Assembly (NCBI RefSeq): GCF_963506605.1
Contig: NC_083291.1
Coordinates: 38,254,001-38,318,000 of the forward strand
Length of the DNA: 64,000 nucleotides
Direction of reading: 5' to 3'
Origin: Zootoca vivipara
Lineage: Eukaryota
Shown here: positions 1 to 64,000 of the stretch, piece after piece
How the letters are laid out: each line of letters opens with the position of its first letter
Position numbering within the stretch: the stretch's first letter is position 1
Made by a program: the position numbers and the translations under genes
The notes under the pieces: generated by a model
Databases searched by the model: none
The model's input: only the letters and a program-made list of their open reading frames with translations
What the model was told of the DNA's origin: nothing

Positions 1-160
1 TGGGTCCCCAAAGAATTTCAGTTGCACCAACTCTGATGCAACCTCAGTTGTTGGGGGAGGGGCGGAGGGGGTCTTTCTCTTGTGAGCAGAAAGATATGGA
101 GATGGAGTGGAAAAATAAACTAGGAATGTCTTCTTGGTCACAATTAGGAGAAATCAATTA

Positions 161-401
161 CAGTGGTACCTCTACTTACAAATAACTCTACTTACAGATT
201 TTTCTACTTACAAATGGCTCCGTCCACCATCTTGGATGCGGTTTAGATAGGATTTTTTCTACTTATGAATTTTTAGATAGGGTTGCTTCAACTTACGAAT
301 TTTTTCTCCCAATGCATTCCTATGGGATTCGACTTACAAATTTTTTCGACTTACAAATGTCTGTTCAGAACGCATTAAATTCGTAAGTAGAGGTACCACT
401 G
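161..401. mobile_element. Tc1/mariner (Tigger/pogo-like) MITE
   Basis: TIRs CAGTGGTACCTCTACTTAC / GTAAGTAGAGGTACCACTG flanked by TA, with internal ACTTAC repeats. Confidence 0.85.
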
Positions 402-550
402 TATAGCTGAATGAATATCTGGAAGAGCCAGTCTCAGATGAGGTGTGGGGTAAAGCCAGTCCCTAATGGGAGTATGGTCCCTTGCATGGGGAAAACTCAG
501 GGGGAGGAAGGATGGGGATGGGGGGGGGGAGAGAAAGAGAAGGGGAGTAG

Positions 551-14166
<13,616 letters not shown>

Positions 14167-16199
14167 GGTGCCGGGTGCGGAGCCGCCGCCGCCGCCCCCC
14201 CAGCCCCGAGCGGAGCCAAGATGGGGCCGCAGCACTGGCAGCCCGGAGAAGGATCCCTCCGTCGCAAACGAGTCCCGGTAGAGGGATCAGTCAGCCACCG
14301 GGAACCGCCCCGCCGAGGTCATTCTCCAAAAGCTCTATGTCGTGAACAAGGGGTGGGCGGGAGGGAGAGGAAGAGGAGTTGAGAGGCGTTAGCCTCTCTC
14401 CTTTCTCAGCCTCCTCTCTGCCCAGATGGTGCTTCCGCGAGAGAGGATGCACACAACAAAACAAGTTCCGGCTCTGCTGCTGCTCTTTCTATTTCTGTCA
14501 TTGCAGGTGGGGGGGGGGGAGAGCAAGGAAGAAGCTCGCAAACCCAGAGGACCCCCCCCAATCTCTCGTCCCCATGGCAACCGTGACAGCACCATTGGCT
14601 TCTTGCGTCCGCCTCAGATAAACAAAACCCGTATTGCTGAGAGGAAAACTCCCTCAGTCCGCCCAGTTAGTGGAGAGTTTGTCAGTCGCGGCGTGAAAAG
14701 TCATCCTCCTCGCCCCCCCCCCCCGCCCTGAAACAACCCCAAATGAAGGAAATCCCTTCGAAACTTATTCTCGGGTCTTGGAGGAGTTACTCCCGCTAAG
14801 GCAAATAGTTCTGTTCCTAATGAAACCCTCTTTGTCAGGGTGGGCACCCATTGCTGAGGGGGATGAAGGTGCCAACTTGAATAAAATGGGGGGCAGGTAG
14901 GCCCCGCCCAGTCGATCGCATGACGCAATGCACGCACACTATTTGAATGGCAATGCCCATCAACTTGGGAAGGGATAAAAGGCCCCCTCAAATATTTTCT
15001 TGGGGGGGCCGGGGGTCGACGATCCCTGCACCCTAGGAGTTGACTCCTATGCGTCGAAGTGTTGCGTGCTATTTCAGTGTCTTATCGCTGCTATCCCTTA
15101 TGATTAGGTCTGGGTCTGCGAGGGGAAAATCCTGTCGTTAAAACGGGCCCAGCTGCTCTACTTCCCTCGCTTTGCAGGCTCGCTAACAGCCCCCACCCCA
15201 CACCATGAGGTGTGCAATGGAGAATAGAGATCTTGTTACTTTTCCACGGTATTGTTAACAAAAGGAATTTAGGGCAGCGTAATTAGCATTGTCTCACAGC
15301 TTTGCAAGTGAGGAAAGTTATATTGTCATAATTCTTCCGTCCGAATCAACACAAACAGAAAGGGACAACAGCCCCCATTCTTCTTGGCATTCAATCATGT
15401 TCCTAGCAAAGTCCACCTTCAAATAAGCATCCTGGGGGCTCCAGCCAACAGAGGCTATCACACAGGTATTAGATAAGTGGACCTTCCTTGTAGCTCACCA
15501 TGCAGTTTATTATTCTGTGGAATCTTCCATTTGGAAAAATGGTAAGGTACATAGACCACTTACATACCCAAAATATATTTAGGGTTACAATGATTCATAG
15601 GAGTCCACTCTTCTTATGTCAATGTTGGCATTGCTTGTTAAACTGATATAGGGTTGCATTTAAAAAATAATACACAGGCACTCCACTGTATATCATGAGG
15701 AGTAAATTTTATCCTTTCCATACTGGTAAGGAAGCTAACCTTTTCCTACCTTCTGTAAAAGCCCAGTTGTCATACCTAAATTGAAGGAGCCTGCCTTGAT
15801 AGTCTAGTTCTTTACATTTATTGATACCAGTTGGGTATCATTACGATGCAAAAGTTTAGAGGCACCAAGCTTATGCTAGTTGCTGAACAATATACTTTTG
15901 AAGATCTGAAACATATAGAAGACAAACACATTCTTACTGTGTTTGTGTGCTTGTTTGTGTGTATGCACACACGTATGTATATATTATGATGTCTTAAAAT
16001 ACCCCCAAAATCACTGTAATGTTGATCATTTATCACTGGACTACAACAATGGTTGCAGGAAGGGGGAGAAAAGAGAGGAAGATTACACACTGAGTAGCAA
16101 GACATTTCTAGTGGTCAACCCCAAAAGAAAGCTGCTTCGGGATCTTTTCACTTGCAGAGTTTCCTAGAGGACACAGACACACACACCCCAGAACTCTCT

Positions 16200-16205
16200 T
16201 TTATT
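16200..16205 (-). terminator. Probable polyadenylation signal of ATP6AP1
   Basis: AATAAA on the minus strand about 630 nt downstream of the stop codon. Confidence 0.65.
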
Positions 16206-16835
16206 CACATCGTTCAAGTTGACTTAACAGCAAGGCGTCACAGGAAGGAAGCCCCCACCCACCCTGATCATGGAGTCCCAAATACTGAGTCACTGTAAAC
16301 AGAATTAATCACAGATACCACATAAATAAATAAGGAGGGGAGCACTTATAATACAGCTGCAAACAAGGGTTTGGGAAGTGGGCAAGGTAAGGAAACTATT
16401 AAACACCACCACCACAAACTTAGATGATGTACATCAGAAAGCAGGCCTGATTCTGTCCCGCTGGACAGAACTGAAGGGGAATGCCAGTGCATCCTTGAAG
16501 ATATTTACCTTCAAGCAAAGTTCAGTGCAGACAGCCTTGATGCTGCAATAGACATAGCACTTCCACACAATAGTAAAACTACACCTCCCCTCTTGTCCCT
16601 TGGGATGTTTTAGGCTGGAGAAGCTAGAAAGAATCAAAGGAGAGAAAAGAAGTGACCAAGGAATGTCAGTGGAGAAGCAGCTATTGGGCAAAAGGAAGAA
16701 AGGCTGGGACCAATAGGGTTTAATGCATTGTGCTGGGCAGGTGGGGGGGAAGGAGATGTGACAACAGATGGAATGAACAGCACAAACCCAGCCCTGTAAG
16801 AAAGATCCCAGGGCAGGGAATACATCAACTGGCCC

Positions 16836-19800
16836 CTACTCTGTCTGGGGCACAGATATGGTAGGTCCCTTGGGGTCATCAAAACGGTCCATAGTCTTGA
16901 GACTCATGACCATGTGGAGGCCATAGGTGAAAATGGCAACAAGCAGCAGGGAGGTCAGCAACCCCATCCAGATTCCAGGAGAGAAGAAGCCGGCACAGTC
17001 ACTGGCGTAAGAAAACCTTTCACCTGTCACGTTATAGCTCTGGATCTAAAAGGAAAGAGAGTTCATGCGTTAGTGACGGAGGCTGATTTGTGGCCCCCCA
17101 CCTCACTCAACACATTCTGTTAACACAGCATAGGATGAAACCTAGTTTTACTTTAGAGGCTGTAAGAGGGCTGTGGGAGGGGGTATAAGAGTCCCTTAGG
17201 GTTTGCTCAGAGAAAGGAAGTGATACCCACACATCTCCCATTGCTAGAAGAGCTTGTAAAGCCTTGATTCAAGGTTGGGGTCACAAAACAGTACAACACA
17301 GGGAGACTGTCAATTAACTGTCTTCCTAAAGGATCTAAAACAGAGGGCAGTGGGGAAAAACTACTGACAAATCCTACCACAGTACATGCTCCCACTGCAA
17401 CATACCTGAAAATTCATCATGAGCACCCTCCACTGGCTAGCAAAACTGTTGTTAGGTATTAACATGGCTTCCGAGGCTGTTGGATGACTGGCCACATAGG
17501 TGCAGGCAAAAGAATAATCACTGGGTGCCACAATCTGGGTGGCATTGAAGAGAGCTGGGGGGTTCTGAGGCCTGACCAGCTCCACATTGTGGAGGGTAAA
17601 CCAGTACCGTGCAGAAACTGGGTACAGGATGTTCGTCATGCGAAACCTGAGAGGAGAACAGGGGTGCAAAGAAAGTGAAGACCAATAGCTGGTAAGGTCA
17701 CCTGGAGCAGATCTCTAATATCCAGTTAGACTCCCCCATCACCCCACCCCAAATCATGAAGTATTTCTCAAACCTCAATTGTAGAACCTCTTTGGAATGG
17801 CAGGGCTCTGTCATCTTACTCCCTGAAATAGTTCCCATCTCCTTTTATTGGGGACTTCTAAACCCCTCTTAAAAGTTTTGACTAAATGTTGCCCCCCTGG
17901 CTGCGTATGGCCTTAGACTCAAAAAGGGAGGCATAAATTGCTACGTGATTATATATGATGTCATAAAAGCAAAACTCCGAGGAGCTGTGTCCATCATACT
18001 TACGTGATTTTCAATGGAGCCCCACCCACATTTGAGTATTTCAGTACCAACCTACAATGCGGAAAGAAAACAGAAGCGTTAAAACCTGCAATATACATCC
18101 CCTCAAGTCTACATAGCCCTGGGACAACATTTCCCCTCCCACCCATCATTTCTATAGCCTTGCCTCAGCCCTTAACCAATTTCGTGAGAAGAGGGAGTAT
18201 TTTAAGCCCAGTTTCTAGTTCGTAAGACCACAGAGAGTCAAGTTGCAGGGAAATGCAGGCATTCTGAGATCTCGTCCAGGAACCCAGAGACAGTGGTGAG
18301 CAGGACTCTTCATGGTTTGGAGACAGGGCTTCCACCCCCGCCCCCCACCCCCATCATGGCTGGAGAAGCAAAACTGCACCAATCTGTAATTATTTGGAGA
18401 TTGTTTGCGAGCCACCATCTGGCTGTTTGTGCATAGTGCACATGTTGTCTTGTGTCCGAGTTTTATTGGCGTAGCTCAGAAGATAAGCCATTTTTGGCTT
18501 ACAACACACACACATTTGATCCTCTTCAGCACCACTGGCAGCCAACATCCTTACTGCACCCACACACTTTCCCCAACTGTCCCAGCCCTCTCTTCTTCAT
18601 TCCTACCATCCATCCATCATGCACCTAATCTCAGATCCCTTGCCCAGCCCTCAACTCACTCAGAAGCATTAGATGTCCACTTGGACTCATCCACATTGAC
18701 CGAGCGTTGCTCTCCAAATGTGAGGTTAGTAAGATCATGCCATGTTGTGCCATTAAAAGCCACGGAGAAGTTGCTGGCCCAGAAGAGTATCAGTGGGGTC
18801 CCAGTGGCAGGGTACCGAAGTGGTGCAGCCGCAGTTTCCTTCTGGAGCAGCTGCCGACCCAGCCTCTCAGGAACCATATCAGAGATATCTCGAACAACCT
18901 GGAGAGGGAGAAAATAGGGCAGAAGGGGATCAAAATGGGATTGAGAGGCTCCAGAGAACTGCCGGTGCTGCAACTTTAAGTGCCTTCCCCAAATGAGCCT
19001 CCCTTCCCCACACCTCTTGCTTTGCTTAGGCAAGCTCAGGATGCATTGCTTTAAGAGCCATGGGTATCCATAGTCATTGTGGTAGCCAAACACAGCAGCG
19101 CCCACTCAATAATGACACTGGTTCCCTGGAAAACTTGCCCTAAAAGCTTACCAAGCTCCTATAGCAGGCTTCCTCAACCTCAGCCCTCCAGATGTTTGTT
19201 TTGCCTACAACTCCCATGATCCCTAGCTAGCAGGGGATGATGGGAATTGTAGTCTCAAAACATCTGGAGGGCCGAGGTTGAGGAAGCCTGTCCCATAGTG
19301 TTGGGTTTCTGAGCAAAAAACATAAAACAAAACAAAACACTTTGTTTTTAAAGAGTGTTTGGATAACCCTGCTGGTTTTAGAACTATCTTAAGGTATTTT
19401 TAGTTTACTGTATTTTAATTGTTCTTAAATGTTTGCATCCCATTAATGTGCCTGCCTTGGGATCAATGTTTGGCGGCCTAAAGGCAGGGCATAAATGGAA
19501 CATATTAAGTTAATGAGGTGAAAGGACATTTCCGGGAATGGGGAAACACTCAGAGCAGGTATCTAACCAAGGTAGGATAGGAATCTAAAGAGCCATGTAC
19601 CCGTGAGGGCCGCAAAGCAGTCAGGATGGCCGTGTAGGGGATGTCCTCTGACTGAAGAGCACTCAAAACTTGTCCAAGGATTTCATCTGCAAGGAGAAAT
19701 CTTGTTTTAGAAAGAGAAACTCTCTAAAGGCTAGAGACTCCCACTTACAAAAGCACAAGCTCATGAAAAAACTTCAGCCCTAAGCAGCGCCACTTGTATC

Positions 19801-22800
19801 CTAAGAATCCAGCCTCATTTATAAACGCACCAAACTTCCTGGCTTTCCTATAAGACTAGTGTCCCTTCTCAGAGAACAACAGTCACTTTACAGCTATGGC
19901 TCACTTGCATGCATTAATTCACAGAGAATTATGCAAATTGTAGTTGCTCCCCCACTCCCTATTTACTGAACATATCCTGCCCTTCTTCCTGAAGGAGCCC
20001 AAGACCTCAAACTGCGAGGCAACAAATACCCACCGAGAAAGCAAGGCCAACCTTGGTGTCAGTATACCCTCTAGACCTTCCAAGCAGCGACCTCTCAACC
20101 CAAACTCAGCCCCATCCTGAAAGCTTCCAAACAACCCTGCTCCACAATGCTCACCATTGCTGGTCAGAACTTCCTTTGGGGCCATGAGACTAGAGCTGGA
20201 AGGTGGGGGATGAGGAGAGAGAGAGAAATAAGTTCTGTTATCTTCTTTATATAGGAAATGTCATCAATGCCGTCCTAGCTGGCGGGAAAGGTTTGTGTCA
20301 TTGGTTCAATGGCACCTGTGACCATACTGCGTCTCCATGTACAATTATCTGGGATAGAAGAGAGTCCACAACGTTGGCAACTGAATGTACATTTTAAGAC
20401 CATGCAGTAGCACTGATGGGTTTGTTTGGAACACCAGGGCAGCTGTCCTTGGCCTGATGCCCTCCAGATGTTCTAGGCTACAATCCCCATCAGCCCCAGC
20501 CAGCATGGCCAACCATCAGGCATGGTGGGAGTTGTAGTACAACAACTTCTGGAGGGCAGCTGGTTGGGGAAGGCTGTGCTAAGGGAAGTATAATATACAC
20601 TTGGGAACAGGGAGTTTTGAAGCAGAAAAGGAGGGATGCGTCCATATATCCTATAAGAACAGGAATGTATAAGTGCCAAGAAACAACAGCAGGCTGGAAG
20701 GACTAGGTGCAGCAGAACAGGTTGAAGACATTAAGATCTTGGGGTGCCAAATGATGCTGAGATGTCTAAGGCTTTAAATTCAGCAACCGTAAGAGCTGGA
20801 AACTTGCTTTTTCAAAGTTAAAATAAGATAAGTTTCTCAGGATGTTTAATTTCATGCTAAACAGCACGCTCTGTTCTTTGGAAGTTAACCTCACGGACAC
20901 ATGAATACACCAGGGCAGCTCATGCATTAGGGGAGGTAAAGCAATTTGCTTTAGTCGCAAGATTCCCCCACATCACTGTGCTGCTGCCAGCCCCACCAGG
21001 GCTTCATCTGCACTGCTAACCTGGCCCCAATGCCTTCGCCATTGCACCCTTACCGCTGCTGCTGCATTGTGGCAGCAACACAGCCACAGGTACAGTTGTG
21101 GTGATGGGACTGGCAGTAGCGCAGGCATGACAGTGGGGGGCCCAGACCTGCCGGGGGGGCGGGCATTGTCGTGGGCCAGTCAGAAGATTCCACTTTGCAT
21201 CCAGTGCCATGGGGCCCCTTGGCAACGCAAAGAAATGTACTGGTTACAAACCCAGTGGCATACGGCAGTCGTATCAACAGCAGGGCTGGCAGGCTGGCAT
21301 TGAGCCGCAGCTCCTGCAAGGTGTTCTGATCTACGTGAAGAGGAGATATGCCCAGCTTGGCCTTCAAGAAGGCGGGGACAGCACTGGCTGCAAACCAATC
21401 CACAGATGGAAGCACCAAGGACGACGGAGCGGCACCAAGTGCATTCTGTCAAAAAGACAGGGTTAAGAGTTAGAGCCAGAGCCACAGGATTTTCTAAGGC
21501 AAACAGCATGCCTCCCCCAGCCTGGTGCTTTCCAGATAATGTTGGACAACAACACCCATCATCAATGGCCACATGGCTGTGGCTGGAATTCAGAGCTCAA
21601 TCCGAGACATGCAACTTTCTGAAAATGTACAATGCGTTGAACATGAAAGTTGTGTGTTGAGAAGGCTTATTGTCAATAACCCCCACTTGCAAGGCATCTA
21701 AAATTCTGTGTGGCCACAAGAGGTACACTAATGAACCACAGATAGTTTGCAGTAAAGACAGAGATATACGTTTGTATTGCATAAGAAATCCAGCAGCCGT
21801 TTAAATCCAGACATGTCCATTTTGCTTGATGAAAAGGGTCGGACTTTCCAGAATGAACTTAGTCCATGTTCTGAACATATAGTGGAAAACATACACACTG
21901 CTTCTCCTTTGATCAAGCTTATGCACCCTTCTAAGAATGCTTCCAGGCGGCTTCTTCCCCCAGCAACAGCAGTTTAAAAACTTAAAAACAGTGGGCAGGT
22001 TGGTAAGAGAGGCAGAGGTGTTATTTCATAGAAGTCGTACATGTAGGATGAGAATTTGGCACTAACACTGCTGGCATTACATTGCAGATTTACAGTATTT
22101 TTATCCTGCTCTCCATCATAAAGGAAAATGAAAGGAATGCTAGGGGGGGCTTACATATCTCAATAATAAGACAGTCCCTGCCTTCAGGCTTACAATTTAG
22201 AAGTCACAACACAAAAGGAAAAAGGAATTGGCGAGTGGGAGAAGCAAATTTAGGCACTAGTTCTTAGTTACAGAATTTTTGAAACAACTAGTTAGACTGG
22301 AACGAGTTCAAGGAGAGAAGGAGCCAGAAACTGCTAAGTCTTTCAGCCGAGTCAACGGACAGGCCCTGCATTCCCATCTCTCCCTCTGCTATTGTCTGAT
22401 AGAATGGCTGCTGCTAGATGACAGTGGAGGCAGGAGCCAGGTGAACTACTAAAGGCCAGCATGACAATCTACTGATTCCTAGCATAAAGTAATTCTAAAA
22501 ATTGTCTCTAAGAAGAAGGTAGTGTTTCCCTGCCCAGTGCATGTGATGCTCAGTTCATGCACTGGCTGTTTCACTCTTTCCAAGGACATCATTCCCCACG
22601 GCAGTGAATCATTTCCATCTCTAGAAAGAACTTCTCTAAAGCCAGAAGTTAGGTTTTGTGCAACACACTTTTGAAGCATTTCAGAATCCTACCCTGATGA
22701 AAAATATTTAGCATCTTCAGCAGGGTATTCTATGTTTCTTTTATATTGCAATTTGTAATTTCTTTTCCAAAAAATATAATTTATTTAGGTTTCTCACACA

Positions 22801-25800
22801 CCTTGGGTTCTTTGGAAGAGCCAATATCGAGCAAAGCCTCTGACAGCTTAGAAAGAAGTTATTGTTGCATTATCTTTTATTTAATTCAGAAGAGAGGTGA
22901 AGGTACAGAGAGGAAATGTACATGTACTTAATTTTTTGTCTGACCTACACCCAACTATTGGCATCTTCCAATTCTAGCCAATACAAAACTTAGTTAGAGC
23001 TTGCTAACGTTGTAGCTAGAATAAAGGATAATCAAAGTTTTATTGCACACTTTGTCCAAGGCTGCAAGTTTCTCCCTCACCCCCCAGTTCAAGTTATTTT
23101 TCTTCACTTTATCCTCTAATCCAGCCTTTCTTAACCTTGGGTCCCAAGATATTGCTGTACTACAACCCCCATCTTCCCTGACCACTGGTCCTACTGGCTA
23201 GGGATGATGAGAGTTGTAGTCCAACATTTGGGGACCCAAGGTTGATAAAGATTGCTGCAACCCAAGGAAGTGGAACCTGTGTCCCTTAACATGCCCATTA
23301 TCCCTCACTATTGGCCATGCTGGCTGGAACTGATGGCAACATCTGAAGGGCCTGTATACCAACAGAGGATCAAAGAGCAAGTGCGAGATGTTCCAACTTA
23401 CACTGCAGACCATGAAAAGAGGAGGAATGGAAAAAGCACAATCCTAGTTAGCTGTACCAGAACTTGAATTTACAAATGCTCTTAAAGTTCCTCTTTTTTA
23501 TTTATATTCTTGACACAGCACAGCAGTGCAGTGGCCCATCGAAAGTATAGACGTATATATAAAAGCAGGGGGAGACACCCGCAACTCACCTAAAGTATAG
23601 CTCCCCATTTCTCACTTACCTCCAGATTGGGGAAGGCACTGTCTGGCTTGTTTCCAAAAACCCCTCCATAGGCTGTGAAATCCTCAACACTGAGCTGGGA
23701 AAGAAGATTGATTTTAAACAACTTTTTAAAAGTACAATTTTTAATGTTTCACAGTGATGCTTTTGTATTGTGTTTAAAAATATATTTTCATTCTGATTGT
23801 AGTTCAAACACACAGAATAAAGAAAAAACTAGGGGCAGGGGAAAGCTTTTGACAGCAAGCACTCTGCAGGCTCCCAAACCCTCCAGATTAGAAGCAGCCT
23901 AGCTTCTCCAGCCTCCATCTTATATCCCCCCCCAAAAAAATCATGTTAAGAAACAGTAGATGCAAAAAACAGCCTAGCCACAATTAGACTCAATCATCAG
24001 AGGAACTAGCAAAGAGAAGGGGGGGGTGAGACATGTAATGAGGAAGTGATAAATAGAGAGTCATGAGACACCCAATTCACATGACCAGCAGAAAAAAGTT
24101 TCTTCTCCTTTATGCTGTACAAGCTCTGAAAAGGCTACAAGCAACTCTTTCTGCCAAAGCACCAAATGGATGAAATGGGTGGAAACAGCCCTTTCAACAA
24201 TTATTGAATTATGCAGTTGAAAAAAGGCAATTTCCAGAAGATAATTCCGACCTCTGAAATGAGAACTAGATTAAGTGGGGGAGAGGTAGCTGAAGGGTAT
24301 GCCTGCAGTAAAAAGTGAATAACTGAAAACGGCCACGTCCCAACCATAAAAGAGCCAAGCGTGTTTTGCTTGGAGAAGAGGAGATTAAGGGAAAACATGA
24401 CAGTGGTCTCCAAATATCTGAAGGGGTGTCATGCAGAAGATGAAGCAAAATTGTTCTCTGCTGTCAAGAGAGCAGGACTAGAAGGTATGGGCAAAAATTG
24501 CAGGGAAGCAGGTTTTGACTAAATAGTGGAAGAAACTTCCTATTGCTGAGAGCTATTTAAGCAGAAGCTGGATGGCCATCTGCCAGGGATGCTTCCTGCA
24601 TGGCACAGCCTACACTGAGCATAGGTTTAAGCTAAATGACCTCCATAATTCTACGAACTCTCAGCACTGTCACAACAAACCCCAGGGTTCCTTAGGAAGG
24701 AAAACTTTTCACTGAAGATCTGCATCCGCGGTGCATTTGTGTCCTCAGCAAAGAGTTCTGCCAGGGGCCAGACTCACTTTCTCCTGAAGGAACAGCAGCA
24801 CATTGTGAGGTCCGCCGTCTAGTGCAGAGTCCAGTAAAGCTGCAAGCTGAGTTTCTGTCACCACATGGCCCTCGTGTGGTACTGCCAAGGGAGACCATAA
24901 GGAGCTGTATTCACAGAACGAAGAGAGACAGTGAGAAAGGGATAGACACAGAAACAGGGTCATAAAAAGAGCAGTTGTGGGCACATAGATGGTCTTTTAT
25001 TTCACAGGTGCCATCTCCCTACTCTTAGACCAGCAGACAGGAATACAGTCGTACCTTGGACTTCCAAAGCTTTTGAAAACCAAGTCACGGCTTCTGATTG
25101 GCTGCAGGAAGCCATGGAAGCCCCATCGGACGTTTGGATTCCAAAATATTGTTCACAAACCGGAACAATCACTTTGCAGCGTCCGGGAGCCAAAACATCC
25201 AAGTTCCAGGGCGTTCGGGATCCAAGGTACGACTGTATATTTGTCTGTTTCATGAGGACTGAAGGGCTACTTCACCCATTACAAAACAAAGGGCAGAGAA
25301 ACCCAATGAAGGTTTGTGTTCACTATATGGTTGCTGATGAGGCCAACTCAGGCCCCATCTACACTCTGCTGTACATTTAAAGCAATATCATACTGCTTTA
25401 AACAGTCATGGCTTCCCCTACAGCATCCTAGGAAATGTTTACAGAGTTCTCCGGAAAGAGGGATTGACTGCTAAACCACTTTGAGAATTGGAGCTCTGCA
25501 AAAGAAATGGGTGTGTGTGTGTTTCTCCAAACAACTCTCAGCATGCTTTAAAAACTGCAGCTCCCAGGATGCTTCATGAGAAGCCCCAATGGTTTTGATG
25601 ATGCTTTAAATGTATACTGTAGTGCAGATGGAGCTTAGTGCTCAAAGTTATGTGCCATGTGCAGGCTGGGTTCAAACCCCCCAACTCAACCATATTCTCA
25701 GAGGGGAAATCACCATTGTTAGCTTCTACAACTGAAAAAGGAGAACAAACCACACAATTCCAAAGAGGAGCAAGACAGTACAATATCAAATATCTTCTCT

Positions 25801-26912
25801 AAAACCTGGATTCTACTTAAACAAAAAGGGGGTGGTGGTAGGAAAACCAAATGCCAATCCTTCTCACACCCACACCAGGTTGGTCACTAAATGTTTCAAG
25901 GACACAAACACTTCTGCACTTGCACAGTCTTAAATCAGACTCTGGTCAACTGACCATGGGTTGTTCATCCTCATCCAAGTCTATTGGCTAAGGCAGCCTT
26001 CCATAGTCTAGTGCCCTCCAAATGATTTGGAGTACAATACCCATGGTGGCTGGGGCTGATAGGAGTTGTAGTCCATAATGTCTGGAGAGCACCAGACTGA
26101 GGTGAGGGCAGTCCAAAGAAGCCTTTTTAAATTCCCAATTCCACCTCCAATACAATTTCTCACTTTAGAACTGTAGCTCCGCCTTGCCAGACAACACCAC
26201 CCTTGCAAACATGCATTTGTGTTGCGTTTCTAAGTACAGTGCAGCACACTTTCAATACCTGAAGCCGCTAGTGTGAACAAGGACAGCCCAGAGCAACTGA
26301 AGAGACATTGGGTCAGTGGTTCTCAAGCTTTTCTTGTCTGGGCCATACTTTCAGAATAGAAATTTGCTTGTGGCCCACCGAATACATTGGAAACCAAAAG
26401 GAAACAACTCCTGGCAGTGCTTAATTTATAACACAGAACACAACTGCTTTATAATATGATCATGGGACATCTAGAGGGTACAAAACAATGCAGCTACATA
26501 AGAACATGAATCAGTACATTCAGTAGAGCATGAGACGCTTCATCTCAGGGTTTGTGGGCTCCAGCCCCAAGTTGGGCAAAAGATTCCTGCACTGCAGGAG
26601 GCTGGAGTAGATGACCCTCGCGGTCCCTTCTAACTCTACAATCCTATGATTCCCAAAATATAGTGATTGCCCTTGAATCTTCCCCCCTTTGGAGAACCAC
26701 TGCATTCGGGGGAAGAGGCTAGTTGCCCGTGCGCATCAAGCCGTCTGCGGATTTGCCCCCAGGTCGAGGCGAGCCTCACCGCACACCCCCAGCCCAGGGC
26801 CACCCACATACCTGCGGCTGGACCAAGCCACCAAGGGCACCTGCCCTGTCTGCGCGGACACCAGACCCAGCAGCGCCAGCAGAAGAAACCCGGCCGCCTC
26901 CCGCAACGCCAT
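16836..26912 (-). CDS. ATP6AP1: V-type proton ATPase accessory subunit S1 (Ac45), 10 exons, 453 aa
   Basis: Exons: 26812-26912, 24778-24904, 23620-23694, 21252-21445, 20155-20195, 19601-19686, 18660-18898, 18004-18051, 17406-17646, 16836-17045; total 1362 nt, phases compatible. Signal peptide [20 protein letters not shown], furin-type RPSRVVR site, and C-terminal [40 protein letters not shown]. Confidence 0.96.
19165..19290. mobile_element. Palindromic hAT MITE
   Basis: TIRs CAGGCTTCCTCAACCTC / GAGGTTGAGGAAGCCTG and 8-bp TSD tcctatag/tcccatag. Confidence 0.85.
24348..24656 (+). mobile_element. Degraded CR1 LINE 3' fragment
   Basis: ttggagaagaggagattaagggaaaacatga...gaaacttcct, similar to the CR1 at 7969. 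Confidence 0.65.
25046..25235. mobile_element. Tigger/pogo-like MITE
   Basis: TIRs CAGTCGTACCTTGGA / TCCAAGGTACGACTG with TA flanks. Confidence 0.8.
26520..26652 (+). mobile_element. tRNA-derived SINE with CR1-type tail
   Basis: tRNA-like head tcagtagagcatgagac... and tail ggtcccttctaactctacaatcctatgattc. Confidence 0.65.
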
Positions 26913-27220
26913 CTTGCCTTCCCTTCTTCCTTGCTCCTTGCAGCAGCAACCCTTCCCCTGCGCGCCCCAGCCAATCAGGACGCTGGGAGATGCGACGCCC
27001 GGGGAGGCAGCCAGTCTGGGCGCGAGGCGGGGCCAGCGGCAGCCAATGGGACCCTCCAACTCCGCGCTGTTTCCTCCTCCGCCACCCGGCCTCCGACTTC
27101 CTGCCCTTCTTACCCCTGTTCTGCAAAACCCGCAGCTCCGGTGATTCATTCCCGTCCGCTGTCGCGCGTTTGGCTCGGCGAGAGGCCAGGCCAGCTTCGC
27201 CAGCTTTGGCCACAGTGACG
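26700..27220 (-). promoter_or_regulatory. CpG island / promoter of ATP6AP1
   Basis: CpG-rich region with two CCAAT boxes (about 26971 and 27043) and a GC box just upstream of the ATG. Confidence 0.7.
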
Positions 27221-27369
27221 CAGGCCTCGGCTACGTCTCATGTTGACTACTGTAGCGCACTCGATGTGGGACTGCCCTTGGAGAGTGCTCTGACCCGGGC
27301 TGGTTATCTAGGAGAACACGGTTCCCTTGCTAGAATACTCTCCTCAGAGAGGCTCGCTTGGCACCTTCA

Positions 27370-28236
27370 TCTATATACAGTATATATATATATATACCGG
27401 TAAATGCTATAAAGGTAAAGGTAAAGGTCCAGTCGTGACCGACTCTGGGGTTGCGCGCTCATCTCGCATTATTGGCCGAGGGAGCCGGCGTATAGCTTCC
27501 AGGTCATGTGGCCAGCATGGCAAAGCCGCTTCTGGCAAACCAGAGCAGCACATGGAAACGCCGTTTACCTTCCCGCTGTAGCGGTTCCTATTTATCTACT
27601 TGCATTTTGACGTGCTTTCAAACTGCTAGGTTGGCAGGAGCTGGGACCAAGCAACGGGAGCTCACCCCGTCACAGGGATTCGAACCACCAACCTTCTGGT
27701 CAGCAAGCCCTAGGCTCAGTGGTTTAACCACAGCGCCACCTGGCTATATATATATATAAATGTAAAAGGGGCATGTGGGTGGGTCTCTACTTTTCTGAAA
27801 CCGCTTGACCGATTGCATTCAAATTCGGACACAACGTCCCATGCGGCGGCAGTCCAAATGTCCAAAAAAAAAAAACCTGTTCCACAACACACCACTCAGC
27901 CGAAAGTGCATGCTGGGAAAAGAACCAGGTTGCAAACCAGCACCCTCTAGCGACAGCTACACTGGTATTACACCTATAGAACCTTCCCTCTCAACAGCAC
28001 CTCAGCTGCCGTTTACATACTAGGCCAAAGCCTTTACAGACTAGGCCGAATGGAGGTACTGACTCGCCTGGGTGGGGGGGGGGAGGAGGGGACGGGATAG
28101 GTCAGGACATGGTGGGGCCAGTCACAGGGATGACCCAGGGGGTGGGGGGAGGAGGGGGCAGGATGCGTCATGGATCGACACAGGGTGGTGGCAGTCACAG
28201 GGATTAGCCACGGCACCGCGTGGCAGGGCCAGCTAG
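27370..28236 (+). mobile_element. Non-autonomous Helitron, family A copy 2, interrupted by a SINE
   Basis: TCTATATA start, body homologous to the other copies, GCCACG...CGTGGC hairpin followed by CTAG|T. Confidence 0.7.
27411..27742 (-). mobile_element. Sauria SINE
   Basis: Reverse complement of the tRNA-like head (GGTGGCGCTGTGG, GGTTCGAATCC) and the ACCTTT tail. Confidence 0.85.
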
Positions 28237-28500
28237 TCAAGTAAATAAAAATATACTTAACTAACTTACCCATTGTGTTGCAGCTAACTCAGTTCGCCCC
28301 CCCAATCCCAGTTGCCATGTGTCCTCTTTTTTTCAGGTCACACCCTCTTTTTCAGGGGAACGTTTTTAAAATTTGCCAAAATGTCTCTGGCTATACTTTC
28401 TGGATGATTCCTAGACATGACTGTTGATTGAAAACTTGCTTTCCCCTTCTCTTCTCCTGCCCCCCTCAGCAATATATCACAGCTTCTATAGCCTACGTAT

Positions 28501-28778
28501 AAAGGTAAAGGTACCCCTGACCGTTATGTGCAGTCGTGGATCACTCTGGGGTTGTGGCGCTCATCTCGCTCTATAGGCCGAGGGAGCCGGCATTTGTCAT
28601 GTGGCCACCATGACTAAGCTGCTTCTGGCAAACCAGAGCAGTGCACAGAAACGCCGTTTACCATCCCGCCAGAGCGGTACCCATTTATCTATTTGCACTC
28701 AACGTGCTTTCAAACTGCTAGGTGGGCAGGAGCTGGGACAGAGCTCACCCCATTGCAGGGATTCGAACCGCCGACCTT
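28501..28778 (-). mobile_element. Sauria SINE, truncated
   Basis: Homologous to the other four copies in the window. Confidence 0.8.
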
Positions 28779-30446
28779 TGTAGGGGTATTTAAAACATCC
28801 TCTTTTTTGCTCTTTGAAATATGGCAAACCTAACTCCCCCCCTTTAAAATTAATCCTGGCTACACCCATAGCAGGCGGTCGTAGTGACACTGCCAGTTTG
28901 TTGATATAATCAATGAACAATTACCATGTATTCAGAAATTTATCCTTCTTACCCTGCCCATTTATCATCACGCTGCTGTGTTGATTCAACTCCCAGATTG
29001 TGCCATTTCCCATACCTGGGTAAAACAAAGATCGTAAAATGAGAGCCTCCCTCCATTTCCCACATGACAGCTATTTCCATTCTGGCAGTGGCTGTTAGAA
29101 AAGAGACCATGGTCAAAGATGGAATATTGTGGTTGTGATCTCCCCCACCCCCCACCCCGGATCCCTGTTTAGTTTATAACCCATTATGATTATTTCAGTA
29201 ATTATTTATTTACCCAAAATGGTACACAAGAGTTTTTGCACCATTTGCTCCCTACCGGGATGGGGCTTTCCAAACCACTGGAACAATGGAGAGACAAGTA
29301 ACCAGTCATTTTTCTTTCCTCTTCTTGGCAGGCCTATTCACCCAACATGTGCATGGTTGGTCCTTAATGCAGGAGCCGGGAAGCTGTGACCACCAGGCGT
29401 TGGAAGCCAACTCCCATCATCAGCCCCAGGCAGCAAGGATGAGGGAAGCTGTACGCCAACAACAAGAACAATTCACATCTCAGAATACTGTGGTCTTGTT
29501 CCCACAATGTTTGTTGCTAGACACTGGAACATTAGAGGATGAATTGCTTGTGTGAATCAGCTGTCATGGGTTTAAGTTCACATGCATTTGATGCGTGGCA
29601 AAAGTCCAGTCTGTGGTGTCCATTCACAGGTGAAACTTATTGCTGGGCGTTGCAGTGATCGGGTGATGAGTATTTGTGTGTGTACAGTCCTTAAAGCAAA
29701 CTACAAAACAAAATACTTGTGTCTGCACTAGTAATTTCTGAAACGGTCTTCAAGGATCGCTCCACTAACAGTGCATGGCAGTAATCCCACTCTGGAGTTA
29801 CCAGAGCATGGATAACTGGGGCAAGACTATCCTGGTTCAGAAACAGCAATGGCTGGTGAGAAGCGCTCTTGGGTCTTTTTACACAAGCACAAAGCCTTCA
29901 AGAGGGAGCTGCAAGCAGCTTGATGATTAGTGTACCTTATGACAAATGACAAACAGAAATTCAACAGGTGAAGCTTTCACCAGAATGCAAAGGTGGCGAC
30001 AGAGGTGGGGAAGTTTCGCTTGCTGTTTAAAAGTAGGAGCCCTGCCAGAAAGAAAGAAAAAAGGCAAATCTTGCTATATAAATAGGACTTCAAGGCCAAG
30101 GCCAGGCCATCCGTTTTGGCTCCCCTGTCACTCCCCCCCCTTCCTCTTCCTCACTGCCAGCTATTAGCTGCTTTCCCCGTTGGCAAGAGAGACAGAGAGA
30201 GACGCAGCAATGGGGTGGGGAATCTGTGTCTCTGCAGATGCTGCAAGGACTACAACTCCCATTATCCCTGACCCTCGGCCATGCTGGATGGGGCTGAAGG
30301 GAACTGGAGTCCAGCAACACCTGGAGAAACACTATGATTAAGATTTTGCTTGTGTTTGTGTAACTGATTAATCAATATGGTGAGCTGGCTCAAATATATT
30401 TAATCAGTTAACACATGCAGACTAGAAAGTAAAGTACACTGGATAA

Positions 30447-30452
30447 TTTATT
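30447..30452 (-). terminator. Candidate polyadenylation signal of LAGE3
   Basis: First minus-strand AATAAA I can find downstream of the LAGE3 stop. It lies beyond the hAT insertion at 30526-31672. Confidence 0.5.
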
Positions 30453-30525
30453 AGAGCACCAGATTCTATGTACTTTGTCTTCCATCAAGGCAGTCCCAGG
30501 CTTGCCTGCTTCTCAGCACCCAAAA

Positions 30526-31672
30526 CAGGGGCGTACCCAGGATCAAAATTAGGGGTGGGCAAGGGGCGGGGGCAAGGGGTGGGAGGGGAGGGGCCACAGT
30601 GGGAATGTGGGCGGGGCTACATGGCCTGCGTCCTCCCAGCTCTTCTGAGGAGGCAGCCCCAGGCTCTTGTTCCCGGCGCGAAGCTCCAGAGGCGCGGGGG
30701 GAACGCAAGCCTGGGGCTGCCTCTTCCGCGCCTCCCAGGTCTTCCGAGGAGGCGGCCCCAAGCTCCCATTCCCGGCGCGAAGCTCCAGAGGTGCGCGGGG
30801 AACGCAAGCCTGTGGCTGCCTCCTCCACTTACAATCCCCGCTCCTGCTTAGCGCTCCTCCGCTTACGCTCCCCTCGCGCCTCTGGAGCTTTGCGCTGGGA
30901 GCCGGAGCCTGGGGCTGCCATGCTGCGCCCCTTAGCCTTTTGCTTCTAGGGGGGGCAATTGCCCCCTCCTGCCCCCCTGCCCACGGCACTGGTCGCCCCT
31001 CTGGGCAGCTCGCCCCATCCCCCGGGTGCACTGTTTCTGCCCCGAGCGCAGACGGCTCAGCCTCCTCCTCCTCTGATTCCCACCCGGCTCCCCACTGTGC
31101 CTCCTGGGCTGGCTCCGCAGCCACTGTCCCTGGCTGAGCTGCCCCTGCAGCTGCTCTGCATAGACATCAATGCACCCAGCCAGAAAAGTGAGTGTGAGTG
31201 CCTCGATCCGGGGAGAAAGTGGGGGGAGGGAGGATCTTGGAAGGGTTGAAGGAGCCTGCAGTGTGTGTGTGTGCGCGCGCGCGTGTGTGCGTTTGCTGCT
31301 GCTGACTGACTGTATTTTGAATTGGGGGAGTGTCTGTTTCTCCTGCTGCAGGGGAGAAAACTACAAAGAAGTGACTTCTTGGTGGGGGTGGTCGGGGTGG
31401 GGTGGGGAGAACAAGCGAGGATCCCTCCGTCTCTTACGTTTACACCCCACCGCTTTTGCAGCTCGATAGTGGGAGGGGGAGAGGAGAAAGTGCGATGGGT
31501 TCTGGAAAGGGGAAAGGGGAAAGGGGGGAGGGCTGGTCTGTTTCTTTCTGGCTGGGGCCACGCGCCCCGCTTTTTGCATTGAGATTTCTTCTTTCTTTTT
31601 AGCTTGGGGGGGGCAGCTGGCTTCTAGAGTAGGGCAGCTGCCCTAACGTGCCCCATGGCGGGTACGCCCTTG
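30526..31672. mobile_element. Non-autonomous hAT element with internal GC-rich tandem repeats
   Basis: TIRs CAGGGGCGTACCC / GGGTACGCCCTTG and a perfect 8-bp TSD ACCCAAAA (30518-30525 and 31673-31680). Confidence 0.88.
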
Positions 31673-31855
31673 ACCCAAAATCTATCAATGTCCAAGAGTA
31701 TCCGAGAGGAAAGAGTTCCCTGCTGGCTCCTGAACACAAAGCAACATCTTGGCTCTAAGGATGGCATGTTCAGTGCCTCCTCTGACATCAGTAGCCCATG
31801 GGCAAGTCCAGAGTCCAGCCAAGACTATGGGGAAGCTTCCTGTTGCAACCAGCTA

Positions 31856-34800
31856 TCAAGCCACAGGAGGCCCAAACAGGTCCATAGTTTCCACCACCAA
31901 GGAGAGATGCTCCAGGAAGGAGCTGATGGACACACGCAGAATCCGGGCTTCATCTGCTCTCCATCGACTGCAAAAAAATAAAATAAATATATTTTGTGTA
32001 GAGTGAAACATAAAACGTCAACACTTGCACTACACTTAACACAATGAACATGCCACTCCTTCTGCCAATATCCTCTTTCTATTCCAGTCCTTGAGCTTCT
32101 CTTTTACTCTTGGCAGACACTGGGCCCCTGGTCCAATACATATTGATGCCAGAAAATATACTGTTTCACTTAATTCATTTATTCTTATCATAGCACCACC
32201 TGAACACAAAGGACTCAACAGAGAGGATGGGAGGAATGATTCTTATTCTCCTCCTCCTCTATATAGTATCATCAGCTTGTATAGCACTTTACAGAAAATA
32301 CAAGGGGATAGATCTCTGCCCTGAGAGGCTTACAGTTTAAAATTTGGCACAACAGAGGAAGGAAAGGGATGTGGGTGCAGGCGAAGGACGCGATGATTTG
32401 ACTGACAAGTGCTCAGGTTTAGTTAGAGGCCTGGGTGCTGCAGTGACAAGGGCATCCCACCAACCTTCATTCACTAGCAGTGGGCACAACACCCCACTTG
32501 GGGAAGGGCCCCAGCTTAGTGGGAGAGCAGCCATGCAGATGATCAATCCCTGGTAGGTCTGGGAGCTATGCCTGTCTGTCCCCCTTAAAAACTGCAGGTG
32601 GGCCTGTGCTAAATGGATGGGTGATAGGCAGATTCCTACGTCCCCAGGAAGTTGTCCTGTGTGCAGAAGCACATTGATCCAAATGCAGGTCTTGCTCAGC
32701 ACACCACTTTATTTTACTTGCACCCCACTCTTCCTCCACGTTATGCTCAAAACAACCCTGCAGGGTAGGTCAGGCCAAGAAACAGACTCATTCAAAAGGG
32801 TTCAGCTCCAAGGGCCTTCTGGCAGTTCCCTCATGTGAGAAATGAGGTTACAGAGAACCAGGCGGAGGGCCTCCTTGGTGGTGGCACCCGCCCTGTGGAA
32901 CGTCCTCCCGTCAGATGTCAAGGAGATAAATAACTATCCAACTTTTAGAAGACATCTAAAAGCAGCCCTATATAGGGAAGTTTTAAATGTTTTATGTTTT
33001 TATATCTATTGGAAGCTGCCCAGTGGCGGGATACAAATAATAATGTTGTTGTTGTTGTTTAAACCCTGGGTCAAGTCCAAGAAGCCATCCATTACAGCGC
33101 CACCTTGTCTCTCATCCTCCTGCAGCTTGTGCAGGAGACCTTCCAGCAGGCTGCACCCAGGACTCAGAGCCCACCATCTGCCCCGACTGGCACCACCCCT
33201 TGCCTCTTGTAGAAGGGGGCGCCTGGCCAATACTCACACATGCAAGATGTCGTCCGTCACGTCCAGTTCCTTGCTGATCCCTTCTTTGCGGGGCTCAGGG
33301 TCAGGGGCCAGGGAGCCCAGCGCAATCTGAGCCAATGATGATGATGGGAAAGGGATCCTCAGCTCACTGATGTTGGGGGGGGGTAGCGTTAAGGAGCATA
33401 AAATGTACAAGAAAATCCCCCCACACTCACACACAGGCGCACACTGCCTACCTTTCCAACAAGAGACACGTTCTCTATTCAAGGTCACCTTTGTATTCCA
33501 TGTTTAATATTCCTGGGAGAGCTTCATCTAGTCCCTGGTTTTCAGCTGAGGTGCTCTGACACGGATTAGAATCCCTGCTTATCCATGACTGTGGATGGGA
33601 GAAAACTCAAGACCAATGTTCAAATTGCAGGGTGGAGGGCAGAGGGGGCCACTTTTGTTCCGATCTCTTTCGCCTACTATTTTTAGAGGGGGAGGGGGAG
33701 TTGCATCAGGGAAGCAGGGGAAGATGTGCTGTACCTAAAACAGGAGAGGGCCCAGGAAATGTGGATTTCATTAAATGCCTTCCTAGGGGCCCCTAGGAAC
33801 CAGGGGCCCCTTTACCTTTAGGGACCCAGGTGGCGCTGTGGGTTAAACCACAGAGTCTAGGGCTTGCTGATCAGAAGGTCGGCGGTTCGAATCCCTGCAA
33901 TGGGGTGAGCTCCTGTTGCTCGGTCCCAGCTCCTGCCCAACTAGCAGTTTGAAAGCACATCAAAGTGCAAGTAGATAAATAGGGACCGCTACAGCGGGAA
34001 AGTAAACGGCGTTTCCGTGCGCTGCTCTGGTTCGCCAGAAGCAGCTTTGTCATGCTGGCCACATGACCCGGAAGCTGTCTGTGGAAAAACGCCGGCTCCC
34101 TCGGCCTATAGAGCGAGATGAGCGCCGCAACCCCAGAGTCGGACACACACGACTGGACCTGATGGTCAGGGGCCAATTACCTTTACCTCTTTCCCTTCAC
34201 CCACGCAATCACCATTCTGTCGTATTTGCAGTTAGTGGTCAAAAAGCATTAAAGGGCAACTTATCCCCATTTCTCTCCTCACAAAGAATCCTGCGCACTG
34301 TAGCTTACCCCTCACAAAGTGCCCATAATACTTTGCGAGTGAAACCCTAGCAACCCATCACCTTGAATTCCCAGCAGATCTAGAAATGCAACTTAGCACA
34401 CATGCATTTTATGCAAATGCATGTCGTGGGTCTGCGCTTAGAGTCCCTTCAGCAACACCCTTGCAAGTGACCACGGACTCCGGCCCCCTTCCCACCCTCC
34501 CAGCAACAGTGTCCGGATCCAAATCGCACTTCTACTCTGAACATACAGCACAGGACGCGTTCCTATTTTATTTTTACGGTTTCAGTTGCAGGACTGGGCA
34601 AGGCTTTTGCACTTCTGGCACGTCAAAGGCGCGGGTATTTTAGCAGGAGCTGAAATCCCGTTTCGATCTGCAACCGGTGAAACCCATTTCAACCGCCTTT
34701 GCGCCTCCTGCCTATTTCCTGAAAGGCGGTTGCCAGAGGCTGTCGGGGCCAGAGGCGCCTTTACGCAGAAGCAAGTCCCGCAGCCGGGGACCTGATCCCC

Positions 34801-35106
34801 CCACTCCCCTCGCTCTTGCCCCGCGATCCCGGCGTTGTTCCCTCCCCCCCCCACCTACGGTAGTTCCTCCCTCCCACCCAGGAAAGGAGGACCCCAGCAG
34901 GAATTCCCGCCCCCCTTGAAAACAGATAAGGTGGTGGGGGTGGGGAACCGCGATACCTCCCTCCAAAGGACCCAGGCGTCCGACAGCCCACCCGCCCCCT
35001 CCGCGGGCGCATTGCTGCCTCGTCCCGCCTGCTTCTTTCCCGCCGGATACAACGCGAGGCCTGGCCGGGACACAGCGCTCCCTCCGGCCGCCGCCGCTCC
35101 TTCCAT
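31856..35106 (-). CDS. LAGE3: EKC/KEOPS complex subunit LAGE3 (Pcc1 family), 3 exons, 98 aa
   Basis: Exons 35051-35106, 33238-33366 and 31856-31967 (297 nt). Spliced protein: MEGAAAAGGSAVSRPGLAFELRIPFPSSSLAQIALGSLAPDPEPRKEGISKELDVTDDILHVRWRADEARILRVSISSFLEHLSLVVETMDLFGPPVA. This matches the human LAGE3 core as I recall it (FTLSVPFP...IAHGSLAPDAEP...VRWKAEDCRLLRISVINFLDQLSLVVRTMQRFGPPV). The exon 1 donor is inferred from phase and motif. Confidence 0.92.
32826..33048 (+). mobile_element. L2-like LINE 3' fragment in LAGE3 intron 2
   Basis: Translates to RRASLVVAPALWNVLPSDVKEINNYPTFRRHLKA, typical of an L2/CR1-group ORF2 C-terminus. Confidence 0.65.
33821..34188 (+). mobile_element. Sauria SINE, full length, in LAGE3 intron 1
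   Basis: A-box TGGCGCTGTGG, B-box GGTTCGAATCC and a TTTACCT tail. Confidence 0.9.
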
Positions 35107-35250
35107 CGCCGCCGCCGCCTCCCCCTCGCTCTTCCCCACGTGGGCGCCGAGGGGTGGATCCCAAGGAGCTGCCAGCCCACGTGGGTGGATCCTTCCGAAT
35201 CCACCAGCATTAGCTGTAGAGTCTGAGACGAGGTGGCGGCGAGCAATATG
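34520..35250 (-). promoter_or_regulatory. CpG island / promoter of LAGE3
   Basis: CpG-rich region with a strong Kozak (gcggcgATGG) and two CCCACGTGGG E-boxes (cores at 35137-35142 and 35178-35183). Confidence 0.7.
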
Positions 35251-36439
35251 CGTTTATGAATATTATAGGGACATATACCCAATGTGTGGTGGGTTGGGGT
35301 TTGTTTTTGTTTTTAATGCATTTTGTTGGTTTTTCCGCAGAAGAGCAATAAACACAATCAAAAGCAAAACTCGGGAACATAGCTTGCCAATCACTTTTGG
35401 TATAAAGTACAGCAATTTAACCTGCAAGCTTTCAGCTTTCTGCGCTCAGCAGTGTGTTTTGTTTTTGTTTGTTTTTTAATTAAAAATTAAATTAAAAAAT
35501 TGGGTTTGAAGGATCTGGGGGGGAAAGACTTTGGCAATCTGGCACACCATTGCACCCAATGTGTTTTGACTACACACGATTTTGGCTTTAGGTGCGATTC
35601 CAGAACACAAGCCCCACCTAAGTTGAGGGCTTTCTGTGCCACATTATCAGAGCAGGCCCACTGAGGAGGCAGGGCAAAGCACCTGCTTCAGGCGGCAAAA
35701 AAGCAAGAGGCAGCGCTCTGCCCACCCCTTCTGCCAACTTGTGGACAGTGGAACGCTCCCTTCTTGCTGAGCTTGGCAAGGGGGGAGTGTTCCTGTGTGT
35801 GGTGGGAGCAGAGGTCACATAATGGTAATTAATTTGTTGCTGATTTAGGCCTCTGCATAGAGAAACGGGTTGCAGCAAGGAAACTACTGTCCTCTTGTCA
35901 GTGGAGAAATCTATGAGACACTAGAAAGTGCGGATGGAACTTTGGTCCCATTCACACTATACATTTAAAACAAATGGCTTCCCCAGAGAATTATGGGAAC
36001 TGTAGTTTCTTACATGTGCTGAGCATTGTAGCTCTGTGAGGGGTAAACTATAGTTCCTACGATTCTGGGGGTGGGGGTGGGGCCATGTGCTTTAAATGTG
36101 CTTTGCATCTAGTGACTGTGACCTTTCACACATGCTTGATTTTCTGAGAAAGCTGTAAAAAAACAAACAAAGGTTTACGAGTACGGCTGTAGATTTATGG
36201 TGAACACGATGGTTTGTAGAATCCTGTATAGCTTTCCAAGTTGGTCTCTGCCCAGGCCAGAGCACTTCTGTGGCATATAACCAGGCCCAGAACATTGGTA
36301 CCAATTGAGTGCCACATTTAGTGCCATATGCACTTCATTCTAATACAGTAATATTGGAATTTTCACAAAGGGGAATTACACACACTAAAATAAATATTGG
36401 AAGAGGAAGTGTGAGTCATTGGTGCTCTCATTCCCCAAT

Positions 36440-36470
<31 letters not shown>

Positions 36471-36812
36471 AGGAAGGAATTCTTGCTGCAGGGGAAGGTG
36501 GTCCGTTCCCTTCAGCAATATACCGCCCTGAAGAAAGAATGAAATTTCCACAAACTAATGTGGAAAATGTTGCAAAATGCCATTCTGGCCCTCCTGAATA
36601 TCTGAGTGGATAGTTCTTCTAATGCCTGGGTATCCCTGACTTGCAGTGGCTCTCTAAGGATCTTTCTTAGCAGCCCTATCTGGAAATTCCTGGGACCCCA
36701 CCCAGGAAGCATGAACTCTGAAAGGGGGCTATAGCCCCACCCCAACGTGCACTTACTAGGGAGTAGCGGTAAGTCTTTGGAAGCACTCGGACTTCCTTCA
36801 AAGTAAACTTAC

Positions 36813-39800
36813 TTAGAGAACAAACTGAAAATTGACAACTGTCTTCTGTAAAATAGGACACCTGAGCATCTTATATTTGCTCTTCATCTGTTAATGAGTG
36901 AATGCCTTTTCCACATTCTGCATAATCTAAATAGGATCTGTTTGAAAATTTAGGTTACTTCCTAAACAACAATGCAAAATTAAGAGACAGTCTTTTGAGC
37001 ACCTTGCTTCATTTAGCTCTTAAGGGAGAGATAGAGAGAAAGAGAAAGAGAGAGGAGGGAGAGGGAGAGGGAGGGAGGTTGCATTGGAAGTAAGCAGGGA
37101 CACCGCAGGGGCTTGAACCCCGTCCTGGAAACCAGGAGCGCCAACCACCAGCGTCTTTTGCTTTTTTTTGGCCAATGCAACAAGGTGAAAAGCAAAACCT
37201 GAGAGAACACTCTGAATACAGAATGTTCTCTCAGGAAAAAAGAAAACCCTTAAGAGTTATGAAGTTGCAGACAAAACACAATCGAGGTTTTATCCCTTGC
37301 CAAGCAAGGGATATTCACCTACCGTAGATGTGTTTAAGTCACAGAGTGCCATGTTGACTGCCATTAATTTGCAGAGACTGGTTCCAGTCGTTAAACTCTG
37401 CCTTTATGCTCACCTTTTTGTTTGTCCCTCTGAAGTGTGAATTCATGGGCCTGGAAGTTCCTTCTGCTGGTCTGTGAAAAGCAATCTGGACTCATTAGTT
37501 TGTCCCCGGCCCTTTCCCACCAATTCCAGAGAAATGTTTTTTAAACACAGCTGTTCTTACTGACCTGACTTCTGCAGGAAGAGCTGGCTTCACCTGAGTG
37601 TGGTGGGCTCTTGGACAGAACTGTGAAGAGATCAAGCGGGGGAAATGGAGAAGCCAGCACAAAAGGATTGTACTGAAAAAGATCACTGAATTGTGAGGTG
37701 TGAAGTTCACTTGCCGTTAAGTTTCCTGAAGGCTTGCAAAATTCTATTTCTTGTGTCGCTGAGATGCACCTGGAAGAGACTAGGGTCTTCAGCAGCCCTC
37801 CCCTCCAGACACAGGAGCAAAAACAGCCGGTTACCTAAAGCAGCGCAGTCAAGACGCAGGTGCCTCTCAGTCCTACACTGAAGATGTTCACTTGATGCAT
37901 CAAGAGCTCTGACACTGCCTCTTGTCAATGGAGCAGATTTGCCTCCGGCACAGGTGAGGTCTGTAAAAAAAAGAGCTGGAACAAAACAAGGATGGCTGTC
38001 CCACCAAAAGATGTACCTTATTGTGTGGTGATGGCACAGGAAGGGGCCTCCCCTGCAGTGGTGTCCCGACAAGAGACGTCCCTCTAGGTAGAAGCACGGA
38101 GAACGACTGCATTAGGCTTTTGAGTTCGCAGCTCTTCTGAAAAAGTGATTGAATAACCAACATTGCTCAATACAAGCTCTTTGGAATATTTAGTTTGCAT
38201 ATTTGATGTATGATTCCATTTAGAGCCTACCTTTTCTCCAACAGGCTCAGGGTGCTTGAATGGTCCCCCTCACGGCAACCTGAAAGAATCTTTGTACAAA
38301 GAGTTGCAGGCAGAACACAACAGAAGTTTTCTCCTCAGTCAAGCACAAGATACTCACCTAGTTCACCTTCAGCCAGAAGACACACAACTGTATTCCTGCT
38401 ATAATTATTACGATAGAGCATTTAGAGATTACTTGTTAGTTATTAGTGCCTATCACCACCTCTGATAATTCAAAAGGTTTTTTAATAGAAGCTACGATTG
38501 CAGTTGAAGGTAACCAAGTGAGAGGTTACAGGCAAAGGAAGAAGTTTGCTACACCAGGTTTTTAAATATATTACCTTAGGAACAGAAGTACTGGCAAGGA
38601 TCCAAATTTTAGTATTTGTTGGAAACCCAGCAACTATCAATCCTATCATGCAAGTTTTCACCAAAAAGCCAGTAATACAATTTGGGTCAAATTCAATTTC
38701 TAATAAAGTCTCAGCATTTATGGATCATGTTCCCTGCAGTAAATAGTCATACCTGTACCTCAGGCAAAGAAAATTGGGAGCTACATGCCTCCTTTATCTA
38801 CAGGATTTAAGGGTACAGACCTCTATTCCAAAACGTTTCACAATTGTGGGTTATTATTATTTTGTGTGGCCCCGCTCTGGTCATTAGTGGAACAATCCGC
38901 CACCCCCTTATGTATGAGTAAAAATGGCCAGAGTCGGGATTCATAAGATTTCAAATATTTTCTCAGTCAGTTCAGCCTTACCATTAACAGACAAAATATT
39001 CTGCCCTTTATGTACAGGAAAAAATGGTTAAGGCTCATCCTTCCTAATTCTGAATATGTTTGTGCTTAAACGTTTACTGGACTTTTTTTGCTGAAAAATG
39101 GCTGGCAAAATGGTGAAAACCTCTACTCACTCTAATGCCTCTACCAGGCCGCCTCTACCATTGCCATCAGTAGATTGACCCTCAAAATGCTTTATTGGCT
39201 TTTTAACACTGAAATCAGCGACAGACAAAGGAAGCCGTTTTGATGCATCAGCTTTTAAAATGGGTATTCTAAATGGGTATTCTACCTTAGGAACAGAATT
39301 ACTGGCGATGATCCAAAATGCTGGCATGTTTGGAACCTTCTGGATTTATACACATCTGAAGGAACAAAAACTCAACAATATTTTGGTGACCCTCTTCTGC
39401 AGTTGCCCAGTAACTACAATTAGGTATAATACTCTCACCCTTGGTTGGTTGCTTTTTGCTGCTGCTCCTTGTGGCATTCTCAGTTATTTCCCCCTTTTTT
39501 GCTCCCCCCACAACCAATTCTTGATCCTAGTGGCTTCCAAACCTTTTATCACATACCCTTCTCACTTCTAAGTCTTACCTGTGTTAAAATCTTACCAATC
39601 TTGGTTTGTCCAACTTCTAGAGCGAGGTTCTGGAGCAGGTGGTCGCAGACCAGATCCAGGTGCGCTTGGAAGAAGCTGATTTTCTGGATCCATTTCAATC
39701 AGGGTTTAGGCCTGTTTTGGCACAAAAACTGCCTTGGTCGCCCTGTACGATGACCTCTGTCGAGAGACAAGGCGCTCAGTGACCCGGAGTGCCTTCCATC

Positions 39801-40792
39801 ACCTTCAGCTGGTGGCCCAGCTACGCCCCTCTCTGGACAGGGATAGCCTGACTCCTGTTGTCTATGCTCTGGTAACCTGTTATTGGGTTGTTATTTTTGT
39901 TGATTTTGTGTATTTGATGTTTTATGTGAACCGCATTTAGACCTTCAGGTATAGGGTGGTATAGAAAACAAACAAACAAACAAACAAACTTCGGCAACAG
40001 AAACAGGCTTCTTTTATGAAATGGCTTCTCCAGTTGTGTTATGTATTGGTTTAATTTGTGTACATGAGTTTCTCTGCTAGTCCTGTAACTACCTTTCCCG
40101 CTCCTGGGCGATTCAAATGGGTGCGGTGACAGTTGCTATTGGTTAACTTGTTAGCACAATTTGGATCCTCACTCTGATAGGTTCCAGCCAAAATCTAAAT
40201 GTATCCTTTCTCCAACCCCTGCTCCTGAGAGTATCAAAGGAGCTCACCCTTTCCCTCCAGTTCAGTCAAGATTCCTACTGCAATAAAGAAGACTGTTCCT
40301 GTTATACTTGACTCCTAGCAGTTCCTTGCTAGTATGCTGAATCACTATTCTGAGCTGACTTCACGAAGAGCTGAAATCACGCTCACGACTTAACAAGTTG
40401 CCTTTTAAAAGAAAGGCCTTCTATTTTCTGCAATGATTCTTCACTCTGCTTGAAGCAGACTTCATATCCACTTACCCTTTCCTCTGCTCCTTTGTACATC
40501 CAAAGACTTGTTGGTTGAAAGGTATATCAACTTGATTTTGCCCCTCATGTTCTTTCATTTTGTCTTAGTTTTCCCTTGGCGTATCTGCTTTTCTTGATTC
40601 TCTTTAAAATCTTCATCTTAGTATTTTTATGAGTTTTCAGTTTAAATATTGCCTGGCTAAGCTTTCTTTTGGGGGCTTTCTCAAAGTCCATCATCTGTCC
40701 ACAATTTATTCTCCCTGTTTTATTATGATTAATTTTTTGTTGGTCTTCTATTTTCTTTCAATTTCCTTTTAATTTAAAATGCATTGCCTCTC
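36813..40792 (-). pseudogene. Unidentified multi-exon locus (orphan gene, decayed gene or spliced lncRNA)
   Basis: About 15 short segments bounded by YAG acceptors and GT donors, all on the minus strand, many separated by 75-120 nt introns. Several consecutive exons are phase-compatible, but stops and frame breaks occur. No homologue recognised. Confidence 0.5.
39622..39990 (+). mobile_element. Internally deleted L2-like LINE fragment
   Basis: RT-like remnant (DPFQSGFRP...TALVALYDDL across frames) ending in an (AAAC)n tail. Confidence 0.6.
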
Positions 40793-41627
40793 CTAACACA
40801 TTTTAGGGAGTTACTGAATTAAAATATCTATCTATTTATCTTCTATCTATCTATCTATCTCTATCTATCTATCTCTCTACAAGCAACATTTAAACTTGCC
40901 AATTAGGGAGATCAGAAGTGAACGTTTGTTGTATCTGTTTTTAAAGTTGTAAATAACAACTTCAGCTCTGACCAGTGAGAGGGCTAAAACCAGTATTGTA
41001 GCCAGGGACAGTCTCACTCACTAGACTCTGGCTCGCTCCTTCCACCACCTGTTGGTCATAATGACAAATAAAAAAAGTCCCTTGGCGCATTAATACAGTG
41101 GATACAAATGTGTTTGCTTTCAACATAGGATCATTGTGCATGGGTGAGAAATTAGTACCGGCCCCACTCCCTAATAACAGGGTTCCTGGGGTGCCAACTT
41201 GAATAAAATTGGGGGGGGGCGGTAAGCCCTGCCCTACATAGTCACATGACACGGCACACACAATTAAATGGCAATGCCCATCAACTTTGGGGGGCGGGTT
41301 TCCCGGTCCCCTCAAATATTTTTTTTGTGGGGGGGCTTAAGAGGAGTTAGCTCCTAAGCTGGGGTATGTGTCATTCCTGGATCAATGTCTTTGTTTGCTT
41401 GGCTATGTGTAGCACCTGCTGTGCCTTTTAATGACATTTTGCCCATGTATCGCACTGATCTGAGCATTAAAGATTTTGGTAGACACTGCAGTGTGAGTTT
41501 GAATTATTCTTTGAGTGGGAGCCAGGAAACTCTCATTCACAGAGTGTTTTTTGGAGGTTCTCCTTGTTGGAGGGCCCCCAAAATGGATAACCTATCGCTT
41601 TAAGAAAATGATTTAAGAAACTGTTAA

Positions 41628-41628
<1 letters not shown>

Positions 41629-41669
<41 letters not shown>

Positions 41670-41677
41670 TCTATCTA
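41629..41677. repeat. (TCTA)n microsatellite; related tracts at about 40826-40875 and 42137-42182
   Basis: Direct reading of the sequence. Confidence 0.9.
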
Positions 41678-42169
41678 CAAGCAACATTTAAAATTGTCTA
41701 CTATGGAGATCATAAGTGAAAATTAGTTGTATCTCTTTTTAAAGTTGTAAATAACAACTTCAGCTCTGACCAGTGAGAGGGCTAAGACCAGTTTTATACC
41801 AGGGACAGTCAGCGGTGGAGGAAGCCGCTCGGGCTCTTGGGGCACGAGCTGCCCATAGGGGCAGGGTGAGGGCGGGGTGAGCCATCCATAGGGGCAGGGT
41901 GCATTGTGGGGCCTCCAGAGTCTGCCTGCCTCCTCCCACTCAGTCCCCTACATCTGGGGGGGGGAGGCACCAGGCAGACCGTTTGGACAGATTGGAGCCT
42001 GCACACTCCCAAGCCACTGCGTCCTGGCATTTTGTCACCCCTCTCAGAGGTGACACCTTGGGGCGGCTCTGCACTTACCACACACCCCTTCCTCCGCCAC
42101 TGGTGGCCGGTGGTGTGGGGGAGTATTGCCCCCCCTTATCTATCTATCTATCAATCAATCTTCTATCTA

Positions 42170-42708
42170 TCTATCTATCTATAAATGTAAACTGGGCATG
42201 TGGGTTATTATCCACTTTTCTCCGAAACCACTTCACCGATTGCGTTCAAATTGGAACACAACGTCCAAAGCGAATGAGCGAAGGCTCTTATGAGGTTTTC
42301 AAAGACATATGCCACACCTCCACCAAGTGAAACCCCAAAAAAACCCTGTTCCAGAACGCACCACTCAGCCGCAAGTGCATGCTGGGAAAAGAACCAGGTT
42401 GCAAACCACCGCCCTCTAGTGGTGGCTACACTGGTACTACACCTATAGAACCTTCCCTCTCAACAGCACCTCAGCTGCCATTTACATCCTAGGCCAAAGC
42501 TTTCACAGACTCCGCCAAATGGAGGTATTGACTCACCTGGGTGGGGGTTGGGGGGAGGAGGGGACGGGATAGGTCAGGACATGGTGGGGCCAGTCACAGG
42601 GATGACCCAGGGGGTGGGGGGAGGAGGGGGCAGGATATGTCATGGATCGACACAGGGTGGTGGCAGTCACAGGGATTAGCCACGGCAACGCGTGGCAGGG
42701 CCAGCTAG
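42170..42708 (+). mobile_element. Non-autonomous Helitron, family A copy 3
   Basis: Begins in (TCTA)n, is close to copy 2 in its 3' half, and ends in a hairpin followed by CTAG|T. Confidence 0.7.
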
Positions 42709-43131
42709 TTACATATATTTGGCTCATTAACACCCTATGTCCTTTAATTATCCGTGGGAGGGGGGATATTAGAGTTGTTTTTTACTTCCGCTTTTGTTGT
42801 ATTGTGTTTTTTGTTTTAATCTGTATTTTAATGTTGTGAACTGTGATCTTCGGATCAGAGGCAGTATACAAATTTAATCAATAAAATAATAACAACAACA
42901 ACAATAATAATAGAACAGCTCCACTGCCTATTGGTCTGTTTCCACTTATAATTCAAAGTGCTGCTTATGACCTATAGAGCCCCATACAGCTTGAAGTCCA
43001 GACTATCTGAAAGACCGTATTCCCTCATACAAACCTGCCTAGGTTCTGAGATCTTCGGGGCAGGCCCTTCACTCGGTCCCACCACTCTCACAGACACACT
43101 TGGTGGGGATGCAGGATAGGACCTTCTTGGT

Positions 43132-43267
43132 CAGGCATCCCCAAACTGCGGCCCTCCAGATGTTTTGGCCTACAACTCCCATGATCCCTAGCTAACAGGA
43201 CCAGTGGTCAGGGATGATGGGAATTGTAGTCCAAAACATCTGGAGGGCCGAAGTTTGGGAATGCCTG
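43132..43267. mobile_element. Palindromic 136-bp hAT MITE inserted in a LINE fragment
   Basis: TIRs CAGGCAT(C/T)CCCAAACT and a perfect 8-bp TSD TTCTTGGT. Confidence 0.9.
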
Positions 43268-43617
43268 TTCTTGGTGGTGGCTGATACCATAAGCTGACCA
43301 CCCACCCTTATAAAAAGGGTTTCCTTCTGTGGATGGGATGGCTGTTGTTAACCAAGATAGAGCACCATATGGAAAAAAACTCACACTTCGGCAGAAAAAG
43401 AAATAAAGACTGCACTGGATTGGAAAGAGACAAAGATTTTCCAGAATCAGCTGAAAATCAAAACAGTATTGGTACCTAAAGTGGCCACATCACTGAGGTG
43501 CATCAGGCCAAGGGAGCTGTCTTAACTGCATGAGTCCTCTGGGCAAGAATTGGTGCAGATTCTTCCAGCACTTCATGAATTAGGCCACAAATATCTGAAA
43601 GACTGTCTCCTTCCCTA

Positions 43618-43868
43618 CAGGGGTCAGTAAACTTTTTCAGCAGGGGGCCGGTCCACTGTCCCTCGGACCTTGTGGGGGGCCGGACTATATTTTGAAGGAA
43701 AAAAAAGAACGAATTCCTATCCCCCACAAATAACCCAGAGATGCATTTTAAATAAAAGGATACATTCTACTCATGTAAAAACACGCCGATTCCCAGACCA
43801 TCCGCGGGCCGGACTGAAAAGGCGTTTGGGCCGCATCCGGCCCCCGGGCCTTAGTTTGGGCACCCCTG
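43618..43868. mobile_element. hAT (Charlie-like) MITE
   Basis: CAGGGGT...ACCCCTG ends with ggcc-rich subterminal motifs. TSD not recognisable. Confidence 0.6.
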
Positions 43869-44110
43869 CTACAAACCCTCTCAGGTGTTAAGGTCAGCAG
43901 AGGGTCATCATGCTCAGAAGTTGTGGACTGGGTAGCAGCCCAGAAGAGAGCAGTCTTTTTAGGCTGTGGAATCCCCTCCCCAGAGAGCTGCATCTGGCAG
44001 ATTTCATTACGACACAGCTCTTTTGACACCTGAGATATTTTTTCAGGACCTGCTCTAATTGCATTTTTAAAAACCGGTTTCAATAGATTTACATTGTTGT
44101 AACGTGCCCT

Positions 44111-44460
44111 GGCGAGGGTGGCGCTGTGGGTTAAACCACAGAGCCTAGGGCTTGCCAATCAGAAGGTCGGCGGTTCGAATCCCCGTGACAGGGTGAGCTC
44201 CCGTTGCTCGGTCCCAACTCCTGCCAACCTAGCAGTTCGAAAGCACGTCAAAGTGCAAGTAGATAAATAGGTACCCCTCCAGCGGGAAGGTAAACGGTGT
44301 TTCCGTGTGCTGCTCTGGTTCGCCAGAAGCAGCTTAGTCATGCTGGCCACATGACCCGGAAGCTGTACGCCGGCTCCCTCGGCCAATAACACGAGATGAG
44401 CACCACAACCCCAGAGTCAGTAACGACTGGACCTAATAGTCAGGGGTCCCTTTACCTTTA
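44111..44460 (+). mobile_element. Sauria SINE
   Basis: Same head, body and TTTACCTTTA tail as the copy at 33821. Confidence 0.88.
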
Positions 44461-44627
44461 ACATGCCCTGAGACCTGATGGTGAAGGACAGGTAAGAAAT
44501 ATTACTGTTGAAAAGGGAAGGTCCATCCTGGCCAGTGCCATAAGAGTCATCTTCCCTCACTCCCCACCGCCCGCAGTGGTAAGTCAGGGTAACATTGCAA
44601 TGGGTATGTTCGTGTGGCACTTAAATC

Positions 44628-44630
<3 letters not shown>

Positions 44631-44692
<62 letters not shown>
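44631..44692. repeat. (AG)n microsatellite
   Basis: About 30 perfect AG units. Confidence 0.95.
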
Positions 44693-44695
<3 letters not shown>

Positions 44696-44886
44696 TGCAA
44701 ATGAAGAGAGAAGCCCTGGCAACTTTCTAGCACAATGTCTCCTCTGGTCAGCAGCAGGGAGGCATTTTCCTTGACACTGTAAACCACAGCCTTTCTCAGC
44801 CTGGCATCATTTAAATGTTTTGCACTACAAATCCCATCAGCCACCTGGCTGGGAAAGGCTCCTATAAACAGAGGCGAACTGATATA

Positions 44887-45148
44887 CAGTGGTACCTCTA
44901 CTTACGAATTGAATGCGTTCCGAATGCACATTTGTAAGTCGAAAAAATTTGTAAGTCGGATCCCATAGGAATGCATTGGGAGAAAAAATTCGTAAGTCGA
45001 AGCAACCCTATCTAAAAAATCGTGAGTAGAAAAAAATCCTATCTAAACCGCATCCAAGATGGCGGACGGAGCTCCGTTCGTAAGTAGAAACATTCGTAAG
45101 TAGAAACATTCGTAAGTAGAAACATTCGTAAGTAGAGGTATACCACTG
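44887..45148. mobile_element. Tigger/pogo-like MITE, inverted copy of the element at 161-401
   Basis: Same TIRs, TA flanks, and a body that is the reverse complement of 161-401. Confidence 0.85.
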
Positions 45149-45827
45149 TAAACGGATGAGGCATCCTTTGCATGTGTCTCTCTTTCTGAACAAAGAACAG
45201 CATGTGCAGATAGCCATCGCCAGTCCTACCCTCCCCCCAGCCACCAGAAAGAATTCAGCACAGGCTGCAGCAGGGTTTAAAATCATTTACTGGAAAATTG
45301 CCAAGTATAAAATCCACATTGGGGCCAATATTCTACAAAAAAGGAGAGAACTGACAGAATCAATCACCGATCATTTCCAGCCCCCACTAAGCAATGCAGG
45401 CCGGTGCAAAAAGGGGTCACTGCAAAGAGGGGCAGAGCCTGCTTTACCGTCCCCTCCCCAACTCCTCCCCTTGGTCCTGTACATCCATCACCGGCAGCTG
45501 CCAGTCTGAGTCCAAGCTCCTTCCAGCACCTCTGCTTCTGGTCACAGGGAACTCCACATTCAATAGTCTTTCTGTGTTTCTCCCCTCCCTTTGGGAGACA
45601 AGCACAACAACAGAGTGTGAGGCACACGGGTGGGGGGTGAGGCTCCATGAGGCATGTAAGGAGCCTTCATCCATCTCTCTACATGCAATGCCAGTCCACT
45701 TGCGGCGTGGCATGGGCAACAGGTGGCAAAGTGGGAACGTCAGAGGTAGTTCATGCATTGTGCCGCGCAGGACTGCACAATCCATGCTTGGGTGGGAGAG
45801 CCTCTGGTGCTCATCCTGTTCACATCA

Positions 45828-48800
45828 CTAGCCCTGAAGCTTGAAAGTCTGATGCAGTCTCTCGGCCTGGTCCTTCAGTGCCTGGATCTCCTCCTGAATG
45901 AAATCAGTCAATGCTTTCCGCATCTCCATCTGCAAGCACAAGGAGCCATAGTCAGCAAGTCCATGCAACACACGGCAGCTCTCCGCCTATGTGCGGATGG
46001 GTACACCAAGAGCAGGTGTATCCCCAGAACTATTCCCCACCTCCAGTTCAAACAAATTCACAAGCCTGGGGCCCAACCTAAGCCATCGTTTGGGATCTCA
46101 AAGACTCCAGACGCATAAATCATAAAATCATCATGCAGCTAAGGTGAACCAATTTATAAATCAGCCAGGTAGGCAAAGCTTGAGCCCCTCCCCCCAGTCT
46201 CTCCCATTCCCCTCAATGCCAGCCTGAACTCATCATACCTTCAACAGCTTCTGCTTCTCTTAGCAGATCAGTCTTACTCAGGCATCCCCAAACTGCAGCC
46301 CTCCAGATGTTTTGGCCTACAACTCCCATGATCCCTAGCTAACAGGACCAGTGGTCGGGGAAGATGGGAATTGTAGTCCAAAACATCTGGAGGGCCGAAG
46401 TTTGGGGATGCCTGGTCTTACTTATTCTCATCATCGATCTCCCACATCTAGAAAGACAGCTGTTGGTTTCCAATTGTATTATAAAAAGGAATAGTCCCAT
46501 GTTTCAGGGAATTATATGAGAGCCACAATGGCTGTGTTTTGCCTCCCCTGCCAGAGGTATTATGCCTCTGAATACCAGTTGCTGAGAATGGCAGGTGGGC
46601 AGAGTCCTGTTGCACTCATGGCATCTGGCCACCCACTGTGAGAACAGAATGGTGCCCTAGATGGGCCACTGGGCTCTTTTTTATGTTCTTATGAAAGGCT
46701 AAGATAAGAAGCAGGCTTGGCACACAGTCTTCCCTCATTGGGGGGGGGGATTTGTAACTGCTCATCCCTGCAATGCCCCGTTTTACTAGTGCCCAACTCT
46801 ACGGAGAATGAACCTTAAGTATGAATCCAGCTCTGAACCCATCAGTGCCGTATGCCAAGCCCTTAATGGTCAGCCATCCTATTTCTTCCCTCCTTTGCAC
46901 TCACCGCTGATTTGTTCTCTGCCCGCAGATGCTCCAGCAGTGGACGGGCACTGAATGGCTTCCCAATTAGCACGGTGATCTTCTGTAACAAAAAGAAAAG
47001 GCAGCATGAGCAAACCGGTAACAAGGGAGACAAAATGCTTCACTTGCACAAGTCCTCAACTTGCTGGTGACTTAGAATCCCCTGCCACTCCTGTCTGCAA
47101 TGCTAGGAGCGCCTCCTTCCCATCTCCAACTCACCTGCCCAGCACGGGGCACGTATGGGGGTGCATTGGGGAGTACATCATTCATTCCTAGGGAGATGGG
47201 GGGGGGGGACAACAACACAAACAGTTAGTTTTGATCCCAGCCCCACCGTAAGCCATATATATATAAAAAATGACAAAATGGAATAGGATTCCTGTGTATT
47301 TAATAGCTGTACAGAAGGGATCATTTTAGCAGGAGCTGAAAAGAGTCTCCACTACTAAATTCGTAGCATTCCATGTGGATTGTGCAAGTAGGTTAAACAT
47401 ACAGCCTATCCAGACAAAGTAGAAATTGACATGTTTTTAATTATATTTTGATTTTTTAAATAATAATAATAATACCTGGATTTAAGAGTTTTTATGTTTG
47501 TAAGATTTTACCAAAAATAAAAATCATGTGCTGGATAAATGTTGAAATTGTGTGTGGAGCCCCGGCTCACTCAGCAGCGGCAGAGCAGAAAATTGGGAGA
47601 GGCTCCTCCCACTTCAGAGAACAAGGTTTAAATAGAGCTACCTCTGGAAGTAGAAGGGAGGAGTTCCTTGTTCCAGAGTACCCTCCAGCATCAAGTGAGA
47701 AGAAGAGGTCATGCTGGTTTTTCAAAACCCATTCCCACATCCTGAATCTCAATATTCTCACTAAATTACTTCTGAAATACAAAATGTTGGTTCGGAAAGT
47801 AAGATGGAGAGTTAGTTTGTGTCACATTCTGCCAGCCTTCCTTGTGCACACTTTGGGCATTGCCTTTGGAAGCACCCTTGGGTGGGAAATCTGGTCCCTG
47901 CCAAAATCAACCTTTCTACACAGATCTTAAAGGAAGACAAGGGTCCTGTTCCACCAGAAATCTGAGAACCCTTCTATCTTCTACCTATGTGATTGCCACC
48001 TGCTTAATGTCAGACCTTGTCCCTCTCCTGATTCAGGCCTCACCTACATGCCAGAGTGGCAGTATAATAGGGTGAAGGCGGCATTCAGCCAGAAGACGCC
48101 CAATGCCTGGAAGAAATAAGAGGAAGGGGAAGTTAGAGAGGATGAAATGGCCCCAGAATGCTCCTCTCCTACTAAAAAATACCTACCCCATTTGAAGCGC
48201 ATGCATTCCTGAGTCATGTTTACTTTCCCTGGAAGAGGAAGATGGAGAACAGTTAGGGCAATTGGTGGGCAGTGTAGGTTAGCCTCTGAAGCAGACAATA
48301 TCAGCACCACACCTATATCTATCTGCCACCCCCAGTATGCTCACAGAACCACTTCCAAGCATTGCTACCTACCTTCTGGGAACACGTGAACCCAGTCTCC
48401 GTGGTTGAGCTTCTCAAGAATGTAGTCCATGCCTTTCTGATAGACTCCATCTCCTGCAGGGAGAATGAACAGATTAATGGCAGTTCAATCCCGCATGGAG
48501 GGCTCATGCAGCCCTAACTAGAACATTCTCTCACCATGCCTCGACAAGTCATAAGCATTAAAAATAAAACAGATTTTTGCCTTTAAGTGTGATGCTTAAT
48601 TAGAACCCTTTTCATTTGCAAAGCGATTAAAAATCTCTTTCTTCACAGCATCCTTGTTGATAAGCCACTATTATTCCCATTTTACACATGTCAGCTGGAA
48701 AATAGAGGCTGGGAGAAATGGAGGCACGAGGCTACAAACTGAGTAAGTGAATTACTTCTCAGGCCTGGCTTTGCTACAGCTGTCCTTGGCCCAAGCCTTA

Positions 48801-51049
48801 TCTGGGCAACTACCCCATTTATAACCCAAGAGCTGCTTGCCTGCCCCATGTCTATTAAGCAAACCACCTGCTTACCACGACAGACAGGTACACATCGCCC
48901 AAGGCTGAAGAAACGGGAATGCAGCTCCTTGGTGAAGCAGATGTCTGCAGCTGTTGGAGTCCTGGGAGAGCAAAGATACTGTTAAAACCACATCACAACA
49001 AGTTTTCATCTGGGCTCTCCAAAACCTTGGGAGCTCAAACTGAATATGATGGGCAGCCCTACAGATACCCAGGAGCTTTTATTTTTATTTATTCAATTTG
49101 TATACCGCCCTAACCCTGTAGATCTCAGCTCATTCCTTCCTCACAGGGAATAACCACCTTTCCCAAAACTTACCAGCGCATTTTCTGCAAGTTCCAGACG
49201 TGCCGTAATTTCAGGATCCCTGGGGGAGGCACAACTACATTAATACAGGGGACAATCCAAATTAAATCTACCATAGCTAATGCAGAAAAATGCTGCATGC
49301 ACAGGAGTCAGGCTTGGGGTTCATCCTTAAGAAAGGCAAGTTAAGCCTCCTTCATGAAGGTCCTAAGGGAGTGTGGGGAGCACCCATTCTTGCCCACCGT
49401 GCTCCAGACCTCAGGAAGGTGATTGGCCTGGTCTCTCAAAACAGAAGAGCAATACCTTCCCCTTCCCATCCACCAGGTGGCAGCACTTCCCTTCTAGTAC
49501 CCTACCCCACAGATGTGGATCATCCATGCAGGACTGGTGGTTGCAGACCGTCAAAAGAGGGGTGCCTTCCTGGCGCTTCTCAATAAGCTCATACAGTACT
49601 TCTTTGTTATGGACATTCACCTGGTTCATATACCCTGAAAGGGGGGAGAGAGCAAAATGACAGCTCAGTGACAGCAAAGGTACAAAGAGAGTGTACAGTA
49701 GAGAGAAAGGTTGAGGAGTTCCTAGGCTCCGATTCAGGCTGGAGCAAGATAGGTCACTCTGCCTAGGTTCCCAGTGCTCTATCTAGCCATTAATAACAAT
49801 GGATAGCTGCAATAATTTGTGGCTTTCCATATTTAGCAGTCATATGGCAGTTTTGAGCAAAGTATTAGGTAAATGAAAAGGTAAAGGACCCCGGAACGAT
49901 TAAGTCCAGTCAAAGTATTACACACAGTTCACATACGACGCTGCCTTGGTACTGGCTACACGGACTGGCAGCAGAACTGTCTGGTTCCTGGGTTCAGGGG
50001 TCTTTCCCAGACATGCCTGGAGATGCCAAGGATTGAACGTGGGACACTCTGCATTCAGAGCGCAAGCTGCCCCACTGAGATGCACACATTTGTTTTGCTG
50101 CGACCCTTTAAACAACCTTGCAAGGCCAATACTGTTACGTCCACCATTGCCAGAGTGCTAGTAGCGAATGGGTTGCCTAAAGATGCCTAGCGAGCTCTTG
50201 GCAGAGATGAGCTACAAGAGCTCTCATTAGGAGCATGGGATGGGGAGAAATGGGGAAAACAGAAGACCTAGTTTTATACAAGACCTGGCTCCTGGGTTCT
50301 GGTGGCCCTCAGGCAAGACTGAGTGGCTATAAAGCAGAGGGAGAGGCCAAGATATGTAAACCACGGACAGCTCCCTCACTGGCTTTGCATTCACCAGGTC
50401 CTCTCTCTTCTCTCATAAAAAGTCCAGGGCCAGATTGTGGCCTTCCAGGTCTATCTAGCCTCAAAACTCTCCTCTGGCTGCACCACTTCTGAGCCCTGCT
50501 TTTCACCCTGCTTCCTGAGAGATTTTGTCTCTTGCTCCACCCACTTTTGCTTCTGGCTCCACCTCCCACTGGCATATGGCCCCCAGACGTTTGCCCAAGA
50601 GACAATTTGTTCCTCAGGTGGAAATAGGTTCCCCACCCCCACCCTATGCCCACCCCTGTCACTAATCTAGTTTTGACCCCTAGAGCTCAGTCTCCATTTC
50701 CCTGCCCAGCAGAAGAGAGTCAAAACCCCGGGATCCCGTCCACTTCTACATATTAAGATTCTAAGGAATCTCCACATGTCTTCCTGAGCTCCAGGCCCAG
50801 CATGAGTCTCTTGTACTGCTGTAGCCTTCCAGGGAGCCTAAATGGCAATGCCGTCGAGCATTCTTGCACACCCTGCCATGAACCTTTTTTGTCCCTTTTG
50901 TGACAGTAGCTGTGTAGGGGCAGACGTTACAGGTACTCACTGGTCCAGAAGCAGCTGTAGGTGCCCACCAAGCCCATGACCACCCTGCTGGCCAAGATCC
51001 AGGGCAGATGCGGGGCCCGGGGAAAGGGCCATTTCACCTCAAGGGGCAT
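45828..51049 (-). CDS. TAFAZZIN: Tafazzin, cardiolipin transacylase, 10 coding exons, 262 aa (no equivalent of primate exon 5)
   Basis: Exons: 50941-51049, 49506-49634, 49174-49219, 48876-48961, 48373-48453, 48187-48228, 48044-48106, 47135-47187, 46905-46982, 45828-45929; total 789 nt. N-terminus [10 protein letters not shown], acyltransferase motifs NHQSCMDDP (HxxxxD) and [11 protein letters not shown]. Confidence 0.97.
46279..46414. mobile_element. Palindromic 136-bp hAT MITE in the last TAFAZZIN intron
   Basis: Perfect 8-bp TSD GTCTTACT. Four mismatches by eye to the copy at 43132. Confidence 0.9.
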
Positions 51050-51155
51050 CTTCCCATCCCTGGCAATCCTTGAGGTAAGAGTGTCAGCTGTCCCTGCCAA
51101 AGAGAACAGCAGAATGCTTTGCAACTGATCACATTTGCCTATGGCTCTTGGTATA

Positions 51156-51410
51156 CAGTGGTACCTCTGGTTGCGAACGGGATCCGTTCTGTAGCCCTGT
51201 TCGCAACATGAGCAGTACGCAACCCACGTCTGCGCTTCTGCGCACGCGCGGGCCGCAATTCAGTGCTTCTGCGCATGAAGTCATTTGACGATTCTGTGCA
51301 TGCGCGAACCGCCGAACCCGGAAGTAATCAGTTCTGTTACTTCCGGGTTTGGCACATTTGTAACCCGTGTTGTATGCAACCCACAGCATTCGTATCCAGA
51401 GGTATGACTA
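51156..51410. mobile_element. Tigger/pogo-like MITE
   Basis: CAGTGGTACCTCTGG.../...CCAGAGGTATGACTA with TA flanks. Confidence 0.7.
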
Positions 51411-52098
51411 TACAGTATAGTCCTCTCCCCTGCCAAGAAAGTTCTGTTGCAACATGCAGGTGGCAGCACCACATCCTGCCATCTCACCTCTACCTGAGGG
51501 TTGTCAGGACATTTAAAAAAAAGAAAAGAAAAAAGTGACTAGGCTAAACAACAGGATTAAGCAGAACAGTGCAATGATGAGAAGCAGAGAGGTTGTAATT
51601 GAGGTTATGTGGGACAACCCTATAGAAATTGCAAAACTGCTGTTGCAAGTCCACACCCAGCAAAAACTATTGCTAAAGCACCTCTGTTGTGTTGATTTAC
51701 CCCAGTTCTAGAAAAAGTTTTGAGGTGGAGGTGTGAAAGGGTGGGAAAGATCACTAGTTAGTGGTGCAGGGATTTTAGTAAACACATTAAATATAGATAT
51801 ACTGTGAATGAAAGCTTGGAGAGAAGTGGTAATTTTGAGAAGTACCAGTATTTTGAGGGAATGCCTTCTTTCCACTTGTCATCCTTGATGCATCCATTCT
51901 TTTTTAGATTGGTCCTCTAATCAGAGGAGCGATCTGAGCAACACAACAACACAAACTCAAGAAGTGGCTCTCAAATGTTTTAGGTGGATATTTATTGCAC
52001 TTTTGTTTGTATTTATTTATTTCACTTCTTGATTGTAGAAAAACCTCGAAGTGGTTTACAAAAAGAACAGTACAATAAAACTATTTTTAAAATAATAA

Positions 52099-53093
52099 TC
52101 CTATATAATAATGTCCATGTTGTCCCTGCGTCCAGATGTCCCGTGTGTCCCTGGGGTACTGCGCATGTACCCCAGAGACACAGGGATTGGACGGAGGGAC
52201 AACGGCCAACCGCCGCTCCGCCAACCGCCGCTCCGAAGCCCAGTCTCATGCTGGAGGTGCACGGCGAGGCGGCGGGGGAAAGAAGCGCTCCCCCCGGCAG
52301 CCTTGCCGCGCACCTCCGGCATGGGACGGCGCTTCCTCGGCCGAAGCGGCAGCGGGCGCCGAGGGAAGCCGGCTTTGGCTTGGTGGCGGCGGGAAGAAGA
52401 GGAGGAATTCCTCCTCTTTTTCCCGCCGCCGCCAAGCCAGTCCCCAAGCCAAAGTGCGGCGCGGCGGGGGCTTTTCGCCGTTTGCCTTCCCGGAGCGAAG
52501 GGGGAGGCAAACGGCGAAAAGCACCCGCCGCGCCGCACTTCGGCTCGGGGACTGGCTTGGCGTGCGCGGCGAGGCGGTGGGGGGGGGGGAGAAGCGCTCC
52601 TCCCCCCCGCCGCCTCGGCACGCAGCGCCGGCATGGGACGGAGTTTCGGAGAAGGTCTCCGAAGCCCCGTCTCATGCGGGAGGTGCGCGGTGAGGCGGCG
52701 GGGGGGGAGAAGCGCTCCCCCCCCCCTGCGCCTCACCACGCAGCGCCGACATGGGACGGGGCTTCGGAGACCTTCTCCGAAGCCCCGTCTCATGCGGGAG
52801 GTGCGCGGCGAGGCGGCGGGGGGAGAGAAGCGCTCCTCCCCCCCCCCGCCGCCTCACCACGCAGTGCCGGCATGGGACGGAGTTTTGGAGAAGGTCTCCG
52901 AAGCCCCGTCTCATGCGGGAGGTGCGCAGCGGGGGGGGCAGGAGAAGTGCTTCTCTCTCCCCCCCCCCGCCGCCTCGCCACGCACCTCCCGCATGAGACG
53001 GGGCTTCGGAGACCTCCGAAGCTCCGTCCCATGCTGGCGCTGCAGGACAGCAGCGTTCTAGCGCCCGTTTTTAAACGGGCTGAATTCCACTAG
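52099..53093 (+). mobile_element. GC-rich non-autonomous Helitron, family B, with internal repeats of about 120 bp
   Basis: A|TC start, 3' hairpin GCCCGTTT-tt-AAACGGGC, CTAG|T end. Inserted in a (TAA)n tract with no TSD. Confidence 0.8.
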
Positions 53094-53286
53094 TAATAAT
53101 AATAAAACATTCAAAAATTAAAAACCAGGAATAAACTTAAAACACATCAGAATTCTAGAAATCTGGGTAATTTCTTTTGTGAGCCGAATCTTCTTCCCAT
53201 GTGCTCTCCATCCCCAAGCCCACGGCTCCCCACCTGCGCCCAATACCCTCCCACATCTCTCCCATGGAAAAAGGGACATAGTAAGG

Positions 53287-53467
53287 CAGGCATGTCCCAA
53301 ATCCGTTTCGGGGGCCTAATCCGGCCCGCCGGTCGGTTTAATCCGGCCACTGTGATGGTTCATCTCCTGGGGTAAAATTCTTTTAAAAAGCTCAACTTCT
53401 TCAGTCTTTTAAAAAAGCTCAACACCGTCAAATCTGGCTCTCTTTGAAAAAGGTTTGAGCACCCCTG
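53287..53467. mobile_element. hAT MITE
   Basis: CAGG...CCTG ends and 8-bp TSD tagtaagg/tactaagg. Confidence 0.75.
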
Positions 53468-53499
53468 TACTAAGGGAACATTCCTAAGGGACCTTCCCG

Positions 53500-55800
53500 C
53501 ATGAAATCGGAAGCCCAGGTCGGCTTTCCTACATCAGGGGCGCCCCTGGAGAAGAGGGGGGTCCGCGCGCCCCTTTCCGACCTTTGCCTTGGCGCCTCTC
53601 TCTCTCTCTCTGCCGGGGGGGGGGGGTGTCTGGGAGCCCCTTTCCCTCCCCGGAGCCCCTCGCCCTCGCCCTTCTCTACCACGCAGCCGCTGCCGGCTGC
53701 CGGCTGGTTTCTGCAAGGCCCAGAAACCCAAGAGGGGCAGCTTCCCCACCTCGGCGCTGGGGGAAGTGGGTGCCAGACGGAGATGACAGACTCCGGGAAT
53801 GAAGCGAAAGGAAAGAGGCGCCTTTGTTCACCCACCGCGCCTCCTCTCCTCTTCTCCCCATTGCACCCCACTCACCTCCTGCTCCTGCTAGCTGCCTTCA
53901 AACGCCTCTTCTTTCTTATCGCGGCGAGAAAGAAGCAGCTCGGCCCAGAAGCGCCCCAGTTTTGCAAACTCTCTTCCCACGCAAATATTTTTATTTATTT
54001 ATTTTAATTTTAATAAAGAGGCGTAATGAGAAACAGAGGGTCGTAAAGCGTTCTCGGACACTTAGCGGTCGTGAACTGTCGCAAAAGGTTAATCGAGTGA
54101 CACGCGCGCTTTCTGGCAAGGCCTCGGAGCCGGATGGTGGTTCAGAGTGACGCGCGCGAACGGAGCTTCCGCTAAATGTTGAAGGCGCCCCATTAGGCAG
54201 CAATGTCGCTCTACCCCGTGGCATCTCTATGGTGGAATCCCTATTCGCCTCGCCTTGGGAGTTAAAAGTGGGAAATATCCTGCTTTAATTTAGTGAGGAA
54301 TAATCACGAATAATGAACCTCCTCCGGCCTTGTTTTATGATACGAGTGGAGAACTCCGGCATTTTGAAAGACAAACAGAAACAGACAGGACCGGCTTTTG
54401 TTCTTAGATTAGGAACTTCCTTATGGGTTTTAAAAAAAGAGCTGGCTGAGCTCGCTTAAAACATGCTGCCCCCCTTTCATATAAGCATATTTTATTCCTT
54501 ATCTCTCTGTGTGTGATACACATATATTTTAAATGGGAGCAAACACAATATTCCAAGTGCAATGTCCCTATATTTGACGCCCTTTAACAGCGCGATCCTA
54601 TACATGTTACTCAAAGGGACTTGCTTTGTTTCAGGAGACTCACGGCGCAATCCTGGTGCACGTTTTCAAAGAAGTGCTACTGAGTTACTCCCAGAAAAGC
54701 GTGCATATAGAATTGCAACCTTTATTTAATGTAATAGATCACGGGATATTACTTTGTTTTGTATGTTGTTTATTTCAAGTCATAACCATAGCTGCCAAGT
54801 TATCCCTTTTTTAAAGGGATTTTCCCTTATGCTGAATAGGCTTCCTCGTGAGAAAAGGGAAAACTTGGCAGCTATGGTCATAACTACTTGTATCGGATCG
54901 GATTGCTATAAGATGTGCTACCTTTGCGGTATGTGTTGTTGCTTCTTCAGCTTGTAAAGCCCCTTGCATATACAGAAGGTGATATGCAAATAAAAAGTGA
55001 TGATGGCGATTTGTAACTGAATCTCATCTCGCCACATGCAAATCCTTTCCCCCATGGAAATGCGTTGAAGCCGAAAGCGTGAATGGATGTAGCACGCGAG
55101 CATCCAAACGGCAGCCAGTCCTAAAGCAAAGATCTCTCTTATTGTGAAGGAGAAAAACAAACGCAACGGCGTGAAACGTTTGGCAAAGGACTACATTTCC
55201 CAGTAGCCGCTTTAGGGTTGACGCTAGAAGCCGTCTCCAGCTGGCCGAAGCTTCCCCGTGCCCCGGTTCCCATTCATCAGTCCCGGAGCCGTGCACGATC
55301 TCGGGAGCCGCCGGCATGTCTTCTTCTTCTGCAGCGGCGGAACCCGAGAGCAAAGCGCTGCCCATCGTCGTGAGGACGTACTTCTCCGAGGTCGTGGAAG
55401 ACGACGGGAACTTCATCCAGGCAGTTTGTAGCCTGTGCAGGCACAAGAGGAAGACCATCCGAGGGCAGCACAAGGCGCCATCCAATTTCACCAAGCACGT
55501 GCAGGTACAGAATGGCAGCAAAGGGCCACTACGCATTCGTACGTGAGCCAGCCCGATTTGCAGATAGGTTTAAGATTAGCGATCCGGTAGCCCCCGTGGG
55601 CACGGCCGGCATGCAAACTCCCCGTGCCATCGTGCAAAAGGGCCTGCGGCTCAGGTGCTCCGTGCGCTTCTACGCGGCAGGGCCGCTTATTACGCTCAGG
55701 AGCGCTTTGCCGTTATTACCTATCCACCCGCGCGGCAGCATCTTGTTTCGGACCTCGATGTCGCCTGTTTCGAGTGCGCGCGTTCAAGCAACCTTGGCCG
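53500..55800. promoter_or_regulatory. Divergent promoter region: CpG islands of TAFAZZIN (about 53500-54260) and of the transposase-derived gene (about 55050-55800)
   Basis: Two CpG-rich blocks with oppositely oriented first exons. A ZNF143/THAP11-type motif ACTACATTTCCCAGTAGCC is at 55190-55208. Confidence 0.65.
53876..53970 (-). other. TAFAZZIN: Probable non-coding first exon of TAFAZZIN (5' boundary approximate)
   Basis: The ATG-bearing exon is preceded by an acceptor (ctctttggcag, exon start 51093). A strong donor GAG|gtgagt lies at 53870-53875 inside a CpG island. Confidence 0.6.
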
Positions 55801-58800
55801 TCCTCAGGAGATCAGATTCAGGCCATGGGCCTCCTCCTGCAGTTCCTAATCTCTACCCTTAGGGCTGGAACAGGGATGTGGCTCTCCAGGTGTTGTTGTT
55901 GAGCTACCGTACTTTCATCAGCCCCAAGCCAACATGACCAGTGAGTGGGTCAGGCATGGTCCAGCAAGATCTGGAGAGCCACAAGTTCCCTGCCCCCAGG
56001 CTAAATAAAGAGTTCTCTGCATTGCAAGGAATGAAGTCTGGATTCTTACATCACCTGATTCCACAAATTGTGGCTGACCTCTCCAGTCCTCAAGGATCCT
56101 AGTCTTGGACTGGAGAAGGGATAGCATGCCACGTTGGAGAACCACATCAAAATATTTTCGTACAATTACAAATGCCAAACTACAGCAGATAAATTTATTG
56201 TCTTTAGGATGATCTTACTTTAAAATAATAATAATGAAATAGGAAATGATTAGAACATAAGAAGAATCTTGCAGGGATGGGGAAGCTGTGGACCTCCAAG
56301 TGTTGTTGAACTACGGCTCCCATCGTCCCTGACCACCGGCCATGGTGGCTGAGGGTGATGGGAGTCTGACGTCCTCTGGAGAGTCACCAGTCCCGTCATC
56401 CCATGTTTAGTGGCTCCAGCCAAAGGTCCATAGGAAACCATTATTCTGTTTGGTAAGGCCTGCCAGATGCTTCAGGAAAGCTCATAAAATGAGTGGGAAA
56501 GTACCCATCACCAATTTTTTTATGCCCAGCATTTGGTATTTTACAGATATACTGCCTCTGAATACTGTATGCTGATTCTAATCGGTTGTCATAGCTAAGA
56601 GACTTTGCAAAAAGCATACCTTAAAATCTGAGGTGTTATTAAGTTTTAGCAAGTTTAGTGGATCCTTTTGCTTCTTTGCTTTTTCCATTTAGCAATTTGG
56701 CAGCACTCCTGCAAATTTCTCTGTAAGGTTATGGAGACTGGATATTTTAAAATAAAAATAAAGGGGCTGGATTCAGCTAATGAGTGGACATCCACGTAAG
56801 GACTAGTGCAATGGGACTTTCCTCCCCACTGCAACCCCCATTGGCTTAGGTTGGGGTTGGGAGAATCCCCAGAACAGCACATGGGGTGTGGTAGGAGGAG
56901 AGGGGAGTTGATTCCATCAAGGAAGCAGAAATGTTTGTGCTGATGAAGCAATCTCCTTAGTGCTATGTTGAATTCCTCCCAATATCTGTGAGATCCTGAC
57001 TCCACAGGCCACTGAGCAATTCATCAGGTCTGTCAGTATCTTTGCATGTGACAAGCATTTTTCTATTTCTGTATGATTCCCACAATAATTTCTATATCCT
57101 ACAGCACTGATTGAAATAGTTCTCCTCTGTTGCAGAGAATCCATGGAGAAAAATATCTGAAGCTGATGCACAAAAGGAAAAATATCCATTGCAAACAAAT
57201 TGGTACTGGCATGTTAAAGGTTTCTGAGAAAATTCCAAAATACTGTGAGCCTCGTTGGGACCCTTACTCACAGTATCAGCTCTGTGATCGGTCTTTATCC
57301 GAAGAAAACCTGGATCAACTAATTCTCAATTTTCTCATCACTGATATGCTTCCCTTGTCGATTGTCGACGGAAGTGGCTTCCACACTTTGATTAAAGGGA
57401 TTATTCCCAGTGCTACAGTCACTTCTACAGAAACCTTACGGAACAACCTTGCAAGACAGTATGCCTTGGTTCTTGAAAAAATTAAAAGGAAATTGGACTC
57501 AGTTTCTTATGTTTGTACAACTGCAGATGTGTGGACGCATCAGGGGCAAAGTTATGTGGGCGTCACATGCCACTGGATCAATTCAGCTAACTTGACAAGA
57601 GAATCTGCTGCCTTAAGCTTCCAACGCTTTCCTGGGCCATGTTCATACAGCAAGCTTGCTTCTGTGCTGACTGAGATCCATTCGCAGTATGATTTGGATT
57701 CCACAAAAATAACACACATTGTCACGGACAACAGGAACCATTTCCAGAAAACCTTTCAGCTGTTCCCTGGACCCAAAGAGCAGCTGGACCAGCAAGAGGG
57801 GAATGATGTGGAGAAGCAAGTGGATCCCACGGATGCTGATGCCTGTGTCAATGTGCGCATTTATGAAGCCTTGTCAAATGACACCATTGATTCTTCGGAC
57901 CTCTTCTACCTGCCACCCCGTGTGGCCTGCTTTTCCTGCACACTCAGCTTTGTGGCTGCGACAGCTGCTTCCAAAGCACTGGCCACCAACCCTCCATACA
58001 AGCACCTTTTCCAAAGCGTGGCAAGCAAATGCTGTGCTTTAAGGAATGTTTCCCAAGATAGCTTGAAAAATGCAGAGCTTGTCAATTACGCCCTTGGAAA
58101 GTCTCTCCCCAAACCAGCCTCCGTATGGAATTCTGAGTTTGACTGTTTCTGTCGCATATACGACATGCGTGACACGGTGAATCTCATAATGGCCTGCCTC
58201 CAGCTTCCAAAATTTACCAACCTGGAGCTGGAGTTCTTAGGGGAGTGGTTGGAGGTGATGTCTCCGATCGCTACAGCACTTGACAAGCTTCAGACAGAAG
58301 AGGCCATCGAGTCTTTCTGTGGTGCTGTCCTGCCCATGGTGCTTGTGTTAAACAGCCGACTTGAGTCGGTGTCTCCAAAATACACTTCTTGCCTGGCAGA
58401 TGCACTGAAGGGGGAGCTTCAGAAGCAGTTTGCGCACATGCTGACCTTTGACACAGCCGTAAGTAGTAAAAATACCAAGCCACTAGTCGTTGCTTCTGTA
58501 TCACATCCATTTTTTAAATTGCGTTGGCTGCAAAGTCAAGATGATAAGAAGATTGCTCAGGAGCTTTTCTTACGGGAGCTGCTCCGCTGTGACACTCTGT
58601 CGTCGAAGGCTGACAGTCAAGCAGCAGCAATGAAAGCTGCCGACGATTTTTATGGCTTTGATGATCAGGGAGTGGCGGCAGCTGAGTCTGCATTAAGAAA
58701 TATTGGGGTGCAGTTCCTCAACGATCCATCGCATGAGCTGAGGCAACTGAAAAGATACCCAGCCATCGCCAAGCTTTTTATCAAGTTCAACACCACTCTG

Positions 58801-58932
58801 CCAAATTCTGCTCCTGTAGAAAAACTGCTCTGCCACAATGGACAAATCCTGGGACCCAAAATGGCCTCCCTTCAGGATGACGTGTTAGAGATGATGATGT
58901 TGTTGCAGAAAAACTCCCAGTTTCTTGTATGA
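55316..58932 (+). CDS. BED zinc-finger, Tol2-like hAT transposase-derived protein (ZBED-like), 2 exons, 661 aa
   Basis: Exon 1 55316-55504 (CAG|gtacag) joins exon 2 57136-58932 (ctctgttgcag|AGA) in phase 0, completing the BED finger CSLC...SNFTKHVQ|RIH. hAT motifs: CTTADVWT, YVGVTCHWI, RESAAL, IVTDN, VWNS, FLGEWLEVMSPIATALDKLQ, HPFFKLRW and the C-terminal YPAIAKLFIKFNTTLPNSAPVEKL. No stops or frameshifts. Confidence 0.92.
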
Positions 58933-59781
58933 TATATGTCCATAGAGCAGTGGCCTAAAGCCAACATGGTGCCCTCCATATGTTGTTGGACGGCAACTCC
59001 TATAATCATCTCTACCCATTGGTCATACTGGCTGGAGTTGGAGTGCCACAGGCTCCCACACCACTGCTCTGCAGGCCAGTTTTTCCACATGTTCCACCTT
59101 CAGAAAAACTCTTTCCATGTTGCTCCTTCTGCTGAGGCACCAATGAAACTGTCACATCCCTCCTATGCATTGCAGAGTGTTTTGGGGCATGTTCTAGGGC
59201 TGGCTCAAGAAAGGTGCTGTTGTTGCTGTTGCTGTACTAAGCAGCGTAGCTATGTTGGGATACAGGGACTCACCAGTAACTTGCCAGTACCTTGCCCTTA
59301 AGTAGACCTCAGTCCCTACCACCAAGCAACGACAGGGCAATGAATCCTGAGGAGGTCGTGTTTGCTCTCCTTGCCTCCATTTGTGCTAGAAGGGGCATGG
59401 TAGCTCTTGTTCATCTGCTTGGTGGGAGAGATACCTGGAGGATATAAAGCCACAGGGAGAGGGAGGAGGGGCAGTGGAAGGACAGAGAACAGGCTACCTA
59501 GGCATCTAAGAGGGCTCTCCACACAAATAAGGGTGGCTTGGCCCATGCAATCTTACGCAATCTTGCTGAGTTTTCCCCAGACAGTTGCCCATTGCGCCTG
59601 CATGGTGAGGACCAGACCTGTGTTCACTCAGTTCATGCTGAGCACTGGACAAGCTTGTTGGCTTTCATAAAAACTTGAAATTTGAAATTTGCTGCTTTGA
59701 ACTGTATTCTTTTGATAAATATTTTACACTATGTTTTATGTAAAGCATAGCATTGATTAAGTGACATATACATTTTGTTAA

Positions 59782-59787
59782 AATAAA
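59782..59787 (+). terminator. Probable polyadenylation signal of the transposase-derived gene
   Basis: AATAAA in AT-rich sequence about 850 nt after the stop codon. Confidence 0.55.
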
Positions 59788-59841
59788 ACATTTCCATGGT
59801 CTTGAACTGACAGTGCACCCTGACTGTATATTGCACAGGAA

Positions 59842-59842
59842 G

Positions 59843-59887
<45 letters not shown>
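59842..59887. repeat. (AAT)n microsatellite
   Basis: About 15 units, at the tail of a retroelement fragment. Confidence 0.95.
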
Positions 59888-61842
59888 TATTTATTATTTA
59901 TACCCTGCCCATCTGGCTGGGCCTCCCCAGCCACTCTGGCGGCTTCCAACAGAAGTAAAAATGTTCACACTGCGTGCGCAGATGTAGCAACCTTCTCCTC
60001 TGTAACCGCTGAACCAAATTGCATCAAATTAGGGCAAAGCGTACCTTACCAATCAGGGAGGGATCTGGCATAAACATTTTTTTAAAAAAACCCACCTTCC
60101 ATACCTAAAATAATGATTAAACACAAAAAGTGGTGCCCAAATTAGACATCACCAGCAAAACCTCTGAAGACTCCAGCAGCATCCAATAGAAAGGCAGATC
60201 TCCAAGGGTGGGGCCAAATTGTTATCTCATCAACCACCGTCCAGCAACCGCCAAAATGACCATTCCACACCCAAAGCCTAAGGACAGACCCCGGCACCAC
60301 CACACCCACCCCACGATCCAGGCCCTACTCCGACGTCCCCACCAAAGCCATAACAGCCGGATTTAGAAGGCGATTGGGCTGCATCCGGCCCCCAGGCCTT
60401 AGGTTGCCTACCCGATATAGAATCTTGCCTAAGAAAGTGAGCTGGCAAATCCCCTGGTTCAAATCTCCCCTCAGTTATGACCCCATTAGATTGCCTCAGG
60501 CAAGTCACTCTGGTAGCTTCAGCTTTGCATGCAGAAGGACTCAGGTTCAATTCTCGGCATCTCCAATTAAAAAAGCACTTTGAGTAACAGTTAGTTAATT
60601 GGGGCAGTATCCAACTAACTTGTTCCATCAGTGCAAGGATTTCACTTATCTTCTGGCACATATCTGCAATAAAGAGGTAATAATGGTGGCCTACCTCACA
60701 GAACAGTTATAAGAAGTATTGAGAGAATATATATAGCTTTCAACAATTGGGTTAAGCACTATATAAATGCTAGATATTATTGTTGGATGATTTATATAAT
60801 GTAGCAGACATGTCAGAAGAATACCCACATTTTCATGGTTCACTGTTGTTTTTTGTCAAAACATTTGCATTTATAACATTTAAATTTCAGAAAGCCACTA
60901 TATATGATACTTTTTAAAAGTGCAAATGAAAAAAACTGACCATTGAAATTCTTCATAACTCAACAAGCAACAGCTGAAACCCCAAACAGATAACTGTTTC
61001 ATGTGGAGAAAGACTGTACTCAGAGCTGGCCTACCCATGAAGCAAGTTGGGGCGACCACCTCAGGTGGTAGGATTCATCACCTGAATTGGCAGCAGATCC
61101 TGATGTTGATCTTCTCCCCCCCCCCTTGTTCCTGATGGGGAGCAGGGCACCATTTTGGGGCCCTGCCTATACTCAGTGAAACTCCTGCATAGCATTGCAC
61201 CTTCTAGCCAGGAAGTTTTGATTAAAACAATGAGGAGGATGTAAGGATGTTTAAGATTCTTTTGTGTTCTTTGCTTATCAGATTTTCCACAGAAATTGTA
61301 GATTTGGATTACAGTAAATGGAGAAATAACATGGGGTGGCATTTTGACGAGGGTGATGTCCTGCAGATACGGCACAAAACATGCACGCATGAGCAGCTCT
61401 TGAGTGCACAATAAACTACTGTAGAAGTGCCCACAAGTTGCTTCTTCAAGTATACATGGCACAGACCTCTGAGGGCTCGGGTAGGTAAAAGTATATATAA
61501 CTAGTATGTCTGTATTGCTAGCAGACCTAGAAGTTAACTGGCAGCCATGCGTTTAAGCTGTCCTGGTTCTTGGTGTCTGCCTCCAGTCCCAACCCCTGCC
61601 ATGTATATGATCTGACCTGTTATCCTGGTATGTCCAACAAGCAGTAACACACATTGCATTGAAAATGCTTTTGCTTTCTCAGATGTTGAGCTTGGTACTT
61701 AAGGAACTTTTATTAGTGCTAGTGAAGACATACAGTACTGCATAATGGATTACCATAGTATTACCACATCAGTTTTAAGCAAGTTGCCCCACACTTTCAC
61801 TGAATGTGATGACATTCAGTTGTTGCTTGATATAGTTTCACT

Positions 61843-61986
61843 CATGGGCGTAGCCAGGATTTTTGTGAGCGGGGGGGGGGGCAGGCCTTTGTTGGGGGGC
61901 AGAACCTAATTTACCTATTTATTTATATTTATTTATTTATTTGGGGGGACAGCTGCCCCTTCCTGCCCCCCTTGGCTACGCCCATG
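61843..61986. mobile_element. hAT MITE
   Basis: TIRs CATGGGCGTAGCCA / TGGCTACGCCCATG and 8-bp TSD gtttcact/gttgcact. Confidence 0.82.
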
Positions 61987-63097
61987 GTTGCACTGACCAT
62001 ACATGGTTGTGATGACAAAACCAGGTTGGAAGCACAATTTACTATTCCATAAGCATGGTTTTATGAAAGCATGGGTCTTTCTGACATTTATTCCTATTAT
62101 TATTAGTGCTTAGAGTTATGTCCTTTTTGTGTATGTGCTGAGTTGCTGTGTTCAAATGTCTATTGATTTTTTATTTCAGTGTGCTGATGTACACGTTTGA
62201 TTTTGAGTCACTTGAGATTTATTAGATAGGGGAATGTCCTGAGGATGCCCTGGGGAACAATGAAGCCTGTGGGATTCCTGAAACAAAGAAATGTGGGGGC
62301 GGATGGAGAGATAGGAGTATGCTGAGTAGCCAGTAGAACAAGAATTGCACTTGTTTTACTGGTTTGGGAATTGATCAGAGAGGAGAGAGAATGAATATGG
62401 GAATTCCTGTTTGAATTGCAAACTAGTTGCAACATAGGGTATGGGATAAGAAAGGCAAATCCTGCACCTTTTCAGACAAAAAATAATACTCGAAACTGTT
62501 ATTAAACTATATCCATTTTGTGCAGTATCCATCCTATCACCATTGAATGGAACTGGAGTTAATATGCTTGCAGGGATTATTGCCCCCCCCCCCGTAACAA
62601 GAAAGGGTGGTAGATGTACACCACTGTGCTAAAGGATAGGGCTGCACATGTTTCAAGTGAAAAAAATAATAAAATAAAAGTTTATGTAAATAAAATATTT
62701 AAATTGTTTTTCTAGAAATTGCAAGAGATCACAATATTGCCAAGCAATAGTGTTCACTATCCCTCCTGAACGAAGTGTGCAGAAGCTTTACATACATTAA
62801 TTAGTGTGATGATGTATCTGTCCTTCCACCACAAACATGCCTTGATCATGAGAAGGTGTCCCTCTGACTGCCATATGCTGTATCATAACATCAGACAGTA
62901 AATAATGTTTGCTTTCTTGGTTGTTTAGATATGTGGCTAGTAAGATGCAAATACTGGCAAGCAGCAACCATTTGGTTCCTTTTTTAACATATGTAGGTCT
63001 GGTTCATACATTTGGCAACCCCTGTTTGACCACCTAAGGAAGCACCCAGAAGACTCATGGTCCAGGCCAGGGAGAATCAAGTGGTACCAGTCGCCAC

Positions 63098-63444
63098 AAA
63101 GGTAAAGGGACCCCAGACCATTAGGTCCAGTCGTGACCAATTCTGGGGTTGCGATGCTCATCTCGCGTTATTGGCTGAGGGAGCCGGCGTACAGCTTCCA
63201 GGTCATGTGGCCAGCATGACAAAGCTGCTTCTGGCGAACCAGAGCAGCGCACGGAAACGCCGTTTACCTTCTCACCGGAGCGGTACCTATTTATCTACTT
63301 GCACTCACTTTGATGTGCTTTCGAACTAGGAGCTGGGACCGAGCAACGGGAGCTCACCCCGTCACGGGGATTCAAACCGCTGACCTTCTTCTGATCGGCA
63401 AGCCCTAGGCTCTGTGGTTTAACCCACAGCGCCACCCTCGTCCC
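63098..63444 (-). mobile_element. Sauria SINE
   Basis: Reverse complement of the full-length SINE. Confidence 0.88.
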
Positions 63445-63849
63445 TGTACTGACACCTTAATGTGGCAGCTAGACATGCCACATGATCTATGTATATATTG
63501 GGTCAAATGATACACACCAGGGGCAAGTCATCGAGCTCTATAAGCCCCATCACATTCATTGAAATGCACTCAGTATATGTGTGGAATAGGCTATATTAGC
63601 CATGCCAGCCACCTGCCCCTCCTGTCAGTCATTGGCACGAAAACGCAACACCGAAATGGGCTGATTTGTGGGTTACCCCGGGATGGGAGCCCGTGAGAGG
63701 GTGCCCTACGAGGACGGGGTGGGGAGGCAGAACGAAGCCAGCTTCCTTTGTACGTTTTATCCACCTTAAAAAGTTCTGCCCCGTTTTCTGACGAGCTTCC
63801 TCCATAAAGCGGCTTACAGTTTTATTTAAAACAGAAGGGTTGCACAACG

Positions 63850-64000
63850 CAATGCGCGTTCGCAAGGGAGGCCCCCTTCCTCGAAAGCGGGCTCGGGGAG
63901 ACAGGCGACTGGCAAGGGGCCCAAGCGCTCCCTTCTCCCGCCCGGCTCCGCCTCCGCCCTCCTCGGAGCTCGCCGGCTAGACCCGGGAGCGAGCGGGGCG
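63850..64000. promoter_or_regulatory. Edge of a CpG island, probably the promoter of the next (unidentified) gene
   Basis: Sharp rise in GC and CpG content with GC boxes at the window end. Confidence 0.55.

Follow-up and report, generated by a model that had tools for sequence, protein, structure and literature searches.

The tract at 36813..41048 of the window (the whole 64,000-nucleotide stretch of the Zootoca vivipara genome analyzed here) lies between a TAFAZZIN-type acyltransferase gene and Pcc1/LAGE3, and is very probably a whole-gene duplicate of MALAT1 that has been internally deleted and reshuffled. Its promoter region and its 3′ module, an intact triple helix plus mascRNA, were kept, and it would likely give rise to a noncoding RNA. 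The original prediction had described it as a minus-strand run of micro-exons with no recognisable homologue. All of its listed AG/GT-bounded segments are present, and its short intron gaps of 83, 77, 78, 94, and 93 nt are correct, but the tract has five close paralogues (89-97%), a wider family beyond these, and a parent, MALAT1. Of the identities it had offered, a long noncoding RNA was right, as a MALAT1 duplicate rather than an anonymous transcript, while a unitary pseudogene is excluded by the multicopy locus and the noncoding parent.

Homology to MALAT1

MALAT1 itself is a 7-kb gene on C17, located between FERM-domain exons (FRMD8) and SCYL1; this synteny was taken from translated exons, and a family search for the FRMD8 C-lobe gave no match. 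The published position is likewise between FRMD8 and SCYL1, according to PMC10869381. The tract matches the C17 gene piecewise, at 69-88% identity, from the TATA promoter to the 3′ end, sharing the promoter region, several body blocks, and the 3′ module (85%). C17 copies occupy the FRMD8-SCYL1 position, whereas the tract lies away from it, on another chromosome, and is one of many, as expected of extra MALAT1-like copies. It also departs from the orthologue in form, being ~3.8 kb rather than ~7 kb in one continuous isoform, with most of the middle lost (~1150-5300 of a 7.5-kb stretch), blocks reordered and duplicated, retroelements inserted, and spliced joints in its family.

Among 68 scored candidates, the genome held 24 mascRNA matches, 23 of them over the cut-off and 17 on the tract's contig. 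There are at least 20 MALAT1-like loci, 17 of which are on the tract's chromosome, and body sequence is common to the tract and all 19 other non-C17 mascRNA loci. LAGE3 was copied together with the tract in recent duplications, and TAFAZZIN sequence is absent from the paralogues. We infer that the duplication occurred at the DNA level, because the copied part includes sequence upstream of the TATA box. The possibility that the entire unit is a transposon or Helitron was considered and dropped, given that Rfam and the MALAT1 alignment account for both conserved ends.

The 5′ part comprises the following features:

41670..41808, minus strand: upstream duplicate of the promoter core, forming a direct repeat with 40872-41000 (129 nt, 89%)
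40960..41123, minus strand: promoter and start region, homologous to that of MALAT1 (73.7% over 167 nt, E 5e-18)
40397..40796, minus strand: homologue of the purine-rich MALAT1 5′ part, 68.6% over 417 nt, E 1e-31; includes segment 40476-40792

The promoter and start region is common to most family members, and the 5′ limit first drawn for the gene, 41048, falls inside it. The TATA position (40994-41000) reads TACAAT in the tract copy and TATAAT in copies A, B, and C; in the promoter-core duplicate, 798 bp upstream, TATAAAA is intact at 41792-41798. From PMC10869381, we infer that transcription would start 25-35 nt behind the TATA element. Minus-strand transcription would then likely yield a noncoding RNA of ~3.8 kb. 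That the segments instead belong to TAFAZZIN, as exons of a read-through transcript or of a 3′ extension, another option raised earlier, would suit their shared strand and their place ~4-5 kb behind the TAFAZZIN stop, but this explanation is barely credible: it is not needed because the tract carries a MALAT1-type promoter of its own and sister copies exist elsewhere without TAFAZZIN, and the RNA reads seen derive from a copy 1.6 Mb away.

The conserved 3′ module

The 3′ end of the tract is organized as follows:

37236-37246, minus strand: U-rich motif 1 of the triple helix
37198-37235, minus strand: 17-bp hairpin between the two U-rich motifs
37188-37197, minus strand: U-rich motif 2 of the triple helix
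37156-37169, minus strand: A-rich tract of the triple helix, directly before the tRNA-like element
37156..37246, minus strand: entire MALAT1-type triple helix, by sequence and fold, 85% to the MALAT1 module
37099..37155, minus strand: mascRNA/menRNA tRNA-like element (Rfam RF01684, 73.2 bits against a cut-off of 42.5, E 1.8e-13, whole model)
36813..36925, minus strand: found only in the closest copies; lies past the predicted cleavage site and is not part of the mature triple-helix RNA

The canonical order of triple-helix motifs is U-rich motif 1, hairpin, U-rich motif 2, and A-rich tract, and this is the order found here, U-rich motif 2 pairing with the A tract at 10/10 positions. This order is in line with PMC7344863. 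The triple helix and mascRNA (37099-37246) lie inside the interval originally annotated and had been missed there.

The module is better conserved than the body: in the paralogue comparisons, its 177 nt carry 1, 1, 1, and 3 changes against 2.2-6.6% in the body (Fisher p 0.10, 0.013, 0.057, and 0.003). From its sequence, the tRNA-like element is a predicted substrate of RNase P and RNase Z, and the mature RNA 3′ end is predicted at 37156; a cut by RNase P at this point would produce two RNAs, one stable and probably retained in the nucleus, the other small and tRNA-like.

Body blocks, inserts, and splice sites

Between its two ends, the tract is a patchwork of MALAT1 blocks and repeats:

40037..40396, no strand assigned: solo LTR with TG...CA ends and a 5-bp target duplication; contains segments 40248-40277 and 40093-40135
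39615..39772, no strand assigned: high-copy interspersed repeat fragment, 84-92% in the 40 scored of 2229 candidates
39253..39617, minus strand: MALAT1-derived pieces by alignment; donors 39439 and 39286 and acceptor 39355 are inherited
38652..39121, no strand assigned: dispersed-repeat-related fragment, with matches of 73-82% on nine other contigs; contains segments 38982-39049 (or 39000) and 38753-38797
38267..38615, minus strand: MALAT1 homologue by alignment, corresponding to the 3′ part of the body, with inherited donor 38575 and acceptor 38279
38137..38230, minus strand: spliced GT-AG intron of 94 nt, seen in X20 raw reads of a sister copy (9 reads, 8 starts) and in 3 contigs of X1
37410..37984, minus strand: MALAT1 core homologue (E 3e-59, 70.9% over 498 nt) whose acceptors 37960 and 37471 and donors 37835 and 37414 are inherited

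The description of the tract as repeat-poor thus did not hold, and four listed segments sit in retroelement-derived DNA. The solo LTR has many genomic copies at 96-99% and a gap at its place in all paralogues, and 38652..39121 matches dispersed LTR-element sequence, its relatives including internal sequence of a 7.7-kb element whose 1.1-kb terminal repeats are 98.9% alike. Donor 39286 is a duplicate of donor 38575.

Donor-like motifs (GT with at least 7/9 matches to a consensus) number 19 on the minus strand (300 dinucleotide shuffles: 8.6±2.7, p=0.003) and 7 against 6.5 on the plus strand. Minus-strand donors are thus at about twice chance, and acceptors are only weakly enriched (8 versus 4.4, p=0.08). 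MALAT1 itself is not donor-rich by the same crude count (13 donors versus 18.4 expected); therefore, on this count, the donor enrichment arose in the duplicates. The parts of MALAT1 kept by the family hold 4/13 donors in 1356 of 6750 nt, too few for a test of concentration. Most alignable listed splice sites are inherited, with the same AG or GT present in MALAT1 at 9/12. Among recent copies, selection on splice sites was not seen, with 8 AG/GT losses against ~9 expected from background divergence by a hand estimate.

RNA reads were aligned to 37330-39640, where GT-AG splicing was observed at 3/11 neighbouring junctions (38136/38231, 37620/37835, and 37471/37565), in reads from a sister copy and other species, none of them 99% alike to the tract. 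Contigs from other species have introns 37621-37834 and 37472-37564 removed, donor 39579 is joined to 38289 in one contig, and unspliced MALAT1 reads cross the homologue of donor 37835. Sets X1 and X5 are presumed RNA contigs that may include DNA, and their unspliced pieces are not informative. The "micro-exons" would represent latent MALAT1 splice-site motifs together with chance motifs in retroelement DNA; deletion and tandem duplication may have brought both kinds together, with only partial use, and donor motifs left unused would recruit U1 snRNP and help to hold the RNA in the nucleus. In human cells, a reporter RNA combining a 5′ splice site with a MALAT1 3′ end was stable and nucleus-retained (bioRxiv 2024.07.23.604837).

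One contig of another species (set X1, with a loose end at 37422) joins donor 37414 to an acceptor at ~36925. Some copies, among them the one on C19, lack the triple-helix/mascRNA module. We tentatively entertain a broader scenario, doubtful as it is, in which lacertids turned unspliced MALAT1 into ~20 spliceable genes by dropping the middle and tandemly amplifying blocks with latent splice sites, with two fates for the RNA: an RNase P cut at the triple helix, or a splice from donor 37414 that skips the whole triple-helix/mascRNA module. If true, the family would offer a natural series of intron gain in an intronless nuclear RNA, along with a switch controlling the formation of non-poly(A) 3′ ends.

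Coding potential

A young protein-coding gene, arisen from MALAT1-derived RNA through micro-exon splicing, is highly unlikely. In its favor, the longest open path through the listed segments reaches 236-270 aa (P ~0.001 against within-segment shuffles); the in-frame path of about 200 aa proposed earlier does exist. However, once site choice is modelled and the weakest listed splice sites set the threshold, paths of at least 200 aa occur in 40/40 shuffles, on the opposite strand, and in an intergenic control; the signal is lost only when this freedom is modelled, and a 200-aa path is thus uninformative. A protein search with a 40-aa segment returned one predicted protein among 5 candidates, a 130-aa protein of Podarcis lilfordi in which the homologue of donor 39579 is joined with those of three listed segments, and whose 78-aa frame is open in 4/6 copies; it is a one-member cluster without a Pfam match, and Pfam searches with six segment translations gave no match either.

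Comparison among copies argues against coding function. Eleven length changes shift the frame and three keep it, the frame proposed originally is intact in only 1/5 paralogues, and both paths carry stops in copy B, the expressed type. Only 1/8 path junctions within 37330-39640 was seen spliced. Neither candidate frame has a synonymous excess: the originally proposed frame carries 29 synonymous changes against 22.5±3.9 (p=0.066, leaning upward) and the predicted-protein frame 9 against 11.2 expected (p=0.85), with a pN/pS of 1.02. Nor is conservation centered on exons among the five copies: segment/gap substitution rates are 0.023/0.020, 0.035/0.036, 0.039/0.018, 0.083/0.058, and 0.078/0.071, the segment rate being at least the gap rate in 4/5 copies and within 0.001 of it in the fifth. 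The orphan protein gene was rejected on the frameshifts between copies and the lack of a codon-level signal.

Status of the tract copy

The tract copy may be weakened or silent, judging from its sequence, because its near TATA box is mutated and it has gained a private LTR and lost 440 bp. It is quite possible, if somewhat short of an even chance, that with the same MALAT1 origin it is a dead segmental duplicate and that only sister copies such as B work. The private TATAAT-to-TACAAT change, LTR, and deletion, and its copying along with LAGE3 in recent duplications, fit this explanation, as do the reads within 37330-39640: in two raw-read runs, 0/23 and 0/51 were 99% alike to the tract copy, and X20 holds minus-strand RNA with the alleles of copy B, located 1.6 Mb from the tract, and no read assignable to the tract copy. 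These runs, however, are of unrecorded tissue, were sampled at ~6%, and come from another individual or a close species. Two further observations speak against a dead copy: the module is intact, with a single private change and an Rfam score equal to those of copies A-D, and the duplicated promoter retains its TATAAAA.

Relation to known MALAT1-like loci

The closest published class is the MALAT1-like loci, or tancRNAs, of Anolis carolinensis, which are abundant in testis (Zhang et al. 2017, Cell Rep 19:1723, as reported in PMC10869381, PMC12941219, PMC7344863, and PMC6888369). Members are reported to be testis-rich, nuclear in spermatocytes, and a source of piRNAs. The anole loci resemble those found here in being many, nonsyntenic within a lizard genome, and each ending in a triple helix and mascRNA; they differ in belonging to another lizard family than Zootoca vivipara. 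In PMC10869381, they are read as the triple helix copied into other transcripts, whereas in the Zootoca copies the promoter and body are also MALAT1-derived and some junctions are spliced, a contrast that takes the anole side from the citing paper's description. By analogy with the anole loci, testis would be a likely site of the family's action, perhaps as a piRNA source. NEAT1/MEN-beta, a MALAT1 paralogue, also has a triple helix, a tRNA-like element, and two possible 3′ fates, but it exceeds 20 kb and adjoins MALAT1, whereas the tract's family is short and dispersed; NEAT1 is reported as lost in squamates (PMC10869381).

The tract is best viewed as a further member of this described family, which is thereby extended from anoles to lacertids. 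Our literature search, with most subscription journals outside its coverage, found no paper on lacertid MALAT1-like loci; whole-gene duplicates with a promoter that are partly spliced are possibly new here. The ~20 natural deletion variants keep the same ~1.4 kb of MALAT1, pointing to candidate blocks, though shared descent may account for the retention. Finally, a false orphan gene is removed, and MALAT1 duplicates are seen to be capable of misleading readers and gene predictors alike, the one-member Podarcis lilfordi protein stemming from this family.

A MALAT1-type 3′ end in an apparent orphan gene

The tract between the TAFAZZIN-type acyltransferase gene and the Pcc1/LAGE3 gene is a lacertid MALAT1-like lncRNA, and its anatomy, parentage and family membership are established. 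The sole Rfam match within the window is a mascRNA-menRNA, and immediately upstream of it lie U-rich motif 1, a 17-bp hairpin, U-rich motif 2 and an A-rich tract that pairs with U-rich motif 2 at 10/10 positions. This order of triple helix and mascRNA identifies the family as MALAT1-type, and the parts at 37099-37246 correspond to MALAT1's triple-helix and RNase P/RNase Z module, in the arrangement described in PMC7344863.

37099-37155, minus strand: mascRNA-menRNA, 73.2 bits (cut-off 42.5)
37156-37246, minus strand: triple helix

At least 24 mascRNA matches occur in the genome (17 on the window's own contig, C16; two each on contigs C17 and C15; three in tandem on C10), at least 23 of them above the cut-off, which is a lower bound because only 68 candidates were scored. 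The module is better preserved among copies than the body: its 177 nt carry 1, 1, 1 and 3 changes, versus 2.2, 3.6, 2.6 and 6.6% in the body, with p below 0.05 in two of the four Fisher tests. The three tandem units (C10:17.280-17.281 Mb; loci L066, L086 and L087) are spaced by ~420 bp, with shortened hairpins in the two upstream units. Several family members (C16:19.85, 21.52, 21.62, 22.74 and 28.12 Mb; C15:42.32 and 42.77 Mb) combine a damaged triple helix, in which U-rich motif 1 is lost or the A tract altered, with a good mascRNA, and are natural variants for the module's two parts.

Descent from MALAT1

The tract had been thought to lack any recognisable homologue. A DNA search of the genome instead returned five paralogues at 89-97% identity, four on the window's own contig (A at 39.35 Mb, B at 36.64 Mb, C at 38.13 Mb and D at 19.98 Mb) and E on C19. 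A wider family at ~70% has a 5′ and a 3′ block in common with the tract, whose parent is MALAT1. On C17, two mascRNA matches terminate two inverted 7-kb copies, each starting at a TATA box. One flank holds FERM-domain exons (PF00373, E 4e-10), which we take to be FRMD8, and the other SCYL1 (95% to the Podarcis lilfordi N-terminal kinase-like protein). The published gene order is FRMD8-MALAT1-SCYL1 (PMC10869381). Alignment of the tract to the copy adjoining FRMD8 gave the following matches.

40960-41123: promoter, 73.7%
40396-40796: 5′ body, 68.6%
39554-39617, 39350-39397, 39253-39316, 38517-38615, 38267-38308, 38116-38142, 37954-37984: short matches
37410-37877: body, 70.9%
3′ module: 85.2%

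The MALAT1 body was matched by 21/21 family sequences tested and the promoter by most; the middle of MALAT1 is absent from the family bar short pieces, and retained blocks often lie in tandem repeats. Because the copies also include sequence lying upstream of the TATA box, the family probably arose by duplication at the DNA level rather than by retroposition.

The C17 copies (27.349-27.356 Mb, plus; 27.373-27.380 Mb, minus; L089, L091, L092) are 97.7-98.7% alike over 6.7 kb, with differing promoter sequences and an intervening DUF84 (PRRC1-like) exon. In squamates a single MALAT1 gene is reported between FRMD8 and SCYL1, against the two found here; recent duplication with conversion could explain the pair, as could an assembly feature. 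Elsewhere, four MALAT1-like copies at C16 20.5-21.6 Mb (L045, L049, L050, L052, L053) contain 7SK-derived inserts of nearly full length (up to 183 bits); these run antisense to the lncRNA and are adjoined by weaker matches on the opposite strand. A motif resembling the CTCF consensus lies at 41042-41055, immediately upstream of the TATA position; most family members and one C17 copy retain it. LAGE3 (30044-35221) was copied together with the lncRNA at C16 39.35, 36.64 and 38.13 Mb; copy A has all three exon regions, and B and C lack the first. Locus L013 (C19:2.30 Mb) is a family copy without promoter or 3′ module, its retroelement-derived piece lying in tandem repeats. Two sets of GC-rich tandem units in the window, of 118-121 nt (52562-53034) and 99 nt (30632-30826), probably derive from repeats.

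Coding potential

The original prediction took a run of about 15 micro-exons for an orphan protein gene, a unitary pseudogene, or a lncRNA or TAFAZZIN read-through, and the AG/GT boundaries of its minus-strand segments and the sizes of the short gaps between them were borne out. Four of these "exons" lie in repeats, two in each of the first two elements below. The TG...CA ends, target duplication and absence from paralogues identify the first as a solo LTR.

40037-40396: solo LTR, TG...CA ends, 5-bp target duplication; many genomic loci at 96-99%, missing from paralogues
38652-39121: dispersed-repeat match, in one case to the inside of an element whose terminal repeats measure 1.1 kb
39615-39772: high-copy repeat

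Substitution rates in segments/gaps were 0.023/0.020, 0.035/0.036, 0.039/0.018, 0.083/0.058 and 0.078/0.071 for A-E, thus not consistently lower in segments, and length changes were 11 frameshifting versus 3 frame-keeping (in both comparisons, C lacks two segments and E aligns over the last 1.6 kb only). The proposed frame is intact in A only; synonymous changes on it number 29 versus 22.5±3.9 (p=0.066). Three of the segments are used in a predicted protein of Podarcis lilfordi, which is a one-member cluster without a Pfam match; its frame is open in 4/6 copies, with 9 synonymous changes versus 11.2 expected. Weighing against a non-coding interpretation is the length of the segments' longest open path, 236-270 aa (P ~0.001 versus within-segment shuffles). 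Several acceptors on this path are weak (4-6 pyrimidines of 13), and sites chosen equally loosely gave at least 200 aa in 40/40 shuffles, on the antisense strand and in an intergenic control. With stricter donors, tract paths were still longer than controls, in step with the higher donor count. Taken together, the intact frame in A only, the frameshifts and the segment rates do not support a protein gene.

Splicing and the age of the splice motifs

That splice-site density exceeds background held for donors (GT with at least 7/9 matches to a consensus) and less clearly for acceptors. The minus strand of the tract body has 19 donors versus 8.6±2.7 in shuffles (p=0.003), while the opposite strand (7 versus 6.5) and four intergenic control strands are at chance, so the donor excess is real; acceptors number 8 versus 4.4 (p=0.08).

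Four RNA runs, from another individual or a close or other species, were compared with 37330-39640. GT-AG joints appeared in raw reads (X20) and in contigs guessed to be RNA (X1, X5).

38136/38231: nine raw reads from eight starts in X20; contigs in X1
37471/37565: X1, X5
37620/37835: X1
38133/38231: X5
38289/39579: X1

Of the 11 neighboring junctions among the 12 segments in this stretch, 3 were seen spliced; of the 8 junctions there on the proposed ~200-aa path, 1 was. Seven further joints lacked GT-AG ends. First mates fall on the plus strand, as for MALAT1 reads, and the RNA therefore comes from the minus strand. Raw reads 99% alike to the tract copy numbered 0/23 and 0/51, and the X20 letters at 38103, 38043, 38364, 38085 and 38077 match no copy but B; partial splicing is shown in sister copies. 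In one X1 contig, donor 37414 is joined to an acceptor near 36925, and the contig's exon end resembles module-less copy E; in the tract copy, such a join would skip the entire 3′ module.

Twelve of the predicted sites align to MALAT1 above a shuffled control, with the same AG or GT in 9/12, a figure that leans upward because the alignment was centered on the site. Raw reads whose match is limited to 37820-37852 have flanks that equal, or almost equal, the C17 gene, and these C17-type reads continue without splicing across the homologue of donor 37835. The shared motifs and unspliced MALAT1 reads indicate that the tract's splice motifs are older than the duplicate and latent in MALAT1. MALAT1 overall has no donor excess (13 versus 18.4); 4/6 other family bodies do (p<=0.02), with counts inflated by tandem repeats.

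Predicted processing and novelty

Although the tract is not the MALAT1 orthologue, its 3′ end is predicted to work like that of MALAT1. RNA polymerase II would initiate 25-35 nt downstream of a TATA box, RNase P would cut at 37156, the A tract would fold back into the triple helix and shield the RNA end, and RNase Z would release the mascRNA; unused donors may bind U1 snRNP. Stable nuclear RNA was obtained from human reporters that combined a 5′ splice site with a MALAT1 end (bioRxiv 2024.07.23.604837). Anole MALAT1-like genes, for which the name tancRNA is in use (PMC6952434), are described as abundant in testis, with a nuclear location in spermatocytes and a link to piRNA biogenesis (PMC12941219 and PMC7344863, both citing Zhang et al. 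2017), and by analogy the lacertid family would be expected to behave likewise. What may be new is a family of whole-gene, promoter-bearing, rearranged and partly spliced MALAT1 duplicates; our literature search, to whose reach the primary anole study did not belong, found no account of such a whole-gene, promoter-bearing, partly spliced build. In the tract copy itself, the near TATA box is mutated, an LTR is private and 440 bp are deleted; 798 bp upstream of the mutated box, a duplicate TATA is intact.

What the first reader, a model, noticed from the sequence alone, without database searches (positions are those of the whole stretch)
57526..58821. DDE triad kept, but the CxxH histidine and RW arginine are replaced
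Seen: D194 (57526), D261 (57727) and E625 (58819) are intact. CxxH reads CFSC (57928-57939), TRWNS reads SVWNS (58123-58128), and ERLFS reads EKLLC. Established: in the hAT transposase Hermes the DDE residues, the CxxH histidine (H268) and R318/W319 are needed for cleavage and hairpin formation. Inference: the protein has lost transposition chemistry but keeps its fold, oligomerisation and DNA binding. It could be a transcription factor or a dominant-negative repressor of active hAT elements.
Basis: partly seen in the sequence, partly recalled or inferred. Interest (0 to 1): 0.7.

Follow-up and report, generated by a model that had tools for sequence, protein, structure and literature searches.

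The report
Lizard gene tamed from hAT transposase
Lizards carry a spliced, conserved gene derived from a cut-and-paste DNA transposon that keeps the three acidic catalytic residues but has lost five helper residues around them, and its almost unchanged zinc finger means it likely works as a DNA-binding regulator, a known fate for such genes.

Summary
The residues are as reported. They belong to a two-exon gene (55316-55504 + 57136-58932, 661 aa): BED zinc finger plus Tol2-like hAT transposase body, between TAZ and DNASE1L1 in a lacertid lizard. It is spliced in three runs, one copy was found, no terminal repeats flank it, and orthologues exist in five lacertids and Elgaria. All six keep D194/D261/E625 and share the lesions. 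None of 119 DDE-intact relatives lacks all five helper residues. The BED finger is 62/64 identical to Elgaria against 61/86 for the nuclease core, so constraint sits on DNA binding. Best reading: a catalytically dead, ZBED-like DNA-binding regulator from an independent lizard domestication (0.7). A dominant-negative role is unlikely, since no intact cognate element was found in the genome. DDE retention in domesticated ZBEDs is already noted in print as unexplained, and 'DDE kept, His lost' recurs in other relatives, including a second gene in this genome. New member of a known kind; a residual nick-only activity is not excluded.

The parts
55316..55504 (+). Coding exon 1 (63 aa): most of the BED finger (C38, C41, H61; recognition helix S56/N57/K60), in a CpG-rich region
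   Evidence: matches N-terminus of P0028; donor used in runs X2, X5, X6
55505..57135 (+). GT-AG phase-0 intron splitting the BED finger; same position and phase in relative L010 and in the second genomic ORF L007, so inherited from the transposon
   Evidence: joint 55504>57136 in X5 and X6
57103..57135 (+). Alternative 3' splice acceptor (exon from 57105): adds 31 nt, stop after 64 aa
   Evidence: joint in one contig of run X2; translation
57136..58932 (+). Coding exon 2 (598 aa + stop): last BED His (H66), linker, dimerisation-type helices, RNase H core with insertion domain
57292..57504 (+). Helical region aligned to the Hermes intertwined dimerisation domain (aa 116-186); dimerisation itself untested
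   Evidence: profile alignment to Hermes; weak PF10683 match, E 0.02-0.14, below cut-off
57526..57534 (+). D194 (first catalytic Asp) and W196 (Hermes W182 equivalent), kept in 6 of 6 orthologues
57727..57729 (+). D261, second catalytic Asp, kept in 6 of 6
57928..57939 (+). CFSC in place of CxxH (His to Cys at 331, 6 of 6); L335 and D340 of the same helix also changed
58114..58128 (+). PASVW: RW loop one residue short and without Arg; W394 kept (6 of 6)
58819..58833 (+). EKLLC: catalytic E625 kept; Arg to Lys (626) and Ser to Cys (629) in 6 of 6
58858..58869 (+). KMAS in place of RRNR (Hermes K585/R586/R588 transposon-end contacts)
   Evidence: role from PMC4763223
58933..59796 (+). 3' UTR with AATAAA at 59782
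   Evidence: contigs of X1 and X2 end at 59761 and 59796
50941..51049 (-). Context: first coding exon of tafazzin (TAZ), head to head with the gene
   Evidence: motif match with recalled motifs; sequence

Best explanation
This is a spliced, conserved lizard gene derived from a Tol2-like hAT transposase, and it likely acts as a catalytically dead, sequence-specific DNA-binding regulator of the ZBED type. Shown: two exons, splicing, orthologues in Lacertidae and Anguidae with the same lesions, no terminal repeats found, one copy found, near-invariant BED finger. Inferred steps: (1) an element inserted between TAZ and DNASE1L1 before Laterata and Toxicofera split and lost its ends; (2) it lost the residues that hold the DNA at the active site (His of CxxH, Arg of RW, the Arg and Ser after the Glu, the basic end-binding patch), which would abolish hairpin formation and transposition; (3) the body likely still dimerises as in Hermes and presents two or more BED fingers, whose S56/N57/K60 helix would read short major-groove motifs, possibly AAGT(A)-like ones such as those at the ends of related elements; (4) the DDE residues likely persist as part of the fold or as a metal site without productive chemistry.
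For: Fixed lesions in 6 of 6 orthologues; 13 of 79 family-conserved columns lost in all six, 57 kept, 9 variable. None of 119 DDE-intact, fully covered relatives lacks all five helper residues; 85 keep all five. BED finger 64/64 identical to Lacerta, 62/64 to Elgaria, against 61/86 for the RNase H core (Fisher p 2e-5); against an intact full-length relative the two regions are alike, 39/64 and 48/86. 22 listed coding differences to run X1: 13 synonymous, 9 non-synonymous over 312 and 1086 sites, p 2e-4; p 0.006 if all 7 unlisted differences were non-synonymous. Splicing in X5, X6. Model pLDDT 83.9, BED about 90; Hermes Z 24.7, rmsd 3.7, 409 aligned; N-terminal part matches BED clusters at 0.94 and the family profile hits ZBED2 BED 2djr at E 0.002. 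Hermes H268A abolishes transposition (PMC5225508); Kat1 CXXH mutant makes no hairpins and the KRRR mutant is inactive (PMC4763223); Hermes BED reads bases with S66/N67/R70 (PMC10368747).
Against: No binding, localisation or activity data. Raw RNA reads of three runs (6% sampled) gave almost no cover of the gene, so expression there is low. In one run of the same species the assembled junction uses the frameshifting acceptor. D, D, E and both Trp are kept in all six, which a fully dead site does not need, though at about 75% identity three kept residues are not significant by themselves. The protein has no Pfam zf-BED hit of its own. No orthologue turned up in snakes or iguanians, which would mean losses or missing annotation. 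Synteny in Elgaria was not checked.
Confidence: 0.7

Rival explanations
1. The protein keeps a reduced chemistry: BED-targeted single-strand nicking (or another metal-dependent reaction) by the intact DDE, without hairpin formation.
For: D194, D261, E625, W196 and W394 kept in 6 of 6. The Kat1 CXXH mutant still nicks DNA (PMC4763223). 'DDE kept, His lost' recurs in 7 of 119 relatives and in L002, on separate branches of the quick tree. [quoted passage not shown] The new CxxC could bind a metal (speculation).
Against: The basic end-binding patch is gone, and the matching Kat1 mutant is fully inactive. The nuclease core is the least conserved ordered region against Elgaria. Residues right after D261 vary among orthologues (DNRNH, DNGNH, DSRSN).
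Confidence: 0.12
2. It represses mobile hAT elements, by poisoning transposase oligomers or by occupying their ends.
For: Dimerisation-type helices and the BED finger are kept; repression of transposons by derived transposases is established knowledge (recalled).
Against: Three genome searches found only the gene itself, one distant ORF that also lacks the His (L002, 33-35%), a ZBED1-like ORF and one decayed fragment. Long conservation without a partner is not explained. The searches score only the best candidates, so distant hAT families and non-autonomous copies were not surveyed.
Confidence: 0.08
3. It is a protein-interaction scaffold or only the BED exon matters (for example as a 5' exon shared with DNASE1L1), the rest being carried along.
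For: NCBI files the Lacerta and P. lilfordi proteins as DNASE1L1 isoforms; truncated isoforms are annotated in P. muralis; the alternative acceptor gives a 64-aa product.
Against: Exon 2 is open and constrained (insertion domain 196/240 and C-terminus 72/86 identical to Elgaria; synonymous excess). DNASE1L1 has its own start and signal-peptide-like exon about 3 kb beyond the window. H66 of the finger lies in exon 2.
Confidence: 0.08
4. It is a decaying transposon fossil or a still active transposase.
For: Very low raw-read cover in three runs; DDE intact.
Against: Open frame and shared lesions across Laterata and Toxicofera, purifying signal, no terminal repeats, one copy found.
Confidence: 0.02

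Closest known systems
Domesticated ZBED genes (ZBED1/DREF, ZBED4, ZBED6, ZBEDX)
   Same: BED finger plus full hAT body, fixed host locus, DDE triad kept (PMC3606216); enzymatic activity rarely kept while DNA binding is (PMC10368747).
   Different: Not at any ZBED locus listed in that paper's Table 1; found only in lizards; nearest relatives are intact Tol2-like transposases from unnamed metagenome contigs at 40-43%; keeps the element's own intron; a ZBED1-like ORF lies elsewhere in the genome (L003).
Hermes transposase (Musca domestica)
   Same: Same fold (Z 24.7; Foldseek E 5e-13); D180/D248/E572, W182 and W319 equivalents kept.
   Different: 15-16% identity; H268, R318, R573, S576, R586, R588 equivalents lost; CCHH rather than CCHC finger.
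Tol2/Tgf2-like hAT transposases
   Same: Motifs TADxW, VTDNGSNF, HPxFKLRW, SAPVERLFS shared with the relatives found; CCHH finger as in Tgf2 (PMC4890040); relatives have AAGTA/TACTT-rich ends like the Tgf2 left end.
   Different: No terminal repeats or AAGTA enrichment near the gene; helper residues lost. Tol2 itself was not aligned; the 'Tol2-like' label rests on recalled motifs and the end arrays.
Kat1 (Kluyveromyces lactis)
   Same: Domesticated single hAT transposase with BED finger.
   Different: Kat1 keeps CXXH and cuts DNA for mating-type switching; this protein resembles its dead or nick-only mutants.

Membership tests
hAT transposase-derived protein | RNase H core with DDE split by an all-helical insertion domain | tested here: met
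hAT transposase-derived protein | N-terminal BED finger | tested here: met
   C38, C41, H61, H66; no direct Pfam hit
Active hAT transposon | CxxH histidine | tested here: not met
   Cys in 6 of 6; His in 158 of 171 relatives
Active hAT transposon | R318/W319 pair | tested here: not met
   Trp kept, Arg absent, loop one residue short
Active hAT transposon | Terminal inverted repeats | tested here: not met
   Longest pair flanking the gene is 75% over 28 nt; the same tool found perfect 21-nt repeats around relative L017
Active hAT transposon | 8-bp target-site duplication | tested here: inconclusive
   No hit in the window, but the scan did not recover the true ends of its control L017, which shows no duplication
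Active hAT transposon | Multiple copies | tested here: not met
   One copy in three searches; counts are lower bounds
Domesticated ZBED-type gene | Orthologues across distant species with intact frame | tested here: met
   Five lacertids and Elgaria
Domesticated ZBED-type gene | Conserved synteny | tested here: inconclusive
   Lacerta and P. lilfordi proteins carry the DNASE1L1 label, implying the same locus; Elgaria not checked
Domesticated ZBED-type gene | Purifying selection | tested here: met
   Synonymous excess against run X1; no cross-species dN/dS, coding DNA of orthologues not available
Domesticated ZBED-type gene | Transcribed and spliced | tested here: met
   GT-AG joints in contigs of X2, X5, X6; low raw-read cover
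Domesticated ZBED-type gene | Sequence-specific DNA binding and gene regulation | not testable with these tools
   inferred only
Known ZBED orthologue groups (ZBED1-9, ZBEDX) | Orthology by locus and phylogeny | tested here: not met
   Locus differs from those in PMC3606216 Table 1; groups with intact metagenome transposases (SH-aLRT 97-100, quick tree); named ZBED4-9 proteins were not in the tree

The most novel reading that the evidence does not exclude
Loss of the CxxH histidine with the DDE kept is a repeated, selected route by which Tol2-like transposases become host enzymes that nick or otherwise act on DNA at BED-bound sites without making hairpins; this lizard gene, the second lizard ORF (L002) and the conserved fish genes would be independent cases, answering why domesticated ZBEDs keep their DDE.
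Probability: 0.12. Interest if true: 0.75.

Novelty: new member of a known kind. Interest (0 to 1): 0.36.

Why it matters
It adds an apparently undescribed, lizard-specific domestication of a hAT transposase, misnamed in databases as a DNASE1L1 isoform or left uncharacterised. Because intact relatives at 40-43% identity (about 60% in the finger) are at hand, it is a clean system for the open question, stated in PMC3606216, of why domesticated ZBEDs keep a DDE triad. If it is simply a dead DNA-binding factor, it is one more ZBED-like gene.

Tried and rejected
Pfam on the single protein: only a sub-threshold Hermes DNA-binding domain match. Single-sequence PDB search found nothing relevant; profiles did. 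Terminal-repeat plus duplication scan: negative but its control failed; no clean ends or duplication could be defined for the deleted relative L012/L013 either, so mobility of the nearest relatives is inferred from motifs, end arrays and L017's repeats, not shown. Fusion with DNASE1L1: no loose end at the exon 1 donor among the rows shown, but 177 loose-end rows were hidden and DNASE1L1 lay outside the stretch; unresolved. No listed holder was on record as RNA; splicing is what marks the contigs as transcripts. The careful tree did not finish; the quick tree of 41 chosen rows (of 180 aligned) was used. Literature: no paper on this gene (0 hits each; 4 general papers; irrelevant hits). The primary Hermes structure papers were not held, so residue roles come from passages of other papers; roles for R573 and S576 are recalled. 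Supplementary tables of the transposase-capture preprint (10.1101/2020.05.07.082677) were not seen and could list this gene. Earlier scan notes: nothing found.

Full report
Observation. The named codons are in the sequence at the stated places. They lie in a 605-codon open frame, 57115-58932. The motif register is confirmed by the nearest relatives, which read VSCFSHTLNL, KPNxTRWNS, SAPVERLFS and PRRNRLSD where this protein reads VACFSCTLSF, KPASVWNS, SAPVEKLLC and PKMASLQD, and by a family profile aligned to Hermes. Among 171 relatives (189 stored proteins less 6 orthologues, 8 fragments or cluster mates and 4 over 900 aa), the His is present in 158 of 171, the RW Arg in 159 of 170, the Arg after the catalytic Glu in 130 of 145, the Ser in 125 of 147, and the R586 equivalent in 104 of 143. 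The RW loop is one residue short, so the change is not a plain substitution; gap placement is ambiguous.

The gene. Exon 1 is 55316-55504 and exon 2 is 57136-58932, giving 661 aa, identical to P0028, which NCBI names from Zootoca vivipara. The GT-AG joint 55504>57136 is in contigs of runs X5 and X6; one contig of X2 uses an acceptor at 57105 that ends the frame after 64 aa. Contigs run to about 59760-59800, by an AATAAA at 59782. Three raw-read RNA runs, sampled at 6%, gave almost no cover, so expression there is low. The intron splits the BED finger at the same codon and phase in metagenome locus L010 and in a second ORF of this genome, so it came with the element. By recalled motifs the neighbours are GDI1, TAZ (minus strand, start 51049), then beyond the window two DNase1-like genes and RPL10. 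DNASE1L1 has its own first coding exon; the database name 'DNASE1L1 isoform X1' for two orthologues is most likely an annotation merge, though a shared 5' exon could not be excluded.

Domestication. Orthologues were found in Lacerta, three Podarcis species, Zootoca (93-100%) and Elgaria (75%). These span Laterata and Toxicofera within Episquamata; the age of that split, roughly 170 million years, is recalled. Three word-based searches and one HMMER search of 50% representatives showed no other vertebrate orthologue, so snakes and iguanians have lost it or it is unannotated. All six share 13 changes at 79 family-conserved columns and keep 57, which argues for one domestication. One copy was found in the genome. 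No terminal inverted repeats flank it, whereas the same tool found perfect 21-nt repeats around relative L017. Against run X1, 13 of 22 listed coding differences are synonymous (312 synonymous and 1086 non-synonymous sites; p 2e-4, or 0.006 if the 7 unlisted differences were all non-synonymous). In a quick tree of 41 chosen rows the lizard proteins form one branch (SH-aLRT 100, stem 0.86) among intact, His-bearing transposases from unnamed metagenome contigs.

Where the constraint lies. The BED finger (aa 13-76) is 64/64 identical to Lacerta and 62/64 to Elgaria; the RNase H core (187-272) is 81/86 and 61/86; insertion domain 230/240 and 196/240; linker 35/39 and 20/39. Finger against core in Elgaria: Fisher p 2e-5. 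Against an intact full-length relative the two are alike, 39/64 and 48/86. The full-length model has mean pLDDT 83.9 with the finger near 90 and matches Hermes at Z 24.7, rmsd 3.7 over 409 residues. The finger matches BED clusters by features (0.94) and, as a profile, ZBED2's BED structure (E 0.002), though Pfam does not hit it directly.

Mechanism. From passages of papers: Hermes H268A and W319A abolish transposition (PMC5225508); D180, D248, R318, W319 and E572 are the residues used to call a hAT active (PMC6027215); in Kat1 the CXXH mutant nicks but makes no hairpin, and the mutant of the K585/R586/R588 equivalents is inactive (PMC4763223); the Hermes finger reads bases with S66, N67 and R70 (PMC10368747 section 7), which align by motif to S56, N57 and K60 here. 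The lizard protein lacks five helper residues at once; of 119 relatives with full cover and intact DDE, 85 keep all five and none lacks all five. Transposition is therefore very likely lost (inference). The likeliest job is that of a ZBED-type regulator: a dimer presenting BED fingers to short motifs. Relatives with the same recognition helix have AAGTA/TACTT-rich ends (60 per kb in L010 1-150 against 2.7 per kb in the window), which makes AAGT(A)-like sites a testable guess. Dimerisation was not tested.

Rivals. A nick-only activity remains possible because D, D, E and both Trp are kept and the Kat1 mutant nicks; against it stand the lost basic patch and the variable residues after D261. Repression of active elements lacks a partner: with an intact relative as query the genome gave only this gene, L002 (33%, also His-less) and one decayed fragment, although such searches are lower bounds. 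A fossil or active transposon is excluded by the points above.

Comparison and novelty. Hayward et al. (PMC3606216, passages) already report that domesticated ZBEDs keep the DDE and call its role unknown; Lannes et al. (passages) note that domesticated hATs rarely keep enzyme activity but keep DNA binding. So the kind is known. This gene is not at a listed ZBED locus, and six literature searches did not find it; passages of two surveys (PMC10027918; bioRxiv 2020.05.07.082677) do not mention it, but their supplements were not seen. The His loss is not unique: 13 of 171 relatives lack it, 7 of them with intact DDE, including a gene conserved across salmonids, one in catostomids, and genes in Denticeps, Amia, a stomatopod and Rhodnius, plus L002 in this genome. 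Verdict: real, a new member of a known kind, interest 0.36; its value is as a tractable case for why the DDE is kept.

Noticed in passing
L007:5600-8007 (G000:C2, about 3.96 Mb; L002): A second intact two-exon BED-hAT ORF with the same phase-0 intron, DDE and RW kept, CxxH His replaced by Tyr; not sister to this gene in the quick tree. Possibly another domesticated gene.
   Followed up: partly
P0073, P0106, P0071, P0084: A branch of fish proteins (salmonids, catostomids, Denticeps, Amia) keeps DDE but has lost the CxxH His; P0073's cluster has 8 members across salmonids. A likely older domestication.
   Followed up: partly
window 57105: Alternative acceptor seen in one contig of run X2 gives a 64-aa product lacking H66; may be a switch that limits full-length protein, or an allele effect.
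   Followed up: partly
L003 (G000:C2, about 2.56 Mb): Intact 677-codon ZBED1-like ORF with CxxH and RW kept and SES at the catalytic Glu.
   Followed up: no
L004-L006 (3-22 kb beyond the window end): Two tandem DNase1-like genes lie between this gene and RPL10.
   Followed up: no
window 52200-53050: GC-rich tandem array with long open frames on both strands in the region upstream of the TAZ coding start.
   Followed up: no
L017:643-3652: A complete-looking 3.0-kb element with perfect 21-nt terminal repeats and all motifs intact, but no target-site duplication in the contig.
   Followed up: partly
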